Positions 1 to 64,000 of a stretch of 64,000 bases of DNA are shown one piece after another (position 1 is the stretch's first letter; each line of letters starts with the position of its first letter). The notes under the pieces are model-generated. The model had not been told where the DNA came from and made no database searches. It worked only from the letters and a program-made list of their open reading frames with translations. This stretch comes from Candidatus Bathyarchaeota archaeon (GTDB lineage Archaea > Thermoproteota > Bathyarchaeia > Bathyarchaeales > Bathycorpusculaceae), in assembly GCA_963806535.1 (NCBI GenBank), contig CAWDYC010000009.1, positions 121,190-185,189 on the forward strand. Reading direction: 5' to 3'. The position numbers and the translations under genes were made by a program.

Positions 1-51
1 TCTATGAACATTACATTTAGTGCTTCAAAACGAATGAAGGGTGAAGGGCCT

Positions 52-1512
52 ATGGCAGAAGTAGTCTTGACTGCTGATAGAACTTTAATGAGTAATTATC
101 ATAATAACGAATTCCTCGGGTTTGGTACATGTGCCCCTCCCAATTTTATTCCAGAATGGCTTTACAGTTATCTTTTCTTTCCTCCATTAAAAACAAAGAG
201 CGGTCACCCATGTCAAGCACCTTATGGGTTAAGGAAAACTGAAGCTCAACTTTTAAAAGAAGGCTTCCACGTTGAAACGGTAAGCCCAAACCATTTAGGC
301 AGACATCTCACTAACGCAAAAGTTCTCGGCATACACACTATGGATCCATTTGGGTTAGGTCCAGCTTCCACAACTCTTGCATCCATTTTCAAAAAAGAAC
401 CCTACCTTGCAAAACACTTTCAAAGTTTACTAAAAAGCCCAGCAATTAAAAAAGCAAAACAAAATGGCTTAAAGGTTATTGTTGGTGGACCTGGCGCATG
501 GCAATTTCGTTACAGAGAAAAAGCCGTCAAGGATTTAGGGATTGACTGCGTTGTTGAAGGCGAAGCAGAAAATATTATTGGAAAAATTTTCAAAGGGGCA
601 ATAGAAGGAGAGCCGATTTTAAGCCATTATGAAGTTGGAGTTGGTGAAGCTCCAACTTTAGAAGAGATTCCTGATATTGTTCAGCCTTCGGTTAACGGTT
701 TGGTTGAGATTGGCAGAGGCTGCTGCAGAGGTTGCCAATTTTGCAATGTTACACTAAGGCCTCTACGTTGGTATCCACTTGAAAAAATTAATCGTGAATT
801 AAGCGTTAATATTGATTCAGGCAACACTGGCACATGTCTACATGCAGAAGACGTCATGCTTTATGGCTCTAACAATACCACTCCAAATGAAGAGAAACTT
901 GTGCAATTGCATGAATTAGTAACAAAAAAGGTTACAGGGTTAAGTTGGAGTCACTGTTCCTTGGCTGCTGTTGCGTCAAAGCCTAAGTTGCTATCGAAAT
1001 TGTCAGAGCTTATCTTGCAGAATCAAACTTGGTGGGGAGCAGAAGTCGGCATTGAAACTGGTTCTTCAGAGATAGCGAAGAAGATTATGCCTGCGAAGGC
1101 TCATCCTTTTAGCGCTGATAACTGGCATGATGTAGTCGTTGAGGGCATGGGTGTAATGCATGATAACATGCTTGCTCCAGCTTGCACTTTGATTGTTGGG
1201 TTGCCAGAAGAGCAGGAATCAGACGTTATGAAAACAATGGAGTTAGTTGATGATCTCAAAGACATGCGCAGCCTCATTGTGCCATTGTTTTTTGTTCCAC
1301 TGGGCAAATTGAAAAGTGAAGACTGGTTTACAGATACCCAACTTAGCGAAGTGCACAAGCAACTTTTGATTGCATGTGCCGAACATGATTTTCGCTGGGT
1401 CGACAACCTGCTTGACTTGTCTTTCTCAGGCAAATGGTACCAGCACATATCTAAAGAGTTCTACAAAGGCTTCTCAGCAATTGCAAAGCGCAAAGTACGG
1501 CAGATAGAATAG
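52..1512 (+). CDS. B12-binding-domain radical SAM protein, GDGT ring synthase (Grs)/GMGT synthase-like family
   Basis: CRGCQFC (CxxxCxxC) motif. N-terminal VVLTADRTLMSNY..EFLGF..APYGLRK..EA and IVGGPGAWQ resemble archaeal Grs-family enzymes. Start placed at ATG 52 after GGGTGA. Confidence 0.7.
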   Translation: MAEVVLTADRTLMSNYHNNEFLGFGTCAPPNFIPEWLYSYLFFPPLKTKSGHPCQAPYGLRKTEAQLLKEGFHVETVSPNHLGRHLTNAKVLGIHTMDPFGLGPASTTLASIFKKEPYLAKHFQSLLKSPAIKKAKQNGLKVIVGGPGAWQFRYREKAVKDLGIDCVVEGEAENIIGKIFKGAIEGEPILSHYEVGVGEAPTLEEIPDIVQPSVNGLVEIGRGCCRGCQFCNVTLRPLRWYPLEKINRELSVNIDSGNTGTCLHAEDVMLYGSNNTTPNEEKLVQLHELVTKKVTGLSWSHCSLAAVASKPKLLSKLSELILQNQTWWGAEVGIETGSSEIAKKIMPAKAHPFSADNWHDVVVEGMGVMHDNMLAPACTLIVGLPEEQESDVMKTMELVDDLKDMRSLIVPLFFVPLGKLKSEDWFTDTQLSEVHKQLLIACAEHDFRWVDNLLDLSFSGKWYQHISKEFYKGFSAIAKRKVRQIE

Positions 1513-1580
1513 CTTTGTTTTAGAAGACTAAACTTAAATACTATATTGAAACTGAAAAGGTGCAGTAAGCATTGTGATGT

Positions 1581-1657
1581 GCCGTCGTGGCTCAGCCCGG
1601 TAGAGCGGCTGGCTGTTAACCAGTCGGTCAAAGGTCCGAATCCTTTCGACGGCGCCA
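1581..1657 (+). tRNA. tRNA-Asn (GTT)
   Basis: GCCGTCG/CGACGGC acceptor stem, anticodon arm GCTGG-CTGTTAA-CCAGT, T arm AAAGG-TCCGAAT-CCTTT, encoded CCA end. Confidence 0.95.
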
Positions 1658-1853
1658 ACTCTTCTCTTATTCCAGCTTTTGGATTCTAATCATTTTTCTG
1701 TCCAATTATAGGGAAGTCAGCCCCATTTCTTTTTTCCAGTAGTGTAATTTTAATAATGCTGAAACAAGGTCAAATGCAAAAACAAAAGATGACGCCGATT
1801 GACAAGCCAGATGTTAAGCAAAATTATTTCGATGATATTTCTAGTCCATTTTT

Positions 1854-2554
1854 TTACAAGCCAGTTAAAAGTACAGCTATTATACCGCTTAAAAACACAC
1901 CGTCAAACGTGCCTGCTCCGCCTATGCTGGCTACTGGTGCACCCAGCTTGGGTATCTTTCGAAGGTTCAGCAGGTCTGCTCCAATAAGTGTTCCAAGGGT
2001 ACCTGCTACGTAAGCAATTGTTTTTGGTTGAGCTGGAAAAAGAACAAGTGCGGCTACGGCAGCGGCTATTGGTGGAATAAATGCTGGAGTGGCTATCCCA
2101 ACACCTTTGACTGGTCTAGCTACTGCGTGAGTTACTATTGCGACAGCTAAAACGCCGATGAGGCTTAGCATAATTGTTGAAATTGATGATCGGCTAAGCA
2201 GGTAAAGGCTAACAGCCGTTGGTATTAATGCGCCTCCAACATTAATTGCAAGTAATGTGACTGCTTCGCCATACTCAACTTGTGGGATACGATATGTTAA
2301 GACCAAACCAATTAACATAATTATCTCGAATAACTGGTATTTTGGTTCTTAGTTTAAGCAAGTGGAATGTTTATGAAACTGCCAATTAAGGTGCCGATCA
2401 AGATCAAAAAAACCGTAAAAGGAGTAAAACCGACATTTTGAAAAGCAATACTTACAGCACCTACAAAGACCAAAGCAACTACCGCAAACACTAGGACAAG
2501 TAATAGCGCGAAAAAGAGAAAATTATGCTGGAAATAAATTGTTTTCCTACTCAT
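1854..2554 (-). CDS. DUF1614 family membrane protein (split by one frameshift)
   Basis: ORFs 2354-2569 and 1854-2318 join. Motifs GSFINIP, AINVGGALIP, GTLIGADLLNL and SIGGAGTFDGVFL. Confidence 0.8.
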
Positions 2555-2690
2555 ACTTTCACTCTGCATTACTGATTTTCAAAAGTTAACTCTGAAAAGA
2601 TTGGCTTATTTAGATTCCGTAATAAAAACATTACTGTACTAGATATCTTGAATACTAAAAAATATTAATATAATCTTTTGGGTTGACAAA

Positions 2691-3990
2691 TTAATGCCTT
2701 TTAAACTTAAAAAACAGAGCTGACAACCGCAACGATAGCTAAGACGATTGCTGTACCAGAGAAAACATACATTTCAGGCATTGAAAGATCTTTTTGAGAG
2801 TCAGTTGCAGAGGCCGTTGCAGAAGTCATCGGAATATCTGACAAGTCGTGAGGTCGTTCCAATAGAAAATATTTTTGTATCCTAATGATTCAACTGGGAT
2901 AGGTTCCATTTGGGTAAACAATATCCAAGTTATAGCCGTATTCCTGAATAAGTTTTGATACATTTCTGCAAATACTATCAGTTATTGAATCTGGATTCCA
3001 TAGTCCCCAGATTCTATCGTTATGGACCACGGAAACCGTACGCATAATCCGCCGGGAGAACATATGCTGTTCTGTCGCTTACGGGGCTGATAGTTTGAGG
3101 GTTGGCTTTGAGCATACTGCCAAAACTCTTTAATCGCGTCAAGCTGTCCTTTGTGATCTAAGAACGTTTTGAGTCCAGTTTTGGTCTCCATCAAACACAA
3201 TTATGTATTTTGCGCCATTTTCATAAGCCAATTTCATGTCATTCAAAAGTTCTGGACCTGACTCCATGTACGGTGGCGTGTTGTACTTCCAAGTTATCAT
3301 AACACCCCAATCTTTGTTCTGAGCCGTGGCTGCACCTCTAACGAGATCAAGGTTAAGTTGTTGGCTGTAATTCATGGTAAACTCTGCAAAAACCGTGTCG
3401 TATCCTGCCGCATAATCATACCAGTAAAGCGAATAGTCTGAGGTAAACAATTGAAATTCATTCGGGTAAGCAAAATTTCGTGTGATCGCCATAAGTTCCA
3501 TTACGTAGAAAGAAATTTACTATCTGGACATACTTTGTTGCAGCATCGTTAAAGCTAGTCGCGCTTGTGACCAGCAGGGTAACTTGCCTGGTCAAGTTGT
3601 TTTCCACCTGCTTCATCAAAATAATAAATTCCAAGAAAATTGTCACCATAAGTGTTCTTGGCGTCTGCAAGCCATTGGCTTGAGGGATATCTTGGATTAT
3701 CGGTGTAGACTATGAAACTTAAACCTTTATCATAGACATATTGGCTGATAATGCTAAGTCTTGTTAAATTGTAGTTTCCATAACATCCAATTACGAAAAG
3801 ATTGGTGTATGAACTAACTTTATCAATTAATTGTTCTGTTGCAGGTACGCTTTCGAAGGAAACATCAACTCCTAAGAATATGTTCTGGCGGAGTACTTGC
3901 TGTAGCGGCGTTGGCAATCAAACTGTAATTTAAGAATAAAGGTAAAATCAGCAAGAAAACCAGTAGAACTATGAATAACTTGAACTTCAT
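2691..3990 (-). CDS. Secreted/membrane-anchored hypothetical protein (multiple frameshifts)
   Basis: Hydrophobic N-terminus from ATG 3990 (MKFKLFIVLL). Consecutive fragments 3555-3917, 3139-3501 and 2982-3200. C-terminal TM plus basic tail ends at TAA 2691. Confidence 0.6.
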
Positions 3991-4166
3991 TTGATTTAAT
4001 CTCAATTCCATAACCTAATAAGACTTTTCCAAAATCATTACAACTGGACAAAACCTAAATCAGCATGAAAAATAATGCCCTCAACATCAGGAAGCAAATC
4101 AGAATAAAAGACTAAATAAAAGAAAACTTTCTTTGGCTTTTCAACAAAAATTCTTTATTCCGAGTG

Positions 4167-4199
4167 AATATGCAAAAGCTTTTTAGCAATTTGCATATT
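4167..4199. promoter_or_regulatory. Perfect 10-bp inverted repeat overlapping a BRE/TATA-like element (probable operator)
   Basis: AATATGCAAA-N13-TTTGCATATT in the divergent intergenic region, about 50 bp upstream of the Zn-finger ORF. Confidence 0.5.
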
Positions 4200-4251
4200 A
4201 AATAATCATTATCTCGGTTAAGGCAAAAAATGGGTTAGGGGATATAAGTTT

Positions 4252-4482
4252 TTGATAAATGAAGAAAACGTTTTTCGAAAACAAGAAGAACCAGCTCAAG
4301 TAATCCGTGAAAACAAGAAAGTTAGACGATGCACAGGCTGCCATCAACCTCTCGGCATCATATCAACTATGCTTTATGAGATTGATGAAAAACTTTACTG
4401 CTCTGAATGTTATTCTCGCATGATAAGTAACAAGGCTCTTGAAAGAGATCATTCTGATTTAATGCAAGCAAAAGAAGCCTAA
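4252..4482 (+). CDS. Small zinc-finger protein (CxxC...CxxC)
   Basis: CTGC and CSEC pairs in a 76-aa ORF with a TTG start after GGGGA. Confidence 0.6.
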   Translation: MINEENVFRKQEEPAQVIRENKKVRRCTGCHQPLGIISTMLYEIDEKLYCSECYSRMISNKALERDHSDLMQAKEA

Positions 4483-4573
4483 AAATTCCGCAGCAAAATC
4501 GTCTCAAACAGGATCTGGTTAAGTAGGGTTAGCTATTCATTCTTGTTTTTAAGAAACGTTAAACTTTGAAAAC

Positions 4574-6018
4574 TTAACCTTCTGCTACTGGAGGTCCTGC
4601 TTCGGCTTTCCTGATTCTGCCACCAATAATTGCAGGTACGATTGCAAAGGTGTTAACAATTGCAAATACGAAGTAGGTGTTTTTTAAACTTGCCAAAAAG
4701 AGCGCTATTCCTCCAGCAGGGATAGATTGAGGGTTAACAGCGGTTAATATTTGAGTTATTAGGTTGTAGGGTGCGGTAAAGGACATAACAAGTACCGCTA
4801 GGTTTAAGCTTACAGTTAAGCCAATGTTTAAGAACAGTGTAAAGAGGGCTGAGCCTATTCCGTGTCTTTCAGGTGGAACCGAACTCATTACAGCTCTTAG
4901 GTTCGGGGCAACAAAAAGTCCTGTGCCGACTCCCAAAATGATCATGTAAATGCTAAGTAATGGATAGGATGTTGTTGCAGTCGTTGTTGAGAAAAGAAAT
5001 AGTGCTATACTGCTGAGAACTAATCCTGTTATTGTAAATTGCGATTGCCCATATTTGTCTGCTAATCTTGCCGCTTAGGGGTCCGACTGCTAAAAATGCT
5101 ATTTCAAACGGTAGAATTCTTAAACCTGCCTGCAAAGGGCTAAGGTGGTCAACTAATTGAAATTGCAGGCTAAGCAGTAAGAGAACTCCTGTCCAAGTAA
5201 TTATATTAAACAACAAAGCAAATAATCCGCCTGAAACCTCCCTGATCCTGAAAACTTTCAGATAAATCAGCGGACAATCAACCCTTCGCTCATACAATAA
5301 GAAAACAATAATCAAGGCGGCTGCACTTGCTAAAAGAGCATAAGATGTTGTTAATCCGCTTGTTCCATAGGCACCATATGTTAATCCAACCATTAAGCAG
5401 AACAAAAACGCAGTAAACAAAGCGAAACCTACCCAATCGATGTGTCTGTCTTTGTCTAGAAGTGCAGTTTCTTGAAGCCGTCTTCTTGCCCAGAAAGTTC
5501 CAAAAATTCCTATTGGAATGTTAATGTAGAATAGTGCTCGCCAGTCAAAAAATGAAAGGATTAAGCCGCTAAGGGTTAAGCCTAAGAGTGCTCCTGCTCG
5601 GAAAGCGATTTGGTTTATACCTAAAAATAGACCCTAGCTGGTTTCTTGGCGCTGCATCTGTTGCTATCGCGATGCTGTTTGTGAACACTAATGCTGCACC
5701 TACACCTTGAATACCTCTAAAAATGATGACTTCAGTTGGGTTTTGTCCAAGACTGGTAAGCGCTGAACCAACCGTAAATAATGCAAAGCCGTAAGTGTAG
5801 ATTTTTACTCTTCCAAAGATATCGCCTAACCGTCCAATTATAGAAAGCGTTAAAGTGTTGGTTAAAACGTAGGCTTGAGTTATCCAAATTGCTTGTTCAA
5901 TATTTGCTTTTAACTGCTCCGAAACTTGGGGTAGCCCAATTATGACTATTCGGGTGTCTAAACCAACCATTAAAACTCCGATTGTTGTTACTGTTAAAGC
6001 TAACCATTTGTACTGCAA
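4574..6018 (-). CDS. MFS drug:H+ antiporter, EmrB/QacA (DHA2) type (frameshifted)
   Basis: GRLGDIFGRVK MFS motif A and FRGIQGVGAA. Three collinear hydrophobic ORF fragments. Confidence 0.85.
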
Positions 6019-6060
6019 AAAATTCAGTTCCTAAAAACATAATGCGGCTAATCCGCAAAT

Positions 6061-6088
6061 AGTTAATTGTTATTTACAGTAATTAACT
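6061..6088. promoter_or_regulatory. Inverted repeat upstream of the MFS gene (possible repressor operator)
   Basis: AGTTAATT-N12-AATTAACT lying 43-70 bp upstream of the MFS start. Confidence 0.35.
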
Positions 6089-6196
6089 TTTCACTTGACA
6101 AACAATTAGCTGAAACTGTGCCTTTTGGTAAATGGCTAACACCCAATTATGCGGTGAAATTAAATATTCTTTGATTGGTTACCAGTCTGAAAAGAA

Positions 6197-7477
6197 TTAG
6201 GTTTTCCTTTTCTCTATTTCAAAATTCTGTTTTAGAAACACCATGGAATTAGCTGGCAAATCTCGCTCAACCATAAAGTTTGGTCCCACCCAACTATTGA
6301 CGCCTACCTTTACGCCAGGCATAAACAACGACTTAATTCCCGTTTTCACGTTGTCGCCCAGCACTGCGCCGAGTTTTCTTCTGCCAGTGTTAACCAACTG
6401 GTCTTTTACCATCATTTTGATTGAGCCAGCATCTAAACGGTAATTAGCCATAACAGTGCCTGCGCCCAAATTGCAGTGCTCACCAAGAATGCTGTCGCCA
6501 ACATAAGATAAATGTCCAACATGAGTGTTGTCCATAATGATGCTATTTTTGATTTCGCAAGCGTTGCCTACACGAACATTTTTGCCTAAACTTGTCCCAG
6601 GTCGAATGTAACAATTAGGTCCAATGTCGCATTCTTCATCGATAAAGCAGGGTCCTTCAATATATGCGCCGGAACGAATACGAGCTGATTCTGCAACTGA
6701 AACTGGACCGATCAGGTGAGCACCTTGTTCAATTGTTCCCAAAACTTGGAGATCCATGCGTTTAAGCGCCCAATTGTTAGCGTCAAGCAAATCCCAAGGT
6801 CTGCCCACATCAAACCAGTCGTCTTTTGAGAGTTCGGCAGCTAAAACCGTTTTGCCCTCACTTGCAAGCATTGTTACTGCGTCAGTGAGTTCCATTTCGC
6901 CTCGGATTGAATTTTTTGTTTGTTTTATTTTGTTGAAAATCTCTTGAGAAAAAACGTAGACTCCAGCGTTGGCTAAGTTTGACGGAGCTTTTCCAGCAGC
7001 AGGTTTCTCTACTATCCGCTTAACCTTTTTCTGGTTATCAAATTCTATTATACCGTAGCTTTCAGGTTTATCAACGGGCACAACACCCATGACCGCAGAG
7101 GTTTTCTCCAGCTTATAGGACTGCAAAACTTTCTTAACAGTATCTAAACCAAACAATAAGTCACCATAGATGAGAACAAAATCGCCATCCACATAAGATT
7201 CAGATACTGCTGTAGCGTTTCCAGTACCGAGAATCTTTTCTTGCTCAGCATAACTAATTTTTAAGCCAAGAATTTCACCGTCACCAAAGTATTCGCGAAT
7301 TGCATCACCCATATAATGAGTAACAATTAATACCTCAGTTATTCCAGCGTTCTTTACGGCTTCCAAGCAAAACTGCAAAATTGGTTTTCCACCAACCTTA
7401 ATCAAATGCTTAGGACGCGTCGCTGTTATCGGCAAAAGCCTAACGCCTTCGCCAGCCGCAAGTAATACTGCTTTCAT
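6197..7477 (-). CDS. glmU: Bifunctional sugar-1-phosphate nucleotidyltransferase/acetyltransferase (archaeal GlmU)
   Basis: LAAGEGVRLLPITATRPK motif and C-terminal hexapeptide repeats with HLSYVGDS. Confidence 0.9.
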   Translation of the reverse strand: MKAVLLAAGEGVRLLPITATRPKHLIKVGGKPILQFCLEAVKNAGITEVLIVTHYMGDAIREYFGDGEILGLKISYAEQEKILGTGNATAVSESYVDGDFVLIYGDLLFGLDTVKKVLQSYKLEKTSAVMGVVPVDKPESYGIIEFDNQKKVKRIVEKPAAGKAPSNLANAGVYVFSQEIFNKIKQTKNSIRGEMELTDAVTMLASEGKTVLAAELSKDDWFDVGRPWDLLDANNWALKRMDLQVLGTIEQGAHLIGPVSVAESARIRSGAYIEGPCFIDEECDIGPNCYIRPGTSLGKNVRVGNACEIKNSIIMDNTHVGHLSYVGDSILGEHCNLGAGTVMANYRLDAGSIKMMVKDQLVNTGRRKLGAVLGDNVKTGIKSLFMPGVKVGVNSWVGPNFMVERDLPANSMVFLKQNFEIEKRKT

Positions 7478-8846
7478 TTCGATTCAGCCTCAACTTGTTT
7501 CTTTATTAGTGCATTAGCCTTTTGAGTTATATTATTTGCCACTGCTAACGATTCTCCTTCAACAGTTAAACGGATTAAAGGTTCAGTTCCCGAAGCTCGA
7601 ATCAGCAACCAACCCTCTTTTAACGCTAATCTAACACCGTCAACCGTTGAAAAGTCAAGGTAAGTTGGAAAAGCAATTTTTAACGCGCACGCCGATTTTT
7701 TCAACAATTTTATATTTTAGTTCATTTTTGCAATCGATATTTTCGCGTTTTGTAACGTACTCTGGAACTTCAGAGATAAATTGGCTTAAGGTCTTGTTTT
7801 CTTTTTCGAGCGCCATCAACATTAGTGCCGCAGAAAGGGGACCATCAGGGCAAAAGTGATACTTCGGATGTACCCATGCGCCACATGGTTCGCCTCCGAA
7901 AACTGCGCCCGATTGCTTGATGGCTTCTGAAACATAAATGTCTCCAACTTTGGTGCGGATAACCTTGCCTCCTTGCGCTTGCACCATTGTTTCAACACAC
8001 ATTGATGCTTCAACATTTGTTACCACTGTACCACCGTTACGTCCCTTCAGTGAATAAGCAGCATAAGCAGCCAGCGAACGGTCAAAGTTAACAAAAACAC
8101 CTTTCTCATCAACAAAAGCTACTCGGTCGCCGTCTCCGTCAAAGGCAATACCCAACGTCAGCACCAAGCGCTTTGACAACGTTTGCCAAATCTTGAAGAG
8201 ATTCAGCGGTCGGCTCAGATTTTCGAGCTGGGAAATAGCCGTCTGGTTGAGCGTTTAGAGAAGTTACTTTGCACCCAAGGTCTTTGAGCATTTCTGGGGC
8301 AACGCTGCAAGTAGCCCCGCATCCTGGATCAACTACAACTCGCCATTGCTTTTTGAGTACAACAGCTTTCATGGCCATTTCCAAGATAAATTTGTGCTGC
8401 GTCAACTGAAGTGTTTTTGCCAAGATTACGCCAATCTGCCAATTTAAACGTTCCTTTTAACACAATTTTTTCTACAGCATCTTGGTCTTCGTCAGTGTAG
8501 GATAAGGTGTCATTTCTGAACACTTTTATTCCGTTATATTGCGGAGGATTATGTGAAGCTGTAAGCATGAAACCGACGTCAGCACCAAACGCTTTGGTGG
8601 CGTAAGCTAAAGTGGGAGTGGGAACAATTCCTGCCAAAAGAACGTTTGTGCCAGTTGACAGCAGACGCAGAAACTAAAGCGTCTTCAAGCATGGGTCCTG
8701 AAACTCTTGTGTCACGGGCTACAAGTGCCAATTTGGCTTTTGCATGTGCTAGCTACCGCTAAACCAACCTTGCAAGCGAGTTGCGGTGTTAAGTCAACAT
8801 TTGCTAAGCCTCTTACGCCTGAGCTTCCGAACAATTTAGCCATCAT
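7474..8846 (-). CDS. glmM: Phosphoglucosamine mutase (frameshifted)
   Basis: LFGSSGVRG N-terminus, TASHNPPQYNGIK, DGDGDR, GGEPCG and IRASGTEP motifs across four ORF fragments. Adjacent to glmU. Confidence 0.9.
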
Positions 8847-8949
8847 TTTGCGCCTTTGAAACGTATATTATTACTTTCATGCTAGAGTTTTGTTGCTTAA
8901 AATATTTGGCTTTTAGCTCTAAATATTATTCTTAATAAACAGGGAAAGT

Positions 8950-10002
8950 TTAGCCCAACTTGGATGTTTGCCTTCAGGGTCTGAAAGGTAGCAGGCGGAA
9001 ACAGCGTTTGCAAACATTAAACGGCACTCATCCGACAAGCCGTTTCTGTCGCCCAATTATGTTTCCTGCGTCCCAAGCATCACCTGCTCCAGTTGCCCGC
9101 AAAACTTTAACCTTGAACGAAGGCACTATAACCTCGGTTTTGCCTTTTAAACTGGCAGAAAAAGCTGTCGTGTGCAAATCAATTCTTGCTGTCAGATCCC
9201 GTGCCAAAATTCGCGCAGCCTCCATCGCTAATTCGGCAAACTCCAAATCCATTTTGCTATCATTCAGACTCTTGTCAATTAATGAAGCGTAAACTATTGC
9301 CTCATTCTCGTTTACACTTAAAATATCGATTTTGTTGGATTTCAAAACAGTTTCTATCAACTCATAGACTTTGCCAATATTAGGCGTTGGATCTGCTGTG
9401 TCATAGTAAGTTTTACCTTTACCTTTCGCTTTGACTCTGTCAAAAACCGCTTGCGCAAATGCTGTTCCGAATTTTAAGGTTCCCGCCCAGTTAAAAACGC
9501 AGGTATAATCAGCAGAGTCTATCAAAACGTAATCAGCCTCATCAAGATCGTTTGGTCCAAAATCAACTAAAGAGCCTAAATCGCGTATCATGACATTGTT
9601 TTTCTCATTTTTGTTTTTGAACTCTAATGCAGTGGTTATTGAAGCTTTTTCGTGAATTTTAATATGCGAAGTATCGATGGGGATTTCTTTGAAGTAGTAT
9701 CTTATTTGTTGCAGTCCAGATTGGCTCGTGCAGACAATCGGAGTAACCTTCGCACCTAAATTGGCGAGAGCTGATGCCACATTAATTGCGTTTCCTCCCC
9801 TCAGATCAGTTTGGGGTATGCCGTCGATGCTGCCACCTTTGCGTTTAACTACCTCACCAACTAAGTTTGAAAACTCTGTAAAGTTCCAGTTCAGATTAAT
9901 GAGCCGATCAAGAAAGAAATCAGGTAAAACAACGACTTTACATTCTTTAGGATTGTTCTGCAAAAAATTTTTGAGTTCTTTTTTCCATGCTGCAGTGTTC
10001 AA
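8950..10002 (-). CDS. PfkB-family carbohydrate kinase (C-terminal frameshift)
   Basis: GGNAINVASALANLG, NENEA and ATGAGDAWDAG PfkB signatures. Confidence 0.85.
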
Positions 10003-10096
10003 CAGAAGGACCTGTAAGGGTTTATTTCCACAAAGCTAAAATAACCTTTTGATTTTAAGTGGGTACGGGATTGAAAGGGTCTGGGAGTAAGGGAGA

Positions 10097-10312
10097 ATGA
10101 ACTTTAAGACAGAAGTTTGTCTGTTAGCATTTGCAATTACGTTATTTATGGTGAGCGCTTTCTTCTTTTCATATCAAAGCGGCAATGCAACTTATCTTTA
10201 CTTAGCGTCTTATCCATATCGAGGGTATGCGCTTGCGTTTGTCGGTTTTGGCTCACTTCTTATGGTAACTGCATCGCTCTCTTACACAAAACGGAGCAAA
10301 AACGTCCTCTAA
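10097..10312 (+). CDS. Small two-TM membrane protein
   Basis: 71-aa ORF with two hydrophobic segments and GGGAG upstream of the ATG. Confidence 0.55.
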   Translation: MNFKTEVCLLAFAITLFMVSAFFFSYQSGNATYLYLASYPYRGYALAFVGFGSLLMVTASLSYTKRSKNVL

Positions 10313-10513
10313 GTAATTTTATTTTTCATAACTAATTGGCTGACGTCTCTTTTCTAAATATGTGGTTTCAGATAGAGCTGTAGAATTCATTGACCTTGAG
10401 GGTGTCAAGCAGACTTTTGTTTTTGAAATATGAAGATGCTTTCCCTAAGTATATAGAATATATAAACAAAAAATAGTTGCATTTCAAACTCATTCAAGAA
10501 CTAAATACGCTCT

Positions 10514-11321
10514 TTAGCCGATGATAACTCTAACAACGAACCAGATTACGTCGCCAAATAGTAAAGCAACAATTAAACCTAAAGTTATGAATATTAGCAT
10601 AGGTAAACCAGGGGTTGCCCAAACATAATTATCAATTTTTCCCGTTTTTGCAGCGTTTGATAGGCGGTCGACAATTTCATCCCTTCCTTCATCATGTGGA
10701 ACAACTACCAGCTTCCTTTCCAAACCATTCTCCCCGTCTTTATAATCTTCCATCGGAAAAACATGCCATTTAGCCTGCAATTTAGCAACCGGTGACTTTG
10801 TAACCGGTTATTAAAACAAGTATTTTTTTTCCAATTGATTCTTGGGCAAGAGTTCCTGTAAACATTTTTTTACCCATTTTTTTGTGCCAAACAACATTTC
10901 GCCCTATCATGTAAATGCCAGTGGCTGCGGCGAACAAGACGCCGTTACTAAAAATGGTTAATGGAAAAATAAACTGAGAAGTAGGCGAGATTCCAAAAAT
11001 TGGAGTGAAAAACGTTGGAGCAAAAGGCAAAGCAACAGCGATGCACATCAGGGCTTTAGAATCAGCGCCGCCGAATCCACCAGTGTAAAAAAGCAGGAAT
11101 GCGAGACCAATGGTTAACCCCACGCTTACGCCGAATAAAAGCAGTTTTGAAGGGTCATAGAGCAGGAATTCTGCAAGGGAAAGCGCAAGTGCGATAGGAG
11201 CATAAATTACCCATACTCGGTTACTTACTTCGCGGGTTTTAAAGTCGCTCCATGAAGCATAAATAAGGATAACAGCTGTAACTGCGATTCTTGCCGCGAC
11301 GAAGATCATTTCAAATGTCAA
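10514..11321 (-). CDS. Prepilin/prearchaellin peptidase, A24 (PibD/FlaK-like; one frameshift)
   Basis: ASWSDFKTREV and GGFGGAD catalytic Asp motifs. C-terminal VWATPGLPMLIFITLG of the A24B C-domain. Confidence 0.9.
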
Positions 11322-11450
11322 TATTTAATCCCTGAAATACGTCAATTTTCCTTTCCATCTTAAGCCTGTTCATTCGATATTTATCGTATATGAATCATTA
11401 ATACTTATTAAAAAATATGCAGCGAACCCTTTTCCTAAAAAAAGTCACCA

Positions 11451-12422
11451 TTACACTTTACCAAGTTGATTCAAAGGCAAAAGGCAGTTTGGAATGAATG
11501 GTGATTGTTTTAGAAGTGTTGGATTTAAGAGACTGTTCTTTTTTTTCGCAAACATGGCGGCTGCTAGGACTACGATCATCGAGACAATTAGCGTTATTAT
11601 TAGTGGTTGTGCTGGATACTCTGGAACTGTAGGGTCGGTTGAAGTCGAGGTTTTAAGGGTTGGTGTTGGAGAAACGGTTGGTGTAAGAGTAGACGTTGGA
11701 GTTGAATAAGGTGGAAAAGTTGCTGTTGGAGTAGGGTCAGAGGATGTAGAGGTTGGTGTCGGGGTCGGAGTATCCGTGGTAGTTGGAGTAGGTGTAGGCG
11801 ATTGTGTTGGCGTTGGCGTTGGTGTGTCAGTGGGTGTTGGAGTTGGAGAAGTAGCTAGGGCATAAGTTGCATAAATACTAACAATGTCGCTACCTGAATA
11901 AGTTGGATTTGGAACAAAAGGATCAGGAAGATTATTGAAAGTCAAATTGTCGTTAGTCCAAGTGAAAACATGAGTAGCGTCATTATCACCGTCCCAATAG
12001 AAATTGAAATCTCCAGAAGCAAAAACACCAAGCCAATAGACTGTATTAGGAGAACCGACATAATTAAGCGTGAAATTTACCCAATCCGGGTTATTTCCTA
12101 CTAATACCTTTGTACTTGAAACCAAAAACCCAAAAGAACTGTTGTAAATGCAGACAGAAGCGTTCACTGGATCGGAAACCGCATTCATGTAAACTGACAA
12201 CTGGGTAATTGTACCTAAATCAGATGGACTTGTGTAATTACAAAGAATTATTGGCGAAACTGAACTAAAGTCTAAAGCATTATCGGAATAAGAACCGGCA
12301 ACAGAGTATCCAAAGATATTTGGTGACTGAGCCTCAAGTTTAGGGACATAAAGAGCAGAAAATGACAAACACAAAATCAAAACTAACACAGCGCAAAGAA
12401 TTCTACGCAATTCAAACACCAA
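11451..12422 (-). CDS. Secreted surface protein with Pro/Thr linker and PEF-CTERM-like sorting signal
   Basis: Signal peptide, TPTPT linker, then VPEYP + TM helix + KKK. Confidence 0.75.
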
Positions 12423-12506
12423 CCTTTATCACCTCAAACTCATCAATCGTATATGCCAAAGTCGACACAAAACATTCAGAAAGCCCAAAAAAAGTAGTAC
12501 CCATAA

Positions 12507-15500
12507 TTATGCCCCCTTTATTGCATCAACTATTATAGCCCAATTATTCGATGACCCCAGAGTGTAACTTACACCGAGATTTGTTTGAGCTGTGGTGACG
12601 GTCTTATATTCTGCTCCAACCTCTGGATCGAATGACGTGACTGACCCTATTGATGTGAAACCGGTTCCGGCTGTAAGCGATATTGAGGCGTGTCGGACTC
12701 CTACCGCACCTATAATGAAATCGGCATTGTTAGTAGAGATGGTCGCGGTTGCAGGGCTTGTACTTCCAGTATTTGTAATTGGAGTCGCTACGTCAAAAGG
12801 TGATGCTGTGTTGGCTCCGCTTACGGCGTAAGCTACAACTGATGAAGTTGAAGATCCACTAAGGTTAATAGTAATTGTTATCGCGCCAATAGATGACTCA
12901 TGGGCCCAAAATGCTTGCAAAGTTCTAGTTCCCGAAATTGCAACGTTAGCTCCTCTTTGGGCCCAAGTAAGTCCACCACCAGATATAGTTGCGGTATTGG
13001 AGGATCCGGTTGAAACTACAACGTAGAGTATGTCATTTGCTTTAGTTGTGGTAAATGAAACAGTGTACGAACTACTACCTCCAGTTGACGCTGTATTTGA
13101 TACGTCGAGTGCGGGTGGTACTGGTGCTGGATTCACGTTGAATGCATTGCTTGTAGTGGTGTGGCCACTGCCATCGTTAGCAGTGATGGTGATTCCTGAG
13201 CCAACCGTGTTAAGCGTCACTAATCCCGTCCATACGCCGCTCGACCAGCCGCTAGTGCCTGTGCTGGTAGGATTGATTGTTCCGCTGGAAACCGAAATGC
13301 CAACTGAACTTCCATAGTTTGCAACAGTGTTACCATATGCGTCCTTAGCTGTAACCGTTATGCTGAAAGCTGAACCACTAGTCTGAGGGCTACTGATAGG
13401 GTTCAAGATGAAATGGTCAAGTGTCCCATAATAGCCTAATGTTACTGTTTGAGATAAGGCCATAGTAACTGGGTTATTTGTGTAACTACTGAAGGTGCAG
13501 CCATTGTAAGGGCTCTGTGGACTGCTGACAGTTACAGTTGAAGAAGCATCGGTCCATTGAGTCCAGGGAGTTGTATGCTGTTCGTTCGTGTGCGTAGTCC
13601 CACCAATTTTGTAGGTAACTGCAAAAGTTCCACCCACTGCTCCACTGGGGCTAGATGTCACAGTAACTTGGTATTGATGTATCCACGAAGCGGTCTCGGT
13701 GATAGCAGCATTCATAGTTACTGCGTTTGTGCCTGGATTATTTGTGCCTGTGTAGCTTCCGGAGCCTGTTCCTGTCCAACCGTTCCAAACATATTGCTCA
13801 CCTATGCCTACGCCTGGAGCAGCAGCCGAGATCGTTGCTGTCGAACCAGCACTATACCATCCTGATCCAGTTGTCGATCCAAAACCGGAAGTTACATTCA
13901 TGTAATATTGTGTTGTGTAGCTACCTGTAACAGTTTGTGCAGAAATAATTCCTGTCAAAGGGGAAACTGGACTAATTGTCCCAACAACAAACTGCTTGCT
14001 CAAAGTTGTGCTTGAAATTGATGCGTTGAAATTGTAGACAAGTCTGTCACCGTTATTCACCCATGCATTGTATGGCAAACCTGAGTATGAAACGTTAGTA
14101 CCATTGACGGTCAAAACATTTCCGGAAGCTGTTGAGGCATCCAAACCAGCTTGATTGAATGTTACCATCCATTGGATTCCATAGTTGGCTGTGACTGTGG
14201 CGCTTGATGTTGGCACTGTGTAAGTATGTGTTTGGGCTCCACCATCACTCCATGATGCCCATACATATTGTTTACCATTTCCCGCAGAAACCGAGTTTGG
14301 TACTGTTAGTGTATGATTTGAACCAGCGGGCCAACTGAATGAAGAAGGAAGCGTTGTTGAGGTGTAAGGTGTTGAATCAACCGTTAGAATTGGCGAGTTA
14401 CCTGTGTCACTGCTGAGTCCACTGGTTTGAAATGAAATGGTTTCCAAAGGAGGTAAGGTAAAGATTGCCGATGCAGAATTAGAACTCATGTCAGTTGCAA
14501 CGACTGTGTAAAATCCAGGCGTGGAAGTTCCAACAGTGAATGTAATTCCTAAAGGTAGTTCTCCATAGGGAGTAACTGTGACTGTGTCAACGGTGTTCCC
14601 GTTAAATGTAATTCTTATTTGTGAGCTCGGTATAAAACCGCCACCTGAAACTGTGACCGTGGTGCCTGTTGGCCCAGATGAAGGTGAGAGCGTTATTGAA
14701 GTCGCGGCAGAAGATTGAGGGCTAACTGTTACTGAAGGCGGTTGTTCTACGACAGGCCACACGCCCAAAGTTCCGTTGTTAACGCAGATGGGATTTACGC
14801 CATTAAAGGTATCAACGGCCCCAAACCAAGTTAAATCCAGAGCTGATGTGAAGGAAACTGGGCCTGCAGAAGTAACAGGGTCAAGTTCAATGACGGGAAT
14901 AGAACTGCTTACATTAAGGGCACCAGTAACTTTGTTTGCCAGTGCATCAAAAGCATAAAGCTGTTGATTCGCACTATCTGAGAACATTATCCCCGTTCCT
15001 TGCAATGCATTATTAATTAGTTGGCTCCAATGATTGGCATTTCCAGTGTTGTAGAAAATTCCTGTTCCATTTGTAACTTTAGGAACTCCATTTATTAGAG
15101 TTCCGTTCTCAGTCATGGCTTGTACTGGGCTTATCGAAGTTGTCAATTGAATTGGGCTGATATCTTTGATGTTTCTCGCCACCATTGCTGAGTTTATGAA
15201 CATTAATCTAAGTTGGTAAGTGTAAAATGTCGCGTTGGCGGGAAGCGTAAATACTATTTGAGAGTAAACATTCGGGTAGTTGGTAGTTCCGGAACAGTTC
15301 CATTCTGCTTCTTCTTGTACAATATCTCGCACTACCCCATGATCTATTATGTATGCAGGCGAACCAGATCCATACTGGCTAGCGTTCCCATCAATACGCA
15401 TGAAATTTGCACTGCTACTCACATTCCCTACTGTCGATTTTATTTGGAGGAGATAGTATGGATAACTTGCTTGAAAGATATTGTTTTTTGGATAACTGAT

Positions 15501-16655
15501 TTGCAGGGTCATGTTTCCGTTTGAAAGAGTTCCAGTTCCAGCTAGGGGGTTGTCACCAGTGAAATAGGTATCCGTGTAGGCTGCAGATGGCTGAATTGCA
15601 GTGTCACTGCCGTTCCACCATAAAGTTAATTGCGAAATTGAAGGGGTTACCTCAAAAACTATCATTTGGCTATTGCTAAAGATCGTGTAATTGCTACTCA
15701 TGCTTAACGGAATCTGATACTGCGATGCCCAATCTTCTACTTGAAATGGAAGATCTGAAGTGTATCCAGTTTGACATAAATGCAGAGAAGATATTGAAAT
15801 AGGAGGAATTGGTCTCGTCTGAGTTGTATTCAATAGACCTTGTCCGAACCATCGCATGGTTCCGTTCTGCAATAATTCAACAACCACTGGAGCAGGGGCG
15901 GTTTGCGCTGAAAAAGTAAAGTTCATGTTGTAGCTGTTAAATGAAGATGCTTCAACCATTATTCCACGTGAATCCGTCACTTGAACCATATATGCCGAGG
16001 AATCTATTCCAGAAGGAACGTTTATTAGATAAGTTCCGTTGGTCGAAATTGTTGGAGCCACGCTTGGACTTATAAGCTGCCAATTTGCAGTCGAATAATT
16101 GTAAAAATAAAAGTTGAAATTTTGTTGTCCCAAACTGGTTAAGGGTTCGGTTAAGTCTTGGGTTACGTTTAGGCGTACTTGATTGCCGTTTGGCGAATTA
16201 AGAATTTGAACACCTAAACTGCAAGACGTAGTATAGTTTATACCGTAAATGCCAAGGGCTGCTAGGTCATAAACGACTGAGAGTTTGCCTGTGCTTATGC
16301 TAGGATTTGAAAACCAATTGTTGCTAAGGCTCAGGCTCGTCATTTTTATCGTCTCTCCCAATGAGGGGTTCATGGTAGCGATGTATTGCAAAGCGCTATT
16401 CATGTAAGTCGTTGCGTTAGCGTAAGCGTAGGTTTGGTTACCTGTTACTTGAAGAATTGAGCCGTAATACCCTACGGTAAAGCCTAAGGCTTTTAGAAGC
16501 GCCCCGTTTGTCTGATCAGTTGCTGTTAATGTTTGAGGTGCTAGACTTTGGCTTGAACCATAACGGGCGGTTGCATAGACTGCTATTAATGTTCCTGCAA
16601 GAATTACAGCCACAAGTAAAGCTGCAATGATAGAGAATGCTCCTCTATTGTTCAT
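12507..16655 (-). CDS. Large pilin-like adhesin (~1380 aa) with class III signal peptide and Ig/IPT-like domains
   Basis: Likely start MNNRG/AFSIIAALLVAVIL at 16655. Ser/Thr/Gly-rich beta domains (LSPSSGPTGTTVTVSG, GSGWYSAGSTATISA). Many N-x-S/T sequons. Confidence 0.8.
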   Translation of the reverse strand: MNNRGAFSIIAALLVAVILAGTLIAVYATARYGSSQSLAPQTLTATDQTNGALLKALGFTVGYYGSILQVTGNQTYAYANATTYMNSALQYIATMNPSLGETIKMTSLSLSNNWFSNPSISTGKLSVVYDLAALGIYGINYTTSCSLGVQILNSPNGNQVRLNVTQDLTEPLTSLGQQNFNFYFYNYSTANWQLISPSVAPTISTNGTYLINVPSGIDSSAYMVQVTDSRGIMVEASSFNSYNMNFTFSAQTAPAPVVVELLQNGTMRWFGQGLLNTTQTRPIPPISISSLHLCQTGYTSDLPFQVEDWASQYQIPLSMSSNYTIFSNSQMIVFEVTPSISQLTLWWNGSDTAIQPSAAYTDTYFTGDNPLAGTGTLSNGNMTLQISYPKNNIFQASYPYYLLQIKSTVGNVSSSANFMRIDGNASQYGSGSPAYIIDHGVVRDIVQEEAEWNCSGTTNYPNVYSQIVFTLPANATFYTYQLRLMFINSAMVARNIKDISPIQLTTSISPVQAMTENGTLINGVPKVTNGTGIFYNTGNANHWSQLINNALQGTGIMFSDSANQQLYAFDALANKVTGALNVSSSIPVIELDPVTSAGPVSFTSALDLTWFGAVDTFNGVNPICVNNGTLGVWPVVEQPPSVTVSPQSSAATSITLSPSSGPTGTTVTVSGGGFIPSSQIRITFNGNTVDTVTVTPYGELPLGITFTVGTSTPGFYTVVATDMSSNSASAIFTLPPLETISFQTSGLSSDTGNSPILTVDSTPYTSTTLPSSFSWPAGSNHTLTVPNSVSAGNGKQYVWASWSDGGAQTHTYTVPTSSATVTANYGIQWMVTFNQAGLDASTASGNVLTVNGTNVSYSGLPYNAWVNNGDRLVYNFNASISSTTLSKQFVVGTISPVSPLTGIISAQTVTGSYTTQYYMNVTSGFGSTTGSGWYSAGSTATISAAAPGVGIGEQYVWNGWTGTGSGSYTGTNNPGTNAVTMNAAITETASWIHQYQVTVTSSPSGAVGGTFAVTYKIGGTTHTNEQHTTPWTQWTDASSTVTVSSPQSPYNGCTFSSYTNNPVTMALSQTVTLGYYGTLDHFILNPISSPQTSGSAFSITVTAKDAYGNTVANYGSSVGISVSSGTINPTSTGTSGWSSGVWTGLVTLNTVGSGITITANDGSGHTTTSNAFNVNPAPVPPALDVSNTASTGGSSSYTVSFTTTKANDILYVVVSTGSSNTATISGGGLTWAQRGANVAISGTRTLQAFWAHESSIGAITITINLSGSSTSSVVAYAVSGANTASPFDVATPITNTGSTSPATATISTNNADFIIGAVGVRHASISLTAGTGFTSIGSVTSFDPEVGAEYKTVTTAQTNLGVSYTLGSSNNWAIIVDAIKGA

Positions 16656-16656
16656 T

Positions 16657-18009
16657 TTAGCCGCCTCCAACTGTCCCCAACTGCAATACCACAAGTCGGT
16701 TGGTTCCGCCGGCTGAATAAAGAGAACTATACTTAGCTGGTTGATAATCACACAAGATCCCTAATGCTGCCAGTCTAATGTCTGGGATTCTAGTCATTCC
16801 CAGCGCAAAAAATCCACCTTGATAATTAGTTACTCCGTTTATGGTCCAATGATGTCTATATACTGTACCTGGATTACACAGGGTACCCGTAGTACTCGTG
16901 GGGTTAAACAAGTTGGTGCTGGCCGTTAAATTATACTGATTTCTTATTGAGTCAGGCAACGCACGTGTAGCGGTTTGGTAAGTTGAGGGATAAAGTCCAT
17001 AATAATTACTCATGCTTTGGGCAGTGTTGGTCAAAGTCACAGGACCTGGAGCTTGTGTGGACGAGCCTGCATAGTTGTAGTTTTGGTTGTCCAATCCTTC
17101 AAGAAAGGCAGTCAGACCTTGCGTAGTAACAGCGTTCATTCCATAAATGCCCCAGCTATTTTGAGTTGCACTAAGAAAACCCGTGTTTGTAACATAATAG
17201 AAGGGCCAACCGACTATGCTGACCCAAGTCCAATTGTATAATTGGGTAACTTTGCCCAAGGTGTAATCGTATTTGGCATAAGAACTTTGAACAGGGTCCC
17301 AACCTAAAGTGGAATTAAGCCCGGAACTGCTAAAATTTTGGGGTATTGGTACAGCTTCACCACAAGTATTGATAATGACTGAATTGTTTACGGCTTCTCC
17401 TTGTAGAGAATGACCATTTATTAGTTGATTTAGTTGACTTGTGTTTTGAACCATTACGGTAGTGCTAAAGTAAGGTGCTAAAAGGCTGTATACTGTTTGA
17501 GCGAGACCGGAAGGCGTGTAACCTGTAATCCACCAGCCGGCAGTGTCGCTACAGTTCAAAATGTAAAGAGTTATTGGAGCTCCATTTGAGGTAATATTTT
17601 GGGGTGTGAATCTATATGAGACATCTGATGAGGCTACTAGATATGAGGATGCATCAGAACCTACTCCGAGATTGGCTGCATTAGAAAATGAAGCAACGCT
17701 TGAATATAGAGGAGCTGCATTTGAAGCAGTATTTACGTTATAGACTGTGAGATTATAAACTACGTTCGCTGGCAATGCTGCCGAAAGTGCAACTTGAAGG
17801 TTACCCCATTTTGTAATGTTATTTGTTTGGAATGCTGCTGAGCTCAAATCGTAACGGGAGTCAAGTTCTTGCAGAGTAGTAAACGCAACCCTGTCCATTG
17901 CCACAGGAGATACTTTGCTTGGGGATGGAAGTGTAATGATACTTGAAGCTGCCACATATGCTACACCCAGAAATATTATGACTAGAAGAACTTCAACTGT
18001 TCGCATCAT
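16657..18009 (-). CDS. Minor pilin-like protein
   Basis: N-terminal MMRTVEVLLVIIFLG pilin-like helix, within the pilus operon. Confidence 0.7.
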   Translation of the reverse strand: MMRTVEVLLVIIFLGVAYVAASSIITLPSPSKVSPVAMDRVAFTTLQELDSRYDLSSAAFQTNNITKWGNLQVALSAALPANVVYNLTVYNVNTASNAAPLYSSVASFSNAANLGVGSDASSYLVASSDVSYRFTPQNITSNGAPITLYILNCSDTAGWWITGYTPSGLAQTVYSLLAPYFSTTVMVQNTSQLNQLINGHSLQGEAVNNSVIINTCGEAVPIPQNFSSSGLNSTLGWDPVQSSYAKYDYTLGKVTQLYNWTWVSIVGWPFYYVTNTGFLSATQNSWGIYGMNAVTTQGLTAFLEGLDNQNYNYAGSSTQAPGPVTLTNTAQSMSNYYGLYPSTYQTATRALPDSIRNQYNLTASTNLFNPTSTTGTLCNPGTVYRHHWTINGVTNYQGGFFALGMTRIPDIRLAALGILCDYQPAKYSSLYSAGGTNRLVVLQLGTVGGG

Positions 18010-18010
18010 A

Positions 18011-19222
18011 CTAGCCTACCACCTGATAACTTTTTATACTCCAAAGGGAAAGCTGTGCCTGATAAGAAACTCCATTAATTTGCACTTGACGTAAGTCTGT
18101 AGCAACCCACCCTTGATTGATTGGAGTTCCTCCGAATTTCATCGAAAAACCTAATGAACTGAATCCCCACGGCATCAATACGACGCCATGATTACCATTG
18201 TTGCTGTAGGCGATTGCTAGAATGCCCGGGGTGTAAGAGCCCATTGAAATGGTAACAGGCTCGTTGCCGGTACCCGAAGTAACGGATCCACTTGAATTTG
18301 AACTTCCAATTGATGTTTGTTGAAGAGCATAGTTTTGGCTTTCCATAATAAAGCTGGAATTGTAATACAAAGCATTTGAATTAGTTGAATTATTGGGGAT
18401 GTCATCGCTATGTGCTAAAGTTACATTTTGAGTTGAAAGTGGATTAAGAAAAGGCACAATTATTTGGTTTCCCAAAGAAGAATGTTCGTAGTAGCCTATG
18501 CCTGTGATTCCATCAAGATAAGCATAAGCAACAAATGCGTACGTCAGGTTTGGGTTCAAAGAAAAATTCGGAAAGGTAACCGAAGTAGAACCAGACATGT
18601 CTGTTATATTGCTACCCATTTGATTGGAAATAGTTTGGAAATTGGGGTAACTTGCGTCAACAGAAACTGGAATTAGGAGGTAGTTTACTGTTGCGTTTGC
18701 AAGAGGGAAACCGGTTCCGGTGACATTCAACGATAATTTTAAGGGACTAGTTGAAATCTCAGCAATCGAAATGTTCACTGTTGGGGTTAACGAGAGTTGA
18801 AATCCGTAAGTACCGTTAATGCCCAGCAATGTTGATGCTGTGGAATAATTAATCATATCGCTATAAGGATAGAGCAAATAGTTATTGGCACTAGTTGTTA
18901 TTGAGCTGTAAGTTAGATTTGTTTTTTGGTAACTTATTGGCGTTCCTGAAGCTGAATTTAAACGCATCAGAGAAAAGGAGCTGAGCTGATACTGAGCCAA
19001 CGAGGGATCTTGTAAACCAAACGCTATTGGAGTGCCACTTACTGGGATACTGGGATTCAAAAGAATTGCGTCTAAGAGGTCACTGCACACTTTTGCGGTA
19101 GTTGTATTTCGCTGAGAATCTATCCCAACTGAAATAGTTTGGTTAAAGAGACCAACGAAGAGCAGAATCGCTGCCAATAGCACAACAACTGAAATTAGAT
19201 GATCTATAGATACACCTGACAT
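18011..19222 (-). CDS. Minor pilin-like protein
   Basis: MSG/VSIDHLISVVVLLAAILLF pilin-like N-terminus and operon context. Confidence 0.7.
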   Translation of the reverse strand: MSGVSIDHLISVVVLLAAILLFVGLFNQTISVGIDSQRNTTTAKVCSDLLDAILLNPSIPVSGTPIAFGLQDPSLAQYQLSSFSLMRLNSASGTPISYQKTNLTYSSITTSANNYLLYPYSDMINYSTASTLLGINGTYGFQLSLTPTVNISIAEISTSPLKLSLNVTGTGFPLANATVNYLLIPVSVDASYPNFQTISNQMGSNITDMSGSTSVTFPNFSLNPNLTYAFVAYAYLDGITGIGYYEHSSLGNQIIVPFLNPLSTQNVTLAHSDDIPNNSTNSNALYYNSSFIMESQNYALQQTSIGSSNSSGSVTSGTGNEPVTISMGSYTPGILAIAYSNNGNHGVVLMPWGFSSLGFSMKFGGTPINQGWVATDLRQVQINGVSYQAQLSLWSIKSYQVVG

Positions 19223-19233
19223 TTTTTTTCCTC

Positions 19234-19710
19234 CTACGTCCTAAAAGATAGCCAAATAGTGTTATTGCTATCTTTGTAGGCGTTGATGCAAGCACTAATT
19301 GAGTTACTCATAAAAGAGGAATTTGACCACTGAACGTTTTGTCCAAGAATGACTGGTGAAGTAGTTGAAATTGAAGTTCCCTGTAACTTGAGAGTTAATT
19401 CCAAAACTTTACCAGAGCCCGAACCAGCAACAGAGATCAATGTTGCATTTCCAATGTAAGCATGATTTGTTATGTAATGAGTGGTGCCGAGATTGTTTGT
19501 TACTGTTCCAGATGAAACGGATGGATTGTTCAAGAAGAAATAAAGCTGCTGTATTGAACTGCTTATATGACTACTTGCGTCTTGAAGAGCAAGGGTCTCG
19601 CTGGAATTTGACCAATAATTCATGAATATGCCAGCTGCGTAAGGTAGCAAAAATATTTGTAAGATTAGCATTGGAAGCAAAATCACGTATTCGATCGTTA
19701 TATGTGCCAT
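19234..19710 (-). CDS. Pilin-like protein
   Basis: MA/HITIEYVILLPMLIL resembles the Q-x-(S/T)-x-E-Y class III pilin pattern. Confidence 0.7.
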   Translation of the reverse strand: MAHITIEYVILLPMLILQIFLLPYAAGIFMNYWSNSSETLALQDASSHISSSIQQLYFFLNNPSVSSGTVTNNLGTTHYITNHAYIGNATLISVAGSGSGKVLELTLKLQGTSISTTSPVILGQNVQWSNSSFMSNSISACINAYKDSNNTIWLSFRT

Positions 19711-19729
19711 ATGTCACACCTTATCATCA

Positions 19730-20599
19730 TTAAGCCGCCATTCCTATTGAGACGCTTACTGTGCCGATGTAAAGTTCAACAAAAGAATTATTGGGTATAC
19801 TTACAGTTTCCGAGGTGTGGTCAAAGTTAAAGAATGAAGTATCAAAGCCGGGTGGATTGGAAGGAGCTGCTAAGGCAGTGGCATTAATCCGAACCTGGCT
19901 AATTGTGACACTAGGTGCTAATCTAGTCAAACTACTACCTGTTAGCGTCACAGATTGTGAAAGATGTGGATTTGGGCCACCAATAAGAGTAGGCATATAG
20001 AATTTGTAGTAGCTTCCTCCTGTGACTAGTGTTGAATTAAGAGCTCTAATTGTTGGGACCGCAATTATTCGTACATAACTTCCATCGTTCAAAGGTAGTT
20101 TTTCTGTTGCGAATACTTGGGCTATCGGCGCAGAAGCGTTCCATTGCAAAATTGACCCGTTATATTCAGGTGTTATTCTACTGAAGTAGTTATTGCCCAC
20201 GTTGTAAGAGGATACGGGGATTTTGTACATTACCATTCCTGTCGTTGAATTATAAAGGGTTTGCCAAGAGCCACCACTGTAGACTTCGAAGGTATAGTTA
20301 ATAACGTTGGGAAAGAACTTAACCAGACCGTATTTAGCTGTGAAATCAACTGTTTCTGTTCTTCCAATTGTCCAGGCAACATTATCTGCCTGCAAACCAA
20401 CTGTTTGCATAAACTGCTTGCTCGTACTAAACTCATCGCCAGCGATCTGAAGGTTTAGTGTGTTATTTGCATAGTTCATAGCCACAAATATCAATACCAC
20501 AAGTGCAGCCGTCATAATTACAGTGGAGATTGCTGGACTGACCGCTCTGCTATTATTCCGCAATGACTTTTTATGAGGGTGGTATTGGATGAATTTCAT
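19730..20599 (-). CDS. Archaeal type IV pilin-like protein (class III signal peptide)
   Basis: Basic leader then RA/VSPAISTVIMTAALVVLIF, a canonical archaeal pilin cleavage site. Confidence 0.85.
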   Translation of the reverse strand: MKFIQYHPHKKSLRNNSRAVSPAISTVIMTAALVVLIFVAMNYANNTLNLQIAGDEFSTSKQFMQTVGLQADNVAWTIGRTETVDFTAKYGLVKFFPNVINYTFEVYSGGSWQTLYNSTTGMVMYKIPVSSYNVGNNYFSRITPEYNGSILQWNASAPIAQVFATEKLPLNDGSYVRIIAVPTIRALNSTLVTGGSYYKFYMPTLIGGPNPHLSQSVTLTGSSLTRLAPSVTISQVRINATALAAPSNPPGFDTSFFNFDHTSETVSIPNNSFVELYIGTVSVSIGMAA

Positions 20600-20611
20600 T
20601 TCCTTTCGCTC

Positions 20612-22348
20612 CTAACCAAGTTTTACGAACATAGGAATTATTTTTGCCGCTAACACTGAAATCACGACGAGTATTGCTGCGTGTTTGAATCCGGCTGCGA
20701 CAGATTCTTCGCTTATTTTTCCAGCGACGATTCCAATGAGGTAACTGTTGAAAATGACTGCAGTCATGAATATCGTTTGCATCAAGCCTTTTCCGGCCGC
20801 TGCAGTCGTTGATACTCCTGATGTTGTTGCACCAAATCCGGTTGTGAAACTCATCATCATGATGGTTGTTGCAACAAGAAGGATTGAGGCTAAGTAAGGC
20901 ATCATAACGTAGGGGCGAACCGACATTTTCTTTTCTTTTTCCACTTCCTGCGTTAAATTGTTAAAGCGGGCTAAAGATTCAATCATTGCAATCGTGCCGC
21001 CTCCCACATCTATTGTCTCAACCAACAGAAACATCACAATTTGCACCATCCAGCTACGGGTGCGATGGAGAAAATCCATCATTACTTTTTTTATTGGAAT
21101 ACCCCAAGAAATCTCTGAGCTGATTTTGCGTAATTCTTTGCTGAATGTGCCGTAGTCTCGCGTTGATAGGCTTTCGATGCATTTTTCAGGAGATAAGCCA
21201 GTTTTTCGAACTTCAGTGAGGTCTCTTAAGAAACTTGTGACCCCTTGTTCCATGCTTGCTTTGTGTTTAGCCAATCTTATGTGTACAATAGCTGCTGGCG
21301 CCGTAGTGATAAACAGGGCAACAGCGATGGCTATGGGTAAATCAACACCTAAAGCCTGCAACGAAGTGAAAAATGGAAGTTGAGTTGCACCCATGAAGTT
21401 TGTTAGCAGCAAGAATACGATAATACCTATTACGCTGCAGACGCCGAATACTTTGTAGGGACGCATTTCCGTCATAGGCGTTTTTGGTTGCATACTGTGA
21501 GCAAGATAGACAAATACGAATGAAAGCAAGGGCGTAAACAAATAAGTGTACATTAGTATGCCTGAATACGAGGAAAGGTCAGAGGTAGCAGTAGAAGTCG
21601 CTCCAGTCTGTATTTGCTGAACAGCGAAAAGTATGTAGAAACAAAGAGACATCATAACCATTACGATGATGAAGGTTTCAAGCAGCATTCCAAGACGTTC
21701 AGCAGCAGCTTTGACTCGAAGAGCTCGAGTTTTGAATATGTCTTCTGCTTTGCGTTCAAGAAAGTGACCTATGTCTCCGCCTATGATAACGGTTGAAGCA
21801 TATCCACCTAAGAAGTCTTTGAATATGTCGAGCGGAGTCTTTTTTGCAGCTACTTCAAGAGCTGAAAGCGGGTCAACACCAAAAACCTCGACTTCCTTCA
21901 TTATATCTCTAGCTTCTTTACGCATGGCTGGCATTAGGTCTACTTCTGATAGACGTTTAAAACTGGTATAGGGAGCAATGCCTCCAGACGCCATGACGCT
22001 GATGTAGGCCGCTGCAAAAGGCATTTCGCGCTCTAATCCTGTTGCTCTATCACCGGCTTTATTCATGGGCACAACGTAGAAACCAACAATAACAAATAGT
22101 GGAAGTGGAACCAAGGCAAGTAGCGGCAAAAAATTAAAGATTAAGGCTAAAGTTAACCCCAATACAGACACAGGAATAGTTAGGAGTGCAATAAAGAACA
22201 TCATCGAAATGTAAGTTGCAGGGTAAATTTTTACGCGTCCCTTTTCCAAATTTCCCTTAGTGGTTGGGAAAACTTTTTTAAGAAAGAACGGAGCTGCGCG
22301 TCCGAAGAGGCGAAAAGACAGGGCTTCAAATTTCTCTAGAAGCGGCAA
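20612..22348 (-). CDS. Type II/IV secretion membrane platform protein (TadC/FlaJ, two T2SSF domains)
   Basis: Multi-TM 578 aa with duplicated T2SSF repeats (EREMPFAAAYISVMASGG; FLRDLTEVRKTGLS). Follows the ATPase. Confidence 0.9.
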   Translation of the reverse strand: MPLLEKFEALSFRLFGRAAPFFLKKVFPTTKGNLEKGRVKIYPATYISMMFFIALLTIPVSVLGLTLALIFNFLPLLALVPLPLFVIVGFYVVPMNKAGDRATGLEREMPFAAAYISVMASGGIAPYTSFKRLSEVDLMPAMRKEARDIMKEVEVFGVDPLSALEVAAKKTPLDIFKDFLGGYASTVIIGGDIGHFLERKAEDIFKTRALRVKAAAERLGMLLETFIIVMVMMSLCFYILFAVQQIQTGATSTATSDLSSYSGILMYTYLFTPLLSFVFVYLAHSMQPKTPMTEMRPYKVFGVCSVIGIIVFLLLTNFMGATQLPFFTSLQALGVDLPIAIAVALFITTAPAAIVHIRLAKHKASMEQGVTSFLRDLTEVRKTGLSPEKCIESLSTRDYGTFSKELRKISSEISWGIPIKKVMMDFLHRTRSWMVQIVMFLLVETIDVGGGTIAMIESLARFNNLTQEVEKEKKMSVRPYVMMPYLASILLVATTIMMMSFTTGFGATTSGVSTTAAAGKGLMQTIFMTAVIFNSYLIGIVAGKISEESVAAGFKHAAILVVISVLAAKIIPMFVKLG

Positions 22349-24069
22349 CTGGTTTTACCTCCTCCTTTTCCACATAGATTTTTTCGTAGAATTCTTTTGG
22401 TCTCGCATAATACTCTGCGATTATTGAGGCAACTTCTTTGTAGCTTCTGATGTTTTGTTCACGCATCCAATGTAGAACGTTCGAGCGACGGTTCATTTCT
22501 TTAATGAGGTCTTCACGTGTAATACCTAAACGTTCTGAAAAGTTGGTGAGTAGGAAACTTTGGTTTAAATCCACTTCTTGTTCATCTTTGATTGGATCCC
22601 ATTTGAATGGATTTAGGAATTTTTCAGAGTCAATGAATTTCGTTTACTGAGAGTATACGACGATAAGCTTTCTTTTCGCCTTTTTTAACCAAATGAACGC
22701 GTTGGACTGACATTACAATGTTCATGAGTGGAATGTATGCTGGTGAAATGTCCATGGGTTTCTGTGTGAGACGTCTAACTGCGGACTGAACGTTTTCGGC
22801 GTGCATTGTACACATACCACCGTGTCCTGTCGCTAGAGCTTGGAATAGAACGTAGGCTTCTTGGCCTCTGACTTCGCCTACAATCATTAGATCGGGGCGA
22901 TGTCTCATGCATGTCTTCACCAGATCGAATAATGCGACTTCGCCAACGCTGCTTCCGCCTAAACCGTAGCTTTGTCTTGCAATCAAAGAGACCCAGTTTT
23001 CATGTGATAAGTTTAGTTCAGCTGTTTCTTCGATGGTCATGATTTTGCTGCCTGGCTTAATCAAGCAACCTAAAGCGTTTAGAGCAGTAGTTTTGCCAGC
23101 AGCTGTTCCACCGAGAACCATGACTGATGCTCGATTTTCAAGACAAATCCAAAGGTAGGCAGCCATTTCTTCGGTAAATGTTCCGATGTTGATTAGGTCG
23201 ATAATTGAGTAAGGATCTTCACGGAACTTTCTGATAGTGAAAGCTGTACCAAATGGTGTAATTTCTCGTCTATAAGCTACTGCCAGTCGGTGTTTTCCAG
23301 GAAGTGATGCGTCCACAATGGGGAAAGCGGAACTAACGTGTTTTCCAGCCATGTGCACTAGTTTTCCGACTAGGTTATCGAGGTCTTCATCGTTTTCAAA
23401 TTTAACGTTTGTTTCGATGCTTTCAAACGATCGATGCCAAATGTAAAGTGATTTATTGACTCCGTCGCAGGAAATGTCTTCTATGTTTGGGTCACGCATT
23501 AATGGATCAATTTTGCCAAAGCCAACTAAGATCTCGTTCAGCGTGGTAAAGAATTTTGTACCACGAGACATCAGGTAACCAGCCGAGGCTAATTCTGTAT
23601 TTATCAACTATTTTTTTTGCTGCTTGGGCGAAGAATTTTCGAGGATCAGCTATTTCTTCTTTTGGCGATTCGATTTCTGCAAGTAGACATTTCTAGTATG
23701 CGGTTGTATATGCCTCGTTCCATTGGATCAAGCTGAAGTTCATCAAGAATGTATTTGTATTCACCTGTTTTTGGGTCTTGAACTATTACTACTTGAGCGA
23801 AAGGCTCGTATAATGGGTATTTGTCAATTATTTTGATCCCTTTGGGCAAAGGCTTAGCGACTGAAGGAATATCCTCTTCAGGCTGTTCCTTCTTGCTTGA
23901 TTTAGTTTTAGGTAGTTTATGTTGATTTTTGGAAGATGAAATTTCGCTTTTTTATTTTGACTGTTTTTTCTTTGGCTGTTTGTTTTTTTGGTTCGTCTGC
24001 ATTTTTCTTGCTGCTTCTATTTGGCAATAGATTCATTAATTTTTCTTTAAGACTGTTTTCCTTTGGCAT
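22326..24069 (-). CDS. Type II/IV secretion ATPase (FlaI/TadA/VirB11; frameshifted)
   Basis: Walker A GGTAAGKTT, IEETAEL Asp box, RHRPDLMIVGEVRG and TGHGGMCTMHA His box. Confidence 0.9.
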
Positions 24070-24261
24070 TTTTGGTCAGTATTTAGGATTACTCAATTCT
24101 TAAAGCTTATTAAGTATTATGTCTTACTATACACTAATGTTGAAGCGTAGAACACCTATACAAAAACCAAACAACAAACATTAAACCACATTTCACCAAC
24201 AAAACAATTTTAAACCAACAAAACATGACATACACAAACACGATCAACGGAAGAATAACAG

Positions 24262-24958
24262 TTGAACCAAACCACAAAAATCATCAACCAAGCAAAAAAA
24301 GAAGGCAGAAAAGCCCTCCTCGAACCCGAAGCCAAAACAATCTGCACAGAATACGGCATCCCAGTCACCAAATTCAAAGTCGCATCAAACCAGAAAGAAG
24401 CATCAAAATACGCGAGACGAAATCGGTTATCCAGTTGTCCTAAAAATTGTTTCCCCAGACATAATCCACAAGTCAGATGCTGGAGGAGTAATAGTTAACT
24501 TGAAAAACTCAGCCGAAGTCACCGCAGGCTATAACAAAATTTTGGAGAACGTTAAAAAATATAAGGCAGACGCGAAAATCGTTGGCGTTCTGGTGCAGGA
24601 AATGGCGCCAAATTCAACCGAGGTCATCGTTGGAGCAATCAAAGATCCTCAGTTTGGGCAGACAGTGATGTTTGGTTTAGGCGGAATATTTGTTGAAGTT
24701 CTCAAAGATGTAAACTTTAGAATTGCGCCTTTAAATGCTGATGATGCAAAAGAAATGATTACAGAGCTGAAGGCTTATCCGCTTTTGAAGGGTTTCCGAA
24801 ATACGCCGCCCGCAGACATCGACGCATTAGTTGGCATACTTTGCAGTACTTCACGTTTAGTCATGGATAACCCAGAAATCAAAGAGTTAGACCTCAACCC
24901 AGTGTTGGCTTATCAGAAAGGCGCAAAAACAGTTGACGCAAGAATAATTTTAGAGTAA
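24262..24958 (+). CDS. ADP-forming acetate/acyl-CoA ligase beta subunit (ATP-grasp; one frameshift)
   Basis: LLEPEAKTIC..YGIP, HKSDAGGV (across the shift), DPQFGQTVMFGLGGIFVE and ELDLNP. Confidence 0.85.
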
Positions 24959-25007
24959 ATAAAAGCCAAATTCTATTTTATTTTCTAAATAAAAAAAATT
25001 GAGAAAA

Positions 25008-26280
25008 CTAAGGTTTTTTTGTTAATTCTTCAAGAATTTCTTTGGCTCGGTCAACTCTTACTTTGCGTTCTTTAACCATCTGTGTCCGCAACCTTGTCAA
25101 CCAAGTCGTCTTTGGCTCCTGCGGTGATTGCGATGTTTCTTGCGTGCAGATTCATGTGACCACGTTGAATTCCCTCATTAGATAGTGCCCTTAGTGCTCC
25201 GAGGTTTTGGGCTAAGCCGACGGCGGCTAAGACTTCTGCGAATTCGTTGGCTGATTTGACGCCGAGAATTTTCATGGCTATTCTTGCGATTGGGTGAGTT
25301 TTTACTGCTCCGCCGATTAAGCCTACAGCCATTGGCAACTCAATTACGCCTTCTAAGTCGCCGTTTTTGTTTTTTGTCCATTTAGAAATTGATGTGTAAG
25401 GTCCGTTTAATGCGGCGTATGCGTGTGCTCCAGCCTCAATTGCGCGGTGATCGTTGCCTGTGGCTAAAACAACAGCGATTATCCCGTTCATTGCGCCTTT
25501 GTTGTGTGTGGCTGCTCGGTATGGGTCTGCTGCTGCAAAAGCTGAAGCGTAAGCGATACCTTCTACAACTGCTTCTCCACCAAGGGCTTCTTTAGGTACG
25601 GTGCACCATGCTTTTGCCAGCCGTTTAGTGGCTAAGTTCGAGATTATTCGTAAGTAAACGTGTCCACCTGTCAACTCCTCAATCATTGGTGCTACTGCTT
25701 CAGCCATCGTGTTAACAGCGTTCGCACCCATAGCATCTCTGCAGTCAACATATAATTCTACAATAACCATTTGTCCCATAGTGGTATCGATGATTTTGGC
25801 ATCCATGTCTTTGGCTCCGCCACCGAAAGAATTCAGGACTGGATCTTGGTCGTTTGCTTTCTTAAGAATTTGAGCTTTAGCATCCAAAACCTGTTTTTTC
25901 GCTACTTTGGCATCTTTGATTTTGACCAATTGAATTTGCCCTATCATTACGGGGGCGGTGCTGCTGGTGTGGAAGCCTCCGCCGTCTCTCACCATTTTAG
26001 CGGCGTAGCTGGCTGCGGCAATCACGCTTGGCTCCTCGGTTGCCATCGGGATAAGGTAGTCTTTTCCGTTTATTTGGAAGTTAACGCCGACGCCTAAAGG
26101 TTCAGGGAAAACGCCGATAACGTTTTCCACCATATGGTCAACTAAATCTAAAGGTAAAGAACCTGTGTTCTCAAGTAAACGAATTTCTTCATCGGTTAAA
26201 CCCGCAAAATCTTTAATGATTGCTAAACGCTCTTTGAGCGGAAGTTTATAGAAGCCTGAGATTACTGATGATTTAGCCAT
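25008..26280 (-). CDS. mvaA: Class II (MvaA-type) HMG-CoA reductase (C-terminal frameshift)
   Basis: ENVIG, PMATEEPSV, DAMGANAVNT, THNKG and GIQRGHMNLH class II motifs. Confidence 0.9.
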
Positions 26281-26363
26281 TTTTCTAATCCTCGATTGCA
26301 AGTGGAGTGTAGTCTGTTTTTTCGCTTTTAAGCTTTAAGCAACAGTTAACGGAAAAATAGGTT

Positions 26364-27419
26364 TTACAGCGTAGTTTGCCCTGCAGTTCGGGGCATAGCG
26401 ACTGCAGAAACGCCTAGGCGCTTGCGGATTTCCTTCGCTAAAACTGCACCATGACTCCTGTAATTGTCAGTGATAACTTGTTTTGCATGTGAACGCTTAA
26501 CATATTCGATTAAGCCGTCAAAATCAGAGTGATCACTTAAGGCAACCAAAAATTCTCTGTCTCCGATTTGCCTGCAGGGTGCACTGAATTCCCAGCCGCT
26601 GACGCAAATGCGTGAATTATTCAAACCCACATGTTGGCGAGAATTCATGTGGTAAAATGCGACACATGGAAGATTACCGTCTAATAGTTCACGTCCATCT
26701 TCGTTAGTGGAAAGCGAGAGGCAGCCCAAATCCATTCCATGTTGTTCACAAACCTTAGTAACTTTGTAAACCCTCTCAGGCATAACAAATGGAACTGAAA
26801 CATCGGCTTTTCTGAGAAGCTTCATGATTTCTTGAAGTTTTCCATGGTAACCGAAAACATAAACTGTGCCGCCTCGCAAGCGTTTCTCAATCATAGAAAC
26901 CAACAGTTCCCGAACATCCACCTCAAAATTCCGCCTGAATGATGGGCTTCCATATGTTGCTTCAACGACGAGAATATCACAGTCGACAACAGGTGTGTCG
27001 TCAATTCTGAAGTCGCCAGTGTAAGCAATTCGTATTCCACCAGCATCTTCAACTAGTACCTGAGCTGCACCCAAAATATGGTCTGCTTTGATTAGAGTTA
27101 TTTTTTCGTCGCCGTACTTGATGGCTTTTCCATACTCCATTGTTTTTACTGGAGCCTCATGGAGCTTAAGTGAGTCATCAAGTGTTTCTGCAAGGTCTCT
27201 TGTGGCTTTAGTCATCAAAACTTTTTCGCAGCACTTCAAGCTTTTCCGTAAGCCGCCAAGGTGATCTGCATGGGCATGAGTTACAATCCGCAATGGTCTA
27301 GAATCATCGAAAGCGTCGCAGGCAACATTGTCACCTAACAATACTGCGCCGTTTTTAGTGACTTTAGCCCTTGCAGACAACAGTAATCCTCTTACCTTTC
27401 GGTTTTTTCGGCAAGCCAT
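26364..27419 (-). CDS. MBL-fold (beta-CASP-like) nuclease
   Basis: THAHADH, HILGAAQ, YTGDFR, EATYG and LSDHSDF motifs. The true start may be ~13 codons downstream. Confidence 0.8.
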   Translation of the reverse strand: MACRKNRKVRGLLLSARAKVTKNGAVLLGDNVACDAFDDSRPLRIVTHAHADHLGGLRKSLKCCEKVLMTKATRDLAETLDDSLKLHEAPVKTMEYGKAIKYGDEKITLIKADHILGAAQVLVEDAGGIRIAYTGDFRIDDTPVVDCDILVVEATYGSPSFRRNFEVDVRELLVSMIEKRLRGGTVYVFGYHGKLQEIMKLLRKADVSVPFVMPERVYKVTKVCEQHGMDLGCLSLSTNEDGRELLDGNLPCVAFYHMNSRQHVGLNNSRICVSGWEFSAPCRQIGDREFLVALSDHSDFDGLIEYVKRSHAKQVITDNYRSHGAVLAKEIRKRLGVSAVAMPRTAGQTTL

Positions 27420-27796
27420 TCGATGAGTTGCTGTGGATTATCAGTTTCAATTGTTATCTTTATTGGGCCTAGTGGTGACTCTGCTGTTTCCTCACAAAAA
27501 GAGATGTGCCCTGCAAAAGCTACCTGCTTGTTTAAGCAAAACCTAATCGTGTTGCCTCTTGTGCTGCGGAAAAGCGCTTTTCTGGAAGCATCACGAACTC
27601 TGTCACTGCGCATTATGTTGCGTAGTTTAACAAGAGATTCTTGCCCTTTAGCTTCAGCAGTCAAAATGTTTACTTTGCCCTCGGACTTGATTGTTATTGA
27701 AGCATTGCCTAAAATGTTGGTTACCGCTGCTTTGACTTTTTCCTCGCTTTCAGTCGGATAAATCTCGGTTTCAACATTAACAGTTACTTCATCCAC
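27392..27796 (-). CDS. UPF0201/DUF54 putative RNA-binding protein
   Basis: IYPTESEEKV, LNKQVAFAG and ESPLGPI motifs. Confidence 0.85.
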   Translation of the reverse strand: MDEVTVNVETEIYPTESEEKVKAAVTNILGNASITIKSEGKVNILTAEAKGQESLVKLRNIMRSDRVRDASRKALFRSTRGNTIRFCLNKQVAFAGHISFCEETAESPLGPIKITIETDNPQQLIEWLAEKTER

Positions 27797-28352
27797 TTCT
27801 GCTCAATCCTCCGCAAAGCCTCAGCAATCCTAGCTTTAACCTCTTCAACACTCGGCATCGTTAATTATCATCTGTTCAGCCATCGCAATCACATTGCCTA
27901 AGCCAACGCTCAGTTCACGCATATCCCGTCTCATGAAAGACTGCCCATCCGTTTGAATCGTCGCTTCGACGGCGATTAGAGAGTCGAGTAAACCTTGTTT
28001 CTGGAGACGCATGAACAGCAGCTATGCTGAATTTTGCAAAATGAGTTTTGAAAGCTTCAACCTCATGAAGGCTTCTTAAACCGTCAATTAGGACTTTATT
28101 TTTTTCTTGTGCTTCTATTTTTGGAATGCATTTTTGAGCAACGACAGTGACGCCTCCGTCGGCTCGAAGTTGAAGCATAACTTTTCCCACATTTGCCGGC
28201 GTTAGATCCAAACCAAGTTTCAAAGTTTCCTCTCTAATCACGTCACCCATAATCACAATAGCGTATCCTAATTCGCGTGCAGTCTCAACGACTAAAGATT
28301 TCCCTGACCCAGGCATCCCAGCTAAACCCACAACTATTTTGTCACCGCTCAT
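27784..28352 (-). CDS. UPF0200 P-loop kinase (archaeal dephospho-CoA kinase-like; frameshifted)
   Basis: GLAGMPGSGKS Walker A, MGDVIREE and IDGLRS. Typical neighbour of DUF54. Confidence 0.8.
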
Positions 28353-28588
28353 AACTAACCCCTTTTTTGCTTCTATAACGGTAACTTCCATTAAAAACTA
28401 TCCATCGGTAAAGCAGCTCTCTCCGTTGAGATTGGTGTGCGAACGGTAGACCTAAAAAGGTCAAGTCTGGACAGCAAGCGATGCTTGTTCTTGCATGCAA
28501 CATATGCAGAGAAAAAACATAAGAGACCACCGAAAACGCGAGACTTAATGGCAAAACCGTAGAGCAGAAGGGAGATGAACGCGTTGAA

Positions 28589-29164
28589 TTATTTTTCCTG
28601 CGGTTTTTCCCATAGCTGAAGTTTCTGTTTCTTAAGTTCAGTTCGCTTCTTCTGCAAATAATTGTAAACTGTATGATGCTCGCAGCCCTCAACAATCATC
28701 TGAACAGCGTTTCTTGCAGCATCTGCCTCTTCAAAACTGCCAATTATCCCCACAGTGTGACCGTAAACAACCACGTCAGCCTCAGTTAACTCTTCAATCA
28801 GTTTTCTTGTTTTGCCCTCTGCACCGATGATTCTGCCTTTTATACGTTTAATATCGGATTCTGAACGACCAAAAATTACCCGTAAATCTATCATATCGAA
28901 AATGTCATCTTCGTTGCGTATCAAGCGGAAGGCTGTTTCAGGCGGAAAACCTCTGCCGATTGCAGTTACAACATCTTTAGCTTTTAACAACAAAGAGGGA
29001 TCCTTTGCTTTTTCTGAAAGAACAATAGTGACGCTTCCTTCAGTGTCAATTTCAAGTTTAACCTCAAGTTTCTCTTCGATATACTTCTTAACTTTACCTT
29101 CTGGACCAATAAGTATGCCAACGCGTTCTTTTGGAATTTTTACAAACATGTCTGGACGGGACAT
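28589..29164 (-). CDS. KH-domain rRNA-processing protein (Dim2/Pno1/Krr1 family)
   Basis: Two KH GxxG motifs (LIGPEG, IIGAEG), AIGRGF and its position after RIO1. Confidence 0.9.
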   Translation of the reverse strand: MSRPDMFVKIPKERVGILIGPEGKVKKYIEEKLEVKLEIDTEGSVTIVLSEKAKDPSLLLKAKDVVTAIGRGFPPETAFRLIRNEDDIFDMIDLRVIFGRSESDIKRIKGRIIGAEGKTRKLIEELTEADVVVYGHTVGIIGSFEEADAARNAVQMIVEGCEHHTVYNYLQKKRTELKKQKLQLWEKPQEK

Positions 29165-29950
29165 TATTTACCAACAACCATTTTATGAAATTCTTCAATT
29201 GGAATAACTTTAACATTTAACCTACTAAAGAACCTATTTACGTTCGCCAAATCTCTGCGTAACATGAAATCTGCCATAGGGATGCTGGATTGAAACAGAC
29301 TGGGATACATCAAAAACCACGGGTCTGCCTTTCCACATCATAATATTGTATTCGCTCAGGTCACCATGGACAATTTTGGCTTTTTGGTAGAGACGCTTGA
29401 GGTAAGTGACTAGGATTTTGTAGACTTTTTCAGGGTTATCTGGCGACTGCTCCTTCAGCGAGGGCGCACTAACCCCTTCCTTCCCAATAAACTCCATAAC
29501 CACAACATTGCTTTTGACGGCTATGGGTTTTGGCACACGCACCTTTGCCGCGTAAGCTTCCCCTAAATTCCGAAACTCCTTCTGCGCCCAAACAGCAATC
29601 AATGAGCGTGTATCATGTTTGACGTCTTTGAAGCGTGGGTCACCTTCAATGTATTTGTGCATGCCTCTTTTGAACTCGGCAGATGAGGTTAAGTAAATTT
29701 TTACTGCTAAATCCGTGCCTTCTTTGTTTGTGGCCCAGTAAACGCGAGCTTCCTTGCCTGAACTAACAACGCCATTGAGCTCATAGAACACACCGCTGTT
29801 GAGCAAGTCAAAGACAACCATGCGTGTGGTTTGGTCAAAAACCTCTTCCACGGTTGCGCGTTCTTTTGTCATGTCGTGGATTAGCATTTTGTCTCTTCTT
29901 TCGATTCTTCTTTCGTTGTGAGCAAGGCGTTCTTGAGCTTTTCTAGACAT
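29164..29950 (-). CDS. rio1: RIO1 serine kinase (C-terminal frameshift)
   Basis: SSGKEARVY, AVKIY, VHGDLSEYN and DVSQSV motifs. Confidence 0.9.
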
Positions 29951-30063
29951 TCTATTCAAGCATCCTAACTGCTTCAGGGTATTTAAAACCGATCAAACAA
30001 GAAAAACCAAAAGTTGATTGTCGAAGTCAAATGATATAAAATTGAGTGTTAAGAAGTTGAAGA

Positions 30064-30369
30064 TTAAAGGGTTAAAATGCCCTTGCGTCGCAGCGTGTCA
30101 GCTTGTCCATGTGTGTAACGCCAAACGACATCGCCGCGTTTGTCAGTTTGGAAATCCCAAGGTGAAACAATAACGATGTCTCCTTCACGAATCCAAACAC
30201 GCCGCTTCATTTTTCCGCGAATGCGGCATAAACGTTCAGCGCCATCCTGACATTTAACTAGGATGCGGTCGAAACCAAGCAGTTTAATAACTACGCCTAA
30301 GACTTCGCCTTGTCCAGGATAAACTAATTCGCCGATTGCGCCTTCGCTTAACACTTTTTTCTTTCCCAA
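30064..30369 (-). CDS. eif1a: Translation initiation factor aIF-1A
   Basis: CRIRGKMKRRVWIREGDIVIVSPWDFQ signature. Confidence 0.95.
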   Translation of the reverse strand: MGKKKVLSEGAIGELVYPGQGEVLGVVIKLLGFDRILVKCQDGAERLCRIRGKMKRRVWIREGDIVIVSPWDFQTDKRGDVVWRYTHGQADTLRRKGILTL

Positions 30370-30708
30370 ACAGTAAACCTCATTCGACTTGAAAAATTAA
30401 TGTTCCGCTTGCTTAAAAGCATGTTCATAAAATAAAGCGGAGATTTTGAACCTAAATCACTTTGAACTGAAAAAAGACAGCAATTGTTTGTACCTTAGCC
30501 TATTCATGGCTTTCTTTTGCAATTTAATCAGTAGATTTTCAAAAAGTTCCATTATATACGCTATGTGCAAAGTCCACCTCGCTAAATTAGCGAAGCCAAG
30601 TGTGCAAAAATTTGATGCATTTCACTTTTTAGTGAATTTTGCTTGTCAAAAAGTTATAAGAACTTTTGAATGCTTTCTAAAAACTGAAACAAGAGGAGAT
30701 TTTATTAA

Positions 30709-32058
30709 ATGATTGTTGAAAAAGCTGAAAATCTCATCGACCATAGGGCTAAAACAAAGACAAAGCTTGCTTCGCAGGTAAATGTCGGTGATTGGAAAGA
30801 CTACAGGTGGCAATTATATAATTCAATAAAAACCATTGCAGCTTTTGAAAAGTTTACAGGTATTACCTTCTCAAAAACAGAAAAAGGTGAACTTGAAAAA
30901 ACAATTAGTAAATTTCCGCTGTGCATTACACCTTACTATGCTTCTCTAATAGAGAAGGATAATTATCGGGACGACCCTATATTCAAGCAAGCTTTTCCTA
31001 ATCCGGCTGAACTTATTATTTCAGAGTGCGACATGAAAGACCCCCTTCATGAGGATATAGATAGCCCAACTAAAGGCATTACTCACCGATATCCTGACAG
31101 AGTCCTTTTTTTGGTGAGTAATCGATGCGCAATGTATTGTCGGCATTGTACAAGAAAAAGAAAGGTAGGAGACTCTGATTATATCCCGTCAAGAGAACAA
31201 ATTCTTGCGGGAATTTATTACATTAGAAAAAATCGTCAGATCCGCGACGTCTTGCTTTCAGGAGGAGACCCACTCATGCTACCTGATGATTATCTAGACT
31301 GGATTCTTACAGAACTAAACAGGATTCCACATGTTCAAGTTATTCGAATAGGCTCACGAATTCCAGTTGTTCTCCCCAACAGAATAACCAAAGAACTCGT
31401 GCACATGCTAAAAAAACATCATCCTCTCTGGCTCAATACGCAATTTAATCATCCAAGAGAATTCACGCCAGCCTCACAAGAAGCACTGCGAAGGCTAGCA
31501 GATGCAGGCATACCGCTAGGAAACCAATCAGTCCTGCTGGCAGGTGTAAACGATTGCCCACACATCATGAAAAAACTCAACCAAAAACTCGTGGAAAACA
31601 GAGTACGTCCATACTACTTGTTCCAATGCGACCTTTCAGAAGGCCTCTCACATTTTCGAACCCCAATTGGAAAAGGTATTGAAATAATGGAAAATCTTAT
31701 AGGACATACAAGTGGCTTCGCAGTTCCTCGTTATGTGGTCGATGCACCAGGAGGGGGAGGAAAAATTCCTATTATGCCAAACTACATTATATCTTGGAAC
31801 ACAAACAAAGTGGTTTTGAGAAATTACGAAGGTGTCATCACCACATACAAGGAACCTGACAACTACTCAACCATCTCCTGCAGCAAAAACTGCAACAAAT
31901 GTGCTTTGCAATCAAACTTAGAAGGGGAAGAAGAAATCGCGACGGGGGTTGCAAAGTTGTTAACTGAAGACAATAGAACAATATCACTTGTACCGGAAGG
32001 AAATCTCAGATTGAAAAGAAGAGAGAAAAAACAAGTCATGGGGTACATAAATGCTTAA
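30709..32058 (+). CDS. ablA: Lysine 2,3-aminomutase (KamA/AblA type)
   Basis: [10 protein letters not shown] radical SAM motif, [20 protein letters not shown] lysine and NYEG plus a Cys-rich C-terminal extension. Confidence 0.92.
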
Positions 32059-32683
32059 AAGTCCAAGCCATCTCGAATTTAATATTCGAAACGTAACTTT
32101 GGAAGATATAAGCGAAGTGTACAAGTTACTCACCGCAAATAAACCATACGTGGGATTAAATTCCAGATACACCTATTTTCTTTTGGCTAAAGACTTCTCA
32201 GACACTTGCGTAGTTGCAGAACACAAAGGCAAAATTGTCGCATTTTCTTCAGGATATATCTCACCAACTAAGAAAGATACTTTTTTTAGTTGGGAAGCGG
32301 TAGTTCACGAAAATTACCGAGGAAATAATCTTCAAAAACATATGCTTGTTTGGCAATTAAGAATAACTGGAGCCAAATATTTTGAAGGCACAGTAAACCC
32401 TTCCAATGAGGCATCGAAAAGAAGTTTTCGTGGGTTAGCTCAGTTGCTTGAAACGAAATGTGAAGAACGATTATTGTTTGGTGAGGATGATTTTGAGAAT
32501 GATGGTCACGAAGCAGAGATTTTATACCGGGTCGGCCCGATTTCGCCTGAAAAGCTATTGAGGAATTTGCGGTCTGTGGAAGGCAGAATCAGTGAAAGAT
32601 TTGAAAGAGTTTTCAGTACCACTGACAGCAATAAAAAAGCGTCAAGAACTCTTGAAGATTTGTCGTGTAATTTGCCGAGTTGA
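32051..32683 (+). CDS. GNAT acetyltransferase of the EctA (diaminobutyrate acetyltransferase) type
   Basis: [37 protein letters not shown] and [12 protein letters not shown] match the EctA pattern. Overlaps ablA by 8 nt. Confidence 0.8.
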
Positions 32684-32838
32684 ATTGAAAAAGATACAAA
32701 ATCTGACTTAGCGAAAATTATTCTTTTTGACTCTCAGATTAACCGCCATTTTTTTCTTTTACAATGTTCTTGTTCGCAGGGTTCAATGTAAGTTTAAATG
32801 TTAACACCGGATAATCATTTTAATGGTGCATACGTCAA

Positions 32839-33654
32839 GTGTCGTACGTCTTTAACATACCATACCGAAACAACGCCAAACTCAAGCAGGTAATGGAACG
32901 AATAAAAGAAGATAAGAAATTGCAGACTTATTGGAAATGTGCAAACGTAATGGCAATAGAACGAATGGGCTACACCGACCATGGTCCAACACATGTCAAA
33001 ATCGTATCTAACATTGCATTGAGACTTTTGCGCATTCTAATCGAAAAAAAACTCATAACACCTAGTATAGTTGAAAATTATAAGATGCAAAATGACGATG
33101 CCGAAGTCGTTGTTGTTTTAGGCGCAATCTTCCATGATTTAGGCATGATTGTTCAACGATATAATCACGAAAAATACAGTGCAACTTTGGCTTTAGAATT
33201 TCTCGAAAAGTGTTTAACGCCAACATACAATGAGGAGCAACAGGCAATAATCACATCAGAGGTTCTGCATGCCATCGTGTCCCATGAGCAACACCCAAGC
33301 AATGAACCAAACCATAAAATACTGACAAAAGAAGCAGGAATTGTTGGTATTGCAGATGCCTTGGACATGGAAGCGGGAAGAGCACGAATACCCTTCCAAG
33401 CTGGCAAAGTAGACATACACGCTGTATCAGCACTCTCTATTGAGAAAGTTGAAGTTGAATGCGTTGAAAATATCAAGAACGGAGAAAAACCAATCAACAT
33501 AAAAATAAAAATGTCCAACTCCGCAGGCGTATTTCAAATCGACGAACTTCTTAAACCAAGAATTGTTAATTCAGGGCTGGAACAGTTCTTCCATGTAATC
33601 GCAGAAATCACGGGTGAAAAAGAAAACAGGATCATAGAAAAATTCGAAATTTAG
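32839..33654 (+). CDS. HD-domain phosphohydrolase
   Basis: [18 protein letters not shown] and IHAVSA motifs. Confidence 0.85.
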
Positions 33655-33674
33655 ATTTTCGAGGCAACCAACAA

Positions 33675-35404
33675 TTGATTCATAATTATGATGTCGTAGT
33701 TGTTGGCGGCGGAATCGCAGGATTATACACTGCTTTAACCGCAGCTGAAAAATGCAAAGTTGCCGTCGTCAGCAAAGTGCATGTTACACGTTCTCACTCA
33801 GTTGCTGCACAAGGTGGAATAGCTGCTAGCCTTGGAAACGAGGAAGAGGACCATTGGGAATGGCATATGTATGATACGGTTAAAGGCAGCGATTACCTCG
33901 CTGATCAAGAAGCAGTGGAAATTTTAGCTAAAGAAGCACCAAACACTATTGCCGCTCTCGAACACATGGGTGTACCCTTTACTCGAAACGTACAAGGCAA
34001 AATTGAGCAGCGCCGATTCGGAGGACACACAAGCCACTATGGAGCAAAAGCCAGTAAAACGGGCATGCTACGTTTCTGATCGCACAGGCAGAGCAATAAT
34101 GGATACGCTCTATGACCTTTGCCAAACTAAAGGAATAGACTTTTACAATGAATTTTTTATTTTGAAGCTGCTGTTTTCGAGGTGAACATTGCTGTGGAGC
34201 CGCTGGCTACGATATTGCCAGTTGTGAACCGCATGTTTTCCATGCAAAATCAATTGTATTGGCGACTGGCGGAAGCGGCAAAATCTATAAAACTACATCA
34301 AACGGGTTTGCTTCAACAGCCGACGGATTCGCATTAGCTATGGATTCACTTATTCCTCTTGAGGATATGGAGTTTGTCCAGTTTCATCCAACTGGCATTT
34401 ACGGCCTGGGAATTCTTGTAAGTGAAGCAGCTCGTGCTGAAGGCGGAGTATTACGAAACGGCAAAGGTGAGCGTTTTATGGAACGTTATGCGCCCATTTT
34501 GAAGGATCTAGCTCCACGAGACATTATTTCAAGGGCAATATTAACTGAGATAAATGAAGGAAGAGGCGTAGAGGGCAAGGACTACGTTCATCTTGACTTG
34601 ACACATAATCGACAAAACAAAATTAATAGAAAAGCTACCTGAAATCTCATCTTTCGTTCAAACATACTTGGGTATTGATCCAAGTGAAACGCCTAGTTCC
34701 TGTGGCTCCTACATGCCATTACATGATGGGCGGGATCCCCACTGATTCTGATGGCCGTGTTTTGGCGAATGAAACTGGCGCCGTTTTGCCAGGTCTTTTT
34801 GCGGTTGGTGAATGCGCATGTGTCAGTGTTCATGGAGCAAATCGTTTGGGTTGTAACTCTCTTATTGATCTAGTAGTTTTTGGACGCAGGGCAGGCATTA
34901 GCGCTTGCCACACATGCCAAAGAAAAAGATTTGCCACTTCTTCCCCAGCAAGCCGAAAGCATTGTGGTTGACAGGATTAGCAATTTACTTAGTTCTTCTG
35001 GAAATGAGCATGTGCCAGTTTTGCGGGAAGCTATGCAGCGTCTGATGACCGAGAAATGCAGCGTCTTTAGAAATGGCGATTTGCTTGAAGAGGCGCGAAA
35101 CGAAATTTGCCAAATTGAAAAACGCTATCTGAATGTTGGCATACGTAATAAAAGCAAGATATTCAACTATGAGCTGCAAGAAGCATTTGAACTATGCAAC
35201 ATGCTAAAAACAGCAAAAGCAATCGTTTTTTCAGCCCTTCAAAGAAAGGAAAGCCGTGGTGCTCATTACCGCAGCGATTTTCCTGAAAGAAATGATGAAA
35301 AGGGTTTGAGGCACGCACTGGTCCTTTTAACGCCAGAAGGGCTTAAAACCACTTACAAACCCGTGTCCATTACTCGTTTCACCCCTGAAAAACGGAGGTA
35401 CTAA
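33675..35404 (+). CDS. sdhA: Succinate dehydrogenase/fumarate reductase flavoprotein (frameshifted)
   Basis: [19 protein letters not shown]-histidyl motif, QFHPTG, HYMMGG, HGANRLG and ESRGAH. Confidence 0.92.
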
Positions 35405-35405
35405 C

Positions 35406-36131
35406 ATGAAAGTCACATTGAAAATTTATCGCTTCAACCCTGAAGTCGACAACGAATCTCACTTTGACATTTTCACTATTGATGCAAACCCAAACGACCG
35501 AATCCTTGATTGCCTAAACAAAATTAGGTGGGAACAAGACAGCAGCTTAACCTACAGAATGTCTTGCGCCCATGGAATATGCGGTTCTGATGCAGTAAAC
35601 ATTAACGGGATACCTTCCTTAGCCTGCCAAAAACTAATCGAAGACTTCAACCCCGCGAAGGAAATATTGATTGAACCCCTAAAATTTTTTCCAACAATAA
35701 AAGACTTAACAGTTGATATGGAGCCTTTTTTCCAAAGAATAAGAGCGATTAACCCAAAGCCGTCTTCAGCTTCGCCCGTTGACTCCGTGAATAATGAGAG
35801 ACTGCAAAACATAGAAGAGCGAAACAGAATCGACGATGCCGTCAAATGCATACTTTGCGGTTGCTGCGTTGCCGCTTGCCCAGTTATCCTAGAGCAAGAA
35901 CCAAGATTTATCGGCCCAGCAGCCATCTTGAGAGCACAAAAATACATATTTGATTCCCGAAGAACTGATACAACCGAACGCATGAATGTTATGGAGAAGC
36001 CTTACGGAATTTGGGGTTGCAAAAGCTACTATATGTGCACAGTTGTGTGTCCAAAGAAAATTAAAGTAACCGAGCAGATAATAAAGACCAAGAAGAAAAT
36101 CATTCAGGAACTTCATCCTAAAAGTAAGTAG
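35406..36131 (+). CDS. sdhB: Succinate dehydrogenase/fumarate reductase Fe-S subunit
   Basis: CAHGICGSD..C, CILCGCCVAACP and CKSYYMCTVVCP clusters. Confidence 0.92.
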   Translation: MKVTLKIYRFNPEVDNESHFDIFTIDANPNDRILDCLNKIRWEQDSSLTYRMSCAHGICGSDAVNINGIPSLACQKLIEDFNPAKEILIEPLKFFPTIKDLTVDMEPFFQRIRAINPKPSSASPVDSVNNERLQNIEERNRIDDAVKCILCGCCVAACPVILEQEPRFIGPAAILRAQKYIFDSRRTDTTERMNVMEKPYGIWGCKSYYMCTVVCPKKIKVTEQIIKTKKKIIQELHPKSK

Positions 36132-36149
36132 CGAGATGCAAAAAGAAAA

Positions 36150-37535
36150 ATGGAAACCCGCAAAGAAGCCGACCCGTTAGGCGAGAGATTAATCCCTAAT
36201 GAAGCCTACTATGGAATTCAAACACTTCGGGCAATAGAAAATTTTCCTGTCAGCGGCGTAAAAGCGCCCTTGCCTTTCATTAAAGCTTATGTTCTTACAA
36301 AAAAGGCTGCTGCAATAGCCAACATTCGGGTAGGTTGGCTTGAAGAAGAAAAAGCAAAAGGCATAATTGAGGCTTGTGACGAAATTTTAGCGGGCAAACT
36401 GCTTGACCAGTTTAAGGTTGATGTTTTTCAAGCGGGTGCTGGCACTTCTTTTAACATGAACGTTAATGAAGTTTTAGCGAATAGAGCTCTAGAAATTTTG
36501 GGTAAAAAGAAAGGTGACTACAAAACTATTAGCCCCAACGACCATGTGAATATGGGACAATCGACCAACGATACGTTTCCAACAGCACTTCATGTTTCGG
36601 TTCTTATGTCTTTGCAGCCGTTACTAGTTTCGCTCGATGAGTTGGCAGATGCGTTTAACGAGCTTGGCAAAAAATATGGTCATATATTAAAGTCAGGCAG
36701 AACGCACTTGCAAGACGCAGTGCCAGTTACTATAGGCCAAGAATTCACCGCTTATGGTTCAGCAATCGCAAATGCCTCCGCCGAGCTACGAAAAAGACAG
36801 GAAAACCTGTACACTGTCGCTTTAGGAGGCACCGCAGTTGGAACAGGAGCAAACGCGCACCCTGATTACAAACGTTTAGCAATAGCAGAGTTGGCGAACC
36901 TAACAGGTTTTGCTCTCACGCCAGCAGCAAACAATTTCGAAGCTCTGCAAAGCCATAGAGCAACCCAAACCGTTTCAAGTGGTCTTAAAGAATTAGCCTT
37001 GGAACTTATCCGTATCTCTAATGATCTGCGTCTACTGGCATCAGGTCCCACAACTGGATTAAACGAGATTGCCCTCCCGCCTGTTCAGCCTGGCTCATCT
37101 ATTATGCCTGGAAAAGTGAATCCAGTGATGGCTGAATGTTTAGACATGGTAGCGTACCAAGTTGTTGGTAACGATTTGGCGACATCTTTAGCTGTTCAAG
37201 CAGGACAAATTGATCTAAATGTTATGACGCCAACCATCATGTACAATGTGCTTTTCTCAATTCAAATCTTAAGCAACTACATTCCAGCTTTTACCAGCAA
37301 ATGTATCAGGGGCATAACTGTCAATGTGACAGAATGTAACCATTACTTAGAAAAGAATCCGGCATTAGCCACGTTGCTTTCACCCTACATTGGCTATTTG
37401 GAAGCCGCAAAAATCGCAAAACAAGCCCAAGTTGAAAACCGCTCCGTAAAAGAAATAGCGCTAGAAAAGAAACTGCTTAAGCAAGATGAAATCGAGAAGA
37501 TATTTAGTCGCAAAAACTTGCTTAACGAACAATAA
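36150..37535 (+). CDS. Aspartate ammonia-lyase / class II fumarase family lyase
   Basis: YYGIQTLRA, QSTNDTFPT, GRTHLQDA and GSSIMPGKVNP. Confidence 0.9.
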   Translation: METRKEADPLGERLIPNEAYYGIQTLRAIENFPVSGVKAPLPFIKAYVLTKKAAAIANIRVGWLEEEKAKGIIEACDEILAGKLLDQFKVDVFQAGAGTSFNMNVNEVLANRALEILGKKKGDYKTISPNDHVNMGQSTNDTFPTALHVSVLMSLQPLLVSLDELADAFNELGKKYGHILKSGRTHLQDAVPVTIGQEFTAYGSAIANASAELRKRQENLYTVALGGTAVGTGANAHPDYKRLAIAELANLTGFALTPAANNFEALQSHRATQTVSSGLKELALELIRISNDLRLLASGPTTGLNEIALPPVQPGSSIMPGKVNPVMAECLDMVAYQVVGNDLATSLAVQAGQIDLNVMTPTIMYNVLFSIQILSNYIPAFTSKCIRGITVNVTECNHYLEKNPALATLLSPYIGYLEAAKIAKQAQVENRSVKEIALEKKLLKQDEIEKIFSRKNLLNEQ

Positions 37536-37632
37536 TTGAGTCAACGTAAACCATTCGATCTATTTGCAATCTAAAAAACGTCTATTCTCTTAATTTAATT
37601 GACATTAACATTTGGCAATCAGAAGCTTGAAG

Positions 37633-38979
37633 TTATCCTGCTGTGCCGTAGCCGCTAACAGAAACAACAGCGTTTGTCGAACTTGAACTTGATTGAGCAT
37701 CGACCACGATTGCCCATATTAAATCTTGGGAAGGATACAGTTGCATCATATCATCATTTGATAACCAAATTGCGCTGTTGTTGGTGAAGGTTTTGGTAAC
37801 GCTATTTGAGATTACGTTGTCAGCAAATTGTAAACGAATTCTCACTGTTATCGTTTCGTTGTTTGCAAAATTGCTTGTTACTTGAATTTTGGGTGTGAAA
37901 GTGAAGATTCTAAGAGGAAAGGTTTCGACAGTCAAATTAGCTCCATACTGATTGTTGACTCCTACAGGAACATTCTCGTTTTGTCTTTCAAAAGCACTTC
38001 CAACTCCAGAAATCCAATTACCATATGGGCTATGAATCATAGCAGTCCAGTTACCCAAAAAGCTAACGCCACTATCCAATATCGGAGAATATTTTGCGGT
38101 TTGCCCAATATCAATGGCGAACATGCTGTCAGGTTGATCGGTGAACGATTCGAAAACCACTCCGACTAACAAGGATTGAGTCATGGTGCCGCCAAGGAAA
38201 AGTCCAGTTTGATTAGTTACCCCATCTTGACCCATCCACATTCGGACATCTTGCATCTGGCTGTCTGAAAACTCAGCCAACGTCTCAACGTTCACACCTA
38301 TGCTGTTATCTCTTAGGTTAAAGAAGCAACGGTCAATTTGTGAACTTGCGTATGACCCCGTCGCATTGCCATTTGGCGTTCGAAATGCAATGCCTTCGGT
38401 TGCATTAATGAAGTAGCAATCTTCAATTTTGGTGTTTTCACTCCATGATTTAGTGTTGGCCAACTCTAGTCCAGTCGTGGTGTTTTCGAAGATTATGTTG
38501 GATATTGTTGTTCCAAAAGAGTTTTCGATTCGTATAGTTCCATTAATTATAGTTAAACCTGAAATTACTGCGTATTCTGAAGAGGTATAGTTATCTCCGC
38601 TTAAGATTATTTTGTGACCATTGCCAACTATTGTTGCCTCTTCGCCGATAATTTTAGCATTTATCTTATTTGAAACTAAAATGTCTTGATCTAAAAAGTA
38701 AGTTCCACGATTGAGATAAACTGATTTGCCTTGAGTTAACGCTATGTTAATCGCGGATGAGGCGCCTGATGAGACACTGGCTGAGTATCCTGTTATCATA
38801 TTTTTTAATTGATAATTACTGCCGTTTGGAGAAATAACAAAATCATAATCCACAGCAGTTTCGGAACTATTGGGTCTGATAAGAATCAAATAAGTATTGA
38901 ATGCTGAAAATGCAAGCAAAGCAACAAGCAAAATAACAATAACGCGTCTAGAGATAGTTTTCTTTGAATTAACTGTCAT
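37633..38979 (-). CDS. Membrane-anchored protein with a probable right-handed beta-helix (pectin-lyase-like) domain
   Basis: N-terminal TM, then AINIAL..GKSVYLNRGTY and repetitive I-x-N/D beta-strands. Confidence 0.55.
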   Translation of the reverse strand: MTVNSKKTISRRVIVILLVALLAFSAFNTYLILIRPNSSETAVDYDFVISPNGSNYQLKNMITGYSASVSSGASSAINIALTQGKSVYLNRGTYFLDQDILVSNKINAKIIGEEATIVGNGHKIILSGDNYTSSEYAVISGLTIINGTIRIENSFGTTISNIIFENTTTGLELANTKSWSENTKIEDCYFINATEGIAFRTPNGNATGSYASSQIDRCFFNLRDNSIGVNVETLAEFSDSQMQDVRMWMGQDGVTNQTGLFLGGTMTQSLLVGVVFESFTDQPDSMFAIDIGQTAKYSPILDSGVSFLGNWTAMIHSPYGNWISGVGSAFERQNENVPVGVNNQYGANLTVETFPLRIFTFTPKIQVTSNFANNETITVRIRLQFADNVISNSVTKTFTNNSAIWLSNDDMMQLYPSQDLIWAIVVDAQSSSSSTNAVVSVSGYGTAG

Positions 38980-39228
38980 TTTGTAAGGCTCAGCGAGTTT
39001 TAAGGTACATGTAGAGAATCTTTGTTAATTAAATTTTATCCCAATCTGCCCTAACGACATCAAATAATATTACGCATGAGACTTTATTTGGAAAAAAAAG
39101 CTACTATAAATCCTACTCGAAAACTTTCACAGTACTTGGTAAAGCATTACTTTGATCTGCTATGTTCCAATTGAGATTAGAATAGATATTTTGGTTAGTT
39201 GAAATGAACAGCTACTAATTCATAATCA

Positions 39229-39508
39229 TTATATTGGTTCAAGAGTTACTTCTAAAACAAATCCTTCGAGACTTGGCTCATTACGCTTCAGTAGCGACAT
39301 CGTCAGCTTTGGAATAATTAAACGTCCATCTTTATGCATCGTTGCCAGAAAACTCTCTCTGACTCCTAAGACGCCTACTATGGTTATAGTGACTTTAAAA
39401 ACCTCAGCTGGCTCTAACTTGTATTTCCACTGAATCAGCTTGGGCACTTGTAGGCGATCTCGTTTCTGCAGTATTGTTTTTATAAATAACATTTTGATTT
39501 AACGGCAA
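39229..39508 (-). CDS. Tandem AbrB/SpoVT swapped-hairpin (MraZ-like) DNA-binding protein
   Basis: Two AbrB-like repeats (LQKRDRLQVPKLIQW; MHKDGRLIIPKLTM). The ORF is intact from ATG 39492. A TTG at 39508 plus a 1-nt indel in the T5 run at 39477-39481 would give MPLNQNVIYKTILQ. Confidence 0.65.
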
Positions 39509-40020
39509 AACCTTAATAGACCTTTCTAGACCGTGTTGGACTTTTTTAGACCTTTCCGAACCTTTCCAGACCGCAACCTGCAAAGAATTCAAGCTCTAAA
39601 TCTGAAAACCAACTTAAACCACAAAGAAAAACTCCACACAAAAATCCCGCTACAACTTTCTTTCTCAGAAAAGTTCAAGACCACTGAACGCAAATAAACG
39701 CGATACAACGGGGATAAACGCAGATCAACGCAGAACAACGGGAAACAACGCAGTTCAACGGGAAAAAACGCAACCTGCAGAAGATTTAAGCTTTGCTTCA
39801 AAAAACCAACTTGAAACACAAAGAACAAATTTGCGTAAAAAAAATGCAGTAGAGTTGGCTAAGCTTCACTTCTTGAAAGTTTACGACAACTTATTTTTGC
39901 CTTTCTCTTGGGGTTTTTGCAGATTCTTGCATTTTCTTGCATTTAAAGACACAACCTGCAACCGAAACAAACCCGAAAACAAAAAAGCAATCTAAAACAC
40001 AAAGAACAAATCTGCACAAA
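39508..40020. repeat. Three tandem modules, each a 10-bp-period array plus a conserved ~70 bp block
   Basis: Arrays: AGACC-like x7 (39508-39572), AACG x9 (39687-39770), TTGC x4 (39897-39940). CAACCTGCA at 39574/39771/39952 is each followed exactly 46 bp later by CACAAAGAA. Confidence 0.9.
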
Positions 40021-40163
40021 ATCACCCAAAAAAAAATTCCTCACTCATTTCTATTAGCCATCTGTGCTGAGCTTTCTTTAGAAATATATGAAAACTAAGA
40101 ATTCTTCCAAGAAAAAAAAGAACTTAAACTTATCGAAATAGCTAACATAAAACACTAGACTAA

Positions 40164-40460
40164 TTAGAGCTTCATTATTTGTGCGTGAGGTACGCCTTCG
40201 ATTTTTATTACTGCATCCGGATGCACATAACCCTCATCTATTGCTTTTTCAACACAAGTTTTCCCCACAAGATTAACTATCGTTGAATTGTCAATCATAC
40301 CCATAGCTTCGTCAACTGTTGCTTTTCGTCCATTGTAAAACTCGTCTTTAATGCGAAAGACAATTTTGCCTTCCCGAAGTGTTTTGCCGAGAAGTTCACA
40401 GTCGCAAACTGCTAATAACACGTTTGCCCCGACTTGTTTGAGATTAACGTAAACTTCCAT
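40164..40460 (-). CDS. DUF424 family protein
   Basis: LLAVCDCELLGK, FYNG, NLVG and GVPHAQ motifs. Usual neighbour of aIF-2beta. Confidence 0.85.
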   Translation of the reverse strand: MEVYVNLKQVGANVLLAVCDCELLGKTLREGKIVFRIKDEFYNGRKATVDEAMGMIDNSTIVNLVGKTCVEKAIDEGYVHPDAVIKIEGVPHAQIMKL

Positions 40461-40470
40461 TTTAGCTCAC

Positions 40471-40881
40471 TCACAATTGTTTAATTGATGATTTGGCGCC
40501 GCAAGCATTACACACCAAGAAAGAGAGGCGTTTTTCCTTAACTATTCTGGTATCAGGACGTTTGCAAACTGGGCAAATCACATAGCTTTCTAGATACCTC
40601 TGAAGTAATCGTTCAAAACTGTCGCCCCGAAATTTTCCTTGAAAAATTGCTCTTGAATCCTGGAAAGTTGCAGCCGTAGCCATTTCTCTGGTCAGAAACT
40701 TCAAGATGTGTTGAGGATCTCTATCTAAGGCATCAGAAACTTCTTTGAAATTTGAAATTATTGTTCGCATACCAACTGTATTGATATACAATCTTGGTAA
40801 TTCTAAGCGCTCACGCTTGGTTGAAACTTCAGGCATCTGAGCACATGCTTTTTTTAGGAGTTCGTCATAATTGAAGGACAT
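40471..40881 (-). CDS. eif2b: Translation initiation factor aIF-2 beta
   Basis: YDELLKKA, TIISNF and the CPVCKRPDT..CNACGA zinc ribbon. Start at ATG 40881. Confidence 0.95.
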   Translation of the reverse strand: MSFNYDELLKKACAQMPEVSTKRERLELPRLYINTVGMRTIISNFKEVSDALDRDPQHILKFLTREMATAATFQDSRAIFQGKFRGDSFERLLQRYLESYVICPVCKRPDTRIVKEKRLSFLVCNACGAKSSIKQL

Positions 40882-41040
40882 ATCTCGTATCTCATCAATG
40901 GATTGTGTTAGGATATATTTAAAAATTATAATCAAAACACTCATATTGAACGTGGAAAATATCATAATTTCCACAGACAACTAATATAAATTCGGAAATA
41001 GCAATCATCATAAGCTTGAACTAACATATGGGGCTATCTC

Positions 41041-42012
41041 ATGAGCAATGAACAGAAGACTGTCAGAATAGACGACATCCACCAGCAAATCGAAAAGCTA
41101 AGGGAACAGGCTAACACAGCGAACGCTCAAATCACAAAACATATCGAGCAAAGAGACCAGCTAAACGAATTAGTGAAGAAAACTCATCAAGAAATCAATG
41201 AGTTAAAAACAGAGCGTGACTCTTTAAACGAGAAAGTTAAGTTGCTAAAAGAGCAACGAGACACTATCAGAGCCAAAGCCACACCGATTATCGAGCAAAT
41301 AAATGCCAGAAAAGAAAAAATCGCTGAGTACAAAAAGAAAATCCCGCGTGAAAGACAGCAGGATCTACAGCAAGAGCTTGACGCAATTGAATGGAAAATA
41401 CAGACTACTTCTCTTGATTTGCAAGAAGAAAAAGGGCTAATTGAAAATGTCAAGCAGCTTGAAACTCTTCTCAGTGCTTACAAAAAAATTGATGCTCAAA
41501 ATAAAAAAATCAAAGATTTAATAATCCAATGTAAAGCTATTGAAGATGAAGCTGATGTATTCCATAATAAACTGACAGAATTAGCCAAGAAAAGTCAAGA
41601 TTTACATTCTAAAATGATTGAAAAAGTAAACTCTGTAAAAATCAGCCGAGCTCAAGCTGACGGCTTACATCAAGCTTACATAAAAACTAAGGAAGATATT
41701 GTACAGACGTATGTTAGAATCGCGGAATTAACTGGCCAATTACGTGGTTTGCGAACAGCCATGTATGAGGAAGAAAAACTCAGAAGATTGGCGGCTCAAT
41801 TAGCATACAGAGAAAAAGAGAAGGCGTTTAAAGAAAGAGAGAGCGCAGCTAAAGAACAACAAATAGTGGTTAAAGAAAAACAGAATGCTATTAAAGAGAA
41901 ACTTGGGGCTGAAGCAAAAGAAAAGCTGAAGCGGGGCGAAAAATTAAGTTGGAATGAATTCCAGCTTGCTTTGGGCGACGACCCAGATGCGGACTCTGAA
42001 ACAAAAAATTAA
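41041..42012 (+). CDS. Archaeal coiled-coil protein (COG1340-like)
   Basis: Long heptad pattern, EWKIQTTSLDLQEEK and C-terminal KLKRGEKLSWNE. Confidence 0.75.
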   Translation: MSNEQKTVRIDDIHQQIEKLREQANTANAQITKHIEQRDQLNELVKKTHQEINELKTERDSLNEKVKLLKEQRDTIRAKATPIIEQINARKEKIAEYKKKIPRERQQDLQQELDAIEWKIQTTSLDLQEEKGLIENVKQLETLLSAYKKIDAQNKKIKDLIIQCKAIEDEADVFHNKLTELAKKSQDLHSKMIEKVNSVKISRAQADGLHQAYIKTKEDIVQTYVRIAELTGQLRGLRTAMYEEEKLRRLAAQLAYREKEKAFKERESAAKEQQIVVKEKQNAIKEKLGAEAKEKLKRGEKLSWNEFQLALGDDPDADSETKN

Positions 42013-42045
42013 ATTAGCTCACGTGTATTGGGAACAGAGATGTAG

Positions 42046-43269
42046 ATGGCTAAAAGGGAAACGCAAGTACCAACGCAAAAGCGTATCCTAATTTTATGTG
42101 TTGACAGAGATGGCGATTTAGAAGTTAAGGCAAGAATAAAAACGCCTCTTTTGGGAAGAACCGCAAATTTAGACGGTGCAGTTTCTTTAGCCTTGAAAGA
42201 TCCAGAAGAACCCGACGCAAACGCCATGTTTGAAGCAGTTAGGCTTTATGATAGATTACAGAATGAAAAGCAGCCCGAAGAAATTTTTGAAGTTGCAACT
42301 ATATCGGGATCTGAGTTAGGCGGCGTTAGCGCTGACAGAAAACTGGTTGTTGAATTAAGCAATTTGCTTGAGTCGTTCAGTGCTAATGAAGTTATTCTGG
42401 TTTCTGATGGTTACTCTGATGAGGCTGTTTTACCTCTTGTTGAATCCAGAGTTCCTGTTTCTTCAGTTAGACGTATAGTAATAAAGCACAGTGAATCAAT
42501 CGAAGAAACCGCTGCTCTTTTCACAAAATATCTTAGATTAATCGTGGATAACCCAAGATATGCTCGCATGGCTTTGGGTTTACCTGGGATATTGGTTTTC
42601 ATTTTTGGTATTTTATGGGGAATTAACCTATTCTATCCAGGCACCATACTCTATTACGGAGTAGCCATTGTAATTGTTCTTGGAGGCTTCTTACTTATCA
42701 AAGGCTTTGGCATTGACAAATCAGCCAAAGGTCTCTACACCTACATAAGAGAGTACTCTCCACCATCGCTACCGATGCAAATTTCAAATTACACCGTTTT
42801 CGCAGGAATATTATGCGTAGCAGTAAGCGTTTACCTTGGAATAGCAAACGTAACGAATAATGTTGCATTCACGAGTAACGTTTCCCTTCTCGTTCTGACG
42901 CCAAGAATAGCCACTTTCTTTATCAAAGGTATTCAGGACCTCATAATCGCAGGCATAATAATTGTTCTTTTTGGACGTAGCGTGCGTCTATATTTTGAAA
43001 GAGATTCAAGATTGCTGCGTAATGTTGCATTGATAGTTTCAGTTGCGTGGTTCCGTTGGATTCTTGAAGCAACAGCAAACGTTATTGCAAACGCATTTAA
43101 CTCGGTTGGTCAACCAATAATAGGCTTAAGTGATCCGAATTTTTCAACATTCTTTTTCACCATAATTGTTGGAATTCTAATCGGAATCGCTTCCGTTCTG
43201 TTAATTTTCATTGTGAGCCGATCAACCAAGGACTTCTTCCAAAAATCAGATAAGAACCTGACCAAGTAG
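42046..43269 (+). CDS. DUF373 family membrane protein
   Basis: LCVDRDGDL, DPEEPDAN and VSDGYSDE, then multiple TM helices. Confidence 0.85.
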   Translation: MAKRETQVPTQKRILILCVDRDGDLEVKARIKTPLLGRTANLDGAVSLALKDPEEPDANAMFEAVRLYDRLQNEKQPEEIFEVATISGSELGGVSADRKLVVELSNLLESFSANEVILVSDGYSDEAVLPLVESRVPVSSVRRIVIKHSESIEETAALFTKYLRLIVDNPRYARMALGLPGILVFIFGILWGINLFYPGTILYYGVAIVIVLGGFLLIKGFGIDKSAKGLYTYIREYSPPSLPMQISNYTVFAGILCVAVSVYLGIANVTNNVAFTSNVSLLVLTPRIATFFIKGIQDLIIAGIIIVLFGRSVRLYFERDSRLLRNVALIVSVAWFRWILEATANVIANAFNSVGQPIIGLSDPNFSTFFFTIIVGILIGIASVLLIFIVSRSTKDFFQKSDKNLTK

Positions 43270-43374
43270 TTTTCCCCGATATTTGACTCATATTAGGGCA
43301 AGATTTAATTGAATCCATCAAGGTTTTAACTATAATGCATCGCTCAAAACGCCAAATCTGTTTAACATTCGAGG

Positions 43375-44181
43375 TTGCGCATAATGCTTAAAAAAATGCT
43401 TTCTGTCATCGGCGCTTACAAAATTTATGAAAAATGGCTTTGGCAACAGGTCAAAAGCGGAGTAAGGCCTGAACACATTGCCATAATACTAGATGGAAAT
43501 AGGCGATGGGCAAATGAAAAAGAAGCTAAGCCTTTGCTTTTGAAAGATAAATGGGGTCATGCAGAGGGCGCTGACACTGTGGAGCAACTTTTGGATTGGT
43601 GTCACGTGATCAATGTGAAATATGTTACTCTCTACACATTTTCTACGGAGAATTTTGCTCGTCATTCAGATGAAGTTGAAAAGATTATGCAGCTTGCTGA
43701 AGAGAGGTTTCGCAAGCTTTTAAAAGATGAGCGTTTGCATCGGGACAAGATTCACGTTAAAGTTATGGGCAGAACCAACATGCTGCCTGAAAGTCTACAG
43801 AAAACCATAGAAGAGCTTGAAAAAGCAACTGAAGAGTATGATTGTTACTTCTGGAACTTTGCTTTCGCATATGGAGGCAGAGCTGAAATTATAGATGCAA
43901 CTAAAAAAATTGCAATGAAAGTTAAAGGTGGCGAGCTGGATATTGATGATGTGGATGAGAGCACTTTTGAAAAGTATCTTTACACTTCACACATGGATAA
44001 GCAAGATCCCGACATGATTATTAGAACTTCAGGTGAAGAACGATTAAGCGGGTTTTTGCTTTGGCAAGCTGCCTATAGCGAACTATTGTTTTTAGATGTC
44101 TATTGGCCTGAATTCCGCCTGATCGACCTATTAAGAGCCATCAGAACCTTCCAAAACCGGAAACGTCGGTTCGGCACATAA
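43375..44181 (+). CDS. uppS: cis-Prenyltransferase (undecaprenyl/polyprenyl diphosphate synthase)
   Basis: HIAIILDGNRRWA, FSTENF, YGGR, RTSGEERLSGFLLWQ and RRFG. Confidence 0.95.
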   Translation: MRIMLKKMLSVIGAYKIYEKWLWQQVKSGVRPEHIAIILDGNRRWANEKEAKPLLLKDKWGHAEGADTVEQLLDWCHVINVKYVTLYTFSTENFARHSDEVEKIMQLAEERFRKLLKDERLHRDKIHVKVMGRTNMLPESLQKTIEELEKATEEYDCYFWNFAFAYGGRAEIIDATKKIAMKVKGGELDIDDVDESTFEKYLYTSHMDKQDPDMIIRTSGEERLSGFLLWQAAYSELLFLDVYWPEFRLIDLLRAIRTFQNRKRRFGT

Positions 44182-44523
44182 TTTTCAGATAATGGATTAT
44201 TGATAACGAACTAGCTTCTGTTCGCTTAAACGATACCATTCTTCATGAATCGTTTCCAAATGAATTGATTCTGGGATAGACCACCTCGAAAAAACTCACA
44301 AGCTGCTTGAAATTCTTGTCATGCTGTTCCTTGTCTCGATAAGCTCCAGCGCAATGAGCTCATCCCTTCAGGCGAAAGTGTAGACAACTTCAGTTACGGT
44401 TGCGCCCATGTGGGTTTAGGTGCACATTAAGTCTGCTGATTGGTTTTCCTTGTTATTGATGACTTATCTATATTTAGTCATAATAAACCTTATTTGATTG
44501 TTTAAACTCAAAACAAACTCTTA

Positions 44524-45315
44524 GTGGATGGCTTAAAAGACATGCCTGCGCGAAAACGAGTTGCCCTTCCCAAAGCTGCCGCTTTATTCTTGCTGATAAT
44601 AGGCATTGGGTTCGTAGTCGTTTCAGCATTTTATTCTTCATCCTTTCTAACAATACTTGGTTCAGCTATAATATTCTGGAGCTGCATCTTTTTCTATATA
44701 ACACCTACAAAGCAGGTGCCAATAACCTTTCTCGATGCTTTAGCAAAGACCAATAGCGATAACATCGAACGAGTGCTATCTGAATTTGATATAACTGAAG
44801 AAGGAATTTATCTGCCCCCTCGAAACCTGAAGAGTTTTGACTCAAGTCTGATTTTCATTCCAAAAAACTCAAAAATGTCTTTGCCAACACCTGAAGAAAA
44901 CTCTGAAAAAATTTATTCTCAAGAAAAAGATGGCGCTTTCATTACGCCGCCTGGTTTAGGGTTTTCACAAATGCTTGAAAAAGAGTTGGGCATGTCATTC
45001 ACGAGGATAGATTTCAAGAATTTGCAATTGATTCTTTCAAAAATCCTGATTGAAGGCTTTGAAATGGCCGAAAATATGGAAATTCAAACAAAAGAGAATT
45101 TAATAACAATAGAATTGAAGGGCAGCATTTTTGATTCTCTTTGTAAAGAGGCAGAAAATCAACCTCATGCTCATAAACAGGTCGGTTGCATTGTAACCAG
45201 CGCATTGGCCTGTATTCTTGCAAAGGTAACTGGAAAAGGTATAATCATTCAAAATGAAACTTATGTTCGGGATAGTAAGATCACAACAATAGTTTTTAAA
45301 ATTGTTGAAGAATAG
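44524..45315 (+). CDS. Hypothetical membrane protein (2 N-terminal TM plus soluble domain)
   Basis: 263-aa ORF with GIYLPP, ITPPGLG and GCIVTSALAC motifs. Function unknown. Confidence 0.65.
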   Translation: MDGLKDMPARKRVALPKAAALFLLIIGIGFVVVSAFYSSSFLTILGSAIIFWSCIFFYITPTKQVPITFLDALAKTNSDNIERVLSEFDITEEGIYLPPRNLKSFDSSLIFIPKNSKMSLPTPEENSEKIYSQEKDGAFITPPGLGFSQMLEKELGMSFTRIDFKNLQLILSKILIEGFEMAENMEIQTKENLITIELKGSIFDSLCKEAENQPHAHKQVGCIVTSALACILAKVTGKGIIIQNETYVRDSKITTIVFKIVEE

Positions 45316-45747
45316 CCTATAACAAATCCTCAATCTTTTAAGGAACAGCGTTTTAGCTACGATAAACTTAGATTCTTAAAGACTAAAAAGTGATTACAGT
45401 AATTGAGGATTTAGCAATAAGCAAGTTTTTTGCTGACGGTCTTTAATAACTTGGTCTGGAATTCTTTAAAGAGCCGAAAATGAAAACAAACAAAAGAAGC
45501 TTTTGACTATTATGATTGAATCCCATTGCCGTCAACGTTCGGGTGAAGCGGCCAAGGACTGTACGGGCTTTGTACAGCATTTATCAATTAGCAAACTTTT
45601 AGAGTTGTTGAGAAGTGTGTTTTTACAAATTTTCAGTTGTTAAGTCCGATAATAAACAAATGTTAAGTGAAATATAATATGGCTGTCTGTATGACAAGAT
45701 AAGTATAAATAGATCTCACTCATGTTCAGTTTGAGAAGACGACCTGC

Positions 45748-46047
45748 ATGACAAGACTACTAGCATTTGTAGACATTTTTGTAGAATCATCCGAAATGGA
45801 CGACGTTTTAGCCGCCCTCACTAAACTACAGCACTTAGAAGAACTATACGAAGTTACGGGAGAATTTGATGTGGTAACCTTAGTTTCGGCGGCGGACATA
45901 GAAGAATTTCGCGACGTCCTGAAAAACAAGATTATGAAAATAAAAGGTGTAAAAAGTACTGTTAGTTCAATTGTGCTTAAGGCTCATAAAGGACCAAAAT
46001 GCATTGAAGAAAATAACTTGCCAGCATCGGCACCTTCTACGATTTAA
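45748..46047 (+). CDS. Stand-alone Lrp/AsnC ligand-binding (RAM) domain protein
   Basis: LYEVTGEFDVV and IKGVKSTVSSIVL, with no HTH. Confidence 0.85.
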   Translation: MTRLLAFVDIFVESSEMDDVLAALTKLQHLEELYEVTGEFDVVTLVSAADIEEFRDVLKNKIMKIKGVKSTVSSIVLKAHKGPKCIEENNLPASAPSTI

Positions 46048-46148
46048 GAATGAATTATTTTTGTGCGTTTTTTTTCTATTTTGCGATGAATTATTGAAAA
46101 AACAAAAAAAAGTAGTTTGGAAGATTTTTTGTTGTATTCAACTTAGAG

Positions 46149-46382
46149 CTACATTGGAGATAGGACAATGGATGTTTCTGTGCGGGTGACATTTGGGTCT
46201 TTTTCGATTATTTTATAAACAACTTTGTTTATGTCTTCGAGGCATGGTGCTTCTAAGATTACGATTGCATCGTACCTGCCGAAGATAGCGTCGGCCACTA
46301 CGGTTTCTTTGACGTCTCGTAATCTTTTTACTACTTCTAATGATGTGCCCAGTTTTGTGCTTAATAGGATGTATGCTTTCAT
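46149..46382 (-). CDS. Stand-alone Lrp/AsnC ligand-binding (RAM) domain protein
   Basis: MKAYILL, IFGRYDAI and VTRTETSIV. Confidence 0.85.
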   Translation of the reverse strand: MKAYILLSTKLGTSLEVVKRLRDVKETVVADAIFGRYDAIVILEAPCLEDINKVVYKIIEKDPNVTRTETSIVLSPM

Positions 46383-46551
46383 GTTTGTTCCTCTTTTGTT
46401 TAGGTATTTTGATTTAAGAAGAATATGATTCTAGTGCATATAAGTTTTGTTTAGACATGTGTTTAATTTATATGAAATATTATGAACAAATCATAACTAT
46501 ATTTATATTGCACTGAGCATCCAACTGAGTATAAAAGAAAATGGTGAAAAT

Positions 46552-46650
46552 ATGTTTGGAATAATTGACATAGCCTCAGTAGCGGCAATAGTTGGTTCAT
46601 TCGCCTTTGTAATTTACAGCATCAGAGTAGAGCTAAAAACCAAAGTTTAA
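46552..46650 (+). CDS. Putative 32-aa single-TM peptide
   Basis: MFGIIDIASVAAIVGSFAFVIYSIRVELKTKV, with GGTGA upstream, a TATA-like element and a downstream hairpin. Confidence 0.5.
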   Translation: MFGIIDIASVAAIVGSFAFVIYSIRVELKTKV

Positions 46651-46672
46651 TTTACAGAACTGCCTTCAATTA

Positions 46673-46713
46673 AGCCTTCATATTTATTGTGTGAAGGCTC
46701 CAAAAACTTTTTT
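46673..46713 (+). terminator. Hairpin plus T-run after the small ORF
   Basis: AGCCTTCA...TGAAGGCT stem followed shortly by TTTTTT. Confidence 0.4.
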
Positions 46714-46836
46714 GAATTTCGGGCAGCTAAAAGATAATTTTTTATCTAAAATTCGACAAAGACGTTATTTTCTTTAATTGGGGGGTCATCTTTTTTAAGG
46801 AATTTTCTAATTTGGAAAGATTTGGTTAGGAGATTG

Positions 46837-46866
46837 TGGTGAGGCCGCTGGGTCTCAGACCCAGAT
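46837..46866 (-). repeat. tRNA-3'-end-like repeat, copy 1
   Basis: Reverse complement reads ATCTGGGTCTGAGACCCAGCGGCCTCACCA. Related copies at 49693 and 59315. Confidence 0.7.
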
Positions 46867-47165
46867 GGGTTCGGAACCAAACGTTAAAACGTCAAGATTC
46901 GACTGGCTCCGGGAGGGGGATCCCAGCCCCATTTTACCAGTAAAAGTTCAAAGATAGGAACGGGAATTGAACCTATAGACGTTGTCGATATCGCCAATTC
47001 TGCTCTCCTAAGCAACCACTTTCCTTTTTTTAAAGTTAAAATGGGTTGAGACCTTGATGGATGTGCACTATCCTGGACGGATAGGAACTGAACCCTATAT
47101 AGGCGAGTAATCTCCCTTTATCTTTTTAATCACGTCAGCAAAAAAGAGAAGTCACATATAATCTG

Positions 47166-47486
47166 TTAGAAAGTTAGGATTTTCTCGCATTCCTTGATTA
47201 TTGCATACAAGTCTTTCATGGTTGATAATGGACAGGTCTCTGACCCTCCAGAGTTACGGATCTTTAGACATGTTCCACAAGCGAATATTTTGCCACTGCC
47301 ACTTACGAAGGCTTTCATCTGCTCTGTTACTTTGAACTTGTTAGTATCTAACGATTCAGCTTCAACCCCTTTGCCCAATAGAAATACTTTCGCTTCATCC
47401 TTTTGGGTCAGCGCAAAATTCCCGAATCGAAATGCATTCCATACGGTCTCAGAATCGTTTGAATAAATTACTATACCTATCTTCAT
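47166..47486 (-). CDS. DsrE/F-like protein
   Basis: VWNAFRFG, VFLLGKGVE, ACGTCLKIR and CPLSTMKDL. Confidence 0.85.
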   Translation of the reverse strand: MKIGIVIYSNDSETVWNAFRFGNFALTQKDEAKVFLLGKGVEAESLDTNKFKVTEQMKAFVSGSGKIFACGTCLKIRNSGGSETCPLSTMKDLYAIIKECEKILTF

Positions 47487-47617
47487 AACTTACTCTCAAT
47501 ATTCCAATAGCAAAAGAATATAATTGCATTTCTCCGAGTTTATGCAAATCCGAATTATGTAAGTGGTAGTGAAAGAATTTAAACTCTTAAGAAATACTAT
47601 CTATTGAGGTGCAAATC

Positions 47618-48016
47618 ATGAAAGGATATGCAACTGCAATTGAAAAAGAAACAATAAAAAATACAGATTTTAGAAGAGTGCTCTACACTGGCAAATATAG
47701 CCAGCTTGTTTTGATGAAGCTCAAACCCATGGAAGAAATTGGCATGGAAACCCACGCCAACATAGACCAGTTCTTTAGGTTCGAGGAAGGCGAAGGGAAA
47801 GTAATCATCGATGGGGTTGAGCATAAAGTCAAAGATGGGGACGCGATGATAGTGCCAGCAGGCGCAATGCATAATGTTGTGAATACTTCTGAAAGGTTGG
47901 AGCTGAAGCTTTATACGATTTATTCGCCGCCGGAGCACCAAGACAAGGTTGTGCGCCACACAAAAGCAGATGCAGAAGCTAAGCCAGAAGAGTACGATGG
48001 CAAATCAACTGAGTAG
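47618..48016 (+). CDS. Cupin domain protein
   Basis: FRRVLYTG..SQLVLM, EIGMETH..DQFFRFE, VPAGAMHNV and YSPPEH. Confidence 0.9.
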   Translation: MKGYATAIEKETIKNTDFRRVLYTGKYSQLVLMKLKPMEEIGMETHANIDQFFRFEEGEGKVIIDGVEHKVKDGDAMIVPAGAMHNVVNTSERLELKLYTIYSPPEHQDKVVRHTKADAEAKPEEYDGKSTE

Positions 48017-48325
48017 CCCCATTATTTTCCCCTTTTATTTATTCATCACAAAATCGTTGACAAACCATTGAAGTTAGTCTCGCACCGATTTTCTCTTAAT
48101 TACGCCGCAAACTTTTATCAATCGGTTTACCCGTTGAATCTTTCTTGATTTAGAATGCCTAACCACAAGCATCGCTATTTTTGTGTGATCCAAAAAGCGA
48201 AAAAAGGCAAGGGCATCTCTGGAACTTTGGAAACTCTGGAACAGTGCCGTTTGAAGATACGACTTGTTAAAAAGTAAATCTTTCCCAGCATTCTCTCTGC
48301 TTAGTTAGCGGTATTTTAATGGAGG

Positions 48326-49006
48326 TTACAGGTTCAAAGGTCCATCTCTAAATAATCTTACCGCAAAATCGACTATGCTTTTAAGGGGCTTGTGCAAATA
48401 CCGCTCTAAAACAAATAATCCGATGCCCACGATAGCGACGGCTAGAAAGATGCCACCTAATACGTCGAGGGGATAATGTAACCCGACGTAAACGCGTGAG
48501 TAGCACACGAAGGCCGCTTCGACTGTTAAAAGCCCCGCTATGATTTTGTTTTTGAACCTAACAAGGGAAAATGATGCTCCAATGGCGACAATAAGAGCGT
48601 GCCCTGACGGATAAGAGGAATCTGTATCTAATGGCAAACGAGTAATTATGCTATTCACTGTTTCGAATGGTCTTGGCCTGTAAATTAGCAGCTTCATTGC
48701 TTCCCCTGCCGCAATGCCTACGATGAATACTGTGGCTAACTCTACTGCCAATAATTTTGTGCCTCTATTTCCAAAAATTAACATCACTGAGACTAATGGA
48801 ATCCAGAAATACTCTCGTCCGTATTGAGTCACCAGTTGCATGAACGACGTTAGCGGTGCTCCAAGGTAGAAGCGGTTGATTAACAAAGCAGCCTTTGCGT
48901 CAATGCTTTGAGTGACATTTAGAATAACGAGCAAGGTAACTACGACAAAGGCTAAGAAACAAGCAATTGCAACTGTAAGCTTTGATCTTGAGCCGTCCAT
49001 TTTCAA
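48326..49006 (-). CDS. PAP2-family phosphatase
   Basis: KLLIYRPRP, SYPSGH and SRVYVGLHYPLDV motifs. Confidence 0.9.
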   Translation of the reverse strand: MKMDGSRSKLTVAIACFLAFVVVTLLVILNVTQSIDAKAALLINRFYLGAPLTSFMQLVTQYGREYFWIPLVSVMLIFGNRGTKLLAVELATVFIVGIAAGEAMKLLIYRPRPFETVNSIITRLPLDTDSSYPSGHALIVAIGASFSLVRFKNKIIAGLLTVEAAFVCYSRVYVGLHYPLDVLGGIFLAVAIVGIGLFVLERYLHKPLKSIVDFAVRLFRDGPLNL

Positions 49007-49346
49007 GATTCTCCCTCGCGAGATAAAGGAAACAATGACTGATTGCTTAATATTGTTTAAACGCAGATGTTAGATTGGGTATCGTTCCACAAGCCCCCCT
49101 TCAAACAAAAAGCTGGGAGTGAAGGTTTCAAAACTATTTCGACCTGAGGTTCAAACGAGGGCTCAACGCCATCCCTGTCCAGATTAACGCAATATTATTA
49201 GCCGAAAAGAAGTCCAGCTATGCTTCGCTAAATCTTCAAATAGTTTTTGAACTCTTTTGGGTTGGGGGACGTGTAGCGTCAAACCATGGACAAATTATCC
49301 CTAAAGCGAAAACAAGAACCTATTGAGTGAGGGACTCATACCCGTT

Positions 49347-49693
49347 TCAGACTGTGTGAAAAGTCTCTTTCTTTGCTGGCTATTTGCCGTCAACCTTAAA
49401 TCTAGACAAGCCTTAGAGCAAAAGAAAGTGCAGTTGAAAGCCATGAGCGAACACGTAACCGGCACTCAGAAGCCAAACAGTTCTCTTCCCAGACACCATC
49501 GACAAGTACGTTGCCAAGAGAACCCAGTCAGGTTCATCGACGCCTTCGTAGACAGCCTTAACATAGAAAAACTCGGCTTCAAACACAGTACTCGCAGACA
49601 TAGGCAGACCATCTTATGATCCCTCAGGGCAAGCACCAAATAGCTTGGATGCAAAATATACTTAGGAATTAGCTAAGTTTTAACACAGTCTGA
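49347..49693 (+). mobile_element. Internally deleted IS1182-family element with terminal inverted repeats
   Basis: TCAGACTGTGTGAAAAGT vs reverse-complemented TCAGACTGTGTTAAAACT (16/18). Contains only a broken transposase N-terminus (ENPVRFIDAFVDSLN..LGF..GRPSYDP). Confidence 0.8.
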
Positions 49694-49714
49694 TTTGAGT
49701 CTGAGACCCAGCGG
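49693..49714 (+). repeat. tRNA-3'-end-like repeat, copy 2
   Basis: ATTTGAGTCTGAGACCCAGCGG, 20/22 identical to copy 1. Confidence 0.65.
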
Positions 49715-50052
49715 TGTTTTGGCGTATTCCATGATAGCTTTCTTTGTCGGAGCGCGTGGAAGCATTCCAGTGGCGCGCCCGTTTTATGTAACTGGTAATG
49801 CAAAAAGCTGGCATTGCACGCTACTTATTGCATGGAGTCCTTTTCAAATTAGCCACAAAACTTATTTTATCGATGTTATCAGCAAGTAATATCGTGTGGG
49901 GTTTGTAACAAACGACAACAATCGAATCAATAATCTTCATCCACTGTCGGTTGCATTCACATATTGACTCCATAGTTTCCGCTTCGTCGCCGACCATTTT
50001 AACCTCTTTTGGCTGGCGAAACCTCACATGTTGGCTCTCATGTGCCACTACT

Positions 50053-50508
50053 ATGGGGCAGTTGGAGTTAAAGGAAACGCAAAAAAAACGGCGAAGATGG
50101 AGAAGATATCTGCGCTTTCGAAAGCGAAGAAGAGGAACAGCCATAGTAGATACTTCCAAGGGAATATTGGTTGTGAGTGAAGACGGCAAAAAATATCATT
50201 TGCCTGGAGGAGCCGCAAAGGGTGAAGAAAAATGGGAAAACGCTGCTCTGCGAGAATTAGAGGAGGAAACAGGACTAAAAGCCCAAGAATGCGCCTACCT
50301 CTTTGATTGTAGCGGACGTATTCAACGGGACATAAAAGGCGGTTTTTTCAAGGATGCCCATAAAGTATACCTGATGAAAGCTTCAGGTGCAGCCGAGCCC
50401 AAAAATGAAATCAAATACGTTGCATACACAAAAGATGCTAACGTTAACCTTTCTCATACTACTAAACGAATAATCAAAAAATATTATGAAGGCGGGGTTA
50501 AAACCTGA
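50053..50508 (+). CDS. NUDIX hydrolase
   Basis: LPGGAAKGEEKWENAALRELEEETGL Nudix box. Confidence 0.85.
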   Translation: MGQLELKETQKKRRRWRRYLRFRKRRRGTAIVDTSKGILVVSEDGKKYHLPGGAAKGEEKWENAALRELEEETGLKAQECAYLFDCSGRIQRDIKGGFFKDAHKVYLMKASGAAEPKNEIKYVAYTKDANVNLSHTTKRIIKKYYEGGVKT

Positions 50509-50555
50509 ACGCCACGGTCTCTTCCGCCCTCGAAAAAACGCACGGTACATTAAGG

Positions 50556-50957
50556 GTGAAAAGCCGTACAAATCTTACTTCCCGCCAGATAGAGGTCTTA
50601 TTATTGAGAAAACGTGGATTTACGCAGGAAAAGGTGGCTAAGATGCTTGGCACTAGCAGGGCAAATGTAAGTATTATTGAACGTAATGCTTACAAAGTTG
50701 TTTGGTCTGCACAAGCAACGATTCAGGCTTTCGAATCGCTTCATGAAGATGGCGTTTTTTTAGTACCAAGCAGAACTTCCATCTACGATATCCCTAGACT
50801 TATCTTCTTGCGCGGTGATGTGCTCGGAATCAAAGTAAAGACCGATGAAAATGGTATAATAGCTCTGGTTAAGTCAAAGAAGAAGATACGACATTTCCGT
50901 TTAGTGTCTCCGCTAGCAGTGAAGATAAAATCGGACGGACAGCTGCTTCTTAAATAG
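50556..50957 (+). CDS. tfx: Tfx-family DNA-binding protein
   Basis: LTSRQIEVLLLRKRGFTQEKVAKMLGTSRANVSIIERNA HTH plus Tfx C-domain. Precedes an fmdE homologue. Confidence 0.85.
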   Translation: MKSRTNLTSRQIEVLLLRKRGFTQEKVAKMLGTSRANVSIIERNAYKVVWSAQATIQAFESLHEDGVFLVPSRTSIYDIPRLIFLRGDVLGIKVKTDENGIIALVKSKKKIRHFRLVSPLAVKIKSDGQLLLK

Positions 50958-51096
50958 TTTAGGGAATCAATGGATGAGTATGGTATTTTGGCACTTGAAA
51001 CTATGCTCAGATTATGAATAGAAGATAATACGATTGGCTTACGAAAACTTATAAATAAATTAAGGTAGGCGTGAATCTAAAAAGGAAGCGTACAAT

Positions 51097-51759
51097 TTGC
51101 AACCCCCTGAAAAAGATCATCACCATGCGCAACAGACGATAAATATTAACGATTTTGAAGGGCTCCTCCAAAAGGCATCAGAACTAAGAGGCCATCGCTG
51201 TCTAGGTTTACCATTAGGAATAAAGATGGCTCAGATGGGGCTTAAACTGCTCAACCTGTCTGAGGATGAAAAAAGGGAGTACCTTGTGGTTTTTGTAGAG
51301 AACGACAAGTGCCCTGCAGATGCAATACAGATTGCCACTGGGTGCAGTGCCGGAAGCAGAAAACTCAAAATGCTGTACTACGGTAAATCGGCGGCCACTT
51401 TTGTTGATGGCAGAACTGGCAAGGGGTATAGGGTTGTATCAAAAAAGGATTTAATGCCTCGCGCATTGGAGTTAGCCGTTAAAGATAATATAATACAAGC
51501 GGGTGAAAATATAGACGCAATGTCCAAACTTGAAAGACAAGTACTGATGAACGCTTTTATGAAGATGACACCCGAAGAATTGCTTGACTCCCAAGCGGTT
51601 CAAGTAACTTGGGATAGTCCTCTTGTTTCTTCAAGAATGGAACCCGCAGCCTACTGCTCGAAATGCGGCGAGGAAATCATGAGCGGAATGGGGATCAAGC
51701 AAGGCAACAATGTTTTCTGCAGGTCCTGCCTGAAGGGTCCTTACTATCGAAGTCTATAA
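51097..51759 (+). CDS. FmdE-family protein with C-terminal Zn finger
   Basis: GHRCLG, ENDKCPADAIQIATGC, YGKSAATF and CSKCGE..CRSC. Confidence 0.85.
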   Translation: MQPPEKDHHHAQQTININDFEGLLQKASELRGHRCLGLPLGIKMAQMGLKLLNLSEDEKREYLVVFVENDKCPADAIQIATGCSAGSRKLKMLYYGKSAATFVDGRTGKGYRVVSKKDLMPRALELAVKDNIIQAGENIDAMSKLERQVLMNAFMKMTPEELLDSQAVQVTWDSPLVSSRMEPAAYCSKCGEEIMSGMGIKQGNNVFCRSCLKGPYYRSL

Positions 51760-51941
51760 TCTCTTTTCTGATGCCCCTTCTTTGAGGGCTTAAGCCGCTT
51801 TTTTGGCTTGGGTTCTTCATTGGCAATTTTCAAGAATTGGACAAAGCAGTTACGGAGAGTAATGTAAACGAATCGATTTACCAAAATTTATAGAGTGCAG
51901 GCGAGTGCCCTTTCTCCAAAGTTATGAGAAAGGGATAAAAA

Positions 51942-53188
51942 ATGGGATTCAAAGCTACGAAAAACCGAATTGCAATAATAATCGCTGTTATTGTGTTAGT
52001 GGTGGTGGTACTGGTTGGAGCCATAGCGGTTCCAGAGTACCTCCAAAACAACAATTCGCCATCGCCGACACCAACTCCAACGCCAACAACTACCAGTTCA
52101 CCCTCTCCGACGCCCACAAGTTCTCCATCACCAACTCCAAAAGTGACTAATTCGCCATCTCCAACCGCAACAGCCGCACCTACTCCAACGCCAACGCCAG
52201 CTCCAACTACAACTACGGTCGTTGACATGTACGGAAGAACTGTAACTGTTCCAACTACAATTAACCGAGTGCTATGTACAAGTCCAATCGAAGAAGAGTT
52301 TGTCTACATGCTAGCCCCTAACAAGTTGGTTGGCTTGCCATTCACATACAACGGCAACCCCGCCTACGTACCTGACCAATATGCAAACATAACGGTGGTC
52401 GGGGGCTGGTACGGGACATCGACAGGCAATATAGAGACTTTCTTGGCAGCAAAACCAGATATCATTTTAGATGGCACTGACAGCACAAATGATTCACTCG
52501 CAGCAATGCAGCAACAGTTTGGTACGGTTCCAGTATTAGGATGCAATGCTGGCGATTATTTGACTCAGTACAAACCTGAAATCACCTTTATCGGAAACGT
52601 GCTGGGCGTACAGACCCAAGCCCAAAACCTCAACAACTACTATCAAGACGCCATGAACTACGTGACCTCCAAAAGTCTATAACGTTCAACCTGAGCAATA
52701 AAGTGACAGTCTACTATGCCGAAGGCTCAGCAGGACTTAACACAGATCCACAAGGTTCAATGCACACTATGCTCATATCTTTCTGCGGCGGCGTAAACGT
52801 GGCTAACGTTACGTTGCTACCCGGTATGGGTCAGGCTTCTACTTCAATGGAGGCTATTTACCAGTGGAACCCACAGATGATTATCATCGGACGCAGTACC
52901 CAAGCTACACTCTACAACACTATCATGAACAGCCCAACTTGGAACCAACTGGATGCAGTCAAAAACGGCAAAGTGGTAATCAGACCGGACAATCCGTACT
53001 CATGGTTTGATGGCCCACCCGGTCCAGGTCAAATTCTAGGTATGTACTGGATGGTGCACACGCTTTACCCAAGCTTAACCACAGACTTAAACCTCAATGC
53101 GCAAGTGAAGACCTTCTACTCGCAGTTCTACCACTACGATTTAACCGACGCCCAAGTCCAAACACTGCTAAGCGGAGGAAACTTGTAA
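51942..53188 (+). CDS. Fe3+-siderophore/cobalamin-type ABC substrate-binding protein (one frameshift)
   Basis: TM anchor, P/T linker, VDMYGRTVTVP, KPDII, VYYAEG..GL.TD and PYSWFDGPP. Confidence 0.85.
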
Positions 53189-53406
53189 TTTCGCTCTCCA
53201 CCTTCTTCCTTTTTTTCTTTAAAGTATGAACCCCTGAAAAATATCTTAATCGTTTAACCCCAAGCATGCCCAAAATCGAAATCTAACCTAAGTGAGTTGG
53301 GACTATTAGCGAAAAAACAAAGAACCAAATAACTTCCGGAGCTTACACCTCTAAGCTCTTCAAGACACTTAAAGCTCTGCGTGGTCTCCCCGTAAGTATA
53401 CTCCTG

Positions 53407-54376
53407 TTGATTCTGCTTGTGGCTCTCTTCATTCTTTCTTTAGGTTTAGGAAGATACCCAGTGTCTCCGGGAGACGTAGTAAACATTTTGTCATCCAACC
53501 TGTTTTGGGCACGCGCAAAACACTATACCAAATACTGTAGTCATGACCATCAGAATGCCCAGAATATTAGCCGCTATACTTGTCGGCGCCGCTCTTTCGT
53601 TAGCTGGTGGCTCTTTTCAGGGGCTTTTCCGCAATCCTTTGGTGTCCCCCGACATTCTCGGTGTCTCTGCAGGCGCTGGTTTTGGCGCAGCATTAGCCAT
53701 TTTGCTTTCGGGAGACCGCGTTATCATCCAAGTGTCGGCCTTCTGTTTCGCGCTTCTATCCGTCGCCATAGTTTACACGGTCAGTAAAGTCGTTAAAGGC
53801 AACCGTACCCTTAGTTTAGTGTTGGCTGGGCTGGCAATTTCTTCTCTGTTTAGCGCTTCCCTATCTTTGATGGAATATATGGCTGACCCTACCAATCAGT
53901 TGCCTACAATCATTTACTGGTTGATGGGCAGTTTAGCTTCACTTACCATGACTGATGTATTGGTTGCAGCAATACCTCTCCTAACGGGGACGGTTATTCT
54001 TCTGCTTATGCGCTGGCGCTTCAATGTGCTGGCAATGGGTGAAGAAGAAGCTCAAGCATTAGGCGTAAACGTCGGACGAATCCGAATCGTAATCGTTGTC
54101 TGCTGTACAATGATGAGTGCAGCAGCCGTTTGCCTTAGCGGCATCATCGGCTGGGTAGGCCTAGTCATTCCTCACATCAGCCGTTTACTGGTTGGACCAG
54201 ACCATAAACGGCTTCTGCCCGTATGCCTCTTACTGGGGGCATCTTACCTTCTGTTTATCGATGATATTGCGCGCACAGCATCTAATTTAGAAATACCGCT
54301 TGGCATTCTGACAGCAATGATTGGCGCGCCATTCTTCCTTTACATGCTTAGCAGGAGAGGAAAAGGTTGGGCATGA
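53407..54376 (+). CDS. FecCD/BtuC-family ABC permease (frameshift near start)
   Basis: RMPRIL, FRNPLVSPDILGVS, GEEEAQALG and GWVGLVIPH. Confidence 0.9.
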
Positions 54377-55159
54377 AACTCTGTGTAAGCACACGCTGAA
54401 TACCACTATGACTTCGAGAAAAACCACGGCTTCAAAGATGTCAGTTTCACGTTTGGAGCAAGCGGGAGTTATGTCCATATTGGGGCCAAACGCGTGTGGA
54501 AAAACTACCTTGCTAAAATGCATCGATGGACTAATGAAACTGGACGGCGGAAGCATTTCGATAAATGACAAAGACATCTGCCATCTTGTCAAGAGTTGAA
54601 ATAGCAAAAGCCATCGGCTACGTGCCCCAATTTCATCAGCCCAGTTTCGCATTTTCAGTGCTTGACGCTGTTCTAGTTGGTAGGGCTCCCCACATTGGAT
54701 TTTTGGATTCCCCAAAAAAAGAAGATGTCCAAATTGCTAAACAGGCTATAGAAACCATGGGTATATCCTACTTAATCGATACTCCCTACACTCAGCTTAG
54801 CGGCGGTGAAATACAGATGGTGCTTATCGCCAGAATCTTGGCGCAGCAGCCTTCCCTTCTCTTACTTGATGAACCCACTTCGCACCTTGATTTTGGAAAC
54901 CAGATACGGCTGTTATCGACATTGCAGAAATTAGCCAATACTGGCCTGCCAATAATCATGACCTCTCATTTTCCTGATCATGCCTTCTTAGTATCCAACA
55001 AAGTGGCTCTCATGAAGCAGGGCGAACTAATAGATGTTGGAACACCCGACGAAATAATCACTGAAGCCAAACTTAGAGGATGTCTACAAAATAAAAGTCA
55101 AAATAGTTGACGTTAATGTAGGCGTCAACCGCAAAATATGTGTACCCGTTGGAGAGTAA
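54373..55159 (+). CDS. ABC ATPase, FepC/BtuD type (frameshifted)
   Basis: GPNACGKTT, LSGGE and LLLDEPTSHLD. Confidence 0.9.
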
Positions 55160-55175
55160 TCTGGAGAATATATCT

Positions 55176-55729
55176 ATGAATGAATTTGAAAATTACGTGA
55201 AAAAAGTCGGAGATTACCATGGACACGTATGCTTCGGCATCGCCATGGGAACAAAAATGACCTTAGCCGCAATGAAGCTATCTCGGCTTAGACCCAGCCG
55301 TCAAAAACAAGAACCTAATCGTATACGCCGAAATCGACCGCTGCATGACCGACGCAATACAGGTAATAAGCGGTTGCACGCTGGGTCATCGAACACTAAA
55401 ATATGTGGATTACGGTAAATTCGCCGCCACCTTTGTAAACCTCTCAACGTGGCAAAGCAATACGTGTCACTATTCGAGAAAGCTTTGAGATCAAAGGGTC
55501 TCCGGAAGAGGTGGTGGAAAAAATGGCTAACACTCCTGAGAGCCAAATTATTAACATTCAAAAAGTTGAGGTAAATATTCCAGAAACGGATTTGCCTGGC
55601 CTTCCGAAAAAAAGGGAGAATTGTTCAGTTTGCGGGGAAAGAATAATGGATGGTCGCGAAGTCTGCCGGGACAATAGAATTCTCTGCAGAGCTTGTGCCA
55701 AAGGCAAATACTATGTCGAGTCAAGTTAG
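55176..55729 (+). CDS. FmdE-family protein (frameshifted)
   Basis: HGHVCFG, EIDRCMTDAIQ (alternate frame) and CSVCGE..CRAC. Confidence 0.8.
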
Positions 55730-55780
55730 AGAAAAAAACGTCTTACGCTGGAAGACACCTTTAGATGCACAGGTGTTTCA

Positions 55781-56365
55781 ATGAACCCCACAATAGTTGA
55801 TATTGCAGTTGAGTTGCACGGTCATTTCGCTCCCGGCGTAGCTTTGGGTCTCAGAATGAGCGAGATTGCATTGTTGCGGCTAAACATGAATAAAGGCAAC
55901 AAAGCCCTTATTGGAATATGTGAGACAAATCGCTGTCTCCCTGATGCACTTCAGGTTGCTTCTGGTTGCACCCTTGGGCACAGCAACATCATTTTGGTAA
56001 ATTATGGAAAACTTGCCCTTACGCTAGCTAATGCAACAACCAAAGAAGGCATCCGCGTTGCACTTAAAGAAAACGCAAAAATGCATTCTGCACTAATGAA
56101 TAATTGGATGCTACGTCTTGGGAAGTTGACAAAGGAAGAAGAACATGACCTCAGCACTAAACTGTTGGAAATGGAAGAAAAATATTTTTCAATTCAAAGC
56201 GTTCGTATAGATAAAATGCAGACGCCGAGCTTTGAAAACAGCAAAATCACAGCATGTTCGATGTGCAACGAGTTGATTCCTTCGAGTTTGGTAACTATCA
56301 TCGGGGAAAAGGTTTACTGCAAATCATGCTCCGGCGAATCATATTACACATTAGTAAAAAGATGA
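55781..56365 (+). CDS. FmdE-family protein
   Basis: HGHFAPG, ETNRCLPDALQVASGCT, YGKLAL and CSMCNE..CKSC. Confidence 0.85.
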   Translation: MNPTIVDIAVELHGHFAPGVALGLRMSEIALLRLNMNKGNKALIGICETNRCLPDALQVASGCTLGHSNIILVNYGKLALTLANATTKEGIRVALKENAKMHSALMNNWMLRLGKLTKEEEHDLSTKLLEMEEKYFSIQSVRIDKMQTPSFENSKITACSMCNELIPSSLVTIIGEKVYCKSCSGESYYTLVKR

Positions 56366-57180
56366 AGGATGGTAAAATTATGCCTGAACGAATTGTTGAA
56401 GAAGCATTGAAGCGAATTAAAACTCTCATACCTGACCTTGATAAAATAGTGGTCGACCAAGTTGTTCTCGGCTTGGGGTATACGGGTGTGCGATTAAGCA
56501 GTGGGCATGCAGGTCTTTGCTACACTTTCCAAACAGAAATCGCGCAAGCCACAGCTCACTGCCAAGTTTCAGATTTAGCTGGAACCATGGCAGGCACTTC
56601 GGCTTTTAAGTTGGCTGAAAAAGCAAAATCATGGGATATCAGCGAAAGCGTAGTTGGCTTTGCCACGCTAAACGCCTTATCCCAAATCGTTATTGAAAAC
56701 AACCCCGAAAAATACGAAATCCTAACTGGAGACATACTCCAGTACATACCGCTAACAAAAACAGACGTTGTCGCCCTGGTCGGTTACATCCAACCCTTCG
56801 TTAACCCCATCCGGGCGAAAACAAAAAAGCTATACATTCTTGAGCGAACCCCAGCAAGGCGTGATGAAGGGGTTCTTCCAGACACCGCATGCGACCAGAT
56901 TTTGCCCCTATGTGACGTCGTCCTGATTACTGGGACAGCCATCGCTAACGGTACAATAGACCATTTGCTTGAGCTCCCGTCAAAAGCTCGCCAAGTTGTC
57001 ATCATCGGCGCTTCAGCAGGCATTTTGCCGGATGTATTGTTTGAGCGTGGCGTTACAGCCGTGGGCGGAGTGAAGGTTTTGGACGCTGCCAAGATGATGC
57101 AAGTCATCTCCGAAGGCGGAGGAACACCAGCCCTAAAATCAGCAGTCCAATTCATAAGCATCAAACCAAGGAGTAAGTGA
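56362..57180 (+). CDS. DUF364/DUF4213 Rossmann-like putative metal-chelation protein
   Basis: GLGYTGV, ATLNALSQ, VALVGY and DVVLITGTAIANGT. Confidence 0.8.
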   Translation: MKDGKIMPERIVEEALKRIKTLIPDLDKIVVDQVVLGLGYTGVRLSSGHAGLCYTFQTEIAQATAHCQVSDLAGTMAGTSAFKLAEKAKSWDISESVVGFATLNALSQIVIENNPEKYEILTGDILQYIPLTKTDVVALVGYIQPFVNPIRAKTKKLYILERTPARRDEGVLPDTACDQILPLCDVVLITGTAIANGTIDHLLELPSKARQVVIIGASAGILPDVLFERGVTAVGGVKVLDAAKMMQVISEGGGTPALKSAVQFISIKPRSK

Positions 57181-57184
57181 TAAC

Positions 57185-57968
57185 ATGAAAATTTTAATAT
57201 GCGGCAAAGGCGGCAGTGGAAAAAGCACCATTGCCTCTCTTTTAGCCAAAAGACTTGGAAACCGAAGGCTATCGTGTCCTAGTTGTAGACGCTGACGAAT
57301 CAAACTATGGTCTCAGCGCGCAATTAGGCCTTGCAGACCCCAAGGAGCTCATGGAGCAAATCGGCGGAAAAAATGACTGTGAAGAGCAAAATGGGAGTCG
57401 TTCGTGATGGTCACAAAGCGCCCGTATTCAATGAATTATGGCGTATTGAGGATATACCGCTTGAATGCCTCTCCAAAAAAGGCAGCTTATACCTGTTGCA
57501 GATTGGAAAAGTCAAGCATTACGGAGAAGGCTGCGCCTGCCCAATGGGTGTTCTCTCTAAAGACTTTCTCAAGCCACCTAACCTTGGCTCCAAAAGATGT
57601 CGCTATTATTGACACTGAAGCAGGCGTAGAACATTTAGGCAGAGGCGTAGCCGACAGCGTGGACCTTATCCTCGGCATTATTGATCCCTCATATGAGTCG
57701 ATTAAGCTGTCCGAAAAAATATCTGCCATGGCAAAAGAAAGCAAAAAACCCATACACTTCATCATCAACAAAGCAGAGGGAACCATTGCAGATAAAATCA
57801 TCGCTAAAGTTGGTAAAAAACAAGTTATCGGAGTCATAGCTTTCAGCCCATTTGTACAGGAAAAGGGTCTAACTCGGCGAAGCACTTGATGCCACCTCAC
57901 TCGATATCGCAGCCATCACCAGCTTTATCCTCCACACTTTAAACGAAAAGCAAACCCCTGCTTTTTGA
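57185..57968 (+). CDS. cooC: CooC/AcsF-type nickel-insertion ATPase (frameshifted)
   Basis: GKGGSGKST, VDAD, GEGCACPM CxC and IDTEAGVEHLGRG. Confidence 0.85.
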
Positions 57969-57978
57969 GGCTGAAACG

Positions 57979-58530
57979 ATGGAAAAACGTGACGAAATCG
58001 CCAAATTCTTGATGTCTGATGCAAGAAAGAATGGGCAAAACCCAGAAATAATCCTAAAAAGCCTCAGCGTCAAGAAAGGGATGACTTTGGCTGACTTGGG
58101 CTGTGGACCAGGCTTCTTCACCATACCGCTGGCTGAGCTGACTGGCGAAACAGGACTCGTGTATGCTGTTGATAGCGACCCGACTATGCTGCACTATCTG
58201 CGAGAAAACATCTTTAGATCAAACTTTGGGCATATAATAAAAATCATAAGTGGTGATGTTAGTCATACAGATATTCCAGCAAAATCTGTTGAAATTGCCT
58301 TCTTTGCAAATATGTTACATGACATTGAGGATAGGAAAGCATTCTTTGAAGAAGTTAAACGCATATGCAAACCCACAGCGGATGTGGTTGATGTTGATTG
58401 GAAGAAGACTCAAACAGAACGAGGTCCGCCGTTAAATATTCGTCTAAATGAAGAAGATGCAACACATATCCTGATTGAAAACGGGTTCACGGTTATAAGT
58501 AAGATTGATGCTGGACCTACACATTTATGA
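57979..58530 (+). CDS. Class I SAM-dependent methyltransferase
   Basis: LADLGCGPG, VYAVD and DWKK..GPP. Confidence 0.85.
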   Translation: MEKRDEIAKFLMSDARKNGQNPEIILKSLSVKKGMTLADLGCGPGFFTIPLAELTGETGLVYAVDSDPTMLHYLRENIFRSNFGHIIKIISGDVSHTDIPAKSVEIAFFANMLHDIEDRKAFFEEVKRICKPTADVVDVDWKKTQTERGPPLNIRLNEEDATHILIENGFTVISKIDAGPTHL

Positions 58531-58596
58531 GTTGATTGCCAACTTAAATAGACCTTATCCTGTGAAAAAGTTAATGAAAAAAGTTGGTCGGCACAC

Positions 58597-59022
58597 ATGA
58601 AAGGTGAACTCCGTTTCATCGGAACTGTAGAGAATGCAGGGCCAAACGAGGCTAAAGTACGAATTTTCCCTCAATTCTGCTCTGGGCTTAGGGGCATAGA
58701 CGATTTTTCTCAAATCATAATTCTCTACTGGATTCACCTACGTGACAATGAAGACGAAAGAAACACCCTCCAAGTGACCCCTAGGAGGTACGCTAACGCG
58801 CCAGAAGTAGGAGTTTTCGCTTGCCGAAGTCCCACTCGGCCCAACCCTATCGGGTTATGCGTGTTGGAGCTTCTAAAGATCGATGATTGCGTCTTATCCG
58901 TCAAAGGGCTAGACGCGATTGAGGGGTCTCCCGTAATAGACATCAAGCCATATTTTTCTAGGATCGACTCTGTTCCGAGCGCTCGCGTTCCCGCATGGGC
59001 ATTACAGGGGCCTTCAAAATAG
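58597..59022 (+). CDS. tsaA: TsaA/TrmO (YaeB-family) SAM-binding protein
   Basis: GVFACRSPTRPNPIG and GLDAIEGSPVIDIKPY. Confidence 0.85.
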   Translation: MKGELRFIGTVENAGPNEAKVRIFPQFCSGLRGIDDFSQIIILYWIHLRDNEDERNTLQVTPRRYANAPEVGVFACRSPTRPNPIGLCVLELLKIDDCVLSVKGLDAIEGSPVIDIKPYFSRIDSVPSARVPAWALQGPSK

Positions 59023-59314
59023 TGGATTTGCACGTTGAGGTCTTTTCTGATTCCAGCAAGCGTCTACAGTAAAACTGTTAATGACCAGTGCCAGCCTATT
59101 TGTTCAGCTAACTGCTCGCCAACTCCTTGAAAAAATGATTGGGTAAAGAACCATGAAAAAAGTTAAAAAGGTTCTGAACCCATTTCAGAGCGTGTAAAAA
59201 CTAAAATCGAGCTCATAAAATTGCTTCAAATTTTATATTGAACTGTTATTCAAGCGGATAATATTTGCATAAAGCTAGCACCTTTCTAAACCAAAATTAG
59301 TTTTACGCCACCTC

Positions 59315-59342
59315 ATTTGGGTCCAAGACCCAGCGGCCACCA
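59315..59342 (+). repeat. tRNA-3'-end-like repeat, copy 3
   Basis: ATTTGGGTCCAAGACCCAGCGGCCACCA, 19/22 identical to copy 2 in direct orientation. Confidence 0.65.
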
Positions 59343-59543
59343 ATTTAAGTAAGAAAAAGTACTGTTTTCTTCTCTTTTTAGAATTCTAGGTCATACGCAG
59401 GTCCGACGGTTACCGCCCCGGTGCACGCGCCTTTTATGCTATTTTCCCTCTTTTTATAAGTTTAATCAAAAAACGATACCCTAAAGGCGATGCAATTTAG
59501 GAAGTATTTATTTCTGCAAAATAAGAACAGCCCATTTTCAATA

Positions 59544-60287
59544 TTACCTTAGAGTTCTCTTAAGAATAAATCTCGATGCTGCGAAAAAGATTATCGTGAA
59601 TACTATCAAGGCTGCTACATCGGCAGCAAGGGCTTGACCAATTAGTTGTCCTGTTGTCGCCTGCTGAAGCATATTAACGGCATACGTAATTGGAAGCAGG
59701 TAGGATATGACCTGAAGAAAGCCGGGCATCGCAGCTATTGGAATGAATACACCGCCGAGAAAAACCATTGCTACGCGGATAAGAGTTGCTGGAGGCATAG
59801 CTTGGGGGACATCTCGAAATGGTGTCGAGAGGCACACGCCCAAAGCTGAAAATGCCAAAGCTGATAATACAACTCCTATTGCAAAGAGAAACGGGTTTGC
59901 AATTGTAGCTCCAGGGAGCAACAGCGCAATCAGCATATATGCTATCGACAGAAATACTCCAAAGAAAAAGCCACCTAATGCCTTGCCAACTACTATTGTA
60001 GTCAACGAGATAGGAGCGGCAAGTAGCCTGTCAAAAGTGCCTTTAGCCCTCTCTAAAGGCAACGCGATTGATTCAATTGCTCCTGCACCAAATAGTGAGG
60101 ACATAGCCACAAGCCCCGGTATGATTAGAGAAGTCTCGGCGGTTCTTCCAACTGAAAAAGCGATATAAATTATCCCTGGGAAGAGGAGCCCAAACGTAAT
60201 GTTTGGTCCCTTGAAGAAGTATATTTTGGCGTCTTTTTGGGCTATGTTAACTGCCTTCGAAACGTTCTGTCTTAGTGCTTCAATCAA
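59544..60287 (-). CDS. ABC-2 type exporter permease
   Basis: Six TM helices, ERAKGTFDRLLAAP and LPITYAV. Confidence 0.9.
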   Translation of the reverse strand: MIEALRQNVSKAVNIAQKDAKIYFFKGPNITFGLLFPGIIYIAFSVGRTAETSLIIPGLVAMSSLFGAGAIESIALPLERAKGTFDRLLAAPISLTTIVVGKALGGFFFGVFLSIAYMLIALLLPGATIANPFLFAIGVVLSALAFSALGVCLSTPFRDVPQAMPPATLIRVAMVFLGGVFIPIAAMPGFLQVISYLLPITYAVNMLQQATTGQLIGQALAADVAALIVFTIIFFAASRFILKRTLR

Positions 60288-60293
60288 GGTTCT

Positions 60294-61264
60294 TCACGCT
60301 TTCTTCTTAGTGGTTTCGGTCTCTGCTGTCATGACTTCTGAGCTTAAACCCGTGAGCTTGACAAAAGCGTCTTCTAAGCTTGGCTTTAACGTGTTGATCG
60401 ATATGATCTTCAAATTGTTTTGCCTAGCGAAATCCACAAGAGAAGGCACTGCTTGGGAAGCGTCATCTACTTGGAGCTTACACTTGTCACCGAGAACTGA
60501 AAACTCGCTTACACAGCTTAAACTTTTAAGCTTCTCTTCTAAATCACGGGTGATGCTGAAGGAAACTTCGATGGTTTGGCGTTTCTCGGTTGATGCTTTG
60601 AGTTTTTCTGGATTATCTACGGTTACTATTTTTCCTTTGTTGATTATGGCGATGCGTTGGCAGAGCTGGTCTGCCTCCTCGATATAGTGTGTTGTAAGGA
60701 AGATTGTTACGCCGTCGCTGTTCAGTTCTTTTATGAGAACTCGAATCATTCTTAGGCTTTGAACGTCAAGGCCGGTAGTTGGCTCGTCGAGAAATAGCAG
60801 CTTTGGTTTATGAATTAGAGCTGCAGCTATTGTTATGCGTCTTTTCATGCCCTTCGAGAAACCAGCTAAGCGGTCTTTGCGACGTTCATACAGCCCAAAG
60901 AGTTCTAGAAGTTTCTTTCGCTCTTTTTTCTCGCTCAATTCTTGGTACGCTGTAAAGCTTGGCTGCAAAAATGAGGTTATCCCATGCGTTCATTTCTTCG
61001 TAGACGTTTGAAGAATCAGGAACAACTCCAATCTGCTGCTTTGCCTTGGTGGAATCATGGATAATATCATGATTAGCTATGGTGGCGGACCCTGACGTAG
61101 GTGCTAATTGTCCAGTCAGCATACGGATAGTCGTAGTTTCCCTGCACCGTTAGGGCCTGTAGCCCGAAAATTTCGCCTTCAAACACTTCCAACTCCAAAT
61201 GGTCAACGGCCAAAATGTTGGCGTATTGCTTAGTTAAGTCTAGAGCTTTTACTATAGAGTTCAT
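60294..61264 (-). CDS. ABC exporter ATPase, DrrA-like (frameshifted)
   Basis: AVDHL..GEIFG, FSKGMKRR, LFLDEPTTGLD and TTHYIEEA. Confidence 0.9.
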
Positions 61265-61428
61265 TCTAATACTCTTGTCGTGTTACGTCTCTAAAAATGC
61301 TTCCTTGGCTATTTCCCTATTAAACTTGTAAATTTGCTTATTTGACGATTAAAATACTTGACTTGAAGTTTCAAGCTATCTGGGCAAGATTACACCGATT
61401 TTTGGGGAATTTTTGCGAGTGTTTCTCT

Positions 61429-61457
61429 TTAGCGCTCGATACTTGAACGAGCGCTAA
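61429..61457. promoter_or_regulatory. Perfect 10-bp inverted repeat between the divergent ABC and katG genes
   Basis: TTAGCGCTCG-N9-CGAGCGCTAA. Confidence 0.4.
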
Positions 61458-61729
61458 TTCTAGCTATTTTTGGTTTCGCCATAAGCCTGAAGTTGAGAGT
61501 TCTGTAGTTGCAATCATTTGGAGCATAGAGTTAACAATCGACGCCTTTCGATTGAGATACTGTCAAAAAGGGATACTATCCCCAATCTACCGGTAAAAAC
61601 TATCGGGACAAGTTGGACCTGCTTAATCTCGCTCTACCATGCCCTCTGTTCGACTGATTTTTTTGGCATCTCGATTTGGCGCGAGCTTGCCTATCGTATA
61701 TTTTATCCAAATTAGTGAAACTTGCTTAA

Positions 61730-63957
<2,228 letters not shown>

Positions 63958-64000
63958 TAAGTCTTCTAAGGGCCGACAAAATGGTTAAGCCACCCAGCGC

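Follow-up and report, generated by a model that had tools for sequence, protein, structure and literature searches.

Phased arrays of short boxes joined to a constant block form a large intergenic element family in a soil Bathyarchaeia genome and appear to originate from the control region of a small, predicted AbrB-like DNA-binding protein family

Three units that stand in tandem in an archaeal chromosome share one block of sequence, and each carries, directly before that block, an array of 10-bp period built on a core of its own; what kind of element keeps the block constant while the array core is swapped, and what, if anything, reads the arrays? The units lie in a 64,000-nucleotide stretch of a Candidatus Bathyarchaeota archaeon contig, the whole of which is here called the window. 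An earlier note on this DNA had described the three units, with spacings of 197 and 181 bp and an ungapped shared block, and had proposed that paralogous AbrB- or MraZ-like proteins each read a cognate array. The pattern CAACCTGCA-N37-CACAAAGAA does match three times in the window, at 39574, 39771 and 39952 on the plus strand, each with 0 mismatches, where the mean across 100 dinucleotide shuffles was 0.00. By pattern, alignment and profile, the three copies form an ungapped 73-nt family on the plus strand (block 1, 39572..39644; block 2, 39769..39841; block 3, 39950..40022), in which the second and third copies are 74% and 71% identical to the first.

Array 1 (39509..39573, plus strand) lies between the start of a gene and block 1, adjoining both, and holds seven AGACC-like boxes with a 10-bp period; the earlier count of seven stands with the refinement that six of these are clear and one is weak. 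Array 2 (39687..39770, plus strand), an orphan, consists, as previously reported, of nine AACG boxes placed every 10 bp from 39687 to 39767, all perfect and separated by unlike spacers. Array 3 (39893..39949, plus strand), also an orphan, has TTGC at 39897, 39917, 39927 and 39937, with a slipped TTGG occupying the slot at 39907. Consistent with these positions, TRF placed period-10 tracts at 39517-39572, 39697-39772 and 39924-39944. The shared motif AAAGTT(C/T)A(A/C)GAC(C/A)ACT that had been noted before arrays 2 and 3 was found at 39670-39685, as the pre-array linker motif AAAGTTCAAGACCACT (39670..39685, plus strand), and at 39877-39892, at the end of a recurrent linker, ..gcagtagag..ctaagcttcacttcttgaaagtttacg.. 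(39842..39892, plus strand), that joins two elements at several loci. We agree with the earlier note that the locus is neither CRISPR nor coding: the period is 10 bp, the blocks lie 181-197 bp apart with arrays between them and there is no Cas context, which rules out CRISPR, and a coding repeat was dropped because a 10-bp unit does not fit a whole number of codons and no ORF is present. An origin of replication was likewise dropped, given the lack of Orc context. At the Rfam gathering threshold, there was no match at the modules, the sole match in the window being a tRNA at 1581-1654. Neighbours of the module-1 gene in the window encode a pectate-lyase-like protein, DUF424 and aIF2-beta.

The three window modules are members of an intergenic element family about 100 strong in the genome of this soil archaeon (2.95 Mb, 92% complete), each copy being a 10-bp-spaced array of short boxes joined to one constant block. 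The strict block pattern has 74 matches in this genome, versus 0 for the reversed pattern, and an nhmmer profile finds 107 copies, 95 of them outside ORFs of at least 90 aa; beyond this genome, 65 of 101 congeneric genomes carry the block. The constant block is C/A-rich, about 55-90 bp long and strongly asymmetric between the strands, most copies having at least 70-90% A+C; an ungapped alignment of 69 copies has 24 columns with at least 90% identity, and the anchors stay conserved even where inner positions differ between copies. A tail after the block, GTCAATAAC, occurs in 31 of 107 copies, although conservation of this tail across species was not found, and a subset of copies has a pyrimidine-rich GTTGYTCTTCT 40-50 nt downstream. 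In most copies, an array of 10-bp period with a core of its own comes immediately before the block, at a fixed register and orientation, and the triplet preceding the block is mostly ACG (63/107) or ACT (19/107), so that the phase between array and block is fixed. A typical array has a 3-5-bp core, a strict 10-bp period and usually 4-11 boxes, some having 11 or more; at least four in-phase boxes were counted in 70 of 106 elements of this genome, and mean lag-10 identity was 0.50 for the arrays versus 0.26 for random genome stretches (99th percentile, 0.40). The core of array 3 belongs to a TTCC/TTAC/TTGC class that is common in the genome; further core classes of the family are GACC, CACAC, GTAC, TTGAC, AACG, GTGAC and AGTC. 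Short-read assemblies of these MAGs are broken by the repeats, contig ends falling on blocks. A literature search at the level of abstracts found no published description of such an element. We interpret the family as a lineage-specific, bipartite DNA element of one genus of peat and soil Bathyarchaeia; it appears to have originated as the control region of a family of small, predicted AbrB-like DNA-binding proteins with diverged versions of the box.

The 87-aa gene beside module 1 (39229..39492, minus strand) belongs to an unannotated family for which we coin the name TabA. The earlier note had stated that module 1 retains a gene, and an ORF of the TabA family is present, but its start is atypical. 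The ORF begins with ATG, whereas the family-typical start, TTG-CCG-TTA at 39508, belongs to N-terminal codons (39493..39508, minus strand, from ORF translation) that are out of frame with the ATG ORF, because an A-run in the gene is one A longer than its counterpart in L030, the closest homologue; a 62-aa ORF at 39404-39592 (minus strand) carries LPLNQNVIYK, the N-terminus of L030. With the family-typical start out of frame, the module-1 gene, judged by its reading frames, is either N-terminally altered or decaying. The typical length of TabA is about 92 aa. Six intact and about five decayed paralogues, each beside an element, were found in the source genome, and the TabA profile matches up to 13 times per genome, some of these matches being broken genes.

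The AF2 model of TabA (pLDDT 91) has as its best Foldseek match PhS018 (2glw; E 7.5e-5; TM 0.80 and 0.76), with a superposition at an rmsd of 2.2 Å over 85 columns and 21% identity, and a five-paralogue profile searched against PDB sequences gave 2glw_A at E 0.14. Matches to the MraZ chains 9r4j, 9qlg, 9sz7 and 1n0e were weak (E 0.04-0.16; TMq 0.46-0.52). As modelled, TabA is a single-chain swapped-hairpin (AbrB-like) barrel of the PhS018 type, which agrees with the AbrB-like protein proposed earlier, MraZ being the solved precedent for 4-nt boxes at a 10-bp period. This likeness is one of fold: no Pfam family was found in the window TabA protein, AbrB and MraZ models gave no match to five paralogues of the genome at E up to 10, and the precomputed Pfam field was empty, with no PF04014, for the 120 TabA relatives among the matches listed. 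A few JGI records label TabA relatives as PrlF-type antitoxin or MraZ. An oligomer prediction with four copies of TabA gave a score of 0.00 and no answer, and is uninformative either way.

The association that the earlier note suspected between block, phased arrays and genes of this type holds within and beyond the source genome. All tblastn and HMM matches of the 87-aa protein in its own genome, at E up to about 1e-4, lie beside an element. Among loci from other MAGs, the block lies upstream of tabA on the opposite strand in 50 of 55, and at further loci a block-like match, as judged by a rule of our own, stands beside tabA in 59 of 60, with two mismatches or fewer in 52. In other families and orders, distant TabA homologues still have 3-4 phased boxes together with an ATTTAAGC..GAAAAGCAAGC core. 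Across the 101 congeners, on the assumption that the block and TabA counts drew on the same genomes, 59 have both, 6 the block only, 3 TabA only and 33 neither (Spearman rho for block versus TabA, 0.69). As to the cores in the window, that of array 1 is also found beside the orthologues L030 and L161, and AACG-type arrays like array 2 adjoin TabA genes elsewhere (L160, L117, L152 and L070).

The array core follows the TabA protein clade: on a 75-row protein tree, 33 core changes are needed, whereas 300 shuffles gave 53.1 on average and never fewer than 49. Shared descent by itself would produce such a correlation; core switches do occur, as the sisters L053 (TTGACG) and L068 (ATGTC) are unlike in core. 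Paralogues within one genome mostly differ in core, with seven cores among eight examined in one congener (G056). The covariation between array motif and residues of the linked paralogue that the earlier note envisaged is seen in one position: across the 75 rows, the first-half residue aligned with the arginine of the second-half GR varies with the core (R, K, L, T, N or Q), L being confined to CACAC-type and T to AAC(G)-type arrays, and the second-half GR itself is kept in 75/75. Several abundant array classes have no intact cognate gene in their own 92%-complete genome, namely GTGAC (11 copies), GAGAC (4) and AGTC (few), and the gene adjoining a GTGACG array has three stop codons.

From these observations, we infer a mechanism in which the arrays are MraZ-like operators. 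The home of the element would be the divergent upstream region of a TabA gene, where TabA may, like MraZ, place one subunit on each box, all on the same face of the DNA, and so control its own promoter. Paralogues would have diverged in box specificity, and for that reason each array could serve as an address for one paralogue, with the block as the common partner of all arrays. Taken as a whole, including the block as a platform, this explanation has in our judgement an even chance of being correct. Many arrays also carry a T4-6 tract in each 10-bp unit (e.g., CTTTTTnGAC), as would be expected if the arrays were tracts for DNA curvature or for the positioning of archaeal histones, not read base by base; the AACG, CACAC and GAGACGG classes, however, have no T-tract, the core and not the tract is best kept, and core classes follow TabA clades, and we consider this reading very improbable.

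Elements beside TabA genes account for a minority of the copies. A TabA gene or pseudogene was found within 450 nt of just 12 of the 107 elements, so that orphans make up about 89% of the copies in this genome, and the roughly 100 copies are scattered among housekeeping genes. This preponderance of orphans was not foreseen in the earlier note. In 74 clusters, orientation relative to the flanking gene on the array side was the same in 38 and opposite in 35, with 39 versus 34 on the tail side; since orientation is thus random, orphans are unlike dedicated promoters of their neighbours. No functional theme was discerned by eye among 24 downstream genes (TetR-like, ABC ATPase, DNA ligase, malic enzyme and others). 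Presence of the elements differs between close species: a 1.18-kb segment of the window is missing in three of them (G013, G056 and G045), and the source genome alone has the two elements that precede the DNA ligase gene. Composite units recur at 6-8 loci with 82-97% identity, and C9:160988-161210 matches a composite on contig C4 with 81% identity over 235 bp; exchange of arrays relative to the constant block, at the block boundary, is visible at such loci, as expected from the modular swapping of cores that the earlier note proposed. Orphans thus behave like a dispersed repeat that turns over fast and varies between close species.

Such behaviour raises the possibility that the element is a selfish or passively spreading repeat, similar to MITEs or REPs, that arose from the tabA upstream region, in which case only gene-linked copies would be operators, arrays would change by replication slippage and block recombination, and orphans would have neither reader nor function. 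Patchy presence, random orientation, recurrent composites and array classes lacking an intact gene would all be expected under this reading, as would the copy numbers, genomes with few copies having about one block per TabA gene and the others at least 51. We nevertheless consider it unlikely, because the arrays have retained their boxes and phase despite divergence of the spacers. Box versus spacer identity, a measure that is partly circular since arrays were chosen by their boxes, was 0.79 versus 0.52 in 38 orphans and 0.81 versus 0.54 in 8 linked arrays, orphan arrays being as well kept as gene-linked ones. The conservation of block anchors among copies that are unlike inside also argues against a passive repeat, as does the block upstream of the SRP RNA gene, which at least four other species share with about 90% identity. 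Hallmarks of transposition were not seen either: a scan of 39300-40200 for terminal inverted repeats gave pairs of up to 27 nt with 72-74% identity, none at element ends, and there is no linked transposase. The flanks of filled and empty sites were too diverged to fix element ends or target duplications. Under the operator explanation, orphans, about nine in ten copies, would have spread and been reshuffled with breakpoints at the array/block junction, and could be trans targets or decoys of TabA paralogues.

With regard to the block, it would most likely carry a BRE-TATA-BRE-like core, which would make it a promoter or control platform on which a bound array acts. Gene-linked blocks have a symmetric GCAAAC-GATTTAAGC-TTTGC that resembles BRE/TATA whichever way it is read, as scored with a promoter PWM built from 39 tRNA upstream regions of the source genome: of 39 such blocks, 14 reach at least 5 bits at forward position 6, and 13 reach about 7 bits or more at reverse position 14. 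Blocks of the source genome match this PWM poorly, 4 of 77 reaching 7 bits in the forward and 2 of 77 in the reverse direction. The block is probably a shared promoter-bearing platform, which is the weakest step of the best explanation. The promoter of tabA itself need not be in the block in some subfamilies, as these have a TATA-like CTTAAG or TTTAGA between array and gene. We rejected the idea that the block is the 5' UTR or the promoter of whichever gene lies downstream, given the random orientation and the fact that downstream genes have conserved promoters of their own (ligase, SRP RNA).

Alternatively, block and tail could represent an RNA gene, small, C/A-rich and unstructured, or else a shared 5' leader; transcription would run away from the array, which would be the upstream regulatory region. 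The strand asymmetry of the blocks, the forward BRE/TATA-like GCAAAC-GATTTAAG in many gene-linked copies, and the recurrent tail and downstream GTTGYTCTTCT would fit such a transcript. The PWM scores in the source genome are weak, however, the tail varies across species, Rfam gives no match, and RNAalifold, applied to 11 block regions with downstream sequence, found no consensus fold (0 pairs, 0 covarying); we regard an RNA gene or leader as quite unlikely. A hairpin inside the block (GAAG..CTTC, GAAAT..ATTTC), seen by eye in a subset only, was dropped, and pairing of AAAAAGCAAC with the downstream GTTGYTCTTCT, suggestive by eye, received no support from RNAalifold.

Basal relatives, in which the gene lies in plasmid- or provirus-like surroundings (a context that the earlier note did not anticipate), add a further reading. 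There, a Pox_D5-like primase-helicase C-terminus (PF03288, E 3.7e-5) immediately precedes tabA, which has 2-3 CAGAC boxes and a diverged block; PIN, HicA and RHH genes surround tabA, and a 1539-bp unit is triplicated. Iteron regions typically pair phased direct repeats with a strand-asymmetric stretch. Under this reading, the module would belong to an integrated plasmid or provirus and act there as an iteron-type origin or in copy control or partition, TabA would be the adaptor that binds the iterons, and the chromosomal copies would be relics. Against this reading, about 100 copies lie among housekeeping genes, no D5-like primase was found in the source genome with the C-terminal fragment as query, and no Par or Rep partner gene was found beside the window modules; we judge it distinctly improbable.

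A bolder version of the operator explanation, which we put forward tentatively and with more doubt than belief, is a genome-wide modular addressing network, in which up to about a dozen orthogonal single-chain AbrB-like readers per genome, each recognising a 3-5-bp box of its own, act through exchangeable arrays on a portable block at more than 100 sites, orphans being live targets (promoter switches, insulators or decoys) and not debris. If this were true, regulatory inputs could be rewired by swapping a cassette. More generally, the system would be an archaeal counterpart of MraZ box reading, and it would provide a first functional lead for the PhS018-type barrel, which is described as uncharacterised (PMC4333400). 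Dozens of natural protein-box pairs could yield a recognition code for a small fold and compact orthogonal DNA binders. The family would represent an unusual case of regulatory DNA acting as a mobile cassette, or of a mobile repeat carrying ready-made operator arrays, and it bears on how regulatory networks are rewired in uncultured archaea.

Several known systems resemble the TabA elements in part. AbrB/SpoVT/MazE-type proteins, which also exist as AbrB-like regulators in archaeal plasmid-viruses, share the swapped-hairpin fold and small size with TabA and are autoregulators with binding sites upstream of their own genes; they are homodimers of one half-domain, with sites that are usually palindromic or loosely defined, whereas TabA has no PF04014 match and the window gene has no toxin partner beside it. 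In ParR-parC and plasmid iterons, cooperative binding takes place on phased direct repeats that overlap a promoter, next to the gene of the binding protein; TabA elements are likewise helically phased direct repeats beside the gene of a predicted binder, but their unit is 10 bp, not 11 or 17-22 bp, they are chromosomal and multi-copy, and the window modules adjoin neither a partition ATPase nor a Rep gene. MITEs and REP/BIME-type elements are dispersed intergenic repeats, and TabA elements share with them the roughly 100 intergenic copies, patchiness between close species, neutral orientation and tandem clusters; they differ from MITEs in that a scan of the window modules found no terminal inverted repeats, and from the whole group in having a variable internal phased array and a probable origin in, and persisting link to, a family of genes for putative transcription factors.

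The Pyrococcus horikoshii protein PhS018 (PDB 2GLW), predicted to bind DNA like AbrB-type proteins (PMC4333400), is of the same length class as TabA and matches it over the whole chain as a single-chain AbrB-related barrel, although sequence identity is 21% and the profile E value only 0.14. Finally, MraZ reads 4-nt boxes with 6-nt spacers, GTG(G/T)-N6, with one subunit per box; its boxes lie between the promoter and its own gene, which it autoregulates, with the TSS inside box 1, and its AbrB-type cradle has two half-domains in one chain and a helical oligomerisation interface (PMC12957436). Gene-linked TabA arrays show the same geometry, with 3-5-nt cores spaced by 10 bp immediately before the gene, and comparison of the TabA model with this two-half cradle gave a weak fold match (TM about 0.5). 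TabA differs from MraZ in being archaeal, without dcw (rsmH/fts) genes near the window copy, in lacking a PF02381 (UPF0040) sequence match, and in being, at about 92 aa, a single barrel without the helical oligomerisation interface; it further differs in having up to 13 profile matches per genome with different cores, arrays that reach 11 boxes or more where MraZ has 3-4, a constant block joined to those arrays, and about 100 orphan copies.

The array-and-block feature is real and large. In the window, it takes the form of three head-to-tail modules on the forward strand (39508-40022), in each of which an array of short boxes runs directly into a constant block. A pattern search placed the anchor pattern CAACCTGCA-N37-CACAAAGAA at 39574, 39771, and 39952, and this pattern was absent from all 100 shuffles of the window; an ungapped alignment of the three 73-nt blocks gives 71-74% identity, their spacings being 197 and 181 bp, and TRF assigned a period of 10 to all three arrays. 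Array 2 consists of nine perfect AACG boxes with every 6-nt spacer different, a contrast that speaks against recent slippage as the sole cause. Every detail of the earlier note's description that was checked agrees with these data. Beside module 1 lies an 87-aa ORF with an ATG start (39229-39492, reverse strand), whose protein family we call TabA; the family-typical start (a TTG at 39508) is offset from the frame of this ORF by one base because an A-run is one A longer than in the nearest homologue. A tRNA gene at 1581-1654 (forward strand) was the sole hit in the window at the Rfam gathering threshold. The aIF2-beta ORF at 40471-40980 (reverse strand) encodes 169 aa here and in the related genome G013, but in most congeners the match does not begin until residue 30-34; ORF calling from a TTG may have produced the long N-terminal extension artificially.

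The genome that contains the window (2.95 Mb, 12 contigs, 92% complete) yielded 74 matches to the strict anchor pattern with at most 2 mismatches, versus 0 for the reversed control, and a profile of block plus tail found 107 copies, which group into 74 clusters (51 with one element, 14 with two, 8 with three, and 1 with four) and of which 95 lie outside ORFs of at least 90 aa. A few copies are assembly duplicates (e.g., contig positions C2:37558 and C5:118); element pairs with identical or nearly identical flanks on different contigs, some at contig ends (C2:37558/C5:118 and C12:5170/C9:10595), probably reflect redundant assembly or variation between strains in the MAG, and copy counts are therefore slightly inflated. 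Blocks also lie at contig ends in G013 and another genome, G009, and contig C10 (133 kb) carries 23 of the 107 elements, approximately 5x the genome average. An array in the same register precedes nearly every copy, the three bases before the block being ACG in 63/107 and ACT in 19/107; at least four in-phase boxes are found in 70 of 106 elements, and mean lag-10 identity is 0.50 in elements versus 0.26 in random stretches of the same genome. Array cores include GTGAC (11), CTTAC (9), TTGAC (8), and CTTCC (6) as well as GAGAC, GTAC, GACC, CACAC, AGTC, AACG, and others. A tail motif, CCGTCAATAAC, occurs in 31 of the 107 copies (e.g., L007:1570-1586); its reverse complement, GTTATTGACGG, is a box of TTGAC(G) type, and the motif amounts to a single inverted box approximately 85 nt from the array.

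With regard to the protein, tblastn and an HMM of the 87-aa sequence identified 6 intact and about 5 broken TabA paralogues in this genome; all matches with E up to about 1e-4 are divergent from a block approximately 70-110 bp away, with the array between. The family has no Pfam match, and a search of 5.8 billion proteins returned 583 clusters, mostly named 'hypothetical', with a few JGI records labelled PrlF-type antitoxin or MraZ. An AlphaFold model from an alignment of 43 sequences (pLDDT 91) has as its top PDB match PhS018 of Pyrococcus horikoshii (2GLW; TM 0.80, E 7.5e-5), followed by MraZ chains as weak matches; PMC4333400 treats PhS018 as an uncharacterised barrel from archaea whose fold is akin to the swapped hairpin of AbrB and for which DNA binding is predicted.

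Related loci came from Bathyarchaeia/Bathyarchaeota MAGs, several with isolate names that point to peat, palsa, or bog. A block lies upstream of the TabA gene, on the opposite strand, at 50 of 55 loci from other MAGs (the exceptions being L044, L072, L079, L082, and L084), and 59 of 60 further loci from ten-odd congeners have a match that is block-like under a loose rule of our own, in 52 cases with no more than 2 mismatches. The block recurs with adjacent phased arrays and genes, as the earlier note had proposed to check. Of 101 genomes drawn from the genus, 65 were matched by the block model and 62 by the TabA profile; if both searches drew the same genomes, as the tabulation assumes, blocks and TabA occur together in 59, blocks alone in 6, TabA alone in 3, and 33 lack the two. 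Their copy numbers correlate (rho 0.69, with block counts per genome recorded only up to ">=51"); since kin are not independent, this co-occurrence represents co-distribution and is no proof of a functional tie. Low-copy genomes have about one block per TabA gene, and the genome studied here and approximately 17 others have at least 51 blocks for 4-13 TabA genes. Outside the genus, TabA is sparse (21/301 genomes of the class, 11/107 genera), but is still accompanied by 3-4 phased boxes and by a ATTTAAGC..GAAAAGCAAGC core that can be recognised. At L119 (G056:C6:214470-215095), the array upstream of the TabA gene contains about 14 copies of the 6-nt GGGAAC, adjoining ordinary 10-bp AACG-type boxes, and gene and block are 196 nt apart.

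The tabA gene may conceivably have a mobile-element root. In low-copy genomes, the C-terminus of a Pox_D5-like primase is encoded immediately upstream of tabA, which there has a diverged block and 2-3 CAGAC boxes, and the surrounding genes are of the PIN, HicA, and RHH types; a search with this C-terminal fragment found no such primase in the window's own genome. Locus L089 (G012:C1:6500-12500) carries three tandem copies of a 1539-bp unit of tabA, an RHH-like gene, and a PIN gene, with a winged-helix gene and more genes of the PIN and RHH types alongside, and has the appearance of a piece of an integrated mobile element.

A TabA gene or pseudogene is found no more than 450 nt away for only 12 of the 107 elements, and orientation relative to flanking genes is random; orphan elements (i.e., those without a nearby TabA gene) behave like a dispersed, reshuffled repeat. 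Box conservation in their arrays equals that in gene-linked ones, by a partly circular measure. The window's whole 1.18-kb segment is absent at the same site in G013 (aIF2-beta 93% identical), G056, and G045. This gap between a pectate-lyase-like gene and DUF424 (38980-40163) is a variable hot spot, of approximately 200 bp in those three genomes, approximately 960 bp with two different elements in G021, and 856 bp in G044, where it holds an unrelated ORF whose translation looks acetyltransferase-like. Upstream of the gene for DNA ligase, five species share a conserved core promoter, and two elements just beyond it occur in this genome only. A two-element composite recurs at 6-8 loci with 82-97% identity; window modules 2-3 match it at 81% identity with a different first array. 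Finally, at C4:359273-359723 (equivalent to L088:4274-4724), an element with an AGTC-type array precedes the SRP RNA gene (Rfam RF01857, 145 bits) by 135 nt. Block and SRP RNA co-align at about 90% identity in at least four other species, and homology to four of these begins at the first bases of the block; in the other species, a TTGAC array and a TabA gene occupy this place, and the genome studied here has the AGTC-type array and no gene. Arrays are therefore exchanged at the block boundary, in keeping with the earlier note's term 'cassette'.

Array cores follow protein descent. A phylogeny of 75 TabA proteins requires 33 changes of the 4-mer core, and with the labels shuffled 300 times it required 53.1 on average and never fewer than 49; CACAC, GTAC, AGTC(G), AACG, and TTGAC each mark one clade, and the window's protein clusters with those of L030 and L161, all with AGACC boxes. 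Paralogues within a genome mostly differ in core (7 cores among 8 in G056, 6 among 6 in G044), and sister proteins may have unlike cores (TTGACG at L053, ATGTC at L068). The earlier note's central proposal, that paralogous AbrB/MraZ-like proteins would each have a cognate phased array, fits all the comparative evidence. A GR motif in the second half of TabA, invariant in 75/75 proteins, is probably equivalent to the base-contacting arginine motif of AbrB-type proteins. The equivalent first-half residue is R in 40, K in 22, L in 4, and T in 4 of the 75, with L found only with CACAC-type and T only with AAC(G)-type boxes; this hints at a recognition code, but is confounded by descent.

As for the block itself, 69 copies from many genomes align without gaps, with at least 90% identity in 24 columns (CAACCTGCA, AAAAAGCAAC, and AAAACA). 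It has no Rfam match, and a search for a conserved fold found none. Its most probable role would be that of a promoter-bearing platform, although we hold this only tentatively, given three observations. Blocks of this genome score poorly on a BRE/TATA matrix built from its 39 tRNA upstream regions (at least 7 bits in 4/77 forward and 2/77 reverse); gene-linked copies in relatives often bear a symmetric GCAAAC-GATTTAAGC-TTTGC that scores both ways at fixed places; and in some TabA subfamilies there is also a TATA-like sequence between the array and the gene. Read towards tabA, the symmetric motif would put transcription initiation close to the junction of array and block, a position like that in MraZ, where transcription starts inside box 1 (PMC12957436).

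No published description of such an element was found in the literature searched. TabA was rejected as a member of the MraZ family given the absence of a sequence match, the weak fold match, and the lack of dcw context. The likeness to MraZ is in box geometry: in the 2026 MraZ structures, one subunit occupies each of four GTG(G/T) boxes, and spacers are six bases long (PMC12957436). Because TabA arrays have this same geometry, we take them to be putative operators, in which one subunit would bind each box.
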